From Vairimorpha necatrix (lineage: Eukaryota): DNA of 64,000 bases. The DNA is taken from positions 930,001-994,000 of the forward strand of contig CP142735.1 in NCBI GenBank assembly GCA_036630325.1. The letters are read 5' to 3'. A model generated the notes under the pieces. It was given only the letters and a program-made list of their open reading frames with translations. It did no database searches and was not told where the DNA came from. This document shows positions 1-64,000 of the stretch, one piece after another (the stretch's first letter is position 1; each line of letters opens with the position of its first letter). A program made the translations under genes and the position numbers.

Positions 1-3000
1 TTCGCGCTATTAAAAAAGAGTAAGAAAGAATTTACTATCTATGATATAAACGAACATTTGGATTAATTTGAGATTCCTTATCATAGTAAGATTTTATTGT
101 ACTTATAAATAAAGCCGTAAGCTTTGTAACTAGAATTTTGCAAAGAATAATCAAAGTTCATTTCACCAATATTAAACTTTGGAAATTTTTTCTGATGAAA
201 TTAGATAAGATAACCATTGAGTTAAGTGTACGCAGCTTTTTGTGAAAAAAAATCTTTAATATGATCTTAAGATAGAAACATAGAATTAAGAAAAACATTA
301 AGCGGTGGTGATTTCAAAATAAAGGCTTTATTCAAGAACGCATCTATATATTTACGGGTTAGAAATATTAGATTTTTTATGAAATTGAAATAGCTCTCCA
401 TACATGTTGTTGGTAACTGATGCTTTGCGCAAAATCTATATCAAGAATTTATTAAGAACGAAGAGCAACTAATCAAGAAAAACTAAAAAAATGAAAGATC
501 GCCAATGAAAATAATTTTTTGGTTTTTGATGTTAGTACAAACGAAGACATTTATTCGTAAAATTAAAAATTTACGAATTATTATAAAAATACAAATCATA
601 GAGCCAAAAATAGAGTATACAATTTTAAATACGATTCTACCTAGGTACAGACATCTAGGGACATGAAAACTAACGTGGACATTAAATAATACTACTCTGT
701 GAGTATTCTTCTCCTTACCATGTATAATTTTTAAGGAAAAATGGTTTATTTCTCCGACTAAAATTATAAATGAAAATCAAACCCTTGGGGCTATAAGTGA
801 TATAAAAAGTTAAGTTTGAAACATTCTTTCCGGCCGATGAGAAATTATCAGTCCTCAAAGTCTATCGAATGGAATAAGTAAAAATTGATAGGGGTTGTAC
901 CTTTGTAAAAGTGTCCAAAATACAACGGAAAAGAAACTAGGAAACTTATTCTGTTAATACAACGAGATATATTAAGATATTTTGTTTATAACTCGCCGAG
1001 TACATATGAAAGGGGTTTCTATGAGAAAATTGCAGTTAAGTTACAAATACAATGGTCATTGCCTTTGCGTTAATGTCGTTAAATGGAAATTTTCCAAAGA
1101 TTTATATGCAAAAAACCTAAAGAAAGACAAATACTGATAACTATTTATCATAAACATAAAGGGTATAAAACACATCGTTCAACGCTAAATACTGCTCATA
1201 ATAAGCTAGAATTCAAAGCTACAGAAATAATAGTATATTTTTGCCGATAATAGGAACATTGTATGATACTTTCATAATGGGGCTAGAAGTTGAGTTAAAG
1301 GTAAAATTTATAATACTATAGAAATAAATTTAAGCTTTCACGTTAAACCTTAACGCATGATGATGTTTTAAAGATTTAAAATTTCATAGTACTTCCTGTT
1401 AAAGTCTTCAAAGTAATTATACCAGCAAGATAAAAACTGTTTTTGAAAAAACACTTAAAAAATTAAAGTATAGAGGCCTGAAATAAAATATAAGTAATAA
1501 AATAAAATTTTTGGGTAGTCTTAAAACTTTATAACCTTAACAAAATTTTTGTAGATTCTATGGGTACGATTATTATTATATTCTATTGAAAATAACGTTA
1601 TAACATAAAGTATCATATATTAACGAATGTTTAAAATTTATGCTTATGCTTGAGGGATACCTTACATAATTTTACAAACTTAGTCTATATGAAAAGAATT
1701 TTTTGAGTTGACACAGCAATTTTAGATGTTTTAAGTGTGGCAGGGCCACATTGTATTTCTATATATTGTCCAACGGAATTGGAAATTTGACTTGAGTTAT
1801 AAATAGGAATAAAAACTATAAATCAGCATGGCAAATTAATGCAGTGAAAAATGTAAGAAATGTGCATTTAAAAGCTTGCACAGGGAAGGTATATCCATCG
1901 ATGATATAACAACAGTTTGTATATGTAGTCTTTTTATTACCACTTTACACAAATCTAGATCAAGGTCCTAACAAAACTTTTCTCGGGTCGTAATACCGAT
2001 TGTCTGTACTGTGTATATATTAAATAAAGCGTAAAAGGATTTAACTTTTAATTAACTGTAGACTACGTAAGTTATTCGTAAATAAGTTTATTTGGGAACT
2101 GACGGTTATAAATAAAAAAATTTTAGGCCGATATTTATGCATTCAAACTCCGCTAAAATTAATGGAACATTGTAAACGAAATAATGATTCTATCTATAAG
2201 TTTGTTTAGTATTCTAATTTTTACAATATGAATTAATCAGAACAAAATTAAATTTTTAATTATGATTTGATAGTGTTTGAAAGGTATGAGTTTTTAGGTT
2301 AATTAACAGCCTGTAAAGTGTATTTTATATTTTATTATATACTTATAATAGTGTCGTTTTTAGTATCCCTCAAGGTTTCAAGTATCGTTATTCTTATTTT
2401 TTGTGTTAAATAGTTGAAATTTCATTTTTTTAATAATGATTTGATAAATTTAACACATATATTATAAAATATACGAACAGATATGAATGTTGTAATAGGA
2501 CTGTGACTAATATGTATATTCTTGCTGACATGATCATAAAAATTTTGTTAGCTCTATTGTTGCAAAAATTATTTTATATGTACTCTTGTTATTCTGAAAA
2601 AAGACCTAATTAAAAATCTAATATTGTATAATGATTTATGACATATTAATTAAACCCATGATTGCTGTTTTTTTTTCTATAGCTACATTTTGTGCACAGA
2701 AAAAAAAATAAATATTTTCTCCATTAAATTTTTTGATAAATTTCCGTCGTTTAGCACCAATATTTATAATTTTAATCAATATATATTGATTGGGCAAATC
2801 TTTCGATTTTGTCAGTCATTTGAATAATTTAACAAATAGAAATTCTTAGATTTTTATATTCGGTTGAATTAGTATTTTTTAAAATGTATATAATCAAATA
2901 GTATTTAAGTATAAAGATACCAAGGTAACATAAATTTATTCTATGATTTTCATATCCTATCATTACAATATAAATAGAAATAAGCACAACTTATATGGCC

Positions 3001-3699
3001 GATTAAAGCTATCGTTTGACATAAAATATGATAATTGACACAGAATTTTTTTTCAATGAAAAGCTATTGATATCGGGTCAGAGCACAGTGGATAAGAATA
3101 TTTCGATTCACCACATGTTGTAGAATACAATAATTTACCAAGAAGCTACGGGCCCTTACATAATTATGAATATGACTAATGTATATAAACATATTTCAAT
3201 GCTTTAAATTTATGTTGCGAAAAAACAATAGTACGATAGTATTTTTCATTTGTAAATTTGACATTCTTCTAGATTTTTTTTAGAGCTTAACAAATCAATT
3301 TGACATGCCAAAAAATAAATAAATAAAAAGTTTGATAGGATTATTTGATGTTTGCCCAATTATTCTTATTACTATAAAATCTTAAATATTTTGTATTCGT
3401 TATGTTTGTTCAGGCAAGCTTACATCTCTATAGCATACTGTTTATAATACAATCAAAATTTGTATGTCTAAAAACTAGTTCAACTGATACTCTTTGCTTT
3501 AATATAATTTAATATGGAACAATTACTAAAATGGTCCGACAGGTGATACAATCATTTATAGATAAACTTTATTGGTTGGCTTTTTAAATATGATCGCAAG
3601 CGAATATTTGTACCAATAAAGATTATATGTGACGAATAATATTTTTTACAATAATTAATGGTACTATTTAATAACTAGGAAAATTATGTTTAATCAAAT

Positions 3700-5358
3700 A
3701 TGAACAATGAAAACTCTTCATTGTCTTTTGAAGATAGTTTATATGATGAAATACTTTCTAACGGCGAAATTGATGACAATGAATATGTAGAAAATGAACA
3801 TTTGGCTTATTACAAAATTTTGAAACTACTAGGAACTGGCTCTAGTTCAAAAGTCGTTTTAACGGTCAACACAATTAACAACGAACAAGTAGCTATAAAA
3901 ATAATTAAAAGAAAATCAAGTCATGAGTTTAAAAAAAGTGATTCTAGAATTTTTAGAGAGATAGTAATGTCTACGCTTATTAATCATCCATATATAGTGC
4001 GATTGAAAGATTTCTTATTTAGTAAATCGTATTATTTCCTTATTTTTGAATATGTAAATGGTAAACAATTGTATGATTTAATCGTAGATGAAGGATTTTT
4101 ACAAGAAAAAGTAGCTCGGAGATACTTCCGACAAATAGTATCGGCTATTTCTTATATACATAATAATAGTATAGTTCATAGAGATTTAAAGATAGAAAAT
4201 ATTTTATTAGATGAAAATGATAATATAAAAATAATAGATTTTGGATTATCAAATTTTTACGACAACAAAATGTTACTTAACACTTTCTGTGGATCGTTAT
4301 ATTTTGCAGCACCTGAACTATTAAAAGGTAACAGGTATTGTGGACCAGAAATAGACATTTGGAGTTTGGGAGTAATTTTATTTGTGTTATTAAATGGTTC
4401 AGTGCCTTTTGATGACAAAGAAGTGACGCAGTTACAAGATAAAATTAAAGCAGGAAATTTTCAATTTACCAATGGGATATCTGAAGATTCTAAAGATTTA
4501 GTTATCAAGATGTTACAACCAAATCCCCTTAGTAGAATCCATTTACCACAAGTTTTAGAACATAGATGGATTAATATTGGTTATGATATTCCTATAAATA
4601 ATTATTTATTAAAAAGATATCCGCTTAAAGATATTAGTAGAGGTCATATAGAAGCTCTTTCTTCCGTTATGAATTTTCAATTTCGGAATCTCAAGAGAGA
4701 AATATTAAAATATTATAATATTTGTGTCAACGAAGAGGATTCATTAAAACATGATTATTGGATTAAGAGACCAGTTATTTGTATGTATTATATGATGTTA
4801 GAGATATTTGAGGATGATAGAAGAGATGAATCAATTAGTGATTTTTTATTAGAAATTGAGGAAGAAAATCTGACGAACAATATTTCGTTTTCAGACGACA
4901 CAAAGATTTTTTTATACAAACTTAATAGATTTGTTAGCTATGTCATTTCTAAGGAGAAATTGAGTCCTTGTTCTAAATTTTATAAAAAAACGGTATTTGA
5001 TAATTTTGATCTTATTGATCAAAATTCAGGATCTTTTCCTATTATAAAGAATACTTACATTCGCGGCTTTTTCAGAGGCATTAGAATTAAAAATATCGGA
5101 ACTAAGAATGCATTAAAGAAGATTTTAATCGATCTTTTTAATTCCAATAATTTTAAATATAAAATTGATAAGAAATATTTCATATGTGATATTGAGTATA
5201 GCTCTAAGTCTTGTGTGTCATTTAAGATAAGTATGTATTATAACTGTATAGTAGGAGAGTACTATATTAATATTTCACATATTAATGGGGAGAAATCAGA
5301 GTTTGATAATATTTATAATACAGTTTATAAATCATTAAAAGAACAAAGGGTTTTATAA
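3700..5358 (+). CDS. KIN1: Kin1/MARK-family Ser/Thr kinase with probable C-terminal KA1 domain
   Basis: Kinase motifs LGTGSSSKV, VAIK, HRDLKIEN, DFGLSN and TFCGSLYFAAPE (Kin1-type activation segment); C-terminal alpha/beta segment resembles KA1. Confidence 0.85.
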   Translation: MNNENSSLSFEDSLYDEILSNGEIDDNEYVENEHLAYYKILKLLGTGSSSKVVLTVNTINNEQVAIKIIKRKSSHEFKKSDSRIFREIVMSTLINHPYIVRLKDFLFSKSYYFLIFEYVNGKQLYDLIVDEGFLQEKVARRYFRQIVSAISYIHNNSIVHRDLKIENILLDENDNIKIIDFGLSNFYDNKMLLNTFCGSLYFAAPELLKGNRYCGPEIDIWSLGVILFVLLNGSVPFDDKEVTQLQDKIKAGNFQFTNGISEDSKDLVIKMLQPNPLSRIHLPQVLEHRWINIGYDIPINNYLLKRYPLKDISRGHIEALSSVMNFQFRNLKREILKYYNICVNEEDSLKHDYWIKRPVICMYYMMLEIFEDDRRDESISDFLLEIEEENLTNNISFSDDTKIFLYKLNRFVSYVISKEKLSPCSKFYKKTVFDNFDLIDQNSGSFPIIKNTYIRGFFRGIRIKNIGTKNALKKILIDLFNSNNFKYKIDKKYFICDIEYSSKSCVSFKISMYYNCIVGEYYINISHINGEKSEFDNIYNTVYKSLKEQRVL

Positions 5359-8300
5359 ATTATTAAATATTTTCATGTTAAAAATTACAGCACAATATTT
5401 TCGAATGAATTATTTAATATAAGCCTATTGTAAAAAAATAAGTATAAATTAAATTGCATATACATCTTTTTTTTTTTGAACAGAAATATTGTTCTGTTGC
5501 AGTCAAACTTTGTATTATGAATGTTTTTTAAAGAATGTTCAAATGCAATATTAATATATTTAATTAGAAATAAAAAAAAATACGGTTGCAGCACCAAGAA
5601 TTGTTAAATTTCAAAACCATTTATTACTTTATATTTTACGTGAAATAATAAATATTACTATATTAATCCATTTAAAGTTCATATGTGAGCTTATAATTTA
5701 ATTGTCGATTGAGTTTTATAATTGTGAAATAATTTTTAATCCTCCACAAGAGATGTAAAGACATTATCTGTTACTTATCTTTTTTTTGTAGATAAGATGA
5801 AGTTTATATTTGACTAAGTGAAATTGAACTAACAGACTTTTAAGAATAATTAAGTTATTATGACTTTATAGTTTTACATGTATTTTGGAAACACGAATGA
5901 TTCTAAATAGAGAGTAGACAATTATGTACAAAAGATAGGTTATTAAAATTAGTTTTTATTGCTTATTAATGTTATTTTTATAGAACGCGGGCAAACCCCC
6001 CATTACTACTTATAAAATTGGCCGATAATGTCCCAATACGACTGCTTTCTGCTAAATATATGCGTAAATATAATATTTAAAAAAAATGCAGCCATCGTAT
6101 TCACACTTTATTGCATAATAAATTGAATTAATGAAGTTATAATGACTTTAAATTTTACTAGTTACATATACTATATAGTTTATGAGGTGGGATCTTCATG
6201 ATTTTGGAAAATTAGAAGCTCTAGTTTTACATGCATTCTTCTTTTTTTGTTAATTTTAAAGCTAGTGCAATTACTGACCTTACAATTTTTCTTTGTAATA
6301 TTGCACAAATCTTTTTCACTAAAAAAAAGAGTATTTCTAAGCTCTCTCGTTTTATAAGTGTATATTAATATACTTTCACGGCGTGAGCTCTTTTCAGGTT
6401 TGCATCATATCGGTCATGTCTATCTCCGGGTTTATTTCTAGTACTTATATTGTGTCTGATGATATGATTTGCCTTTAAGTATATCTTAGTCTATAATCTG
6501 GGTATACGGATTTTGCTTTTAGTTTAAGACGAAGTGATCATTAACCATGAAAAAATCTCGAAGTCGAGAATGTGTGTCGTATATGAAATCTTGCGTTTTT
6601 GAATTTTATGTAGCTAAAACTCCTTATCTCATTTAAAAATGTCCAAAAATAGTTTGACGCTTTCTTTTTTTTTTTTGTGTCTCATATTTTATATGAAAAA
6701 TTTAAATATTTACTCTTAAAAAATCTATTTTCTTATTTTTTATATTATTTTAAAATATTTCATGTTTCTTTTATTTCTTCTGTATCTATTTTGAGTTTTG
6801 ATAATCTACAAAAGTAGAAATGTTTTATAGCCTCAAACTATCATTGTTGTGTTGTAATTACTATTTATAGCAACAGTTATATTTATATGTCTACTATGTT
6901 TCTGTGACTGTTGTTATATATTATTTTTCTAATCTACATGTTTGAAACGGGTTTGCATGTTAAAATCCAGAAGCACAAACTTACTGGAAGTAGCCAGATT
7001 TTAGGTCCTGTATAAGATGGAAATAATGTATAGATTGTTAAAACGATATATCGCCAAAATTAATTTTTTATTTGTGTATACCAAAAATATATTTTTAAAA
7101 TGCTTCTTATGTTTTCGATTGGTTCTTGAAAGTGTAAATGATTTACAAGTACCAAAGGCATGTAAAATAAAAAGGATTTCTCCGTTACAAGAAGCAATGT
7201 TTTATTTACTTTTTGGCTCTCGATTTGTATGATAGATTAAAAGTTCTTCAGTTAATAAAAAACTTCATAGAATGTAAAGATCTATAATTTATTAATTTCT
7301 TTCTTATAATACATTTTTAATGTTTTCATAAAATCTTTTGTATACAACATACTGTCTATCATATTGCTGTTTTTTTTTCTATCAATGTTAGTATTCGACG
7401 CATTCATTTAGTTTTATAAAAAAGTTCTACATTTATTTGTATTTTTTACCTAGTTCCATTTTCCATTTAAAATTGCAGAGAATTAACGTTTGTAATATCT
7501 TTTAATGTTTTTTTTGTTCTATTCCTTTTAAAAGCATTCAATCTTAGTTTAGATGCATGTAGGCAATACCCTAGGCCCAGGCTGGCGCTGTTTTTTTGCA
7601 AAATACGTAGACAAGTGTCAGAATATTGGAATTTTGCATAAATTTAAATTTTTTTGTTATGATTGTTAGCATATTTTGGCAAATTTTCTTACCCCATGCA
7701 ATATTAGTAACATCCTTCTAATAAATCAAAAAATAATCAAGATCTACATGAGACAATATGTTGGCTTTATAAAAAGACATTATTATTTGCATGAAATTTA
7801 GCGGATTAATGTCATGCACCAAGAAAAGTTCGTAGATTGTTTGGTACAGATACAAATGTAACCGACAATTAAGTAATAAAATCCACATTGGATTTAGTTG
7901 AACCTAATACACATGTCCAAAGACCATAAATGAACATTTATATATTAAATTCTTTTGCTTATTAGCAGTCACATACAACATCCATAATATGTTTAATTGG
8001 TTTCGTTGCCATTGGGCCAAGAATAATGTTTTATGAGACATTAAAAACGAAGAACAGTAATATTAGCAAAAGAGTAGAATATAATAAAGTAATTTAAATA
8101 GTTAAATATTATTTGATAAGAGACTTTACAAAAATATAAGATTTTAACTTGGTATGAGATATTTAACGCACGAAACATGAGATATGATAAATTAATACTT
8201 AACAGTACGATTCAAAGCATGACAAAATTATAAAAAATACATTAAAATTTGATTACATGCACTTCTGTTGAGCATTTTCCTAACCTAACGCAGTCAAATC

Positions 8301-9508
8301 TATCAATAGAGAACATCTCGTTTTGTTGCATATAAAAAAAAGGTTGTTTAAAGCATGTGAAACTCATAATCCAAAATAAAGATGGCGGTTCACGGCTTTT
8401 ATAAAATAAAATAACTAGAATAGAAATTATGATAGTGATGTACTTGTATATTCAAAGTGATAAATATTATATTTATGATATTAAAAGAATTTTTAGGTGT
8501 AATTTTTAATAGACCAAATTTAATTTGCTTTTTCCACATGTCATCTAAAAAAGAAAAAGGCTAGGTTTTTTTGGCATTGCGCTAGCGTAGATATGAATTT
8601 TCAATTATAAATAAGCCAATGATGTTTTCAATGCATTATGTTTCTTTTTTACGAAATGTGTGCGTAATAGTTCAGAAGCCCAAATTATCGAAATGCGCCT
8701 TAAGTTGTAAAACGATCTCAAAAGGCTTCTTTACAATTTTACTTTGATTGTAATTGTAGAATATCTGTGGTCGACATTACACCGAGATAGTTTTTCTGTG
8801 TAATCAAATTGTTGTTTGTAAAAAGGAAATTTAATATCTTTGTATTCGGCTTTCCTTATCCTTCTACATTTCATTTGAGTTATATTCCGCATGTCGTTTA
8901 TTTAGGTTAATTATTCATATAAAGTTCTTATTTGACTATCTCTAAATATCTCGTACATGCATGAATAAAATGGCTAAATCTAATATCTTTTATTTATAAT
9001 GTAAGTTTTTTTAGCTCTAAATTTTTACCTTGTAGTCTTCTTGGAAATGATAGTTTTAATTACAATAAATAAATAGATGATTGCTCATTAAACAATGATT
9101 TTCAAAGTTTAAATTATCAAACAAGATGGGCTGCCTTTGTTGCTTTCGAAAATAAATGCTAAATTGCTGCTTATGCTAATGAGAGAAAATATATGAATTT
9201 CTCTTCGAAATATAAAATTTTAAATCTATGTTAAGAAAGCACTCTTGCTATCATCTCATTTTCTCGTTTTTACTTTTGTTTGCCGATGTTGTCCATCTTC
9301 ATGGATAAATTTTGGTTTTCCAAAAATGGGAGCAATTTAAAACTCAAAAAATCATTGTTACTGTCAAACATGCCCACTATTTTTTACTTTATAATTTATG
9401 CAAAAAATTATTTATTTTTTTTAAAATTGTTGCGAGTTTGTTTATGCAAAATATTAAAATTTAAGTTAATTTTATTAGATACAATGAATTTTTTATATTT
9501 CTAAGGAA

Positions 9509-10489
9509 TTATTCTTTGTCATAAAAAGGGTATCTAATTTCATATTCTTGCTTATTTTGCATTAATGAATTATAATGATATATTTCTGGTGTCTCTTCCT
9601 CTAAATTTTCAGTTTCATTGTAAGGCGTACTAATTAAATCTTGATTATAATTTACCAAATCTTGGTTATAATTTGATAATTCTTGATTGAAATTTGATAA
9701 ATCTTGTGAATCCGTGGGTTCTTCTTTTATTATATTTTTACTTAATTCTTGCACATTAGAATACACGAATTTCTCATTGATTTTTCTAAAACTTTGATGC
9801 AAACCAGCAGAGTGCAAATTTTTTATAAATTTGTAAAATATCGAATTTTTAGATTTGCAATCTTTATAAATCATAATATTTTCTTTAAAAGATTTTAGTA
9901 AATTTGTTGGCTTCTGTAAATCTTCAGATATTTCTGTATTGTCTATTTTTTCTAGAAATAAAAATGCATTTGATTGATTTTTAATATTTAAGTTAACATT
10001 CTTCGGTAAGAATGTTTGTTTGAATTTGAAATATCTTAAAAGGCCCTTATGAAATTTTTCTTTATAAAATTTTTGGTCATCTTCGTATTTATGCACTATT
10101 TCTTTACTTATTCTTTCTTTATTGAGTAGTCTATTGTTTTTATTTATTTTTATAAATTTTTCCTTGTTTATTTCTGCCTCTTTTATTAAATAAATATATT
10201 CATCATAAAATATTATTTTATGACACTGGTTAAATATTTTACTAAGTGGCATGAATTTACATTCCATTAAATATCTTTTTAAATCGATAATCGACTCTTC
10301 TTTTTTTTCTTCTACTTTCTTTTTTCTTATGATTAATCTTTCCTCCTGCTGAACTAAGCGAGAATCTTTCTCAAAATCATAAAGATTTCTTATGTCATTT
10401 TTGTAAGTAAATGTATTGTAAATCTCTAATTTCATACTGTCTAGTTTATTGAAAAGATAATTTAACACTTTCTGCTTTTTATTCTTCAT
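9509..10489 (-). CDS. Hypothetical protein; weak resemblance to Eaf1/Vid21 (NuA4)
   Basis: 326-aa ATG ORF; PLSKIFNQCHKIIFYDEYIYLIKE loosely recalls Eaf1; C-terminal 7-aa repeat (QDLSNFN/QELSNYN/QDLVNYN) at about 9636-9706. Confidence 0.6.
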   Translation of the reverse strand: MKNKKQKVLNYLFNKLDSMKLEIYNTFTYKNDIRNLYDFEKDSRLVQQEERLIIRKKKVEEKKEESIIDLKRYLMECKFMPLSKIFNQCHKIIFYDEYIYLIKEAEINKEKFIKINKNNRLLNKERISKEIVHKYEDDQKFYKEKFHKGLLRYFKFKQTFLPKNVNLNIKNQSNAFLFLEKIDNTEISEDLQKPTNLLKSFKENIMIYKDCKSKNSIFYKFIKNLHSAGLHQSFRKINEKFVYSNVQELSKNIIKEEPTDSQDLSNFNQELSNYNQDLVNYNQDLISTPYNETENLEEETPEIYHYNSLMQNKQEYEIRYPFYDKE

Positions 10490-13400
10490 GTATTTCTAAT
10501 ATCTTTTTTTGGTCTTCCTTATTGTTTGTTTTTATATAAAAAAAAAAGAAAATATTTTTTTGTTTTTTATTTATTTTTTACCCCCAAAAATATAAAATTT
10601 AATAATATAAAATATTAATTATAGAGTTCTCGGACTTAAATAGATGTATTTAAAATAAAATTCTGAGTTATTATATGGGTAATATGTGTATTTAAAACAA
10701 GTTTTTTAAAAAAATTTAATACTAATTTTAAAGTGTTTAATTAACAAAAAAAGCCGTTATTTTTTAAAAAAAATAATTAGATTTTAAAGAAACATGTTGT
10801 CAACTTATTTTTTATTAAAGATTTATAATGACGTGTGTGGGGATTCTGACGCACTGTATTCATTAAAATATTCTGTCAGTTGAAATTTGAGTAACGTGAA
10901 TGACCGTCGTCATTCTTCTTTCTAACAGAATTATTTTATTTTTTGACCCTAAAAAGTAGAAAAAACTTAAACTTTGAAAAACGATGTACAATGTTTTGAA
11001 ATTCATTAAAATCAAATTTAAAGTTAATTTTAAGATATTGTAATTTAGATACTTATTTAAATGGGTGAAAAAAAAACTAGTCAACTATAAATTTTTTTTA
11101 AAAACTGAGCAAATTGCATTTAAAGTCTAAACCAAACTAGAAGATCATTGCCTTAAAAAAATACGAGGCAAATATATAATTAAATAAAAGAATTTTACCA
11201 TATTTTACAAATATTATAGAATTAAAGTCGAAAAGACAACAGACTGTTTTGCAACATCTAGAGATATTTAGAATGAGTTTATAAATACCCTTATGAGTTG
11301 TTTTGGTTTTTTTTTATTTTTGAGATAAATTAAAAGTATAAAATACATTGTCTATGTAAAGTAAAAATTATTACTTAGGTTGTAAAAAAGACAGCAACAA
11401 ATCTATGTGTATAATTACATCTTTTTTCTTCGATTATAATTAAAATTAGACTTTTTTTTTGAAAATTATTATATTCAACTTATATTTTTCTCTTAATGAT
11501 TTTTACAATTATTTAAAATTTATAATCTAAATATAACTATCAAATTAAATATTCTTTCAATCAAAAATCTGTTTTTTAGAATGATTAAGATTAAAAAAAA
11601 GAGCACATAATGAATATATAAAAATAAACCTTTTTTTATATAGTTGTATTTCTAGAGTATTATAAATTTTTAATTTCTAATAACAAAATTGTGCTCTTTT
11701 GATGACCCGATTTTCATCACATGGTTTAGAATTTAAAAAATATAAATGAAATTTTTTTAATAAAATTTTATTATTAATTTGATGATATAGATTAAAAAAC
11801 AAAATCTCTTTTTCGTATTTTATTAATTTTTCTATGGTTGTTGTATATCTTAAGTTATCAAAATTACGCTACATACATTAGTTATACATTATAATTGTAT
11901 TTAATTTGTTAATTATATTGCTTAATGTTTAAACGTGAAAAAAAGATTAATTTAATACTAAAAAAATTGACTGAGAATGATCTTTTTACAACAAAAAAGC
12001 AATAAAATGTAAAACTTTTTAAGTAAACATATAATTAATACATAAAGGTTAAAAAATATAATACTCATGGTATAAACATTGAGGATATTATATCATGTGA
12101 TTATTGTTTTAACTCAAATATAAATTAAAAATTTTAAGATTTACTTTTCTACATACATAATTAATTTATTTTTTAATTCATTAAAAACATTAAAACAATT
12201 ATAAAACATATATAATTGATTGATGTTTCTATTGTCGTATTTTTCAAAATTTCAAGGCTTTTGTATGTTAAAATTATACAACTATGTACACTTCTTCCAA
12301 TTTTAACTTAAGTACTTTGTATAATTAATTGAATATTACCTCACATTATTATATGCAATACAATATTTTTTATTAAACTATACATTGGCGCAACAGAACG
12401 AAACATAAAAAATACTTTGTTTAATTACAAATATAATTCAATGCTGAAATAAACAGAAACAAATACTTTTTTTTTCTAAAAAATATTCATATGTGGGTAA
12501 TTACTTGTTATGTGAGTAGAAATGAATTTCGTATACACACATTACATCTGTGTCATAAGGTTTTATACTTTTCTATCGACAATATCATTAATGACTAGAC
12601 TTATGACAGTACATCTTGTTCAATTTTTTTATAATTAAAAACTTTTGATGCTATTTACCAACACGGCTTTATAAAAACATGAGTAAATGTTATAAATATT
12701 CGCTCAATTATTATTTTATACTGAGATTTGTAATGTATGATACATAAAATTTAGGCCATTGTAGTATTTAGTTATTTAATTTGACAAATGTTTGTATTAT
12801 GCCAGCAAAAAAATGAATGAATTCTAATTATAGTAAATACTTTAAGTATTCTATAAAAAAAAAAATATTTACCATTCATCTTATTATCAAATTATTTATA
12901 ATAAAAAGTTTTAAATTTTGATGAGTGTTTGATTATAAATATCTTTTAATTTTATAGTTTGAAGATTTTTTAACTTAAACATAATTATAGACAGGTTAAT
13001 ATTTAGATTTTTTTTTTCAAATGGTCACTTTTTTTATTTACAAAGCAGCTTAAAATTTTTACTTTATTGTGTTCAGCATTCTATACATCTTTTTAGAAAA
13101 AAATTAAATCAAAGTGAAAAATATATAATCGTTGTTGGTGCTTGATTGTTTAAAATATGATAAAATCCAAAAATTTATCGATGTCTAAATGAAGAGTCAA
13201 AAAATCTTTAAGTATATTGTAAATTATTAACTACATACAATGAAATATACTTCTTTGTAAACAACTCATGTATAATCCACAACAACTTTCTTTAAAGAAT
13301 TTTACATATACTTCTTATTTTTTGAGTGTAAAAATTGATAATTAAATAAGAGTTGAATGCATTTTTAAAAGGTATACAATTGATTTTCATAATTCGTCTA

Positions 13401-15333
13401 GTATAAAAAGTAAAAAGACTTTGTCTTTTTTAGACAAGCAAAAAACTGTATTGTATTGTAGTTTTATTCAAAAATTATAACTATTTTCCACGTGGTAAAT
13501 GGCGTGTAATACTTTTATTAATTTGACAATTATATTGCAAGTTTATTGTTCGGATGAATCTACATTATATATTTAGTAGGTTTAAAATTTTTATAAAATA
13601 TACAACTAATATATAATAAAATTTAAAAAAGTATGAATTGAGATTTATGCATTATATATTGCGCATACTTGTGCCTTCTTTCCCATATTTCAATTTCTTT
13701 ATCATAGATTTCATAAAAAAAAGTCAATTTGTAATATAAACCAAGAAGTATTAAAAATATAGCAAGTATTCTCATATTATTATCATGTTCATTTTTCTTC
13801 TACTTTTCGAGTGTAACATTGGTGAAATTCTAATTATTATCTAACATTTCGCTCGTTCGCCATATTTTTTGGCTGGCTTTTATCTTTTTCACAAAAAATA
13901 CGTGGCCTCGTTCGCCATATTCTAATAATAACTTGATTTTATATCTTATGTAGGCTCAAATACAACCTTTGGTAATCATTTTATATTTTAGATAAACTAC
14001 AAATCCGTTTAATGATCAAACTTCCTAAAGATAATTTACTAGTAGCAGTATTAACGTTCATTTACATGTTGTTCGTAAAAAATCGTACAGATCCGTCGTA
14101 AAATTTATTGAATTTTTGTTGAGAATATCTTCCGATTTTTAAAAATATTTATAGGTCTTTTTCATCCTTCATATTTCATTAGTTCCATCATTTAATGTTG
14201 TAAAACCAGTCTTAAAAATTCATTTTTGAGATTATTTAGATGGTAGGTGTTAAAAAAATAAAAAATGTGATTCGTTACGATATCTAAAACAATTCCCGCG
14301 AAAATTTATCACGTTTTGATGCTTTCATGCCAATAAACCTTTCATATGAATTTCATGCAACGTCTTTTTTATTTTTTTTGCATTTGAGACTTTTGAAATA
14401 TGGACTACTTCTATTGTTTTGTTTACGTTTTTCACTGCTAGAATAACATCGTAAGCAAATTATAAAATTTTTTTATGAATACTGGGATGTGGTTATGTTA
14501 AATCTCTTTTTCAAAATGTATTACATTTCAAATTTATGTTCGATCTAATATATCTAAGATTATATACTTTTTGTTATACAATCAATATCTTAAAAAATTC
14601 AATATATAAATAAATATAAAAAAATTTTACAAAAAAAAACAATCAAACTATGCAAAAATAAATTATAATTATTTTTTATTTGTGTATTTTTAAATCAAAT
14701 TTAATAAAATCAAGCTTATGTTCTATTCGTATTAATACATAGTTCTCAACCACATTTTTTATGAACCCTGAAGAATTAACACATATTATTATTTAAAAAA
14801 AGACGAAATTTAAATATCAAACGGGGTAAGACACCGATTGTTATCTCAAAAAAAAGAAAAAAATATATCTTAATTATAGAAAATTTTAATTTCAACACCT
14901 TTCACTTGTAGTTTATGTTTATAATTAAAATATATCTTAAAAAATAGTTACCATGCATTTGTCAATAAAAAACCATTAAAGGTATGTTACAGATGCAATA
15001 TAATATTGTTATCACCTAAAAGCACCAAGAAAAGCTTTTTTATAATTAATTATATTTTCTTATATATAGTTCATTTGTCTGTTTATATTTTTAAGAACAA
15101 TTTATAACTCCAAGTGCGACTTACAGATTTACAATATAAATTTTTTTGTGCCAATATAGTTTTTTTTTGTTCTTTTGGATCAAAATAAGCTAACTAAACC
15201 TTTGGTTTGCCCAGCACTAAACACTACACTAACTAGATACCATTGTTATCTTATAAGCATCGTGAAATAGCTTACCTTTTAAATAATAATATAAAATTTT
15301 TAAAAAAAGTAATATTATATTTTAGACAATTTT

Positions 15334-16437
15334 TTATTTATTAAATGTTTCTTTGTGTATCAAATGATCTACTTTTATCAAATTATCCATTAATTCATCT
15401 ACACCCACTTCCAATTTCTTATTATCAAATACTACTAATCTTTCCCTCTGGTTGATTTTACAGTAACTTCTCTTATTATTGACCATATTAGATATCTTTT
15501 TTATTAGATCTTCTTCTTTACAATCCATGAGATTAGTAAAAGTGCTCAAATTGATCGTAGAATAATACTTCTCAATTATCATATAATTATGATTATTTAT
15601 AGCCTCGTGTACATAGTCTATATACTGATCGAGATCTATAAACATTTTTACTACATTTCTTATATCTTCAATTATTTCTTTAGTAATCAACAAATTATTA
15701 AGAAATTTGTCTAGAATAAGTCTCATGTTTTCATCATTGTTCTTATCATTATGACATATTTCAAGTAGCTTCTTGTCGTAAGAATAGCCTATTATTCCAT
15801 AAAATGAAGCCAGTATAGAATATTCTGTATTCTCATATAACTTATTTATATCCAAATAAGCTTGAGACGCTTCTTCAAATTTGCTTTGTCCTAGTAGAAG
15901 TTGTATTTTATATTTATAAAAGTTCAGTCTTTCTTCTGGCGCATTATTTTCTTCAAAATATCTTTGTCTGATTCTTTTCATGACAATACTGGCCTTTACC
16001 CAGTCTCTGTTTTCAATACAAAGTCTAAATTGATCAAGTTGATATTTAATTATAGTACTGTCATCTACTAAAGTGAATGTTTCTATAGGAACATCCAAGA
16101 TTATTCCAAGAGCTTCTTCACATGACGCAGATCTGTTCATTAAATCAAGAGAAAATTTGACTCTTTCCCTTTCTAAGTAAATTTTCCCTTCTACGACTTC
16201 ATTAAGAAGAAGTTTTACAAATTCTTTTGAGTCTTTCTTTTGATCGTAGACTTCATTTACAAGCCACCTGATGGCTTCAGAAGATTGGCCTCTTCGTACT
16301 GACAGGACTTTTATAAGAGAAATGATTTCCTTGTCGTTTGAGCATTCTTTTAACATTTCAATGAAAATTGATTTTAAAGAAGGAATATTTCCATCTTTAC
16401 GTGCCAGTCTTTCTTGTTCAATAAGAACTTTATTCAT
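15334..16437 (-). CDS. RPN5: 26S proteasome lid subunit Rpn5 (PSMD12)
   Basis: LSVRRGQ, VVEGKIYLERER, VPIETF, PCI region NHNYMIIEKYYSTI, C-terminal HLIHKE; start moved to ATG at 16437, right after TTTTTACCCCCGA. Confidence 0.9.
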   Translation of the reverse strand: MNKVLIEQERLARKDGNIPSLKSIFIEMLKECSNDKEIISLIKVLSVRRGQSSEAIRWLVNEVYDQKKDSKEFVKLLLNEVVEGKIYLERERVKFSLDLMNRSASCEEALGIILDVPIETFTLVDDSTIIKYQLDQFRLCIENRDWVKASIVMKRIRQRYFEENNAPEERLNFYKYKIQLLLGQSKFEEASQAYLDINKLYENTEYSILASFYGIIGYSYDKKLLEICHNDKNNDENMRLILDKFLNNLLITKEIIEDIRNVVKMFIDLDQYIDYVHEAINNHNYMIIEKYYSTINLSTFTNLMDCKEEDLIKKISNMVNNKRSYCKINQRERLVVFDNKKLEVGVDELMDNLIKVDHLIHKETFNK

Positions 16438-16463
16438 TCGGGGGTAAAAAACAAACACAAAAA

Positions 16464-16605
16464 AAATAAAATGAAGCACAAATAAAATGAAGCACAAATA
16501 AAATTAAATACAAATAAATTTAAATACAAATAAAAAAAGCAAAAAATAAAATTAAGCAAAAAATAAAATTAAGCACAAACAAAATTAAGCACAAATAAAA
16601 TTAAG
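16464..16605. repeat. Degenerate ~16-bp tandem repeat (aaataaaattaagcac), about 9 units, upstream of RPN5
   Basis: Read directly; explains the false hydrophobic N-terminal extension in the ORF track. Confidence 0.8.
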
Positions 16606-16770
16606 TGGACTATCTTAGATACGTTAATACAGAAAATAATTTTCACTCGAAACACTCTTTGCAGTTTCTTAATTATTGTTAAAAAGATTATATATAAAAT
16701 AAACTTAGTAATAAATCAATGTTGTTCTTAAATTTTAAAAAAATATCAAATTTTTTTTAAAAGTACTTGT

Positions 16771-19614
16771 TTATTTATCAAGTAATACTATTATTCTTGG
16801 ATAATTATCTACCTCACTATCAGTCGCCAAATCTATTTGTACCAATTTCCTCCCTTTTATTTGTTCTACTAACTCATCAATCTTTTTCTCCATATTACTT
16901 TCATATTTATCATCAACATCCCAATACAATAATTTATTATCAATTGTCAACATACTCACTTTAACTTTAAATTGTATCTCAAATGCTTTAATAATATTTT
17001 TCAATTTCGTGTTTTTATATTCTAGTCTATTCCACATATTGTAGAAATACTTTTTATCATCTAAGAAATAAAACTGCTTTTCTGCTTCTATCGGATCAGA
17101 AGTACCAAAATAAGGCAAGGCGAGATTCAAGAAAGAATTCTTAAATTTAGTATTATCATATTTTAAGTGAAGTTTGATCATCTCAATTATTGATAGGCCT
17201 GATACGACGGCAGTAGTGGTGGCTATGGCCGGAATGATTCGACCTGCTATGCCTTTAATGGCCAGTCTGTCTAAATTTTTGATCTGGTAATTTTGGGCTC
17301 TTAAATTTGCACATGAAAATACAAAATCCACATGACTGTTTAAATCGTTGTCTTTCTCAAATTCCTGAGGTACGAGATTTTCGAAATTCTCTTTTACTTT
17401 TTTATCTTGATTTAGTGACAAATTGTCAATATTCTCTAATTCATTATGTATAAAATCCTTAACATAAATATTTTGTATGATATTTCCTTCTATGTTGAAA
17501 ATATCTTTGTATATATTAGCCACACTTCTTATAAATGTTATATGTAGATCATTTTCAAGATTAAAATTTATGGGCTCGGGGGCTCTTTTTGGGGGCATCC
17601 AAAAAGGCTGCCCTTCTTTGGTCAGTGAATCTGGCGGGAATGTTTTTAAAAGCTCCTGAATTGAAGTATGAAAATATTTTATAAATAATCTCAGTCCTAG
17701 TCTTACGCAATCTTCTATACCATTCGGCGAAATTCTAATTAATTCTGATACATCGTCGTCTTCTGCATCTTCTGAATCCATTATTTTCAATATTTGATCA
17801 TGAAATCTAAGGCGAAATTCGCTCATCGCCCACTCAATTGTGTGCTCAATGGCATGTGGGAAATTTTTGATTGTGCACAAAGGAATTGATTTCTCTGGGG
17901 GATCCCTGCTGGATCCATAAGATTCAGAAAATAGAGGAATTATGACTTGAACATTCCCTTTAGTACCCGACGTCCCGGAATCTACTAAAGGTTTCCTGTG
18001 GAGGACACATCTCTCGTCAGTGTAAAGTCTCGCTTCAACATTGTCAAGTGCATTTAAAACTACGTCATTGTCCTCGAAGAAATCATCAGAGAAGATTTCT
18101 TCGGTCTCTTCGCCGACCTTAAGATTAAAATGTCTAATATTTTCTGAATATGTAAAATCTTCATTCAAAGTCGGGATTTTTGATACTGCGACTTCTGCCT
18201 TCATTTTCTCCACATCGAGTTTACTAAACAAGAATTGTCTATTTAAATTGCTTTGTTCTATCGAGTCCATGTCTGTGACATTTAATTTCCCTTGTGAGGA
18301 TATTCCGCACATGACAATATTTTTCAAATGTTCACATCCAATGGCCCCTGCTCCTACAAGAAAGAGGCGCATATTAAAAAGCTTCTGTAAATTTTCTTCT
18401 CCGAAAATCTTGTACATTGACTGATATCTTCCGTAATTCTTCTCAGATAAGTCGAAATTATTACACAATTCATATGCGTCATAATACATAAATTGTACTA
18501 GTGGGGTAAATTTATAACTTATTCCTTTTAAAGCTTCTTGGGCTACAAATCCTCCTACAATAGAACACATAGGCATAAATTGCGTATCACTTTGACGGCC
18601 GAATATTTTGACAAGATTGCCTTGATTATTAAATCTCTTAATATAAAAAGATAAGAACTGGTCCTCATTGGGAAAACAGTGGTGTTTTTCTTGATATTCA
18701 CTGAGGGCTATAAAGCATCTATGAGATACTAAATTTTGTGCATCTGCTTCGAAATTGTAACTTAGAATATTTGGGTTATCAAGTAAATCTTCTAACATTT
18801 TAAAATGAATTATCTTTGGTCTCTTGATTTGTTCAAAATCTCCACCATAAATTTCTGTGAACTCAAAAGGCATTTCTTTTAGATTGGCGAATTCACTGTC
18901 TAAAATTGTAGACCCATCAATCTTTGTAAGTTGGATTTGTGATTTATTAAGTCCTTTGACTTTGAATAAAATTCCTTCGTACATTTTTTTTTCTTGATTT
19001 TTAGTATTTTGTATGATTTTTACTATGTCCCCGTCCTCGAGATTGTGTCTCTGCTCGTCTACTACAGTCAATATTCCTGTACTAGAAATATCATTTATCA
19101 TGCCAATAATTGGAGGCTCTCCATTTGTGTCTACACAAATAAAATCAGAACCAAAGTCACAGAATATTTGAGAAAACACTCCTCTACTTTGACATCCTAT
19201 ATATTTACAATTATCTCTTCTTGCTTGTTTATTAATTTTTATCATTGAATGTACTTGTTCATTACAAGAAATTACTAAATCAAATTCTTTAAAAGAAACA
19301 AAATCATAAACAATATTAACTGAAACATATTCATTGAGATTTCTAAATCTCTCAAGTAAAACTTCACTTTTTTTCTTACCGATATCTTTTCTTGTAAAAT
19401 AAAATCCTGTAGAAAGATCATGTTCTTTTATTTCTGAATTATCACAAATGAAAATTCTAGAAACTCCTGTAAGGCATAAGTTTTTTACTACTTCTTGGCC
19501 TAGTCCATCAAGGCCTATTACTAGGATACTGCTCTTCATCATTCTTTCCATGGCATCTTTACCTATGACGTAAAGTTGTCTTGAATATAAAGATTCGTCG
19601 ATTTGGGAATTCAT
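16771..19614 (-). CDS. UBA1: Ubiquitin-activating enzyme E1
   Basis: IDESLYSRQLYVIG, VGAGAIGCE, DMDSIEQSNLNRQFLF, catalytic PLCTIKNFP, GRIIPAIATTTA; start at ATG 19614 after TTTTATCCCATAATT. Confidence 0.97.
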   Translation of the reverse strand: MNSQIDESLYSRQLYVIGKDAMERMMKSSILVIGLDGLGQEVVKNLCLTGVSRIFICDNSEIKEHDLSTGFYFTRKDIGKKKSEVLLERFRNLNEYVSVNIVYDFVSFKEFDLVISCNEQVHSMIKINKQARRDNCKYIGCQSRGVFSQIFCDFGSDFICVDTNGEPPIIGMINDISSTGILTVVDEQRHNLEDGDIVKIIQNTKNQEKKMYEGILFKVKGLNKSQIQLTKIDGSTILDSEFANLKEMPFEFTEIYGGDFEQIKRPKIIHFKMLEDLLDNPNILSYNFEADAQNLVSHRCFIALSEYQEKHHCFPNEDQFLSFYIKRFNNQGNLVKIFGRQSDTQFMPMCSIVGGFVAQEALKGISYKFTPLVQFMYYDAYELCNNFDLSEKNYGRYQSMYKIFGEENLQKLFNMRLFLVGAGAIGCEHLKNIVMCGISSQGKLNVTDMDSIEQSNLNRQFLFSKLDVEKMKAEVAVSKIPTLNEDFTYSENIRHFNLKVGEETEEIFSDDFFEDNDVVLNALDNVEARLYTDERCVLHRKPLVDSGTSGTKGNVQVIIPLFSESYGSSRDPPEKSIPLCTIKNFPHAIEHTIEWAMSEFRLRFHDQILKIMDSEDAEDDDVSELIRISPNGIEDCVRLGLRLFIKYFHTSIQELLKTFPPDSLTKEGQPFWMPPKRAPEPINFNLENDLHITFIRSVANIYKDIFNIEGNIIQNIYVKDFIHNELENIDNLSLNQDKKVKENFENLVPQEFEKDNDLNSHVDFVFSCANLRAQNYQIKNLDRLAIKGIAGRIIPAIATTTAVVSGLSIIEMIKLHLKYDNTKFKNSFLNLALPYFGTSDPIEAEKQFYFLDDKKYFYNMWNRLEYKNTKLKNIIKAFEIQFKVKVSMLTIDNKLLYWDVDDKYESNMEKKIDELVEQIKGRKLVQIDLATDSEVDNYPRIIVLLDK

Positions 19615-20043
19615 AATTATGGGATAAAAAACTTTATTTATAGTTTTTTTGCATGAATTATGCAAATTGTTAGTTTGTTGTTTTAAACAAACAAAGTGTC
19701 AATAAGAAAATAATCTCGACCAATGAGATTTGAATAATATAAATCTGGCAAAGGAACGCATAGAGAAATTTATATTATTTATAATCCGGAATGAATTTAC
19801 ACATGTATAATCTACAGAATATCTTTCGTATATAACATATGTAGTTGAATATTGTTTTTTTTAATGTTTGGCTTTTGATTTTATAACCTGTCTTGAAGCA
19901 TGTCTGTAATTATTTTGAGTTGTCTTAAGCATGTTTTTAATAATATTTTAAAGTGTGTCTTAAAGTATCATTTAACATTTTTATTTAAGAAATATGACTC
20001 TTTTCAAATGTGTAATATTTTTTTCTGAAGCCTTTTGTCTTCT

Positions 20044-20063
20044 TTTTTTTACCCCCTAAAATG
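20044..20063 (+). promoter_or_regulatory. Microsporidian T-tract + CCC start-proximal motif (example at RPL7; recurs at most genes here)
   Basis: TTTTTTTACCCCTAAAATG; similar at RPN5, UBA1, CK1, SLY1, syntaxin, RPL3, PWP2, RPA3, SmD3, peroxiredoxin and both secreted paralogs. Confidence 0.85.
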
Positions 20064-20780
20064 TCAAGCTCTGTTGCTCCAAATTCTTTTAAATCTTTAC
20101 AAGAATATGAAAAGAAACAAGCCTTAATCATTGACGCTAAGAAATCTGAATATGAACAGAGAGTACTAAGAAATAAAGAATATGCTCTTGAGACCACTGA
20201 AAAGCTTCTCAATAAATATTATGATAGTGTCAAGGAGTTAGAAAAGACTAAATCTGATTATAAATCTAAGAATATGCTTTATATTCCCAAGGAGTCAAAT
20301 TTCCTTGTAGTCGTAAAAATCAAGTCTTCTATTGGCGCCGCACCAAGACAAAGATCAATTTTGAAATTATTAAGACTTAATAAAACTAATTCAGCTGTCT
20401 TAGTAAAGAATAACAAGAGTATGAAGAGAATGTTGCAGCTTGCTAAAGACTACATTTCTTATGGAAGTATCTCTTACGAATTATTAAGGAAATTAGTTTA
20501 TAAACACGGGGTTATCAAAGTAAATGATAAACACAGAAAATTAAACAATGAAAACATAGAAGATGCTTTCAGAGGAGAATTGAAATGTATTGAGGAAATT
20601 ATTTATAATATTTATTTTGGTACTGAATATTTCAAAGTCTGCGCTAACACTCTCATACCTTTTAGGCTTAAATCACCCCAAGGAGGATTTAAAGGAAAGA
20701 AGAGTAAAGGATTTACAGAAGGAGGAAATTTAGGAAATCATTATGATCTTATTGGAGAATTAGTAGAGAGAATGCTTTAA
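20061..20780 (+). CDS. RPL7: 60S ribosomal protein L7 (uL30)
   Basis: [55 protein letters not shown] start context. Confidence 0.93.
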
Positions 20781-21326
20781 ATAAACTATTTAATGAAAAC
20801 TAAATTAATTTAACAATATTTATTTAAGTATCTGTGAAAGATTTTATTGTTTTAAATTTGCATAAACAGAAAAAAAAATTCTGCATAAATTTAGTCAAGA
20901 AGATAAACTCGATTTTAGAGTAAAAAACAAAAGTTTTTTTAGACAAACATGTTGTAAAAATAATGAGAACTCTATAAAACATTAGGTTATTTGTATATAA
21001 GTAATATAGTAATGTATAAGATAGCTTTGTATGGTTTCTTCTTCCATGTCTATATTTTTTTATGATTCATGAAAACACGCCTTCGTGTAGTTTTCAATTA
21101 TTAAATGTTCTAAAAGCCGCATGTTAATCAAATCCCATGTCTTAAGTTTAAAATATAATAACATAACGTAGGGTAAATTAAGACTTCTTTCTGATGAGAC
21201 GAAACTTGATCTATTTACAGATCATATTATTGAGAAAACATTTAATTATATTTTTTTAAAAAACAACTTTGCTAAAAGCAAACAAAACACTCCACAGAAC
21301 TTATGTAATATTTTTCACCCTCTAAA

Positions 21327-22598
21327 ATGAACATCTTTTTCAATAAAAAATCCCAAGAAAAAATTTCAAAAAAATCACTTTTTATTGATAGAATAATAAC
21401 AGGCGAATATTCTTCTCTTAATGAAATTCTTCCTGATCTCAATGAAGATTGTATTTATTATTCTTTGATAACTTATATCTTGTCAAAAAATATTGAAAAT
21501 CTCAATTTGTTTATACAGGCAAACAAAATTGAAACGGATCTAGTTTTATATCTAATTAAAGAAAACATGTGTATAGAATATACTGTCAACTACTTAAATA
21601 ATATTAAAATTAGAGACTATTTGTATTTTATTTGTCTTAAAGAATTATTAATTAGAAATATAATTGATATAAATATCGACAAGTTACTAGACAAAATAGA
21701 TGATTACGACATTTATAAACATTGTATAAAAAACAATATTATACCTATGAAAAGGAATACCATCAATTATGAATATTACAAAATACATTGTAATAATTTT
21801 GATACTGTTGATAATTTATTGAATCATGTTAAAGATTATAAAAATATAGAATATATAACAAATATTATTAAAGATAAAGAGGCAAATAATGAAATTATTA
21901 AATTTATAAAAAATGGATTTGATAAAAATTTTTGTGTAAAATTTTTTGAAAAATTAAATTATCAATCAGAATTCGATATAATAAAATTAATACTTGCGCA
22001 CTTGATTTCCACAAAATCATCTAAGTATCTTGTACTTGCTTTATATTTGGCTAAGAAATTCTCATTTACATTTGTTAATAATTATGATATAAATTTAATA
22101 TATCTTTTTTTACTAAAATATTTTTTATTTTATGACGAAATAGTAAATGTATTTAAAAAGATGGATATTAAGAACAATCAGCTTCTTAATATGAGTTATA
22201 TTTGGAGTGACGTGTATATAATATGCACCGAGAAAGGTAAGGCAGTATCACCAGACATGAAAGATAAATATATTGAATACATTGAAGACTTAAAAGCCAC
22301 TATAAAAACCAGTATACCAGTATTTATAGAATCCAATAAAATATCGCATGCTATTAATATGATAAATTTATATAAAACGGTGGAAAATAATACAGTTTTC
22401 TTAGAATTAAACAAAAAAGAATTTATAAAAAACGAAGAAGAATATCAATTTAAAGATATGCTGAGTACAAGATGTGGATATTTATTTGATAAGAATAAAG
22501 AAGTGTACAGTCATGACGAGGAGGAATATTTTAAAAATGATATTTATGAAATAGAAGACGAAGAATTTAAAAAATGGTTTAGAGAACAAAATAAATAA
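21327..22598 (+). CDS. Hypothetical helical-repeat protein, possibly NatB auxiliary subunit (Naa25/Mdm20-like)
   Basis: NYDINLIYLFLLKYF...FKKMDIKNNQLLNMSY resembles the conserved Naa25 segment; CACCCTCTAAAATG start. Confidence 0.6.
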   Translation: MNIFFNKKSQEKISKKSLFIDRIITGEYSSLNEILPDLNEDCIYYSLITYILSKNIENLNLFIQANKIETDLVLYLIKENMCIEYTVNYLNNIKIRDYLYFICLKELLIRNIIDINIDKLLDKIDDYDIYKHCIKNNIIPMKRNTINYEYYKIHCNNFDTVDNLLNHVKDYKNIEYITNIIKDKEANNEIIKFIKNGFDKNFCVKFFEKLNYQSEFDIIKLILAHLISTKSSKYLVLALYLAKKFSFTFVNNYDINLIYLFLLKYFLFYDEIVNVFKKMDIKNNQLLNMSYIWSDVYIICTEKGKAVSPDMKDKYIEYIEDLKATIKTSIPVFIESNKISHAINMINLYKTVENNTVFLELNKKEFIKNEEEYQFKDMLSTRCGYLFDKNKEVYSHDEEEYFKNDIYEIEDEEFKKWFREQNK

Positions 22599-22673
22599 TT
22601 TTGATGATTTTTTTATTTTGCCATATCGCGGGTTTTTTAGAAACGTGCTTTTGCCGTCTTTCTTTGCTGCTTT

Positions 22674-23465
22674 TTTTTTTTTCTTGCAAATAAGAGGTAG
22701 GGAGAACCCTTACATAGAGACCAGAGGGATTTGGGTGTGATCCTCATCTAACTAATACTGTGAGATTCTTACTCACTAAAACTCCCTCCATACACTTGCC
22801 GGTGCAGCAAGCTCCGCCGTATCCATTGGACTTTGGCTCCAGGAGAACACTTTCCATTTATACCTCAAATCGCGTCCAGAGTGACCTCACAGCGGATATA
22901 CTTAACGGGCATGGTTATCAAAAACCCGAGGAGAGACATCATCGTACTGACTCAAAGGTCCCTACAATCATCCGTATTGCACACAAGGCTCCTTACACGA
23001 CCACATCCCCAGCCCGGCGTTTTTTTTATTGGGCTGCGTTGACCACCAGTCTCCCACTAGTTTCGGCCACCGTGTTACAGAATCATGTAGGATAGGGTCC
23101 ACGAGACCTTCTATTGCCCTACTTCGTCTAGTCTCTTAGTTAGCTCTAGGATCCCACTCTAGAGTGCACCAGCCATGGGCTCCAACTAGGCCTTACCCAT
23201 TAGATACTTTTATGTATCATTAAGTCACCAAAGAGTGTTCTGCTTTTTGGCCTTGAGGTGCGTTTCTACACTAGATGCTAATCCCCTTGTGGCTGGACAC
23301 ACACAAGTTTCATTGAATCAACTTAATGATTATCGTGGACATTTTCATCATCTGAGTTGTTCCAACTGCATCATAGAAAGTAGAAACAATTTTGGTGCCT
23401 CTGGGAATCGAACCCAGCCATTGCTCAATGGAAGCATTGCATTCTACCACTGTGCTAAGGGCACC
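22674..23465 (-). mobile_element. tRNA-derived SINE-like retroposon, copy 1 (young, full length)
   Basis: tRNA-like head 23465-23393 with A box TAGCACAGTGG and B box GGTTCGATTCC; ~700-bp GC-richer body; A-rich tail; perfect 15-bp TSD tttctttgctgcttt at 22659-22673 and 23466-23480; homologous copies at 43.1-44.6 kb. Confidence 0.9.
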
Positions 23466-25206
23466 TTTCTTTGCTGCTTTACGCTATCACCTTTTCTCAT
23501 CATCAACGGCAAAAATTTTCAAGAGTATTAAAAAAAAATATATTAATAAAAAATGATTCTTTCAGTGATTATATGTTATCCATTCTATGTATCATCTATG
23601 TAATTTTTTTGTCTATGTTCTGTATATTAAAGCAAATTCAATTGAAATTTTATCTAACGTTACATTTTTTTAATTAACTTGTTGTGTTTTAACATATGAT
23701 TTACATCGAACTCAACCGTGTTTTAATGGGAAAAAATATGTTTTGCACAGAATATTTATAAGTTCATGTTATTTGCATGCTAATTCATAAGCCGACCAAA
23801 AAGAATTAATGTATTTTTTAATAGATATGAAATTTGCCGGTTTTAATAATTGTTTTATTTTTTAGGTGTTTTTTTCTATTAAAATAAAGACAAATGAATT
23901 AATAGTACATTGAATAATTTTTTTTTGCTTTAGTCAGAAATTTGTAGCAAGGTTTGTAAAATGAAGGCAAATATTATAATTTAAAATAGTTTTTAAGAAT
24001 GAATGTTACGTTAAATTATTTATTTTAAGGTTTTTCGTATAAATTTTCTTGAATTTTTTTACTTTAATTTTAAAACTTTCTTTTTCTTCAGTCATTATTA
24101 CTTCATATTTTTTATATTCTTTAGTAAAAATTCAAAAAATTATTTTCCAACCTTAGACTGGTTATTTTATAACTGTATTTAGATTTTCCAAATACATTTA
24201 TGTTTATTTAACTTATTTGGGACATCATCTCCATAGTTTCGAACTCATGTTTATAAGTATCTTAAAATTTTCCACTTCTTTATTAAATTTTTTTGACCAT
24301 AGGATTTAAACCTTTTAATTTTTCAAGTATATTGTTTTAAAATGTATTTCTGAATTTAAGGAACATTAGTATGCCATTTTTTGTTATATTTTTTCGAAAA
24401 TATCTTTCAGCGTATTTTTCACTTAGTAGACAAGAAAATTGTTTTTATTAATATAACTAATTTCGTATTCCTTTTAAAAATAAGCCAAATTAATAAAAAA
24501 TCAACCTCAGAAAATGTTCATGAGTTAATTTTTTTTGATTTTTATATCTTTTACATGTCAACACTTTATTAAAAATATTTAATTTAAAAATTCAGGAAAA
24601 TATAGAAAACATTTCCATAAATACAAGATGCGTGCTTAATATACAAAATAATAATTAATTAAACCGTCGACATTTCTTTATAATAAAGACTGCTCAATAC
24701 TTATATATGAAAAGGCGGTGCGGATATTTTTTACAAAAAATGACCTATTTTCGTTTTAGAAATAGAACATCTTTTTTTTCAATTTAAATGTGTAAAAATC
24801 TTATAAACAAGAAAATAACAATATAAAACAATTATAGTTATAAGGGATTAGATTTTTCGTACAAGTATCGAAAATGGTGGATAAATATCAGAAAACGTTA
24901 TAAATAAGAATTTATTAGATTCTGCAAGCTAATATAGATTATTTTCATTGTTCTGATACACAAAATTACAATATTTACGATTAGATGTAGTATGGCGCGA
25001 TGTATTATTTTGGAGAAAAATTGCAAAATTTATCTAATAATACGCATATATTAAAAACCATTCTGAAGACACATATGCAAATAAAAAAGTGAAAGAATGC
25101 ATTTTTCATTCTCATATTTAACTAAATATACAATAAAAATACTTTATTCAGGTATAATATAATATCTTACTTACTAATTACTTTTCACAATCTATACTCA
25201 CAATTT

Positions 25207-25827
25207 CGGTACATGACCGTTTGGAACCCGCTTTGGGAAATGAACCCGTTTTGAAAAATTCAAAAAAATAGGAAAATAAAGAACAAGACTTAACAATAAA
25301 TTTTAAATAATGAAAGAAGACAATTTATCCGGTGATTTTTGAAAATTTGGAAGGCACGAGAAACTTAAAAGGTACTCATATTGTTCGTCCCTGTTCGTGT
25401 CTAGATCAAATATCTCTTATAGAAATGAGCTAAACCCGACTAAATTATTTGGTGTTGTAACTCAGAACCACGGGGGTTATATCATTAGAGGAGTGATTCA
25501 TTGTACTGTGCTCCATTCCTTTGTTTGTCAAATGTGGCTTCATATGCTACCCATTGATTAGAGATCATAATAGAAACAGGTTATACATTATCTTGTATTA
25601 CCTCAAGATAATAGCAGTATTTCTACTAGTTACAGAAACGAGCAAAGCGCGCGCCGATTCAGCATCAAATGTTTCCAAACTTAAATTTTCTTTGGTTTCC
25701 ATGTATATATACATTTCATTACTTAAAAGCTCATCTGCCTCAATAAACATTGTTTTTGCCAATTTTGCCATTTTTCGAAAGGGGGTCCTTATAAATTTCA
25801 AAGCAGGTTCCAAACGGTCATGTACCG
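25207..25827 (-). mobile_element. Internally deleted Merlin (IS1595/ISXO2-like) DNA transposon
   Basis: 29-bp TIRs cggtacatgaccgtttggaacc(c/t)gctttg with 1 mismatch; frameshifted transposase remnants VTSRNTAI / EVIQDNV*PVSIMISNQWVAY / GMEHSTMNHS; no clear TSD. Confidence 0.85.
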
Positions 25828-28306
25828 AAAAAAATAAAGTTTTGAATTGAGTAGGTAAGATAGCGTTTTACTATCTTTATAGTGAATTTAATTTTATTGT
25901 CGCTTGGTTCATTCGTTTTATTTCCAGTTTTAAGATAAATAATATACACATAAAGCTTTACACAACCTTTTTAAATTAGCGTAAAAAGGTTGCAATTATT
26001 TTTTGCCTTTTCTGATATATTAATACACAGAGACGTATCTAAAGAGCAAAGTATTTTAAATATCTAGTACATGCATAATAGAACATAATTTAAGTTTCGT
26101 GCTGCGTGAATTAACTAAAAGGAGCATTTAACTCTTTTAAATTTTTTAATTTGGTTTTTAATAATTTTCTCACAAATTCAGACACAAAGAAAGCAATCTT
26201 AAAACACTATATAATTTTTTTAAAAACAAAACTAACTATAATCTCAAAGTAAATTTTTTTTATTGATTGTACATAGTTGATGCCTCTTTTGTTTGAGCTG
26301 TGGGCCTATCGTGGTAATTAGCTAAATTCAATATACTAAAGACAAAAATCGAGCTTTGTAGCGATTCATTTTTACTCATCACTCATTATTCGTTGACGAC
26401 TTATAATTTTTAGCAAATATCGAATTGGTGCTTTGTAAAAGATTGATGAAATGAAAAAAAATTCCGTAAAATCATATTGATAATTTTTGAGAGATGTAAA
26501 TACAATATTAACCTTCTTATACAACATAAAGGATTTTAATATAGATCCTGTTTTTTTTAGTAGTAAACTAAAGAAGAAAATATAATAGGACCAATGATGC
26601 TTTATATAAAAGATGGAAAGAAGATGTAGATTTTTTGAACTTTAAAATTTATTCGAGACAATTAATATATAGTGTATTACGAACATATTATTTTTAAGGG
26701 ACATAGAAATAGAGTCAGGCGAAATTATTATTATGAATAAAAAGATTAAATTTATCATTTTACAGCATCAAATACAGTATTATCTAAAATTTAAAATGGC
26801 GTACTTGTAGAGGAATGGACTAGGTAGAAGCCTTGATTATCAAATTCAGAAGTTAGAAGATGTTACTAAAACTTTAAACAATAATATAGAATTATATTGG
26901 CGAGAATATCATATCAATTAGCACACCATTAAACATATTACTACATTAATCCGTATATAAGCTAGAATGGTATTTTTTTTAAACTTGAAGTTCCACGGGC
27001 CGAATTTATATATGATATAATATTTGAACTATATTATTCAGGACTAATATAACTGAACAGGCTTATTAAATTGATTATAGACTCATAGCCATGTATATTT
27101 AAAGTAATAATAAACTAATAAAAGACAGACACGTTTTTCTAAAAATTTATCTTTCTTAAAGGAATTAAACGAACAATATTTTTATTTAAATTTTAAACTG
27201 TAGAACAAGATCATATTTGAAACAATGACGACACATGTTATGTGCAAAGGCATTAAAAATTTTTAAGTTCATATATCTGCAAATCCGTCACAATGTTTTT
27301 CAAAAAAGATGTAAAAGAACTTGTAATTACTTGATGTTAAGTATTTGCCATGTAAATGCAGAGATTAAAGTAGCAACCTAACACACAGTAATTAGTAAAA
27401 TACAATAGCCTGACATTTACGAAAATGATTATTTGACAACTTAATAACCTAATAAAGATTTTAAGCACGACATTTGTCAAGCCTTATAGAATCTAAGTAT
27501 AAAACAAGACTTTTTTTATTCGTAGGGTAGCGCGGTTGCAAGTTACCTATGACATGTTAAACAAGTTATAATAATTCAAAGGACAAAAATAAACAGAAAA
27601 CACTAACATTTATAAGTGCAGAAAGAAGTTCACGGAGGTAGATGTAGAGAGATTCTGAATATTGTGACTAATGTTTCCCATTAGAAATAATCGGAAGTCG
27701 CTAATTCGTACACGAAATAATAAAATTTATTAGTTTTTTTACCTTTAAGAGACTAGAACGCAATCTTAGTTTAGAACTATAAGACTAATGTTCATACAAA
27801 TACAATTATGAGCTAAATAAAATATGTTATATTTCTCTGAAACATGTTTTCTTTTAAATATAAAACCACAAGAGCGTTAATTATAAATCGTATTCAACTT
27901 TTAATATATTAATGTTTCACTTTTAAATTTTTTTTGAGATGATGCGCTTGCCTCAAAATGTGAAAACAGGGGCTTTAATTAAAATCATAAGATATCATAA
28001 ATTACCTAATGAAGATGATTTTAGTTGTACTCTCATTTACTGTTATAATATAAGAATATTATAGTTTAACCCAAACAATTTCAAAATATAAATGAAGCAA
28101 CTTAATATTTAAAAAAACAACAAATAACTTTCTGCTCATCCAAATGTAATGTCATAATAATATTTTTATATCATTTTTTTCTAAATAATGCCATTTTGAT
28201 TTTATAGAATATTTTCTAAGTCTTTAATAAAACTCAGAAAACATTCAAATATTTTATACTAATGAAAATTATCATAAACTTACTGTTTATCTGCCCTTCT
28301 CAAGAT

Positions 28307-30190
28307 ATGTATAAACACAATTACTCTCATATATCAAATATAGACCACACCCCTGATCAGGATTCTTCATTCTACCACGTTAATTACCAAATACTTGATT
28401 ACAACATTAATCTTCTCAAAGATGTTATCGATAAAATAGTTTGTTTGTTTTTTGAAAACACACATATAAAAAGAAAAAAATTCTGCATAAATATTGAAAT
28501 TGACAATTCGTACAGACAACTCATAGAGTCATTTATGAATCTAATTGAGTATCTTACAAATATATTAGTAAGTTTAAAAAGTACTAATAAGAATATTTAT
28601 AAAGAGTTTTATTTATTGACTCATCATATGGCAGATTATAAGAAAATGGGGATTAATAAATTTATGATTAGTTTTTTTAAAGAATTAAGAAGTTTAAAAG
28701 GATCAGTTGATTGGATAGAAGAGATTAAGGAGATGAGTAGTCGATATGAAAGGAATATTGAGTATGTTGTGGATATTATAGAGACCAATAAGATAAAAGA
28801 ATATGGATATGAATTATATTATGTAGATATAATAAAAGATAAAAAGTATTCTTATGATTTAACTGTAGATGATAAATATGAAGGAACTCCTTTAAAAAAA
28901 AGGTGTATTACTAAAATGTCAAATTGTAAAGAAGAAATAAATTACGATAATTCTGAATTTGAGATGAGTTCATGTGGACTTTTTTCAATTTTAGACACAC
29001 CAATAGAAAACACTAAAGAAAAGACAAACACTAGAGAAAAAGTGCACAAGAAAGAAAAGATAAATACTAAAGAAAAGATAAACACTAAAGAAAAGATAAA
29101 CACTAAAGAAAAGATAAACACTAAAGAAAAGACAAATACTAAAGAAAAGATAAACACTAAAGCAAAGATAAATATGAAAGTAGATAATAAAGAGAATAAA
29201 AAAATACGAATTAAATCAACTATAAAGAAACTTTACACAAAAGAAAACAATATAAAGAAACTTTACACAAAAGAAAACAATATAAAGAAACCTAACACAA
29301 AAGAAAACAATATATTAAATAAGAAAGTAGATTATAATATTGAGAAGTTTAATAGTAAAGAATTAGAAGTGAAATATTGTAAATTTCTAGATCTCCCTCA
29401 GAATATCGTGAAAGTAGCAGAGGCTTCTTTCAGTGAAGTCTTTAAATTTGGAAATTTGATTTACAAAATAATCCCCTTGGGGAATAAGACGATGACCACT
29501 GTAGAAGATTTCTTTCGCGAAGCGAGAATCTTAAAAATCCTCAAGGGCGAAGAAGGAGTATCAAAATTAAGGGAAGTTCTCATGGTCACGGGATCTTATC
29601 CTTTGAGTTATCTTAAAGCCTGGGATAAATTTGGATATGTTGAGAATCCTCGTCCTGATTTTTACAAAGTAGACCAATTATTCGGGATTTTAGTTATAGA
29701 AGACGGGGGAATATGTTTAGAGAATTATAAATTTAGATCTGTCAATGAGATAGAGAAGATTATTCTCCAGATTTCTTCTATTTTGAGTTTACTAGAGCAG
29801 AAATATAATTTAGAGCACAGAGATCTCCACTGGGGAAATATTTTAATAAAAAGAGGCAGGATTCAGATTATAGATTTCGGGATATGTAGAATGAAATATA
29901 ATAGAGAAGTAATTTATAAAGATTTAAATGAATATGAGTGGATATTTCAGGGAGATGAGGAAGTAGATGAGCAATTTGGGATTTATAAGAAGATGAAGAG
30001 TATTAGTAGAAGTGACTGGGAATCATTTTACCCTTTTACTAATATATTATGGATGAGATATTTAATAAAGAGACTTTTTGATCAGATTAAGATTAAGAAG
30101 TCTAGAGATTTAAAGTATGAGTATTTAGAGATATTAAAGGGGAGTGTATCTATTAGTGATTACTACACCAAGATAGTAAAAAGAAAATAG
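28307..30190 (+). CDS. Haspin-family kinase (Alk1/2-like)
   Basis: KVAEASFSEVF, EHRDLHWGNILI, FQGDEEVDEQFGIYKKM, W..F.PFTNILWMRYL; likely ATG 28307 after GCCCTT (ORF track starts at 28262). Confidence 0.9.
   Translation: MYKHNYSHISNIDHTPDQDSSFYHVNYQILDYNINLLKDVIDKIVCLFFENTHIKRKKFCINIEIDNSYRQLIESFMNLIEYLTNILVSLKSTNKNIYKEFYLLTHHMADYKKMGINKFMISFFKELRSLKGSVDWIEEIKEMSSRYERNIEYVVDIIETNKIKEYGYELYYVDIIKDKKYSYDLTVDDKYEGTPLKKRCITKMSNCKEEINYDNSEFEMSSCGLFSILDTPIENTKEKTNTREKVHKKEKINTKEKINTKEKINTKEKINTKEKTNTKEKINTKAKINMKVDNKENKKIRIKSTIKKLYTKENNIKKLYTKENNIKKPNTKENNILNKKVDYNIEKFNSKELEVKYCKFLDLPQNIVKVAEASFSEVFKFGNLIYKIIPLGNKTMTTVEDFFREARILKILKGEEGVSKLREVLMVTGSYPLSYLKAWDKFGYVENPRPDFYKVDQLFGILVIEDGGICLENYKFRSVNEIEKIILQISSILSLLEQKYNLEHRDLHWGNILIKRGRIQIIDFGICRMKYNREVIYKDLNEYEWIFQGDEEVDEQFGIYKKMKSISRSDWESFYPFTNILWMRYLIKRLFDQIKIKKSRDLKYEYLEILKGSVSISDYYTKIVKRK
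29011..29312 (+). repeat. Coding tandem repeats in haspin: 18-bp (KEKINT)n followed by ~3 x 30-bp (IKKLYTKENN)
   Basis: Read directly in DNA and protein. Confidence 0.9.
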
Positions 30191-30527
30191 AGTATTTTAT
30201 AAAGGTTTAAATATATTAAGATAGTACAATATACTAGATATATAAAATACTGAACTACAAATAATAAATATAAGAGATAGACTAGATATTCTTAAACCTG
30301 ATAACTTAAAATATAAAAAATATAAAGTATGTACATTAACAGATACTATAGAATATATAACATATTATAGATATGTTATTATAATATATTATATATACAA
30401 TAATAATATTTAACAGAGTATATATATAAGGAAAACTAAACTATGTTGATATAATTTTTGTTGATATAACTACAAATAAGATAAGACTATAGTATACATA
30501 TATTTTTTAGATTTTTTTGGATCCCCT

Positions 30528-31433
30528 ATGTCCACAGAGTTGACAAATATCAAACTTATAAAGAAAATAGCCTCTGGTGCATTTGGGGAAATTTATCTAG
30601 GCCATGACTCGAATTTACAAGTACCAGTGGCAGTGAAAATAGAGAAGAGAGAGACTCATGCTCAGATTAAGCATGAGTATTCTGTTTATAGAAGACTCAG
30701 TAAGACACAGTCCAGATTCTCAATGGGGATCAAATCTGATTTGATCCCTAAGATATTTTCATATGGGAAAATTAATATTAATAATATCCTGACTAATTGT
30801 CTAGTCATGGAGTTACTAGGGAAGAGTCTAGAGGAGATATTTGTAGAGAATAATAGACGCTTTAAATTACAGACAGTAGTCTCCTTAGGGATCAGAATGT
30901 TAGAGAGTGTGGAATTAGTCCACAATAAGCACTTTGTACACAGAGATATAAAACCAGATAATTTCGTATTTGATATAAGTCAGAGTACATTATATTTAAT
31001 AGATTATGGATTAGCCAAGGAATACAGAGATCCGAATACTTTAGTACATAGAGAAATAAGATATGATAAATCTTTAACAGGCACAGCGAGATATGCCAGT
31101 ATAAGGACACATCAAGGAATAGAACAAAGTAGAAGAGATGATTTAGAGAGTATAGGATATTGTCTAATATACTTCCTTAAAGGGAGACTACCCTGGCAAG
31201 GACTAAGAGCAGAGACCAAACAAGACAGATATGATAAAATTAAGGAATATAAAGAGAATATGAAGATATGGGAATTATGCTCAGATTTACCCCATGAATT
31301 TTATATGTACATATTCTATGTAAGGAATTTAGGATATGATGACTGGCCCAATTATGAATATTTAAGGGATTTATTCCGAGGGATTAATAAGAAGAATCAA
31401 TTTAGAGATCAAATAAACTTCAGTAATTTATAA
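30528..31433 (+). CDS. Casein kinase I (Hrr25-like)
   Basis: IASGAFGEIY, LVMELLGKSLE, HRDIKPDNF, SLTGTARYAS, EQSRRDDLES, LPWQGL. Confidence 0.96.
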   Translation: MSTELTNIKLIKKIASGAFGEIYLGHDSNLQVPVAVKIEKRETHAQIKHEYSVYRRLSKTQSRFSMGIKSDLIPKIFSYGKININNILTNCLVMELLGKSLEEIFVENNRRFKLQTVVSLGIRMLESVELVHNKHFVHRDIKPDNFVFDISQSTLYLIDYGLAKEYRDPNTLVHREIRYDKSLTGTARYASIRTHQGIEQSRRDDLESIGYCLIYFLKGRLPWQGLRAETKQDRYDKIKEYKENMKIWELCSDLPHEFYMYIFYVRNLGYDDWPNYEYLRDLFRGINKKNQFRDQINFSNL

Positions 31434-31580
31434 AATATTATATTATGTAATAGTATGTATTTAATATATTATGTAATAGTATGTAAGTATTATTTATATT
31501 ATGTAATAGTATTTATTATATTTTGTATTTAGGTTTGATTTAATGTCATAGACTTAATATATAAAACATATTTTTATAAA

Positions 31581-31653
31581 GCCCGATTAGCTCAGTTGGT
31601 AGAGCATTAGGCTCTTAACCTAAGGGTCGCGGGTTCGAGTCCCGTATCGGGTG
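31581..31653 (+). tRNA. tRNA-Lys(CTT)
   Basis: GCCCGAT/ATCGGGT acceptor, TAGCTCAGTTGG, anticodon arm TTAGG-CTCTTAA-CCTAA, GGTTCGAGTCC, downstream T run. Confidence 0.96.
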
Positions 31654-31851
31654 TAAATTTTTTATTTAAATTTACCCTTATATAATTTAGTCTATATAAT
31701 ATATCTTATATATTATAACATATCTTATATATTATAACATATATAACATAGTTATATAACTATGTCTTATATAATTAAGTCTATATATTATAAATTATAT
31801 AATTTAATCTATATATTATAAATTATATAATTTTAAATTTATAAAGTTTAT

Positions 31852-33258
31852 TTATAGGGTCTCATTGACTTGATCCATAAATTCCTTACTATTTAATACT
31901 TCTGTTCCTCCATAAATTATTGGCACTCTTATTTTCTCTTCTAATATTTTCAGTGTCTTCAATTCTGAATATGTCGCCCCTCCTATCATACACACTACTA
32001 TATTTTTATATTCTTCTTTTCTTTGATTCCAAATATCTTGTACTAAATCAGAAATAGGAGATTTCTCTTTTACAGGTAAAACATTTTTCAATATTTTACC
32101 TACAAAATTATTAAAATTTTGATTTTTTTCTTCTTTTAATTTTTTATAAAAATCAATTAATTTACTTTTTATATTTTTTGATTTTAATAAATCATAATCC
32201 CCAATAACTAATCCTAATCTAAGTAAATCATTAAAATCATCATTAACTAATGTATTAATATTATTTATATTAATATTATCATTATTTTGTACTTTATAAA
32301 ATTCATCTAATGATCTTTCTTTTATTATTCTTAATATTTCTGTACATATTTCTATATGTTTATTTATCTTCTCATTTTGTTTTATTAAATTATTAGTTTT
32401 ATCTAATAATATATTTAATTTACATGCTACTTCTTTTTTATATTTTAATAATTCTTCTTCTACATTTTCTACTACTATTGGGAAATATTCATTCATATTA
32501 TTTTTATATATTTCATCATTTAAATCTAAATTAAAAATTTTATTTTTAATTTTTAATTTATTATTTTTTAAATCTAATAAATCTGATATTAAAGATGAAT
32601 AAGACCAAGAATGTTTTATAGGATTAATTATATCATAATCTCTATTAATTAATATTAATAGAGATTTATTTATAAATTTTTGTATTATATTATTTTTAGA
32701 GATCTGTTTTAAAATATCTTGATAATGATTTGTTAAATTATCTGTTGATATTATAGTTGGTTTAGATTTTATTGTTATAAATATTGATAAGATATTTTTA
32801 TAAATATCTAAATTATCTTTATTAATATAACTATTAGTTATATTAAAAGTATACAAATCTTCTTGTAGACTTATAAAGTCTACATATTGATCATATATTT
32901 GAGTAATATAGTGACCTAATCCTTTTCTCCCTAATATAAGGCCTAGATTCTCTAGATCTTTTCTTTTTATATTTGATACTGAATATATTAAATATTCAGT
33001 ATATAAATTATCAAGGATATCTTTGTAGATATTAGATATATCAGAGACGAAATATAAAGCGGGAGTATTAGAGACAGGAAGTCTCTTATTAGAAATGAGG
33101 AAGTAAGAAGTGATACCACAGTCCCTTAGATCTTTAGAAGATAGTAGGGGACTGAGGATAGACTGAGTGACAGAGTCTAAGATTAGAATCTTCCAAGGAT
33201 GAGGAGTATTTAAAAAGGACAAGATTCTTTCTTTTTGACAAATTCCCAACTTGACCAT
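31852..33258 (-). CDS. SLY1: Sec1/Munc18-family protein Sly1
   Basis: WKILILD, ILSPLLSSKDLRDCGIT, PALYFV, HSWSYSSLISDLL, IGGATYSE, YGGTEVLN; start at ATG 33258 after CCCCTTTTTTTT. Confidence 0.88.
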   Translation of the reverse strand: MVKLGICQKERILSFLNTPHPWKILILDSVTQSILSPLLSSKDLRDCGITSYFLISNKRLPVSNTPALYFVSDISNIYKDILDNLYTEYLIYSVSNIKRKDLENLGLILGRKGLGHYITQIYDQYVDFISLQEDLYTFNITNSYINKDNLDIYKNILSIFITIKSKPTIISTDNLTNHYQDILKQISKNNIIQKFINKSLLILINRDYDIINPIKHSWSYSSLISDLLDLKNNKLKIKNKIFNLDLNDEIYKNNMNEYFPIVVENVEEELLKYKKEVACKLNILLDKTNNLIKQNEKINKHIEICTEILRIIKERSLDEFYKVQNNDNININNINTLVNDDFNDLLRLGLVIGDYDLLKSKNIKSKLIDFYKKLKEEKNQNFNNFVGKILKNVLPVKEKSPISDLVQDIWNQRKEEYKNIVVCMIGGATYSELKTLKILEEKIRVPIIYGGTEVLNSKEFMDQVNETL

Positions 33259-33387
33259 AAAAAAAAGGGGATTAAAATTTGGATCTAAATTTAGATGTAA
33301 ATTTAAATTTAAATTAGACATATGTAAATAAGAGACATATGTAAATTAGACATATGTAAATAATATAAGATACTATTTTATTATTGT

Positions 33388-34086
33388 TTATTTGATGTAA
33401 TAAAAATGGAGAAATATTAAGATAAAAGTTAAACACAAATATAAAATTGTAAGGAATCTTGTCATGAATCTTCCTCCTCCTTCTTCTCTCTCAAAATACT
33501 TCTTATTATTCTTCACTGTCTCATAAATATCCTTAGTCTTCTCTATGACGTCATCTATATTCTCATCCTGGAGAATAAGCTGCTCTGATATATTTTCCTG
33601 TATACTTTCTATCTCTAAGAGTCTCTGTCTAGTGACACTAAATCTTTCTACTTGATCTCCCATAATTTCATTCTTCTCTACTTGTAAATCTAAATTTGAT
33701 ACATTATTAGACGTAATGTGTTTAATTGGTTCAAGTTCTATTTTGTAAGATGTCTTCTTTCTTTTTTCTTTCTCTAATTTCTGCTTAGTTTTAATTATTA
33801 ATTCCTTAATAATCTGCTTTATTCCTTCGTAGTGGACTACTTCGTCGGGATTACCTTCTAAATCTATGACTTCTAGTGTCTGGTGGGTATTTTCTGTGAC
33901 TTGACTCAGACTCTTCTCTAAAGACAAGATGGACTTGTAATTTAGAGTATTAGTGATATTCTTATTAATCTTCATGATTTCATCTCTGAGTGTGTCATAG
34001 AAGAGTGTCTTGTAGGAGATGGTATTATGAGAAGATATATTATTAGAAGATCTTAAGAAATTTAAATATTCATTATATCTATTCAT
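33388..34086 (-). CDS. Qa-SNARE syntaxin, Ufe1/syntaxin-18-like
   Basis: SNARE coil LLEIESIQENISEQLILQDENIDDV followed by C-terminal TM helix; TTTTATCCCTATG start. Confidence 0.75.
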   Translation of the reverse strand: MNRYNEYLNFLRSSNNISSHNTISYKTLFYDTLRDEIMKINKNITNTLNYKSILSLEKSLSQVTENTHQTLEVIDLEGNPDEVVHYEGIKQIIKELIIKTKQKLEKEKRKKTSYKIELEPIKHITSNNVSNLDLQVEKNEIMGDQVERFSVTRQRLLEIESIQENISEQLILQDENIDDVIEKTKDIYETVKNNKKYFEREEGGGRFMTRFLTILYLCLTFILIFLHFYYIK

Positions 34087-34256
34087 AGGGATAAAAAAAA
34101 AACGAAATGTAATATTACATTTAAAAGAATAATATATATGATAATATTGTATTGTATTATAAGATGTAATATTATATATAGTGTAATAACTATTAGTATA
34201 TTGTATTAATATAGTGTAATATTATATAATATTATATATATGATATATATAGTATT

Positions 34257-34595
34257 TTATAATAGGGATTTATTGTTATGTAATTGAGTTAATATCTCTA
34301 AAACTCTTTCTTTATCACATGTCCTTACTTTCTTAAGATCAAAATCATATAAAACATTATATTTCTTAATCTTCTTCCTTCGGCCTTCTATCTCCTTGAT
34401 GGAATAAAGAGGTGTGTCCCAGGAGACCCTCCTGGTCAACTTAGTCTGGAATTTAGAGGAGAGTCTGAGATACTCAGAATACTCTTTAGTGTCACGGACT
34501 GCGTCTACGTCAGGGATTTGTATGGATAAAAACATGGATCTCTGTTTAGAAAGATCATCCGTGAGATGAATCTTGAAGATGTCTTGTAATTTCAT
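34257..34595 (-). CDS. Hypothetical protein (112 aa)
   Basis: ATG ORF with TTACCCTCTTTTTTTAATATG start context and coding-like composition. Confidence 0.7.
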   Translation of the reverse strand: MKLQDIFKIHLTDDLSKQRSMFLSIQIPDVDAVRDTKEYSEYLRLSSKFQTKLTRRVSWDTPLYSIKEIEGRRKKIKKYNVLYDFDLKKVRTCDKERVLEILTQLHNNKSLL

Positions 34596-34675
34596 ATTAA
34601 AAAAAGAGGGTAATAAAAACTTAATCTAAAGAGGGGAGGGGGTATATTCTGTATGGAGATCTTTTTTGAATATGT

Positions 34676-35031
34676 AAGTGTGCTGTAATAATTTTAAGTG
34701 TTTCAATTATTTCGCGTGCTGTAATTATTTCGTGCGCTTATTTTATTTCGTACGCTGTAGTTATTTCAAGTGTTTCAATTAGTTCGTGTGCTGTAATTAT
34801 TTAGACTAATATCAGCATTAAAAAAATGACAGAGGTCGATGACGACAAGATTCATTTTACAGTTTAAAATGTAGAGACATGAAATATTCATGAGTATAAT
34901 ATGTCTTAATGTATCAACTACTAATGGTGGAATATTCAATCTTAAATTAAAAGCTCAATAATATTCAATCTTAAATTAAAAGCTCAATAAATCTAATCTT
35001 AAATTAAAAGCTCAATAATATCAATCTTAAT
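34676..35031. repeat. Two tandem repeat arrays in a divergent intergenic region: ~17-bp ttcgtgtgctgtaatta and ~29-bp atattcaatcttaaattaaaagctcaata x3
   Basis: Read directly. Confidence 0.75.
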
Positions 35032-35172
35032 TGATCTTTTTTTTTTCTCCTCCTTTTTTTTACATCACTTAGTTACTCTACAATGTTATTCTATAATTTT
35101 GTTCTATATTGTTGTTTAATATTGTTGTTCTATATTGTTCTTGATTTTGATTTTTTTTCTCCTCCTTTTTTT

Positions 35173-35517
35173 ATGCAGTACAATCATTTTATAAAAAATT
35201 CTCTAGAAAATATCGGCAGTTCTTTTGTCTTCGGCACATGTACAAAACTAATCTACAAGTCATTCTCACACTACCCTGACTTGTACATAATCATGGAATG
35301 TCTGGAAAATGGACTGGAAATGAGTAAATATACATTACTAAACAGTATAAATATATTTATACTTGATAAAATGGGATTTGGGAAATATTTACTGGAAATG
35401 ACAAGTGTCTTCTTGACAAATTTTATGATTAATATGAGGAATGGAGTTAAATATGCGTATATGAAGGGATGGAATGGAGTATTTATAAATTTAATAAGAA
35501 AGATAATAAAATATTAA
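35173..35517 (+). CDS. Tim17/Tim22/Tim23-family mitosomal import channel protein
   Basis: ENIGSSFVFG...ENGLEMSKYTLLNS...TSVFLTNFMINMRNGVK fits the family helix pattern; start at ATG 35173 (upstream extension is low complexity). Confidence 0.65.
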   Translation: MQYNHFIKNSLENIGSSFVFGTCTKLIYKSFSHYPDLYIIMECLENGLEMSKYTLLNSINIFILDKMGFGKYLLEMTSVFLTNFMINMRNGVKYAYMKGWNGVFINLIRKIIKY

Positions 35518-35770
35518 ATAATGTATTTTATAATTTAAAGTGGTCTATAAAAATAACGCATTATATTAAAACAACGCATTATATAAAAAACGCATTATAT
35601 TATGGACTAATTTTATAAGAAACATTATAAAATATTAAATGATGTATTTTATAATTTATAAAAGTCTATAAAAAAAACGCATTATATTATGGACTGATTT
35701 AATAAGAAAGATAATAAAATATTAAATGATGTATTTTATAGTTTAAAAAAGGTCTATAAAAACAACGTAC
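35490..35770 (+). repeat. Three imperfect ~105-120-bp tandem copies of the Tim17-family gene 3' end
   Basis: taagaaa(g/c)at(a/t)ataaaatattaaat(a/g)atgtattttata...gtctataaaaa..aacg recurs three times. Confidence 0.75.
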
Positions 35771-36185
35771 TAATTTATGGAATATAATATTATGTTTTAA
35801 TGATTTGTAATTTTTAGAGTATGCTTAATTTGTGACTTTGTTGGTTAAAACAAACAAACTGACATAAAAAAACTATAAATAGAAACATTTCCGCATAATT
35901 TATGAAATTACAGGAGACCTAATATCCTTATATATTGGACCAATAAATCATGTATAAATACAATCTAATAAGAGATGGTTTTGCATGTATCCAATACCAT
36001 TTGTGACATGATGAATCTAATTGGTAGTATTATATTCAGTTGACCTTTAAAATATTGGGAGTTATTAAGATTTATAAGACTACTGGCATATTGCATTTTA
36101 AATGATTGGTTACTATCAGGAAGTCATTAGATGAAACATTTATTTGCAGCCATCAGATAAGTATTTCGCTTTTTTCTTACCCTTC

Positions 36186-37802
36186 ATGGATTCAGAATAT
36201 CAAAATATAATAAGTAGCAAACAAATTGACAAGTTTATTATAACAAACAAATACGAACCAGAAATAATATCCCCTTTTATAAATTATTTATTATCTAATA
36301 ATTATTCATACTGGGACTACAAATCCCTTCTGAATGTTATTATTGATATTAAAGATTTCTCAGAGTTACCAAATATTTTCCATTCTCTAGTCTCCAGTGA
36401 TTATGATTTATTAGATCTAATAGACACAATTAGTAAAATGTCTGTGAATATAATTCAGAAATTTAGAGGAGCTCCCATCTTAGTAGAGACTTTGTTTATA
36501 CTAGTAGATATTTCTAATATACTCTATGATAAAGAGTGGTATTATGAGACATGTGTCATTTTGAATATTGTGTCTCTGTTTATTACTAATTGTTATGTGA
36601 ATAATAAGAATTTGAATACTCAGTACTATAAAGTCATAAGTAAGATATTCTTAAGATCTGATAATTATTACTCGGCTCTTAATGCTTTAGAGGAGTTTAC
36701 TGATGATAATAAAGTATTTAGAAAAGATATCCTGATAGAATTACTGAAATATAAAAATGAGAAGAATAAATATTCTCAATATTTATTAAAGAAAGATCTA
36801 AAAGATTTCCAGAATGATCATCAAGTAGATTTATCCCCACCTTGGGATTTTTATATTAAAAATATAGGCCAGAAGATTAAATTTTGTAGAGAGAATATTA
36901 AGTTTATAAGTTTCCTTAGTAGACATAATATAGAATTCTCTAGAGAAGGAGATGATGTCATACTTGGTCATTACAAGTATCAATCAGTAGACAGTAGAGT
37001 ATGTGACATTATTGAGAAATATAAAAAGAAAGAAGAGAAAGTCAAGATCTTTAAAGAAGTGACAGTACAGAAAGAAGTCAAAGAGATCAAGAAGAAGAAA
37101 GAAGTGTCTTTCCCTGATAATTTTACACTTAAGAAAGCCAAGTTTAATATTTACTGTGATATTTTAAGGAATAAATATAAAAAGAGAGATATTATGTACA
37201 ATACGAGGAATGAGATGATGAAGAGACAAGTAGAGAGTTATAATAATATTATCAGGGAGAAGATGGAATTTCTTAAAGATGAGAGAGAAGAGATAGAAGA
37301 TATGCAATTAGAATTGATGATGAAGACTCAGAAGATCAGACCAGTGTATGTCAAGAAGGCAGAGGTAGTGACTAGAAGGAACTGGAGAGACGAGGACGAC
37401 GAAGAAGAGAAGAAGGTCTTTGTGCCGAGATATAAAAAAGAGACAGAATTTATATCAGAAAGGAATATTTACACATATGGAGACACAAATCAAGCCTATA
37501 AGCCCAGTGGAAATATTTACAAAATTCAAAATGATAATATTTACAGAAATCAAAATGATAATATTTACAGAAATCAAAATGATAATATTTACAGAAATCA
37601 AAATGATAATATTTACAAGTCTAAAACAGTCTACAAAGTAGACAGTGTAGAAATGCAGAGTAATATTTTCAGACCAAATATTTCTAATATAAAAATACAA
37701 GACACTACAAAGGAAAATATAAAAGAAGAAGATAAATACATTCCACCAGTAAAAAGAAATGAAAAAAGACAAGATTCATCAAGTTGGTATGATAAAAAAT
37801 AA
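36186..37802 (+). CDS. Divergent translation initiation factor eIF3a (Tif32)-like protein
   Basis: EWYYETCVIL...YYKVISKIFLRSDNY resembles eIF3a (ELWQEAF...YYEKLTKIFWVSENY); charged coiled coil; 24-bp repeat (QNDNIYRN, ~4 units) at 37527-37617; ATG 36186 after TACCCTTC. Confidence 0.6.
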   Translation: MDSEYQNIISSKQIDKFIITNKYEPEIISPFINYLLSNNYSYWDYKSLLNVIIDIKDFSELPNIFHSLVSSDYDLLDLIDTISKMSVNIIQKFRGAPILVETLFILVDISNILYDKEWYYETCVILNIVSLFITNCYVNNKNLNTQYYKVISKIFLRSDNYYSALNALEEFTDDNKVFRKDILIELLKYKNEKNKYSQYLLKKDLKDFQNDHQVDLSPPWDFYIKNIGQKIKFCRENIKFISFLSRHNIEFSREGDDVILGHYKYQSVDSRVCDIIEKYKKKEEKVKIFKEVTVQKEVKEIKKKKEVSFPDNFTLKKAKFNIYCDILRNKYKKRDIMYNTRNEMMKRQVESYNNIIREKMEFLKDEREEIEDMQLELMMKTQKIRPVYVKKAEVVTRRNWRDEDDEEEKKVFVPRYKKETEFISERNIYTYGDTNQAYKPSGNIYKIQNDNIYRNQNDNIYRNQNDNIYRNQNDNIYKSKTVYKVDSVEMQSNIFRPNISNIKIQDTTKENIKEEDKYIPPVKRNEKRQDSSSWYDKK

Positions 37803-37828
37803 ACTTAATTTTTAATATTTTATAAAAT

Positions 37829-37899
37829 TGCATCGTGCGGGAATCGAACCCACGTCTATCGAATGGCAACCGATAATTATACCACTAAACCAACGATGC
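37829..37899 (-). tRNA. tRNA-Gly(GCC)
   Basis: Reverse complement GCATCGTTGGTTTAGTGGTATAATTATCGGTTGCCATTCGATAGACGTGGGTTCGATTCCCGCACGATGCA forms a full cloverleaf. Confidence 0.95.
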
Positions 37900-38069
37900 T
37901 TAGGAATAAAAAAAGATCATAATTTGAGTAGTAAAGTTATTTTAAATAAATCATTTTAAATTTATTATAAATATTATTACATATTTTATAACTGTAAATA
38001 CTGTTATTTACAAATCTTAAAAAAAATATGAAATTTCTTTAAATTTCTTTTTTTTATGCACCCCCAAAA

Positions 38070-39224
38070 ATGAGTTGTAGAAAATTTAATGCACCAAGAC
38101 ATGGTTCTCTAGCCTTCTGCCCAAGGAAGAGGTCTAAGACTATTAGACCACCAATCAGAGCATTCCCCAAGGATGATCCCAGTTCTAAAATCCATCTTAC
38201 TGGGTTTATAGGATACAAAGCCGGGATGACTCATGTGGTCAGGACCAAGACAGTTCAGACTAAGAACAAGCAGTCTCTTAAGGAGATATTAGACGCAGTG
38301 ACTATTGTCGAGACTCCTGCTAATGTGATCTACGGAGTGACAGGATATGAGCAGACAGGTAGAGGTTTAAAGAGAGTAGCCACTGTCTTCTCTAATCATA
38401 TTGACCAAGGAGTCTTAAGAAGAAGATACGGCTTGAAATGGGAAGAAATATCTGGGAAGTTAAGTGGCCTCAGTATCGAAGATACTGAGACAAAGATATC
38501 AGAAATAAAGAAGAGATCTTGTGTCATAAGAGTCTTAGTCCATTCTCAGCCTAGTAAGATCCCAGTTTTGAATCTTAAGAAATCCCATACTGCTGAGATA
38601 CAAGTAAATGGCGGATCTATAGAAGAGAAAGTAGACTGGGCACTAGAACACTTTGAGAAGGAGTTTAATGTACAAGACATTTTCGGAGTAGATGAAAACT
38701 TAGATGTTATTGGAGTCACTAAGGGTAAAGGGTTTACAGGAGTAATAAAGAGATTTGGAGTTACTAAACAACCCAGGAAATCAAGGAAGGGTATCAGGAA
38801 AGTCGCCTGTATTGGAGCATGGCATCCCAGTCGAGTCATGACTACAGTAGCCAGAGCAGGAGGAAAGGGCTTCCATAGGAGAACAGAGATAAATAAAAAG
38901 GTCTACATGATAGGACACGGGAATGAGAAGATTAAAACTGAGTACGACTTAACAGAGAAATTTATAACTCCAATGGGGGGTTTCCCTCATTACGGTCAAA
39001 TCAAGAATGAATTTATTATGCTAAAAGGGGCTATAGTTGGGCCAAGTAAAAGGGTAGTGACTTTAAGGAAAAGTTTACTGAAGAATCAGAAGAAGAATGA
39101 AGATTTAGTGATCAAATTCGTAGATACTAGTAGTAAGATAGGAAATGGAAGATTCCAGACTACAGAAGAGAAGAGAGCCTTCTATGGTATAAAAAAATCA
39201 GAGGTAGTCAATTCGACAGATTAA
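38070..39224 (+). CDS. RPL3: 60S ribosomal protein L3 (uL3)
   Basis: [47 protein letters not shown]. Confidence 0.98.
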
Positions 39225-39462
39225 AAATAATTTAATCTTCTCATCTTCATCTAGAAATGTGTATAATATTTTTCATATATTTTTATTTTTAATTTGTGCT
39301 AATTTGTTTAAATTTTATGTTTAATTTGTTTTTATTTTATGCTTGTTTGTTTTTATTCTAATTTTATTTTTATTTTTTTGCATAATCATAATGCTACAAA
39401 CAAATTTTATAATATAGACTTATTAGTAAAAATTTCATAAAATTTACTTGTTTCTCATATTG

Positions 39463-39573
39463 TGTGTATCAAATATCACAACTAAGCCAAATAGGCTGCA
39501 TATTCTTGAGATCGGAGACGATCAAACGAAAGGCCTCAGTAGATAAGAAATCTTACTGATTTGTTAATACACA
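39463..39573. ncRNA. Candidate ~110-nt structured RNA, family unassigned
   Basis: Closing stem tgtgtat-caaat / atttg-tta-atacaca around three hairpins (agcc-aaata-ggct; gatcg-GAGA-cgatc; tcagta..tactga); GC-richer than its flanks. Confidence 0.35.
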
Positions 39574-39641
39574 TAAGTATGTACTTAAAATATATTACAA
39601 AAATGTAGATATTATTTTATTACATTTACCCTCTTTTTATT

Positions 39642-39848
39642 ATGTCCTCATTGTCCAAAATATCTCTGAGAACTAAAATACGCTCAAGAATAAATGTCAT
39701 AGAGAAAAATGTAGTAAAATATTTACACTCTGAAAGAATAAGGAAAATAAGAGAAAAAATAAGAAAAGAACTTGACTTGGAAGATGAGGAGAAAATTAAG
39801 ACAGGGATAGTAAAACCCACTATATTTACAAAGGACATATTCACGTAA
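39642..39848 (+). CDS. Small basic protein, possibly LLP/YBL028C-like (ribosome biogenesis)
   Basis: TTACCCTCTTTTTATTATG start; KISLRTKIRSR...ERIRKIREKIRKEL resembles the AKSLR...R..RI..KL pattern. Confidence 0.55.
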   Translation: MSSLSKISLRTKIRSRINVIEKNVVKYLHSERIRKIREKIRKELDLEDEEKIKTGIVKPTIFTKDIFT

Positions 39849-40032
39849 TAAAAGCAAATTAATATTAATAAAATTTAATATTTTGTTTTAAAATTAAATA
39901 TTTTATTGTAAAATATAATATTTGTATAATATTTTGTTGTAAATTTTATATTTGTTGTGAAATTCAATATTTGTATAATATTTGTTTAAAATTGATCGTT
40001 TTTAAATTTTTTTTCATTTTTATACCCCTTAA

Positions 40033-42159
40033 ATGTCTCATTATTCATTAAAAATGGCTATTCCAACTGAATCTCCTTCTAGAGGACTAATTTGTACAAA
40101 AGATAAAATGTATTTCACTTCAAATACTTTCATATTCTCCTTAAAAAACGGAGAATATAAAATTGAAGCCATATTGGAAAATTATATAAAAAAAGTAAAA
40201 TATAAAAACTCACTACTCTACGCTATAACTGAAAAAAATCTAATAATAATCTACAAATCTAAAAATATAGCATCTTTAAAATGTAATCCATCATGTCTAA
40301 AAATTTCTGAAAAATTTATCATTTTAGCATGCGAAAATACTCTGGAAACTTGGTATACTCCAAAAGAATACAAATTTAATATGTTCAATTTACACTCTAA
40401 AATACAACTTCATAATCAAAATATCACTTGTATAAACTTAATAAATCAAAATACTGTAATATCTGGTAGTAAAGATTGTAGTGTCAAAATTTATAATTTA
40501 AAAAGTAAAAAAATTGATAAATTTATTAATACTAAATCTATACCTATAAAAATTTTTAAAATTGAAAAATATATTTGTGTAATTTGTGAAGAAGGCCAAA
40601 TTTACTATGTAAATTTGGAGACAAAAAAAATTGATCATAAAATATTTAAAAATACAAATATAATTGACGCTTCTTGTTATGAAAATTTAATATGTATTTG
40701 TTTATTAGAAAATAAAAAAAACAAATTCGAAATAATATCAAAAAAAGAAGTCATTTATAGTGTAGAAACTAAATATTCTATAAATGAAATAAGTTTAGAA
40801 GATAAAAAAATCGCCTTTAAAGGTCAAAATATTGTAGGAATTTATAATTATGAACTTGATACTTATATTTTTATATTAGATTTACCAAAAATATCATGTC
40901 TAGACATTTCCAATGATTTATTTTGTGTAGGTTGTACTGATAAAAAAATTAGACTTTACGATGATAAAAAAATTTTAAAAATTTTTTATGATGAGAAAAA
41001 TTCTAATCCTTTATTAGACGTGTATTTCTTAAGTGGTTCAATTTTATCATTATCAAATAATGGATATATAAGTCTTTTTGATATGAAAAATGGTGTATGT
41101 TATAGATCATTTAATATGCCTGTAAAAATAAGTGCTAGTAGTATTTGTGACGACGGAATGATGTTATTTATTGCTGATTATGATAATTATAAAATTAGAA
41201 TTATAGATTTACAAAGATCTAAAGAAATAGAAAGTTTAATAGGTCATGAATCTCCTGTGAAAAAAATGGTTTATTATAAAAATTTTTTATTTTCATTATC
41301 TAATGATAATGAACTAAGAAAATGGGAAATATATAAAAATCAATGTGATATGATAAATTTAGAAAAAAGTGCTACTAATTTTATAGTACGAAAAAATAAA
41401 ATTTTTGTGTCATTTTATGATGAAATAATTGAATACGATATGGATTTGGAATATGTAAACTCAGTATCATTTAAAAATAAAAAACCTGCTGAACATTTAG
41501 ATTTGACTTTTGATGGGAAAATGTTATTACTAGGCGGAGAGTTTAATAAATTAAATATTTTAGATATAGAAACTAATACAGTAGAACAAACAGTAAAAGT
41601 ATCAAGAAACACTAAATGGAAGAATTATAAAGACAATTTATATAAAAATCAAATAGAATCATGTGATAAATCAGAAATAGTAGAAATATTAAAACTTATA
41701 CATAGTAAAAACCAGTATCAGTTTACATATTTGAGTAGAGAAGGCGTGTTTACTTATAATTGGTCTAGTAGTAAATATTTACCATTATTTATTGATCTTG
41801 AGAGTACGACAGAAGCACTTAGTAGGTATTTGGAAAATAAAAAATTTTTAAATGCACTAATAGTAGCTCTAAAACTTAATGAAATGGAATGTTTGGAGAA
41901 GTTGATTGATATAGTACCTGAAGAAGAAGTATTTGGGATAGTCAAAATGGTGCCGAGTACATTTATAGAAAAATTGAGGATTTTTTTAATAAATCAAATT
42001 AATGATAATAAAAAGATTGTGGGGAGTTATATGTGGATGAGATGGTTAATATTTAATCATGGGAAAGGGAATTATGAACAAAAAGTGTGTAAGAAAACGG
42101 GGGAGATGGGGTATAAAAGTACGATAGAGAATATATTTATATTTGAGAATTTAATATAA
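40033..42159 (+). CDS. PWP2: WD40-repeat U3 processome protein Pwp2/Utp1
   Basis: WD repeats (ISGSKDCSVKIY, LFDMKNGVCYRSF, ESLIGHESPV) and helical C-terminus (ALIVALKLNE); ATACCCCTTAAATG start. Confidence 0.82.
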   Translation: MSHYSLKMAIPTESPSRGLICTKDKMYFTSNTFIFSLKNGEYKIEAILENYIKKVKYKNSLLYAITEKNLIIIYKSKNIASLKCNPSCLKISEKFIILACENTLETWYTPKEYKFNMFNLHSKIQLHNQNITCINLINQNTVISGSKDCSVKIYNLKSKKIDKFINTKSIPIKIFKIEKYICVICEEGQIYYVNLETKKIDHKIFKNTNIIDASCYENLICICLLENKKNKFEIISKKEVIYSVETKYSINEISLEDKKIAFKGQNIVGIYNYELDTYIFILDLPKISCLDISNDLFCVGCTDKKIRLYDDKKILKIFYDEKNSNPLLDVYFLSGSILSLSNNGYISLFDMKNGVCYRSFNMPVKISASSICDDGMMLFIADYDNYKIRIIDLQRSKEIESLIGHESPVKKMVYYKNFLFSLSNDNELRKWEIYKNQCDMINLEKSATNFIVRKNKIFVSFYDEIIEYDMDLEYVNSVSFKNKKPAEHLDLTFDGKMLLLGGEFNKLNILDIETNTVEQTVKVSRNTKWKNYKDNLYKNQIESCDKSEIVEILKLIHSKNQYQFTYLSREGVFTYNWSSSKYLPLFIDLESTTEALSRYLENKKFLNALIVALKLNEMECLEKLIDIVPEEEVFGIVKMVPSTFIEKLRIFLINQINDNKKIVGSYMWMRWLIFNHGKGNYEQKVCKKTGEMGYKSTIENIFIFENLI

Positions 42160-42421
42160 TAAAAAAAAATTTATATTTTAAAAGACAAAATATATTGTAA
42201 ATGTAGCTAATATATTGTATTTGTAGCTAAATATATTGTAAATGTAGCTAAATATATTGTAAGTATATGATTTATAATTGTAATTTGCAAAATTAAAAAA
42301 TTTTAGCAAATTAGATTTGTAAGTGATATTATTACAGAGTAAAAAATATCTATTAATTTAATAGACATATCTTATAGTAACGAATTTTCTAATTATTTAA
42401 AAACTGATTTAATTTTAATAT

Positions 42422-42706
42422 TTAAAATATTGAGGGGAATTTTGAGTTAATTTCTACAAATCTTTCATAAAGTTTTAAATCGAATCCTTCTGAAATTTTA
42501 TTAACTACTTGTTCATTTAAAATACCATTTTCAACTATTCCTTTAATTCTTACTATTTTAGTTTTATAACTGTCTAATCCATTGTGCTTAACCATGATTT
42601 CTTTATTTCCACTGCGTATGAAAATAATGTCATTGTCAATCTTTTCAATTTCACCAATGATTGAGACATTTTTATTTTCAAAATTTGTAAGGGAATTTAC
42701 GAACAT
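42422..42706 (-). CDS. RPA3: Replication protein A 14-kDa subunit (OB fold)
   Basis: VNSLTNFENKNVSIIGEIEKI...VRIKGIV...FDLKLY; ATG 42706 after TTCACCCCTAAA. Confidence 0.75.
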   Translation of the reverse strand: MFVNSLTNFENKNVSIIGEIEKIDNDIIFIRSGNKEIMVKHNGLDSYKTKIVRIKGIVENGILNEQVVNKISEGFDLKLYERFVEINSKFPSIF

Positions 42707-43104
42707 TTTAGGGGTGAAAAAAAAATTAATTAAATAACGGTAAAATGTAGAAATTTTTAAGTCACATATTATAAAATAAAAAGACAATGGTATAAACTAA
42801 ATTTTACACAAATATTAATATTAAATAAGTCATATATATTAAAAAAGAACAATATATTGAAAATAAAGGCAGACTATGTTTTCTACAAGAAGAAAAATGT
42901 ATGTATCTTCGTTGGAATAAACCGAAAAAACAGTTGAGCGCATGACGAGATGAAGCAAAAATACTGGCATTTTGTTTAATGAAAAGGAAGATGCATTTAC
43001 ATGTTATGTAATAAATCAAGAAAATGAAATTAAGATAAAAAAATCGATGTTTCGGCAAATAAATTTTTATTGATTAAAGTTGACACAATTTTAATCACAG
43101 ACTA

Positions 43105-44634
43105 AAATTCCTTGTAAGTAAGAGAAAGATAAATCATTACATACGGAACGAGAGACTTGAGATCTTCATGCAACTGATACTGTGTGATTCTTAGGTACAG
43201 TATCAACTGAATATTTAACTTGTCGGCAGAGCAAGCTTCGGCGTATCCATTAGTATTTTGCACCCGATAATCAAAGTTCATCTTAATCAACTTCGTTTAA
43301 AAAAAATCGTAGCTGATATAATTATCGAACATGTCCAGAAAACCAGATAAGACATTGTCTTACTGGTGCCTATAGTCCAGTGGTTAAATTAGATGCTTTC
43401 ATTGGTCAATGCCCTAGTTTGAATCCTAAAAGGCAAAATGAGTATTTCTGCTTTCTATAATGCTGATATAACAACTCAGATGAAAATGTCCACGGTAATC
43501 ATATAGTTGATTGCAATAGAACCTGTTTACAATTAGCCATAGAGGGGTTAGTATCCAGTATATAAACACACGTTATGGGCGAAAAAACAGTATTTACCTT
43601 GTGGTGACCTATCGATACATAAAGTTATATGATTTGTACGAGCAATTTTGAAACAATGATTGGTGCACTCTAGAGTGGGATCCTAGAGCTAACTAAATAA
43701 TCAGTGAAAAAACAAGAAAGGCTTCGTGGACCCAATCCTATAAGATTCTGTAACACGGTGGCCGAAACTAGTATTTGACTTATGGTCAACATAATCCAAT
43801 AAAAATGCCGGGCTGGTGATGTAGCCGCGAATGCGATACATAAAATTTAGGGATCTTTGAGTTAGTACGATGATGTCTCTCCTGGGGTTATAGATAACCA
43901 TGCCCGTTAAGTATATCCGCTGTGGCGTCACTCTGGTCGCGATATGAGGTACAAATGGAATGTGTTCTCCTGGATCAAAGTCCAAGAAATACGGCGGAGC
44001 TTGCCGCACCTGCAAGTTTTATTGGGGATTTGTAATGAGTAAGAATTTCACAGAACCAATTGGATAAAGATCAATCAAAACCCCTCTGATTCCTATGTAA
44101 GGTTTCTTCCTACCTTTTACTTGTAAAAAAAGACATTATCATACTCAAATAGAATATCTCTACTCCTACCATTATCCGCATCAGAACACGTCTCATTACG
44201 TTGCCATACCATCAAAATGCATTTTTTGGTTGCCTGTTTCTATTTTTCAAATAAAATATGTTTAGCGTGTGAATAATTATCTAAAATATGTTTCTTAGGA
44301 CCTTCTGCTATTACTCTTCTAATTCTATCATTTGCCTCGCAGTACATAAAAGTGCGTCGGGCAAAGGCTTTTTTTCATGGGGCATATATTTCGATATAAA
44401 AATAAATATAAAATTATACTTTTTTTTAAACTTACATTTGCTTTCTATCTAGATTCATTCCGCTTATGGTTAAACGCATGCAGGTTCAATACATCAACTT
44501 TACGATTACATATAAAGTATCATCATTATGAGGTTTTATACATCTCAGCATAAAAAGTATTTAGTATGTTTCAAAATCGAGTTCAAATTCTTTATGTATC
44601 TACACAATGATTTTATTCATTGACTCCGAGAACC
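43105..44634 (-). mobile_element. SINE-like retroposon, copy 3 (old, degenerate), split by copy 2
   Basis: 43105-43364 aligns with the 3' end of copy 1 (aatggatacg-c-gaagcttgc, taagaatcacacagtat, tatgtaa, cttacttacaag); 44130-44634 aligns collinearly with the middle and 5' part; outer ends approximate. Confidence 0.75.
43365..44129 (+). mobile_element. SINE-like retroposon, copy 2 (intermediate age)
   Basis: Starts ggtgcctatagtccagtgg (A box) with decayed B box agtttgaatcc; collinear with copy 1; ends ttgtaaaaa; 16-bp TSD aagacattgtcttact (43349-43364) / aagacattatcatact (44130-44145), 2 mismatches. Confidence 0.88.
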
Positions 44635-45221
44635 TGCCAAAACATCGTTTTTAGCATTTTTCATATAATATTTTAAAAAAGTCGATAATGAAATTTTGAT
44701 CTAAAGATAGGTTACATAAAGTTTACAAGCCTAAGGAAGTAAAATTAGAATTGTCAAGCTTTGTACTTTTAAAATACTTTTGTATTTGGAATATATAATA
44801 AATATTCCATACAAGCTTTAGATAGATGTTCCTTAGTATCAGGCAAGAAACAGAAAGAGCATGAACTTACTGGCTGAATCTTAAAATATGCTCAATCAGC
44901 CTAAAAGAAGTTAGTATAAAAGCTAAGCTTCTATTCGTCCTCGATGTTGATCTCCAAAGCAAGCTAAAAGGCTCTGAAAATTATACCCTCAAATAAATAC
45001 AATTTATCAGTAACGATTTATAGATATTAGACATCTGAAAAATTCATACATGTTAAAGTTATATACAATTTATTAATATCTTGAAATTTATATGGCATAC
45101 TAAACCCATCAAAAGTTCATATATTTTTAAAGTTAAATACAGTTTATTAATAACGGTAAATTAAATAAAATTGAAATGATTGACATTTTACAATTTTATG
45201 AACTTACAAGTTAAATAAATT

Positions 45222-45734
45222 TCATTCATACGAAAACATATTCCTATCATATAAATGTTCATACACGGGTACATTCTCTTCTTCAATATAATGATTATTA
45301 ATTACATTCTCATTTTCCATATAAGGTCCATTAGGCATGTTCTCATATAAATGTTGATAATGCTGATTGTTGGCCATATCCATAGCATAAATCTCAAAAT
45401 TCTCATCATAATAGTAAGGCTTTCCTCCCATTTGATAATTAGTAGTATTTTTACAATATTCAGAAGCCTGTTGCTGTTTTTTATGTTTGGCTCTTCTATT
45501 TTGAAACCATACTTGCACACATCTTGGAGTCATAGATAATTGATCTCCGAGTTTCTTTCTCATACATGAATCTGGTCTGGGACACACTTCAAATGTCTTC
45601 TCTAAAACTTTTAATTGTGCTTTAGTCGTTCTTTTACGATGCTTTACATAAAATGGATCATAATATTGATTAATATTTTCATTTTGAGATTGGATTTCAA
45701 AATTTTTATAGTAATTTCTCCCATATGGTTCCAT
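45222..45734 (-). CDS. Homeodomain transcription factor
   Basis: KHRKRTTKAQLKVLEKTF...VQVWFQNRRAK; ATG 45734 preceded by GGGT (ORF track uses an upstream TTG). Confidence 0.92.
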   Translation of the reverse strand: MEPYGRNYYKNFEIQSQNENINQYYDPFYVKHRKRTTKAQLKVLEKTFEVCPRPDSCMRKKLGDQLSMTPRCVQVWFQNRRAKHKKQQQASEYCKNTTNYQMGGKPYYYDENFEIYAMDMANNQHYQHLYENMPNGPYMENENVINNHYIEEENVPVYEHLYDRNMFSYE

Positions 45735-46324
45735 ACCCTTCAACTGGAAATTAAATAAATAATTGAATTTTTAATTTAAAACTTTCATGGCATTTTAATG
45801 AAAGTACGTAAAAATACACTTTTATCTCAAGTGTATTTTAAGTTTGATCATACCGTTTTTTTAATTAATTTTTAAACGTTAAATACATATAAACAAAATT
45901 GTTTTATAACTAAGAGATTTTCATTTTTTACTTTTTTATTTTCACTTTTAAGTACTTTTTTGCAATCATCAGTTACGTTAGCGTGTATTTTTTAAAAATG
46001 ATGAAGGATTTAAAAATCACGACATTTTTGACAGGCGCCAAGATGTTCAATTTATAGTAAATTATTATTTTATTACGCAATAAAAGACTTCAGTTAATCT
46101 TCTATCTATATTTGAGTAATGAATGTTAAATCTTTTCTAATAAAATTGTATGCTATCATTTTTTAAGATAGCATTACAATGATACAAACAACAAGATCAG
46201 TATATTTGTATATTACATGTAAATACCTATTTATTATTCAATGTTAAACAAATAATATTTATTGGTTTCAAATTTGAAACGTATGAAAACATTTTTTATA
46301 AATTAAAAACGGACAATATAAACA

Positions 46325-46930
46325 ATGGCTTATTTATTAGAAAGAGAAGACAGTCCTAGATGCACACTAGAAGGAGGTAAAAGAGAACAATTTACACAGA
46401 AACTTTTTACTGATTTAATACACGACTCACATGCAAAAAACCATGACTATTATCTAGGAAGAGTAAAAATTACTTCTCAGAATAAAATCGAATTCCATTG
46501 TTACGATGCAAGGCAATTGTGTAAGTATTTGTTCGAGATGGTCATTTCTACAGAAGGAAGAAAGATTCGTATAAAAAACTTTAAAGACCCAATTAGCCGG
46601 GAAGTTATTGATGATGTACACTTCTTTAGACTAAAATACGATTCAGACGAACCTTTGAGAGCAGAATATGTTGGAAATCATATAAAGTTCCTAGAAAGTA
46701 ATAGTTTAAGATCCAAAATATTTTATTCCGAAGATGCGCTTGACGCTTTGTCTGTTAATTTTCAGTTTAACAGCATTAAAAAAACCAATGTAATTGACAA
46801 AAGACGACTTTATGGGTTTTTATTGTTAGTTTTCTTTGGAATATTAGCGCTAAGCGGAATAGTCTTTTTCGTAGAGAAGAAAAAGAAAGTTGGAAGAATT
46901 AATGAAAAAATTAGATTACATCCCAAATAA
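46325..46930 (+). CDS. Hypothetical protein with C-terminal TM helix
   Basis: 201-aa ATG ORF; globular part (YDARQLCKYLFE, NFKDPISRE), TM segment and basic tail. Confidence 0.8.
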   Translation: MAYLLEREDSPRCTLEGGKREQFTQKLFTDLIHDSHAKNHDYYLGRVKITSQNKIEFHCYDARQLCKYLFEMVISTEGRKIRIKNFKDPISREVIDDVHFFRLKYDSDEPLRAEYVGNHIKFLESNSLRSKIFYSEDALDALSVNFQFNSIKKTNVIDKRRLYGFLLLVFFGILALSGIVFFVEKKKKVGRINEKIRLHPK

Positions 46931-46970
46931 ATTATTTATTATTTTTTTATTTTAATAAGTTACAATTGTC

Positions 46971-47198
46971 TTATAAGTGCTTGATTATTTGTGGCAATAT
47001 GAAAAATTTTATATTTGACCCTCGAATTACAACTTCAGGACTATACAATATTTTGTCTGTAATAATATCGACATTTTTTAATATGACATTCATGTAATCA
47101 TCTACTTCTACTACAGTTCCTTTAAAGGTGGTATTATCTAAAGTTCTTACAGAAATTATCATGTTTGTAGTTTCTTGTAATGTTTGAATAATTGTCAT
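46971..47198 (-). CDS. Sm protein, most like SmD3
   Basis: Sm1 FKGTVVEVDDYMNVILKNV and Sm2 VIRGSNIKFFILP; AATCCCTAGATG start. Confidence 0.85.
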   Translation of the reverse strand: MTIIQTLQETTNMIISVRTLDNTTFKGTVVEVDDYMNVILKNVDIITDKILYSPEVVIRGSNIKFFILPQIIKHL

Positions 47199-47389
47199 CT
47201 AGGGATTCAATATTCTATTTAATGTAGCTAAATAATATTTTTTAAGTTTTAAAACAGTTCTATGAGTTCAATAAGAAAATGTAGAGAAGTTGCAAAAAAT
47301 TATAAAACCGTTAATTTAGTATGTAAAATAAATTAAATGTGGCATACAACGAATTTGAAGTGTAGAAAAAATTACTGAAAAACCATTAT

Positions 47390-47920
47390 TTATTTTGAGC
47401 TAGAATTCCAATCCATTGGACAAATTTCTCCATGCTCAGCTGTAAAATTTATAGCATCAATTATCCTTAATATTTCATCAGTGCTTCTTCCTATCATGTC
47501 ATTATATATAGACGTATATTTAACTTCTCCTTTAGTATCAAATATTAAAGTAGCTCTTTTAGTTATGTCTTCATCTTGATCATAAAATCCAAAAAGACCG
47601 CTTAATTTTGCACCGCTGTCCGATAACATAGGCCATTGAATGCCTTCAACTCCCCCATCTTGTCTGGGCAATTTAGCCCAAGCTTTGTGAGAATAAACCG
47701 AATCATTAGATATCAAAAAAACAACAGTATTACGTCTCGCAAACTCTTCTTTCCTATCAGAAATGACATTCAATTCAGTAGGACATACAAAAGTGAAATC
47801 ATTAGGATAAAATAAAAGTACTACGTTTTTGCCTTTATAATCTTTCAAATTTATAGTAGTAATATGGTCGTCTTCAAAAGCTTTAAATTGCATATCAAGA
47901 TTTATTTCTGGGAAATACAT
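47390..47920 (-). CDS. 2-Cys peroxiredoxin (Tsa1/AhpC family)
   Basis: FYPNDFTFVCPTE, DSVYSHKAW, GRSTDEILR, GEICP. Confidence 0.96.
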   Translation of the reverse strand: MYFPEINLDMQFKAFEDDHITTINLKDYKGKNVVLLFYPNDFTFVCPTELNVISDRKEEFARRNTVVFLISNDSVYSHKAWAKLPRQDGGVEGIQWPMLSDSGAKLSGLFGFYDQDEDITKRATLIFDTKGEVKYTSIYNDMIGRSTDEILRIIDAINFTAEHGEICPMDWNSSSK

Positions 47921-48171
47921 TTTATGGGTTTAAATTTAATATTTTATATCCCAGAAAAAAAGTTAACATATTAAAAAAATAACGGTTTAGTATTAATTTT
48001 ATACTGGTATAAAAAAATATAACTTTTGTAAAACAAAACAGATTCCTTTTGTATTTTCTGATTGACATGCATCAAAAAATAATTTAAAACATCAATCATA
48101 AAAATACGAAATATTGTGGTTTTAAAAATGTTTCATGTTCGCTTTTTGTTTTTTTTTACACATAAAAAATT

Positions 48172-49611
48172 ATGATATTGTTGCTGTTTAAATTAATTTC
48201 AACTGCTTTAGTAGACAAAAATTTAGTAAACAATAACTTAATAATTGAAGTAACTACAACAACTACAGTTATAACAACTAAAATAGAAGAAGTATCTGAA
48301 CCAACATATTCTACTCATATTGAAGAGAGCATTTCGGACTATAACATAAAAAATTTTGTTGATTCTGACACATTAAAAGATAAACAACCTTGTGAAAAAT
48401 GTTATATTATAAAATTCAACTCAGATAAACAAGATGCCCTTGATTTATTAGATGAAATTGGAATTCAACCAAAACAAAAATATGATAAAAATTTTTCTGG
48501 TGTCTCATTCTGCACTAGAGACATTGATATTGTTGAAAAATTGAGAAAATTAAATATACAAATAGAAGAAGACTATAAATTTAAAATAGCATCTACACAG
48601 CCTTATATTTCTAAACATCTTTTTCTAATGCAAAATTACACAAATTATATTTTTAACAGTTATTTCTATAACAATATAATTTTTCGAGTTTTGCAAATAG
48701 ATAGAATATTTAAATACTTATTAGGAAGTTATAAATACTATTATACAGGAAGAAATACAAAAATCTATCTTTTAGATACATCAGTAAATGTTCTTGCTCC
48801 AAATATAACTAATATAACTGGTAAAAAAAGATCCTGCAATTCACATGGGGATATAAACATAGACTTGTTAATCAATAAAACTCGAGGTTTTGCGAGAGAT
48901 GCAAATATAGATGTTTTAGACGGTGTAGCTTGTGATGGCAATATTAAATTATCTAAAATTTTGACACTTTTAGAAAAGGTTAAGAAAGAAAATATTCCGA
49001 CACTATTACTTTTTGGTGTAACAGGACCTTATTCAAATATTTTGAATGATGTAGTTGACTATCTTTCTACTAAAGGTATAATTATTATTACACCATCTGG
49101 TAATAATCACGACAATGCTTGTTATTATTCTCCAAGTTCTGCAAAACATGTGATATCTATAGGATCAGTGGACCAACACACCAAAATATCAAAATTTTCA
49201 AATTATGGATCATGTGTCCGGCTTTATTCTCTTGGTGAAAATATTTATGAATCAAATTTTACAAGAGGTACTAGTCATTCAGCAGCTCTTATCACAGGAG
49301 CCATAGCAATGTATTTAGAAAAATATACGAATGCGACGAATTCTGATGTTTGGAATTTTCTAGAACGTAATTCTTATTGGAATGATCGTTATATGGTTTT
49401 TAAATTTCCTTATCTATCTTTAGAATATACGAATCAAGATATAGCTTACAATATTATTATCATGGAAGTATTTTTTATGTTTCTTTTTATTTTTATAATA
49501 ATTTTATTGATAACTTTTTTAATATTTTATATAATAAATAAGAGAAGACAAAGGCGAAAAAGAAAAGAAAATTTAATAGACACAAACTTAAGAATGCATC
49601 GCCCAACTTAG
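48172..49611 (+). CDS. Subtilisin-like serine protease with signal peptide, prodomain and C-terminal TM anchor
   Basis: Catalytic triad motifs LLDTS, NSHGD, RGTSHSAA; PSGNNHDNACYYSPSS; FSNYGSCV; hydrophobic C-terminal helix followed by a basic cluster. Confidence 0.9.
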   Translation: MILLLFKLISTALVDKNLVNNNLIIEVTTTTTVITTKIEEVSEPTYSTHIEESISDYNIKNFVDSDTLKDKQPCEKCYIIKFNSDKQDALDLLDEIGIQPKQKYDKNFSGVSFCTRDIDIVEKLRKLNIQIEEDYKFKIASTQPYISKHLFLMQNYTNYIFNSYFYNNIIFRVLQIDRIFKYLLGSYKYYYTGRNTKIYLLDTSVNVLAPNITNITGKKRSCNSHGDINIDLLINKTRGFARDANIDVLDGVACDGNIKLSKILTLLEKVKKENIPTLLLFGVTGPYSNILNDVVDYLSTKGIIIITPSGNNHDNACYYSPSSAKHVISIGSVDQHTKISKFSNYGSCVRLYSLGENIYESNFTRGTSHSAALITGAIAMYLEKYTNATNSDVWNFLERNSYWNDRYMVFKFPYLSLEYTNQDIAYNIIIMEVFFMFLFIFIIILLITFLIFYIINKRRQRRKRKENLIDTNLRMHRPT

Positions 49612-49898
49612 TACGTTTTTCTAATGTTGTAATAATTTATAAATAAAAAAATATTAATAAATAAATTAGTTGCTAAAAGTTCACAATACTAAAAAAATTT
49701 AAGTAAATTGCATTTTACATTTGAATTTTCTAATCGTCTTCAAAAACCTATAAATTATGAATATTAAAAAAAAAACATTATTTTTTTATGTATTGAACAT
49801 AAGTCTTTAATATATTGGACATTGCAGCAAAACAACCCCCAAAAAAATTTGGATTGTTAGGTTATATTTTATTCAAAGTGCTATTTTGTCTTTTGATA

Positions 49899-50714
49899 TT
49901 AATATTGTTGCCGACAAATTGTTTTAAAGTTTAGTATCAATTCTTTAGTAAATTTAACAAGTTTATATATTTCATCTAATGTTAAATGTTCATTCTTTTT
50001 TAATAATAAATGAGGCATCATAAGTGTAGCAATTCCTTCCATATTAATTTGATACATTTTGTTTATCTTATGATCATGTAAACGATATATAAAATAAATC
50101 GCAGACTCTAAAAGATACCTATTAAATTTAGGTAACGATATATACAAATAATGATAAAGAATCAATCTATTTTCTATTTCTGGTATTTCAGATATTTTCA
50201 TTATTATTGGTAAAGTGTTTTTTGGAATTATAGTGTTTTCATAATTCCCCAATATCTCTTTGAATGCCATAGTCATATCGTAAATATTGAAATTCTCGGT
50301 AATTTTATCTCTTACATTTATTAGAGGTGTTCTTTCTGAAATTTCATATTCTAACATATTTATACAACTCTGAACACGTCCTGCTAAGTTTTTACCGTGA
50401 AATAACCCATCCACGTCTACATCAAATGTATCAATGATGTCAGTTATAACATAATAATTTACGGGTACATACAATATACTTTTTCCAAAATGAAATTCTG
50501 TCGGCCTCCAAAATTTTAATCTAGATTTTCTTTCCACTGTGTGTAAAGGAGCAAAAATACTTGCTAAAATTGTTTGATTTAAAATTGATATTTCCCAGCT
50601 AGTCAAATGTTTATTTATAAGGTCCTGGTTTTCTCTAATGTAACTTGTTTTATATATAGAAATATCATCCTCCTCTAAATCGTTAATAGTGTTTATATAA
50701 TACTTTTTCTTCAT
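49899..50714 (-). CDS. RhoGAP-like domain protein
   Basis: FGKSI, DGLF, YDMTMAFKEIL, LPKFNRYLL, KINKM, ATLMMPHLL; first ATG at 50714. Confidence 0.75.
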   Translation of the reverse strand: MKKKYYINTINDLEEDDISIYKTSYIRENQDLINKHLTSWEISILNQTILASIFAPLHTVERKSRLKFWRPTEFHFGKSILYVPVNYYVITDIIDTFDVDVDGLFHGKNLAGRVQSCINMLEYEISERTPLINVRDKITENFNIYDMTMAFKEILGNYENTIIPKNTLPIIMKISEIPEIENRLILYHYLYISLPKFNRYLLESAIYFIYRLHDHKINKMYQINMEGIATLMMPHLLLKKNEHLTLDEIYKLVKFTKELILNFKTICRQQY

Positions 50715-52896
50715 TCTGGTCAAATTTTTTTGTGGTTTTAATATAGAAATGTACCAATAAATTAAAAATATATAGAATTTAATAAATAAAAATTATTATA
50801 TTTAAACTAATGGTTTAAGATTTATTTGACTGAGCAGAATAAAAAAAAAGACTCATAAATTTTTCTATTTAAATGGTTCATAGAAATGACGAATCAATAT
50901 ATTGTACAACATTGGACAAAATAACCAATAAGAAGAAAATACCCAAATCCCATAAATAAATGAGAACAACACAAAACTCAAATGCAAAAACAATATTACT
51001 AATTACAAACATACATTCAGCAGATAAAAAAGGACGAGTCACAGATTAAACAAATACGTAATATTAAAATCAAAAAAAAACGATTTGATAATTAAAAAAA
51101 AAACCTAAAATCTTCAAAAAAAAAATCCGTTATCTAAATCAATATATTCAACGTTTAATATTACTGCTGTTCCAAGTTTTTTATATTTTCCAATGTACAA
51201 TATTATTTCTAAAAAATTTTATTTGAATTAGAATAACTTATAAAGAAAAAAAAAATTAGTCAAAACAAAAAAGAACTCTCTTTGGAACTTCAAACTCAAA
51301 TAACGTAGTAAATAACATTATATCTGTTTTTTATGATGCCCAATTGCAGTTTCATTTTATCCAAATTAATTTACAAGAAAGTATTCGTATGACAATAGTT
51401 TGCATTATTATAAAATTCATGAATTGTTATACTGCTATTTGAAATAGACAAAATTCTTTAATTATGTTTAAGTCTTTAAAAAAAACATACAAATTTTTAG
51501 TTTTTAATTGAAATTAAATGATCTCTTTAACTATTATATACACATTTTACGGAGAATTGTTAATATTTTTTTACAAAAACTGAGTATAATTCTTTGACTT
51601 CTACTTTTCATTATTAGAATAGCGAAATATTTGTAGCATAACATAAGTTACAAAGGTATATAATTTTAATTTTTTGTAGATAATCTGTAATATATTTTGT
51701 AAGTATCTATAGTGTAATCTAAAGTATTTAATTCACGTTTGTTTAAAATTATAAAAATAATTTTACTAATGATATATAAAAGAAAAACTAATTTACACAT
51801 CAAAAATTTAGGATATTTTCGACAAAATACCTAAAACGTACAAATAAAGCATAATCTTTAGTTATATTGGGCATGGAATCCTAAAAATGTTTCAAACGAA
51901 TGAAAGATAGTTACAACATAACCTTATAGGTTGTTATTTTTTTTATCCTTATATAACGAGTTTTAAAAAAAAGAACCAAGAACAGCAACAAATACTATAT
52001 ACATGTTTATTGGAAATAGGAAATAAATATATATCAAAAAATCTAATCTCTAGACAATGTTATCTATTTTTTAAGATAAAAAATAATAAAAAAAGGATCA
52101 TAGATCAGTTTTGAAAAAATCAAACGCTTGTTCAAAATTTAAGATTGTTTTTATAATGCTAAGAGAATTTTATTAATATGGCGGCGATTAGCTGCCTAAA
52201 CCATGTGTTTTTATTTATATCTTACTGAAGAATCAAATTTTGCGTACAAATATATGTTATATTTAATATCCTTAACGCGAAAGCAGTCAATAACCCATGC
52301 CTTTTCTTGGTCCTCGTTTTTATATATCATTTTTTATGGCATAAAAAATATAAACGAAAGGCATAAATGCGTAGTTGTAGGTATCTATGCTTTAGTAAAC
52401 TTTTATATTTATTAATGAGATTAAGTACAACTAAGGAAAAAATGTCTACATAAAATCTTATTACACAATATTTTTGAAAAGACAAATATGTGTTAAGTGA
52501 CTATAATATATAAGGTATTCCCATAACATATAATTTACAGGCAAAATAGATGTGTTTAATATACACTTAAATCATATTTATCGTATGATCGACCAACCTA
52601 TTAATTAAATTTTTGATAAATTAAAACAGATAAATTTTATCAAGTTTTTTTATAAATATCTTTATGTGTTTTTTATTCAGAAAAATTATGGCTAATCGTT
52701 TTTACTTCTCAATAAATGTTATTAAATAGCAATTCAATTTGTTTATTTTTGATAAAAATTTTACAATTACTTTTTTTAGTTGAATTGCTTATAAATACTT
52801 GTTAGAAAAACTATTTTATACTATACAAGCATTTAATTAATCCTAATTAAAAAAAATCACAGGTTTTTATGAATGAATTTTTTGACAACCCTAAAA

Positions 52897-53883
52897 ATGC
52901 TGATATTTGCATCTATTTTATCAATTGAATCTTCATTAAACAACTCTAATCATGTACTTAAAAGGGTTTTAGATCCTGGAAATATACATTCTTACATAAA
53001 TGAAATGAATGTGTATGATGATTATGATGATATATTGAGACTTCCCGATTATCACAATGATACGAAACGTGTCGAACATAATATAGTTTCATTAAATAAT
53101 ACCTATAACAATTTCGTTAGTTGTCCAAAAAGCTATCCGTTTATTCAGAAGAAACTTCATTATTCACAGATTAATTGGCAAGCCATCCACGAGGCAACTG
53201 ATGTTGTATTCTCTGGGTTAGTAAGTAATTTTAGTGTAAGAACATTAATCCGTATGGTAGCTTATATGTCGAATGTAAATCCTTTTATTGATCTAAGATC
53301 CTTTTTTGAAAAATTTATAACAAAATTTTTAATGAAAAAAAGAACATCACGAAAATTGAGACCAATAGGCCATCTTTGTGAGTATCTAGCTTATCATAGC
53401 TATGATCTAGTTTTCGATTTAAGTTTTTATTCGTCTTTTAAAGATAAAAAGGAAATAGAAGGCCTTGAACTTGTAGTTTCAAAATTTGTTGATCTTGAAA
53501 TGGATTTTAATTGTCCTTGGCATATAATACAACTATACAATGAAAGTATGTATGCAAATCCTCATATTAATTCAACCGAAAATAATACTGCAAAATTATC
53601 TGTATCAATACAGGATAACGTCAATAATTCAAAAAATGATGCGCCAATTTATATCGAAACCGAAGAAACCCAAGATTTATTTCGCGCTCTTATACCTCCG
53701 ACAAAAGATTATTTAACAGATGAGTCTCGGAGCAAGATTAAAAGAAATGTTGATTCTCTAGATAATGTTAAATCGGAAACAACCAAAAATAAAGATGTGA
53801 TACACAATGATTCGGCTGAGTCAAACCATAATGGAAATAATGAGCATTATCTTAAAGAGATTTTTGGGAATAATATTTTTTGA
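52897..53883 (+). CDS. Lineage-specific putative secreted protein, paralog A
   Basis: Short hydrophobic N-terminus MLIFASILSI after ACCCTAAAA; clear similarity to 57908-58888. Confidence 0.8.
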   Translation: MLIFASILSIESSLNNSNHVLKRVLDPGNIHSYINEMNVYDDYDDILRLPDYHNDTKRVEHNIVSLNNTYNNFVSCPKSYPFIQKKLHYSQINWQAIHEATDVVFSGLVSNFSVRTLIRMVAYMSNVNPFIDLRSFFEKFITKFLMKKRTSRKLRPIGHLCEYLAYHSYDLVFDLSFYSSFKDKKEIEGLELVVSKFVDLEMDFNCPWHIIQLYNESMYANPHINSTENNTAKLSVSIQDNVNNSKNDAPIYIETEETQDLFRALIPPTKDYLTDESRSKIKRNVDSLDNVKSETTKNKDVIHNDSAESNHNGNNEHYLKEIFGNNIF

Positions 53884-54482
53884 TGGATTAAAGTTTATTT
53901 TAGTTAACACATATAATGTTATTTTATGTCATTGAAATTTAGAAAGACAGTATAGTCTTTGTATATTGTAAGTCTATAACTGTTAACTAACTAGGTTGAT
54001 AAGTTGTATTATTGGCTATTTTAAAACCTGTAATCTTTTCTCTTCTGTAAATTTTGGGACAAAAACAAAAAATAAAGCAATCGTGTTCGATTTTTATTTC
54101 GATCTTCAAAAACAGTTTAAATTCGATGAATATCAAGATTTAACGAGTTTTAAAGCTTATAAAAATATTTTTAATAGACGAAAATGCCCTTTCTATTATT
54201 TTCATAATATAAATTCACATTAATTTTGTAACCAATCACATTTTTTAAATTATGTCTCGCCTGTCATCGTTATTGAAATCTTTGTCATAAATAATAACGC
54301 GTTGTTGCTATTAATAGACTCGACTTTTGTTACTCATAATCTATGATCAACTACAATGAAAGTTGTAAGGCGTATATTTATGTCAAATTGCCCATTTGAA
54401 ATAATTTAATACATCATTTTTCAATAAATAAACATATGTTTTCATTCCAAAACAAATAATTTCATTTTAATTATATTTTTTA

Positions 54483-55580
54483 CGGGGGTTTGCATTTCCA
54501 TATTCCCATAAAAATAAGAAATTTCAAAATAATAAAAAATGTTTATTAAATAAAATCTTCTCTTGTTCTTGCCTTTTCTAGCCAACCAATCATATTTCTG
54601 TAAAACGCAGGACATTTACGGCTATAATTCAAACTCAAAACATTCTCAATAATTGTTTCAATTAGACTTTCTGATGATTGAAAAGATGAAATCTTGCCTT
54701 GAGCATCGAAAAAAACTCTATAATGGGATTTAAATGTGGCGAATAAGGAGGCAGAAATTTATGATTAATGCCTAGATTATTTAATTTTTGTAAAACTTCC
54801 CTCGAATGCTGAAAACTGGCATTATCTATTATAAGAACTTTACCGGGATTATTTCAAAAGAACCTAGATAATTTATTTTCAACATAGTTCAAAAAACTCT
54901 CGGAATTATATGCTCCGCGTTTATACTCTAATGCCAATAATCCATTTATAGTAATTACATACATACAGATTATATTTAGGCCACGATTTGCCGGCACATT
55001 CTTATAGGCTTTAATATTATTTTCTGAATATCCGTAACTTCGCGTAGTATGAGCGTTGAACCCAGTTTAATCAAGAAAAACTAGGTTTCGGCCGAGTACC
55101 TACTAATTTCGGAGGCATAGATACTCTTTTGATTTATTTTGTCCAATGAGTTACGTTTAACAGGAATCAAACTGAGCCTTTTTTTTGTTTACCGAGTTTT
55201 TTGAGTTTTCTCGATATTGAAGATTTTGACAAATTTACATTTGTTCGTAAATTGAACTCATCAGAAATTTCTTGTAAAGTCATATCGTTTGCACAATCAA
55301 CTATGTTTTAACAACCCGGTCTGTATTTGAAAGCATTTCGCTTTGATTCAACCGCCGAATAGACCTTGTAGGTTGATTGTGCTGGTTTCGAATAATAGAT
55401 GCAATGGTTTTACGATGTAAATCATCCATACTCGATATTTCAGCTATGGATCGTTCTTCATCTTCTGCCAATTCGAAAATGATATTATTTAATTCGCTGG
55501 TTATTGTTTTCTTTATTTTTCTTACAATTAAGGGATAAAAAATTCAAATTTTTATGTGAATATAGAAATGCAAACATGGG
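54483..55580 (-). mobile_element. Decayed Tc1/mariner-IS630 superfamily DNA transposon with transposase pseudogene
   Basis: Minus strand VFLD*TGF...GYS...VPANRGLNI...LIIDNASFQH...FLPPYSPHLNPIIEFFSMLK with stops and frameshifts; TIRs gtttgcatttc(c/t)atattc(c/a)cataaaaat at both ends; TA on the left flank. Confidence 0.9.
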
Positions 55581-57907
55581 AATATAAGTCTTGCTTTGAT
55601 TCATTTTAATGTATATTGTGATGCTAATTCCGGTCGCCGACGTAATATTATTTTAGCATTAAATTGAGATTGTTTTTTGCTTTTTTAGCCTCCATGTTCT
55701 ACCTCCCTTCCTCAGTTTCATGCCTACGGAGGGATGGTATTTATATGTATAATTGCTGATGACACATTAGAAGATTTTTGAAAAACGAAAAATAGTGTTA
55801 AGTGAGCATCTTTTAAGCGCTTTATTCCATATTTAGGCCTGCGTAATTTGTAAGTCATCGGCCAATTGCTTCCTCGGTCTTTGAGAACCAATAAATAAAA
55901 CTTATTTTTATAAAAATACATCTTTCAGTATGCAGTTGGATTTAACCCCTGACGTAATACATTTTGATTTCTTTCCATATCTTTACGTCAAACTTGTATG
56001 GGTTAAAATTTCTTCAATTAATTAAGTAAACTATGAAATAAAATTGCTCCATAAAAACAGAAACTGAAATAAATAAGTTTTTAATAAAATTTCATCTCTA
56101 GCGGCCCAAGAGTTCTGATCTTAAAAATAAATTATAAACTACATACTATAAATTTAATTATTCTATTTTTTTACGGTATTGGCCTATAGTCTTTATTTGT
56201 AGTTTGTTTATTTTTCTTTTGCAATTATGAATACTTACTGAAATTACAAACAAAATTAAAAATTTAGTTTGTATGAACGTAGGGATTTTAAAACTTTTTT
56301 AAAAAAAATTAAGACTTGCCACTTCATAATTATTAAATGATACATCAAATTCTTCTTTTACCTCACTTAATAAAATAGGATAAATTCTTAATTACATTAT
56401 TCGTTTTATATATTGTTAACATTAATAAGTAATTTAGTACGTTGAATGTATGATCATCCATAACGGTGACGCAAATTTACCTGTCCATGCGTGAGTCCCC
56501 ACTTTGCATAAATATTTTTTTTGTTATCTAGGTCATATATTTTCGTAATTAATCGGCAATCAAGCTGTAGTTTTATAACTTAAGTACAGCAATTTTTCTG
56601 TTTAAATATTTTGTTCGCAAAAAAAAAATACAAAGGTATAAAATTAAAAGATTTAATTTAGTTTGTTGTGAGCATTATGCATTTTAGTCTAAAAAAATTT
56701 TGCGGCAATAAAATTTTTGACATCTTTAAATAGTAAAAACGTTCGCCTTTTTGGTAAATTTTTAATATGTCCCGGCAGTCACTGTTTAAAGCAAATTTAT
56801 ACATTAAACTTTGAGTTATAAAAATCTTATTATATGTTAAACCTTACATTATAGTGGACAACTAATTTTTTCTGTAAGTCTAAAAAAGGATCAAATTCCT
56901 AAACTTAAATTTTCGTAACTTTTCTATTTTAAATCACAATCAAACATTTTTAATCAATGATGATTTTTTTAAAATTATATAGAATTTCTTACTCTATACT
57001 TCCTAATAACGGTAAAAAAAAACTTGTTGAAATAACATTTAATTATTTTGGTCAATGTTCTCTTTGTTTGTGTGTAATCTAAATTTTATTTTATAAATCT
57101 AAATAATTAAATCTAACTAATTAAATCTATAGTTATTTCAAATATTAATAACAATTTTATTCTTACTAGTTGCAAAAACTGAATCTTAAAATACAATAAT
57201 ACCGCAATAACAGAAATATATTAAGATCTAAGATGGCAATGTTAAAGTTTAATTAAATAATCTAAAAATACTGAAACTCTCAGCTAGTAAGTTCCCAGTA
57301 TAAAAAAATTCAAACAACCAAATGATTAAAGTTACAACATAAAAGTTATCACAATAATTTGTAGAAAACCCACAGTGTTCTAGTGCACTATAAATATTTA
57401 CTATTTTAACAAATATCATTCATGTCGCATTAAATAATAATAATAATATGATATTTGTCGTAGCCGATCAAATACTGACTAATCATCTTCTTACAAATGG
57501 ACAGATTTGATTGGCTACAAAAAGTAATTATAAGCAATTTCAAAAGAGGGACTAGAAGATAAGAATAAAGTTATTGACAATATTAATAAAATTGTAAACC
57601 AGAGCTTTAATTAAATTTTTAAAAAATTGTAGCACAAACATTCTAAAATTTTAAAATTAATTTTCTCATTTTATCTTTGTCGAGTTTTATTTGATCTTAA
57701 GTGCCTATTTTTTTACAGCCCATTCTGTGTCATTGTATCGTAATTTTATTTAATCATTTTTATAAAAATTTAACATACACATATTTTATATAATTAAAAA
57801 ATTCCTTTTCTTTTTGAAAATTATTTCATCTTTAAAATATTTTTAAAAAAAATCTATCGTTATAAATTATATCAAAAGATTTTATAAACTATTTATTAAC
57901 ACCCAAA

Positions 57908-58888
57908 ATGTTAATTTGTATCTCTATTTTATCAATTGCAGCTTCAAAAAACAACTCTAATTTTGTAATACAAAAAATTTTAGATCCCGAGAATATACCT
58001 TCTTACAGAAATAAAATAAATGTGTACGATGATGATTTTATAGTTAGAATACTAAATAATCCTAATATTACAAAATTTGATGCTCATAATTTAGTTTTAT
58101 TAAATAAAATCGATACCAGCAAATTTAATTGTTCGGATAGCTATCAATTTAAACAGAAAAAACTTCATTATTCCGAAGTTAATTGGCAAGCCATTTTTAA
58201 TGCATCTGATGTTGTATTCTATGCTCTTATAATGCATAAAGATGTAAGTAAATTAATACGTATAGGATTATATATGTCGAGTGCAAATCCCTTGTATGAT
58301 TTAAGATTTCTCTTTAAAAAATTAATAACAAAATTCTTATCGAAAAAAAATATATCACGAAAGCTGAAACCAATTGGTCATCTTTTTGCATATTTAGCTT
58401 ATCATAGCTATGATTTAGTTTTCGATTTGAGTTTTTACTCTTCTTTTAAAGATTTAAATGAAATAGAAGATCTTAAACTTGTAGTTTCGAAATTCGTTGA
58501 TCTTAAAATAGATTATGATTGTCCGTGGCGAATTATACAATTATATAATGAAAATATGTTTGCAAATTCTCATATTAATTCAACAGAATATACTACTGCA
58601 GAATCACACGTACTAATACAAGAAAAGGCAATAACTGTGAACAAGTATACTCCAATTAACACGAAAACTGTTGAAACACAAGATTTGATTCAAGATGTGG
58701 ATCTTCCGGCGTTAGATTATTCAACAGAAGAGTCAGAAGGTGATATTAAAAAAGATAAAGCTACAGAGAGTACTAAATTGGAAACAAAAAAAATCAAAGT
58801 TGTATTACATTCTAAATCGACTGTGCCAAAGAATAATGAAAAGAATGAATATTATCTTAAAAAGTTCTTTGAAAATAATACACTATGA
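57908..58888 (+). CDS. Lineage-specific putative secreted protein, paralog B
   Basis: MLICISILSIAAS after ACACCCAAA; shares KKLHYS.NWQAI, YLAYHSYDLVFDLSFYSSFKD and CPW.IIQLYNE with paralog A. Confidence 0.8.
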   Translation: MLICISILSIAASKNNSNFVIQKILDPENIPSYRNKINVYDDDFIVRILNNPNITKFDAHNLVLLNKIDTSKFNCSDSYQFKQKKLHYSEVNWQAIFNASDVVFYALIMHKDVSKLIRIGLYMSSANPLYDLRFLFKKLITKFLSKKNISRKLKPIGHLFAYLAYHSYDLVFDLSFYSSFKDLNEIEDLKLVVSKFVDLKIDYDCPWRIIQLYNENMFANSHINSTEYTTAESHVLIQEKAITVNKYTPINTKTVETQDLIQDVDLPALDYSTEESEGDIKKDKATESTKLETKKIKVVLHSKSTVPKNNEKNEYYLKKFFENNTL

Positions 58889-61465
58889 TTTATTAAAATT
58901 TATTTCATTTTACATATATTATCGAGCGTCATTTAATCTATTGATTGCGAAACAATTTTATATTTATTAAAAATCTATCTTTAAACTAAATTAAACGATA
59001 AAGTTATATTATTTAGAGAATCTTGTCTAAGACTGACTTTTTTCTCTTCTAAAAAACCCTTTTAAAAAAAATCAAAAAGCTAGTGAGATCAGTTTCATAC
59101 GAAGACATGATGCTACAAAATATCCTTAATCATAAATTTTTTTTACGTTTAAGAGCTTTATTTCCAAATACGTAAATTGTGGTTCTAATATTGTTCAACA
59201 TAAATTTTCATTTTATTTTATTTGCCTTAAATAATATTTTCCAAAATTATTCCTTTTTCTTTTATTCCAACAATTATCTAAAGATGATAAGAGAATAACA
59301 ACAGCTCAAAAACAAAATGTCTAGTCATTACGCCTTATTCAAGGCCAAGGAACAACTTATGGCCACCGGATCAATTAAATAAATATAATTCCTATAAAAA
59401 CAGTATTGCGGGGTGAGAATTTTAGAATGCCACTTACTATCCTCTCATCCCTGGTATCACCACCATACCGCATTTTTTAATTTCTTTTTAGATACAACAT
59501 CATATTTAATTTGAACAGACATTTTTAATTAATACTGCCTCCACTACCCATTCATGATAACTTTATAAAGATTTACAAAGTTACGTTCTTAATTTGATTG
59601 AATTTATGATTTTTTTATGTGTCAAGAAAATCAATTTTTTATTTAAACATTTTTTAAGAAAAAAATTTCTAAGATTTTTTTCTTATAGATATTTATTTTT
59701 GTAAAGAATGGCATGGGCAACCAGAAGAGAAATCTAAGTGTGGTATCCACACCCGAGAAGCGTGTCTAAAATAATATTGTGAATTTGGTTAATGTTACTT
59801 GGTGTATATTTCGTCTTCGTCGTCATTATCGTACCCTTCTAAGGATAAAATATTTTTTTACTTGTAGGAGGAGAAACTGAAATATGGAGGGAAATTTTTA
59901 TGAATATATCTTACGCTATTTGAAATAATACCATACGTCATGAAATAGGACGGAATTGTGACAAAAACCATAGCAATTATATTAATGCCATCAGCCTATC
60001 GACTAGTACCGAAGACTACATCCAAATGAGAATTATAAAGAAAACCCTAAGGAGCATCTCCTTTGAACACCGGCCGGGACTCGGTGAAAATGGATCTGGA
60101 ACCAAGAAGATAGTAGAGGTAGCTAGAAGGTGGTGTGATTAAATAGGATGTGCGGCAGTGGGGGAATTGAAAAAAGTGTACCCAATAATAGTTTCATAAA
60201 TTAACTAACTTAAGTGATATTCGGAATATTAAACTAAGAAACTTTTTAGCGTCTACACCAATGGAAGGCTGACACATGCCAGAAGAGCCGTTAATAAAAA
60301 TTATTGTGGAACTTGTAAAAAACTGACCAAATAATTCAATGATAACCATAATTATACTGACTTAATTATCATTTGTGCCATCTGTTTTGCAATTAATTTC
60401 TTTTTAATATGTTTTTAAATTTAGTCGTGTTAAATCGTAGCGTGATATTTTTTTACAATTTTTGTTCCTTACCTATATGACATTACTCCCTACAAATCAA
60501 ATACGATCTCAATAGAAATAAAAAATTCCAAAAAGATCTAACAAAGTTAATGATAGTATTAATATATATATATCATATAGGTTACTTCTTTATTATTTTC
60601 TACATTATTAATTTGTTGTTTTCTTTTTTCAATGTTTGATAAATAATATATTAGGTAAAAAAAATTAACTGATACATTTACATTTTTTGAATATTTGATG
60701 ACGAAGTATGATGGGAAATACAATATTTGCAAATGATATGTTAGGTATTTAGATGTATAAATTTTAGTGGGACAAAGACGAGTTTTCATTTTTTTATTTG
60801 TTTTCGGAGATGGAGGAACGGTTCCTACAAAAAAATCATTTGTGTTTTACAGCATACTAATTGACCTATGAGAGTTTAAATGTTACAAATCGAATTTTTA
60901 AAACAAAATTCGTGTTTAGATAATTTAATCTACCAATCAGAAAATTATTTAAACTTATAAAATTCTTCTTTTTCATAGACACAACATAAACAATATTTCT
61001 AGAACTTATTTTTTTTACATTTCCATTGTTAATTAAGTAACATTATTTTTAAAATGTTGAATTATTCAAAAAAAACATCATAATTATTATAAATTTTAAA
61101 TTTACGGAGATTTAATAGATCAGTGGATTTAAAACCCAAAAATACGTTGAATATAGGTTATTAGCAATTCATTCTACTTTATATTCAGATATTCTCTAAA
61201 ATTTCTCTTTTTTTATTATTGATCTAGAAAATATAAAAAACAGTTCCTTATGATAAAACGAAAAAAAAACTCATTTTGATAAAAGAGAAAATTAAAAAGA
61301 GATCAACACACATCGTGTAAGATGATAAATATAATAACTACAGGTTTTTATAGTCTTATTTTTCAATTTTAAAAAACGAAGTTAGGCGTTAAAATATTAT
61401 GGATGGTGAAATATATAACGAAATTTTACAAATAACGACTTTGATCATAAAAAATTAAATAATTT

Positions 61466-62622
61466 GGTTAAATTGCGATGTTACCCCCCCCACCCCTAAA
61501 AAAATAAAAAAAGGGGAAAAAATAAAAAAAAGGGGAAAACTAAAATTTTAGAAAACTAATATATAAAAAAGAGGAATTATTTTTATTTCTTCTTGAAAAA
61601 AATATATTGAAGGTACCAATATGCAATAAGTGCATGACACCCATGACCAAAATTAGAAATAATTTGGACAAATATCGTTGTTACTTACGACGAAATGGGA
61701 GAAAATGCTCAAACAAAGGTAACATTTACAAAGAAAGCATTTTTAAAAGTTCTAGATTAGATATCGAAGATCTTTTAATTTTGCTGTGTGAATGGGTTAA
61801 AGGTGTAAGCAATGTTTCGGCTACTATCGAATTGGATATAGATAGTAGTACCGTATCTCGCTGGTTTACGCGTTTTAATAACGCTGTATTCTTATCCTAT
61901 TTCAACTACCTTCAAAACAAAACCATGGGAGGTTTAAATTGCGTAGTTGAAATAGACGAGACATTGCTTGTTAAAAGTAAAAACCATAACGGTAGAATCC
62001 TTCAATACCAAGTTTGGGCCGTTGGTGGAGTTGTACGAGGAGACATCAATTCTTTTTTTTTCGAAATTGTTGAAAATCGATCAAGAACTACTCTTGTCGA
62101 TTTAATAAAACGAAAAATCGCACCTGGATCTACAATTATTACTGATTGTTGGCGGGGTTATGAAGGGTTTTCGGAACTATGTCCGGATGATAACTATTTA
62201 CATTTAACTGTAAATCATAGACAAAATTTTGTAAATCCAACAACAGGCCACCACACCCAAACAATTGAAGGAATGTGGTCTGTAATTAAAAAGGATTTGC
62301 GCAAAGAAGGAACAAGCCATGGTTCTTTAATGAATCTAATTCGAAAACTTTTTTAGCTCGTTTTAAGTTAATTTATAGAGAATCACTACTTGAAAAAATG
62401 TTATGCTTTTTTGAAGTTCAAAATATTTGTTTTTTAAATTACGAGTTAGCCCCTGAATTTGATGTTGAAATAATTGAATAAATTTTAGTTTTGTCTTTTT
62501 TTAATTTTTTCCCCTTTTTTTAATTTTTTCCCCTTTTTTTTATTTTTTCCCCTTTTTTTTATTTTTTCCCCTTTTTTTATTTTTTTAGGGGTGGGGGGGG
62601 GGGGTAACATCGCAATTTAACC
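61466..62622 (+). mobile_element. Merlin (IS1595/IS1016-like) DNA transposon, near intact
   Basis: TIRs ggttaaattgcgatgttacccc...cacccctaaaaaaa; perfect 8-bp TSD aataattt (61458-61465, 62623-62630); subterminal A-rich+gggg repeats (2 left, 4 right). Confidence 0.95.
61544..62481 (+). pseudogene. Merlin transposase; no upstream ATG and an apparent 1-nt frameshift near the 3' end
   Basis: CNKC zinc-finger start, VEIDET, IITDCWRGY, HLTVNH, HTQTIEGMWS; frame open from 61544 with no ATG before the Cys motif; TAG at 62354-62356 ends a T6 run, and a shifted frame continues to TAA at 62479-62481. Confidence 0.8.
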
Positions 62623-64000
62623 AATAATTTCTTCAATAAAATCAAAAACTTTTACTTGGAATGTTCATTTAGTTTAATTATAATTATTTAAATTAGATGC
62701 TTACAATTTGACGAATTCGATTACATGCAAATCAAATTTAAAAGAAGTGAAGTAATTCATGTATAATGCTTTAAAGTATAAATATTCATAAAAAAATGAA
62801 ACTTGATAGTTATTGTGATTAGACACGAGGTCTGATCTAAAATAAAGACGAAGTATCAATTACAGATTTATTTGGATTGTTAGTTATACATACGGTGAAG
62901 GGTAAGGGCTGGAAAATAAATAAATAGGAAATATTTGGAATAGACCATTTCGAAAGTCTATTCCGAAAAGAGTAAATTGCTAAATAAAAGTAACTTTCTA
63001 AATGCTCGTATTCAATTTTAATTATTCACCTGTCACTTTTATCATCCTTCACATTTGTATTAAATAAGAATCAATCACATTTGGGGATTCTTATTGTCAG
63101 CTTAGGTTCGTCGCCTGACGGTTATTATTGTTACATCACAAAATCGTGTAGTATCTAACGCGTATGGATTAATTTAAGCTTAAAGTGATGTATTCGCGAA
63201 ATGAGCCAATTATATGTCTACTTAAAAATATAATAATTCAAAAAAAAAATGATTATTTTATTAATAATGAACAAAAAAGGAAAATACCATGCTAAGTATT
63301 TTATAATTATTTTCCATGCCCTCTTTTGGAAATGTTTTTACAAAGTTTAAGTAGCCAATCAAATACTTACATTTGTCGAAAGATTATTGGTCGGTTTTTG
63401 ATCGACTACGACATAATAAAATAATATTATGTATATGAACTCATATGATATCATAATTTTACATTTTCGGATTATTTCGAATTATGATTTTGAACTAATC
63501 ATATAAAAAGATCTAGAGTTACGTATAAAACAGAAATACGTCAGAACGAGAGATTGGGATTTCCCAACTGAAAAATACATTATTAGATGAAACTTACCAA
63601 TAACTCTTCTTTTTTGTTTATTTTAAAAAATAGTTTTTCAACCTCCTTATATGATTGTAAACATAAAGAAGATTACTTTTGTAGTTGTGTTACTAATTTT
63701 TGGGCTGATTACTTGGTATTCTATAAATCCAGCTAAATCTTCAGCAAAATCATCTCTACAATCAAAAAAAAACAGTTCATTAGATATTGAAGATATGTTT
63801 ACTGTCTACAAGAAAGTGAATAAAAACAACCCGGAAGAACATCTTAGTCGTTTGCTTTTTTCTAATTTTATAAAAGCTTTGTATTATGTTAGTAAATTAG
63901 ACATAAAGTCACACATTATATTGTTTTGTTTGGTTGACAATGCGAATCTATACGATAAAAACAAAAAAGTAAGCGTTAAATTATATATCACATCCGATGT

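Follow-up and report, generated by a model that had tools for sequence, protein, structure and literature searches.

SINEs derived from tRNAs are a textbook class of elements, with a usual length of 100-600 bp that is not strictly defining. Among the fungal SINEs are MgSINE of Magnaporthe, Foxy of Fusarium and the roughly 700-bp Eg-R1 of Blumeria. The named superfamilies with conserved domains are, to our knowledge, known from animals and not from microsporidia. A further fungal example of tRNA-derived SINEs is given by the AfuSINE2 families of Aspergillus fumigatus, as described in the accessible part of PMC5063351.

For microsporidia, no description of a SINE was found in the accessible open literature on microsporidia and Nosema. 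The word 'SINE' has 0 occurrences in the accessible text of the V. necatrix genome paper (PMC10759460), of a survey of microsporidian transposons (PMC4202319), and of PMC7313128, PMC11592040 and PMC12449221 each, while in the available portion of PMC13702014 SINEs appear solely as a RepeatMasker category. For Microsporidia sp. MB, SINEs are reported absent in the part of PMC11585130 that could be consulted. The microsporidian transposon surveys are, as far as their available text goes, either protein-based or do not contain the word SINE. Judged from this literature and not from repeat libraries, the family analyzed below has apparently not yet been described for microsporidia, and it may be present as an unclassified repeat in published libraries, such as the RepeatModeler output for V. 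necatrix.

Here, we examine a stretch of 64 kb from V. necatrix, called the window in what follows. The genes in the window are intron-free housekeeping genes (ubiquitin E1, uL3, uL30, Sec1, haspin and other kinases), and its uL3 is identical at 383/384 residues to PDB chain 6rm3_LB0, from a structure that we take to be the Vairimorpha necatrix ribosome. By its uL3, the window belongs to V. necatrix or to a strain nearly identical with it. The original prediction, made from the sequence, that the genome is microsporidian is thereby borne out. We will argue that the window contains members of a tRNA-derived SINE family which is very probably resident in a Vairimorpha/Nosema-type microsporidian genome.

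Anatomy and repeated insertion of the element

The window records three insertions of differing age, one of which is nested (Table 1). The element has the properties of the discrete, multi-copy, non-coding retroposon that had been predicted, with an A tail and with target-site duplications that vary in length. The extent found for copy 1 is the one at which the original prediction had placed the element. This copy has a GC content of 45.8%, compared to ~26% for the window and 20-33% in its 2-kb bins.

Table 1. Positions of the element, its copies and its parts in the window
Feature	Position	Strand	Remarks
Copy 1, full-length element	22671..23465	minus	795 nt = 783 nt + A12 tail
A12 tail of copy 1	22671..22682	minus	pure A
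5' target-site duplication of copy 1, AAAGCAGCAAAGAAA	23466..23480	minus	T directly before
3' target-site duplication of copy 1, GCAGCAAAGAAA	22659..22670	minus	three leading A's merge with the tail
tRNA-like head, aberrant anticodon arm	23393..23465	minus	ARAGORN, Rfam, B-box count, fold
A-box-like TAGCACAGTGG	23457-23447	minus	33 nt upstream of B box
B box GGTTCGATTCC	23414-23404	minus	match to consensus
Longest identical block of copies 1 and 2, 36 nt	23136..23171	minus	hairpin with 6-bp arms, CTCTAG...CTAGAG
Most conserved 3' domain	22790..22950 (approx.)	minus	82-93% identity between copies 1 and 2, 40-column bins
Identical block of 32 nt within 3' domain	22919-22888	minus	copies 1 and 2
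Copy 2, full-length	43365..44131	plus	BLASTN 75.4% identity to copy 1 over 793 columns
5' target-site duplication of copy 2, AAGACATTGTCTTACT	43349..43364	plus	T directly before
3' target-site duplication of copy 2, AAGACATTATCATACT	44130..44145	plus	14/16 match
Copy 3, 5' part, old, heavily decayed	44146..44638, ends approximate	minus	BLASTN 44410-44559, 66.7% over 156
Copy 3, 3' part, old, decayed	43108..43364, ends approximate	minus	BLASTN 43108-43365, 64.5% over 273

The ends of copy 1 are precise. Its 5' end is GGTGCC at 23465 and its 3' end is ...TTTGCAAG, to which the A12 tail is attached. Reading the minus strand, the 5' junction consists of ...GCGT, followed by AAAGCAGCAAAGAAA and then by GGTGCCCTTAGCACAGTGG..., and at the 3' junction ...CTCTTATTTGCAAG is followed by twelve A's and then by GCAGCAAAGAAAGACGG. 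A perfect duplication of 15 bp had been proposed for this copy. It is indeed perfect, but only 12 of its bases are unambiguous; the length of 15 is reached by counting three A's of the tail, and one more ambiguous G extends the range to 12-16 bp. The insertion junctions, T|AAAG for copy 1 and T|AAG for copy 2 (the bar marks the point of insertion), read in the sequence as they had been given.

Copy 2 starts with GGTGCC like copy 1, and consists of ~760 nt with an A7 tail and a GC content of 38.7%. Its duplication of 16 bp is decayed, with the first 8 positions perfect and 14/16 matching overall. The remaining two minus-strand pieces in this region were found by alignment to be halves of one old copy 3, split by copy 2. 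A more sensitive search matches the piece at 44410-44559 to element positions about 84-235, while the piece at 43108-43365 matches the 3' third of the element and abuts the 5' end of copy 2. In copy 3, decay has gone too far for a tail or a duplication to be read. The two further copies that had been noted at 43-44.6 kb are thus copy 2, on the plus strand, and the older, split copy 3, on the minus strand. Copy 2 sits inside a much older copy 3, which shows repeated jumping of the family within this genome. In the comparison of copies 1 and 2, 94 of the 170 substitutions are GC-to-AT changes in copy 2 and 40 are AT-to-GC, a shift that would fit a decay of older copies towards the composition of the genome.

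We now consider the head of the element. A tRNA-like head of Pol III type is located exactly at the 5' junction, it has an aberrant anticodon arm, and no terminator T-run follows it, all of which had been foreseen. ARAGORN reports a tRNA on the first 73 nt, designated 'Met', with cat at an abnormal position of the loop. The Rfam tRNA model gives the head 25.5 bits, with E 0.008 in a search of 921 nt, which is less than the gathering score of 29, and the head is accordingly absent from the scan of the window at the Rfam gathering threshold, in which only the two real tRNA genes come up. The B-box consensus, GGTTCGANNCC, occurs three times in the 64-kb window, namely in these two tRNA genes and in the head, while the mean for shuffled windows is 0.035. 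The head had also been called Gly-like, a label that is not borne out: ARAGORN says Met, and in global alignment the score with the tRNA-Gly(GCC) of the window is 12, just slightly above the value of 7 obtained with its tRNA-Lys(CTT), the Lys and Gly tRNAs themselves also scoring 7 against each other. On these grounds, the head can be viewed as a tRNA relic that is degenerate yet not random, its anticodon arm being abnormal.

In copy 1, no run of T4 or longer is present directly after the head, and the first such runs are a T5 at element position 542 and a T4 at 685. The two real tRNA genes of the window have a T6 or a T4 within a few bases downstream. With the real tRNA genes followed by runs of this kind, the internal T5 and T4 make full-length Pol III transcription of copy 1 doubtful.

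The body has no capacity to code for a protein. In copy 1, every one of the six frames is interrupted by 8-19 stops, the longest open sense frame has 55 codons, and no frame is conserved between copies 1 and 2, in line with the prediction that the body holds no credible ORF. The longest open frames lie on the antisense strand and number 125 codons for copy 1 and 105 for copy 2; their register is the same at the start and is then lost through an indel. A search of a large protein collection with the 125-residue antisense translation gave 3 candidates, none at E <= 0.001. A coding body was rejected on the basis of the lost register and of the protein search, which gave no homologue. In an Rfam scan of the element with E up to 10, nothing credible was found beyond the tRNA-like head among rRNA, SRP, RNase P/MRP, snRNA and ribozymes. 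A match to the R2 3'-element (12.2 bits, E 8) was dismissed as noise.

The family in public sequencing runs

Words of the element are present in 20 of the 24 runs listed, from 17 studies, with one run containing half or more of them. Small shares of the words come from 13 environmental runs, from which no habitat is inferred. The contigs of four runs (X1, X2, X4 and X19) were aligned to positions 22300-23800 at 80% likeness.

The richest of these is X2, from organism A, with 289 contigs, of which 46 are at least 99% alike, 49 are at 95-99%, 73 at 90-95% and 121 below 90%. Their depth is confined to the bins 22657-23472, except for values of 2.4 and 0.21 in two flank bins, and contigs break off at 22674 and at 23466 (3 contigs at the latter position) into AT-rich sequence. 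The element is thus a high-copy family in organism A, with the same two ends, and this organism has no match to the flanks of the locus at 80%. The summed depth is about 170-810, with 3-6.5 for the individual contigs listed. It amounts to 672-813 at the 5' end and 193-420 at the 3' end, i.e. there is no excess at the 3' end, which, summed contig depth being a rough measure, speaks weakly against an abundant LINE that shares the tail. Some X2 contigs diverge at the boundary between head and body (23392) into another tRNA-like T arm, which resembles the head of copy 2. These head variants show that at least two subfamilies exist, so that the difference between copies 1 and 2 partly reflects subfamily and not age.

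The 20 contigs from X1, a bat gut metagenome, behave as those in X2. In both runs the flanks of the copies are AT-rich like the present genome (agreement 0.59-1). X4 gave 10 contigs, 8 of them less than 90% alike, with four pieces on the element (42, 128, 36 and 39 nt) and four more on the AT-rich flanks that look like low-complexity matches. X19, an RNA library of organism E, gave 3 partial contigs. Two of these keep the conserved blocks discussed in the next section, with 76 and 174 letters of different sequence in between. This pattern mirrors that of copy 1 versus copy 2; it is no proof of transcription, as carry-over of DNA is possible.

It is also of relevance how copy 1 compares with its relatives. 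About 14-17 of the positions listed are different from those of the X2 majority, and these include the two changes that create the T5 run. At this site, the X2 majority, X1 and copy 2 all read TTATA, which means that the T5 is derived. Copy 1 is, on this reading of the sequences, probably a dead daughter and not a master copy. The original prediction had described the element as recently active. For copy 1 this is plausible in view of the perfect duplication and the pure A12 tail, whereas the derived T5 run, rare among the relatives, speaks against it; the SINE family as a whole may have been active recently.

Conserved blocks and alternative origins

Identity between copies 1 and 2 is distributed in blocks, among them stretches of 36, 32, 29 and 20 nt without a mismatch. 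The five longest runs sum to 133, a value reached in 0/5000 shuffles of matches and mismatches (mean 75.5, maximum 125); the single longest run of 36 nt was equalled in 14/5000. This block is also kept in an RNA-library contig from X19, and pieces of the 3' domain are kept in both X4 and X19. Exact-pattern scans with the conserved blocks gave 0 matches in collections of metagenome, viral and genome contigs. Most likely, the conserved blocks of the body would be RNA modules that master copies need for copying or stability.

On a more far-reaching reading, the element would stand for a SINE superfamily not described before, with highly conserved domains, that occurs in several microsporidia and may have passed between them or to and from their hosts. 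The near-invariant blocks, with the rest more than 20% diverged, would then be functional RNA modules, perhaps forming a handle that a microsporidian LINE reverse transcriptase recognises. We hold this view only tentatively, and rather doubt it.

The block conservation beyond chance, and the presence of the same blocks in the contigs of a third organism with the intervening sequence replaced, could also be accounted for in a different way. The copies would then be retropseudogenes of a functional, structured, tRNA-linked non-coding RNA of the cell, whose master gene would be selected for a function of its own, and their dispersal a by-product, as Alu is to 7SL RNA. The predicted fold of the full RNA is in the same direction, with a minimum free energy z-score of -2.2 and 0/20 shuffles as good. 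RNAalifold on copies 1 and 2 gives 170 pairs, of which 10 are changed on both sides, but the structure was fitted to these same two sequences, which are too few to establish covariation, and the result is no evidence for a conserved fold. Against such an origin stand the failure to match any Rfam family except tRNA at E up to 10, and the high copy number with many diverged copies, as seen in the X2 contigs. Furthermore, the conserved-domain SINE superfamilies display a similar pattern with no known cellular function, according to the available parts of PMC4758252, PMC5499810 and PMC11481361. We therefore consider the retropseudogene scenario improbable.

Another scenario is that a SINE of the host, an insect, was acquired horizontally, and that the microsporidian copies are recent imports and not a resident family. 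The GC content of the element, far from that of the window, is compatible with this idea, as is the occurrence of its words in many unrelated samples, and PMC4202319, in its accessible part, documents that microsporidia and animals have exchanged transposons. The insertion record points the other way: three copies of clearly differing age, one of them nested, speak for long residence and repeated amplification, and the flanks in X1 and X2 are AT-rich like those in the present genome. As older copies decay from GC to AT, the high GC of young copies does not need a foreign origin; constraint acting on the master copies, with old copies then decaying from GC to AT, would explain it equally well as a host origin. 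A recent import from the host is in our estimation quite unlikely; an ancient transfer may have taken place.

Finally, it is hardly credible that the copies are 5'-truncated 3' ends of a LINE, with no separate SINE: truncation is a common outcome of LINE activity, but the first base is the same in both full copies, where the tRNA-like head comes straight after the duplication, the X2 cover stops at 23472 with 3 contigs ending at 23466, its depth (a rough measure) shows no rise from the 5' end to the 3' end, and the element has no ORF remnant.

Proposed mechanism and comparison with described systems

The preferred assignment is thus to a resident family of tRNA-derived SINEs. The element has a tRNA-related head with A and B boxes, no coding capacity, an A tail and variable duplications, and it occurs in many dispersed copies with the same ends, 3 of them in 64 kb and others in the 289 X2 contigs. 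It is longer than most SINEs, copy 1 having 783 nt plus tail and copy 2 ~760 nt.

The A12 and A7 tails, together with duplications that differ in both sequence and length (12-16 and 16 bp), are in keeping with target-primed reverse transcription. An integrase or a transposase does not fit, because these leave short duplications of fixed length. An LTR element and a DNA transposon were likewise considered, and neither fits with a head at the 5' junction, an A tail, variable duplications, a constant 5' end and dispersed copies.

A plausible course of events would be the following. RNA polymerase III would use the A and B boxes inside the head to transcribe a master copy, and, with no T-run after the head, would continue through the body of ~710 nt and the encoded A tail. 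An autonomous non-LTR (LINE) element would then supply an endonuclease that nicks the target at T|AA(A)G; both this LINE partner and the preference of its endonuclease, the latter deduced from two sites only, are putative. Next, the A tail would pair with the exposed T's, and the reverse transcriptase of the LINE would copy the RNA in place. A staggered second nick 12-16 bp away would give rise to the target-site duplication.

In the 64-kb window, no reverse transcriptase or endonuclease domain was found in the 36 ORFs scanned. Families of LINEs are reported in Nosema, with 4 in N. ceranae, 6 in N. antheraeae, 11 in N. bombycis and 15 in N. apis (Table 1 of PMC4202319, in its accessible part). 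For V. necatrix, the available text of the genome paper reports about 109 retrotransposable elements, and repeats that make up about half of the genome (PMC10759460).

Less ordinary about the element are its length of ~783 nt plus tail, the sharp conservation of its blocks and its occurrence in more than one organism, several in all. The general understanding of SINEs is unchanged by what is an ordinary genomic parasite. A defined SINE family would nevertheless improve repeat annotation, and its insertion polymorphisms would serve as markers for strains and for the four pseudo-haplotypes. It would also show that a non-LTR retrotransposition machinery has been active in this lineage, and would offer a handle on the horizontal movement of non-autonomous elements among intracellular parasites.

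Comparing with described systems, the element resembles the CORE, V, Deu and Meta superfamilies in combining a tRNA-like head with near-invariant blocks amid a diverging body, as far as these superfamilies are covered in the accessible parts of PMC4758252, PMC5499810 and PMC11481361. The likeness to CORE, V, Deu, Meta and Nin-DC is one of pattern only, drawn from their descriptions, and the body of the element has no Rfam match. With the tRNA-derived SINEs of fungi, the element shares a tRNA-related head with Pol III boxes, a body that does not code for protein, a 3' end rich in A, short variable duplications and dispersed copies. It differs from the fungal SINEs, in a comparison by description only, in being longer than most of them, in being microsporidian and in having sharp internal blocks that are common to several organisms. 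In contrast to the LINE-1-mobilised Alu and B1/B2, its head is tRNA-like and not 7SL-derived, and it is 2.5-5 times longer; like them, it has an encoded A tail, putative T|A-rich nick sites and duplications of the ~7-20 bp type, and it may need no 3' tail shared with a LINE.

Pol III terminators and the nested insertion

Two real tRNA genes, for Gly(GCC) and Lys(CTT), lie in the window. The first T-run after the former is T4, with a longer run ca 40 nt beyond, while the latter is followed first by T6, and the minimal Pol III terminator length of this organism is thus ambiguous. This length bears on whether internal T4 runs would halt transcription of the tRNA-headed SINE.

At 43349-44145, an older SINE copy of the same family was the target of copy 2, a full-length element. 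The three copies are compatible with a target preference for the family's own sequence as well as with one simply for AT-rich DNA between genes.

Neighbouring open frames

Five long ORFs (326-538 codons) gave no match in a Pfam search at E 0.001-0.01. The DUF5092 ORF matches PF17010 strongly, and together with the homeodomain and peroxiredoxin ORFs that adjoin it, it looks like an ordinary gene, as do they.

Features of the window
Feature	Position	Strand	Remark
tRNA-Gly(GCC)	37829-37899	-	
tRNA-Lys(CTT)	31581-31653	+	
Long ORF	9512-10495	-	
Long ORF	21327-22598	+	full-length SINE copy 1 ~60 bp downstream, opposite orientation
Long ORF	36186-37802	+	
Long ORF	52873-53883	+	
Long ORF	57866-58885	+	
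Homeodomain ORF	45225-45770	-	
DUF5092 ORF	46322-46927	+	E 3.4e-42
Peroxiredoxin ORF	47393-47929	-	
ISXO2-like/IS1595 DDE transposase domain ORF	61544-62353	+	270 codons; PF12762, E 3.9e-12

A DNA transposon-like frame

A PF12762 match of this sort is what one would expect from a DNA transposon of the Merlin type; Table 1 of PMC4202319 reports that superfamily in microsporidia.
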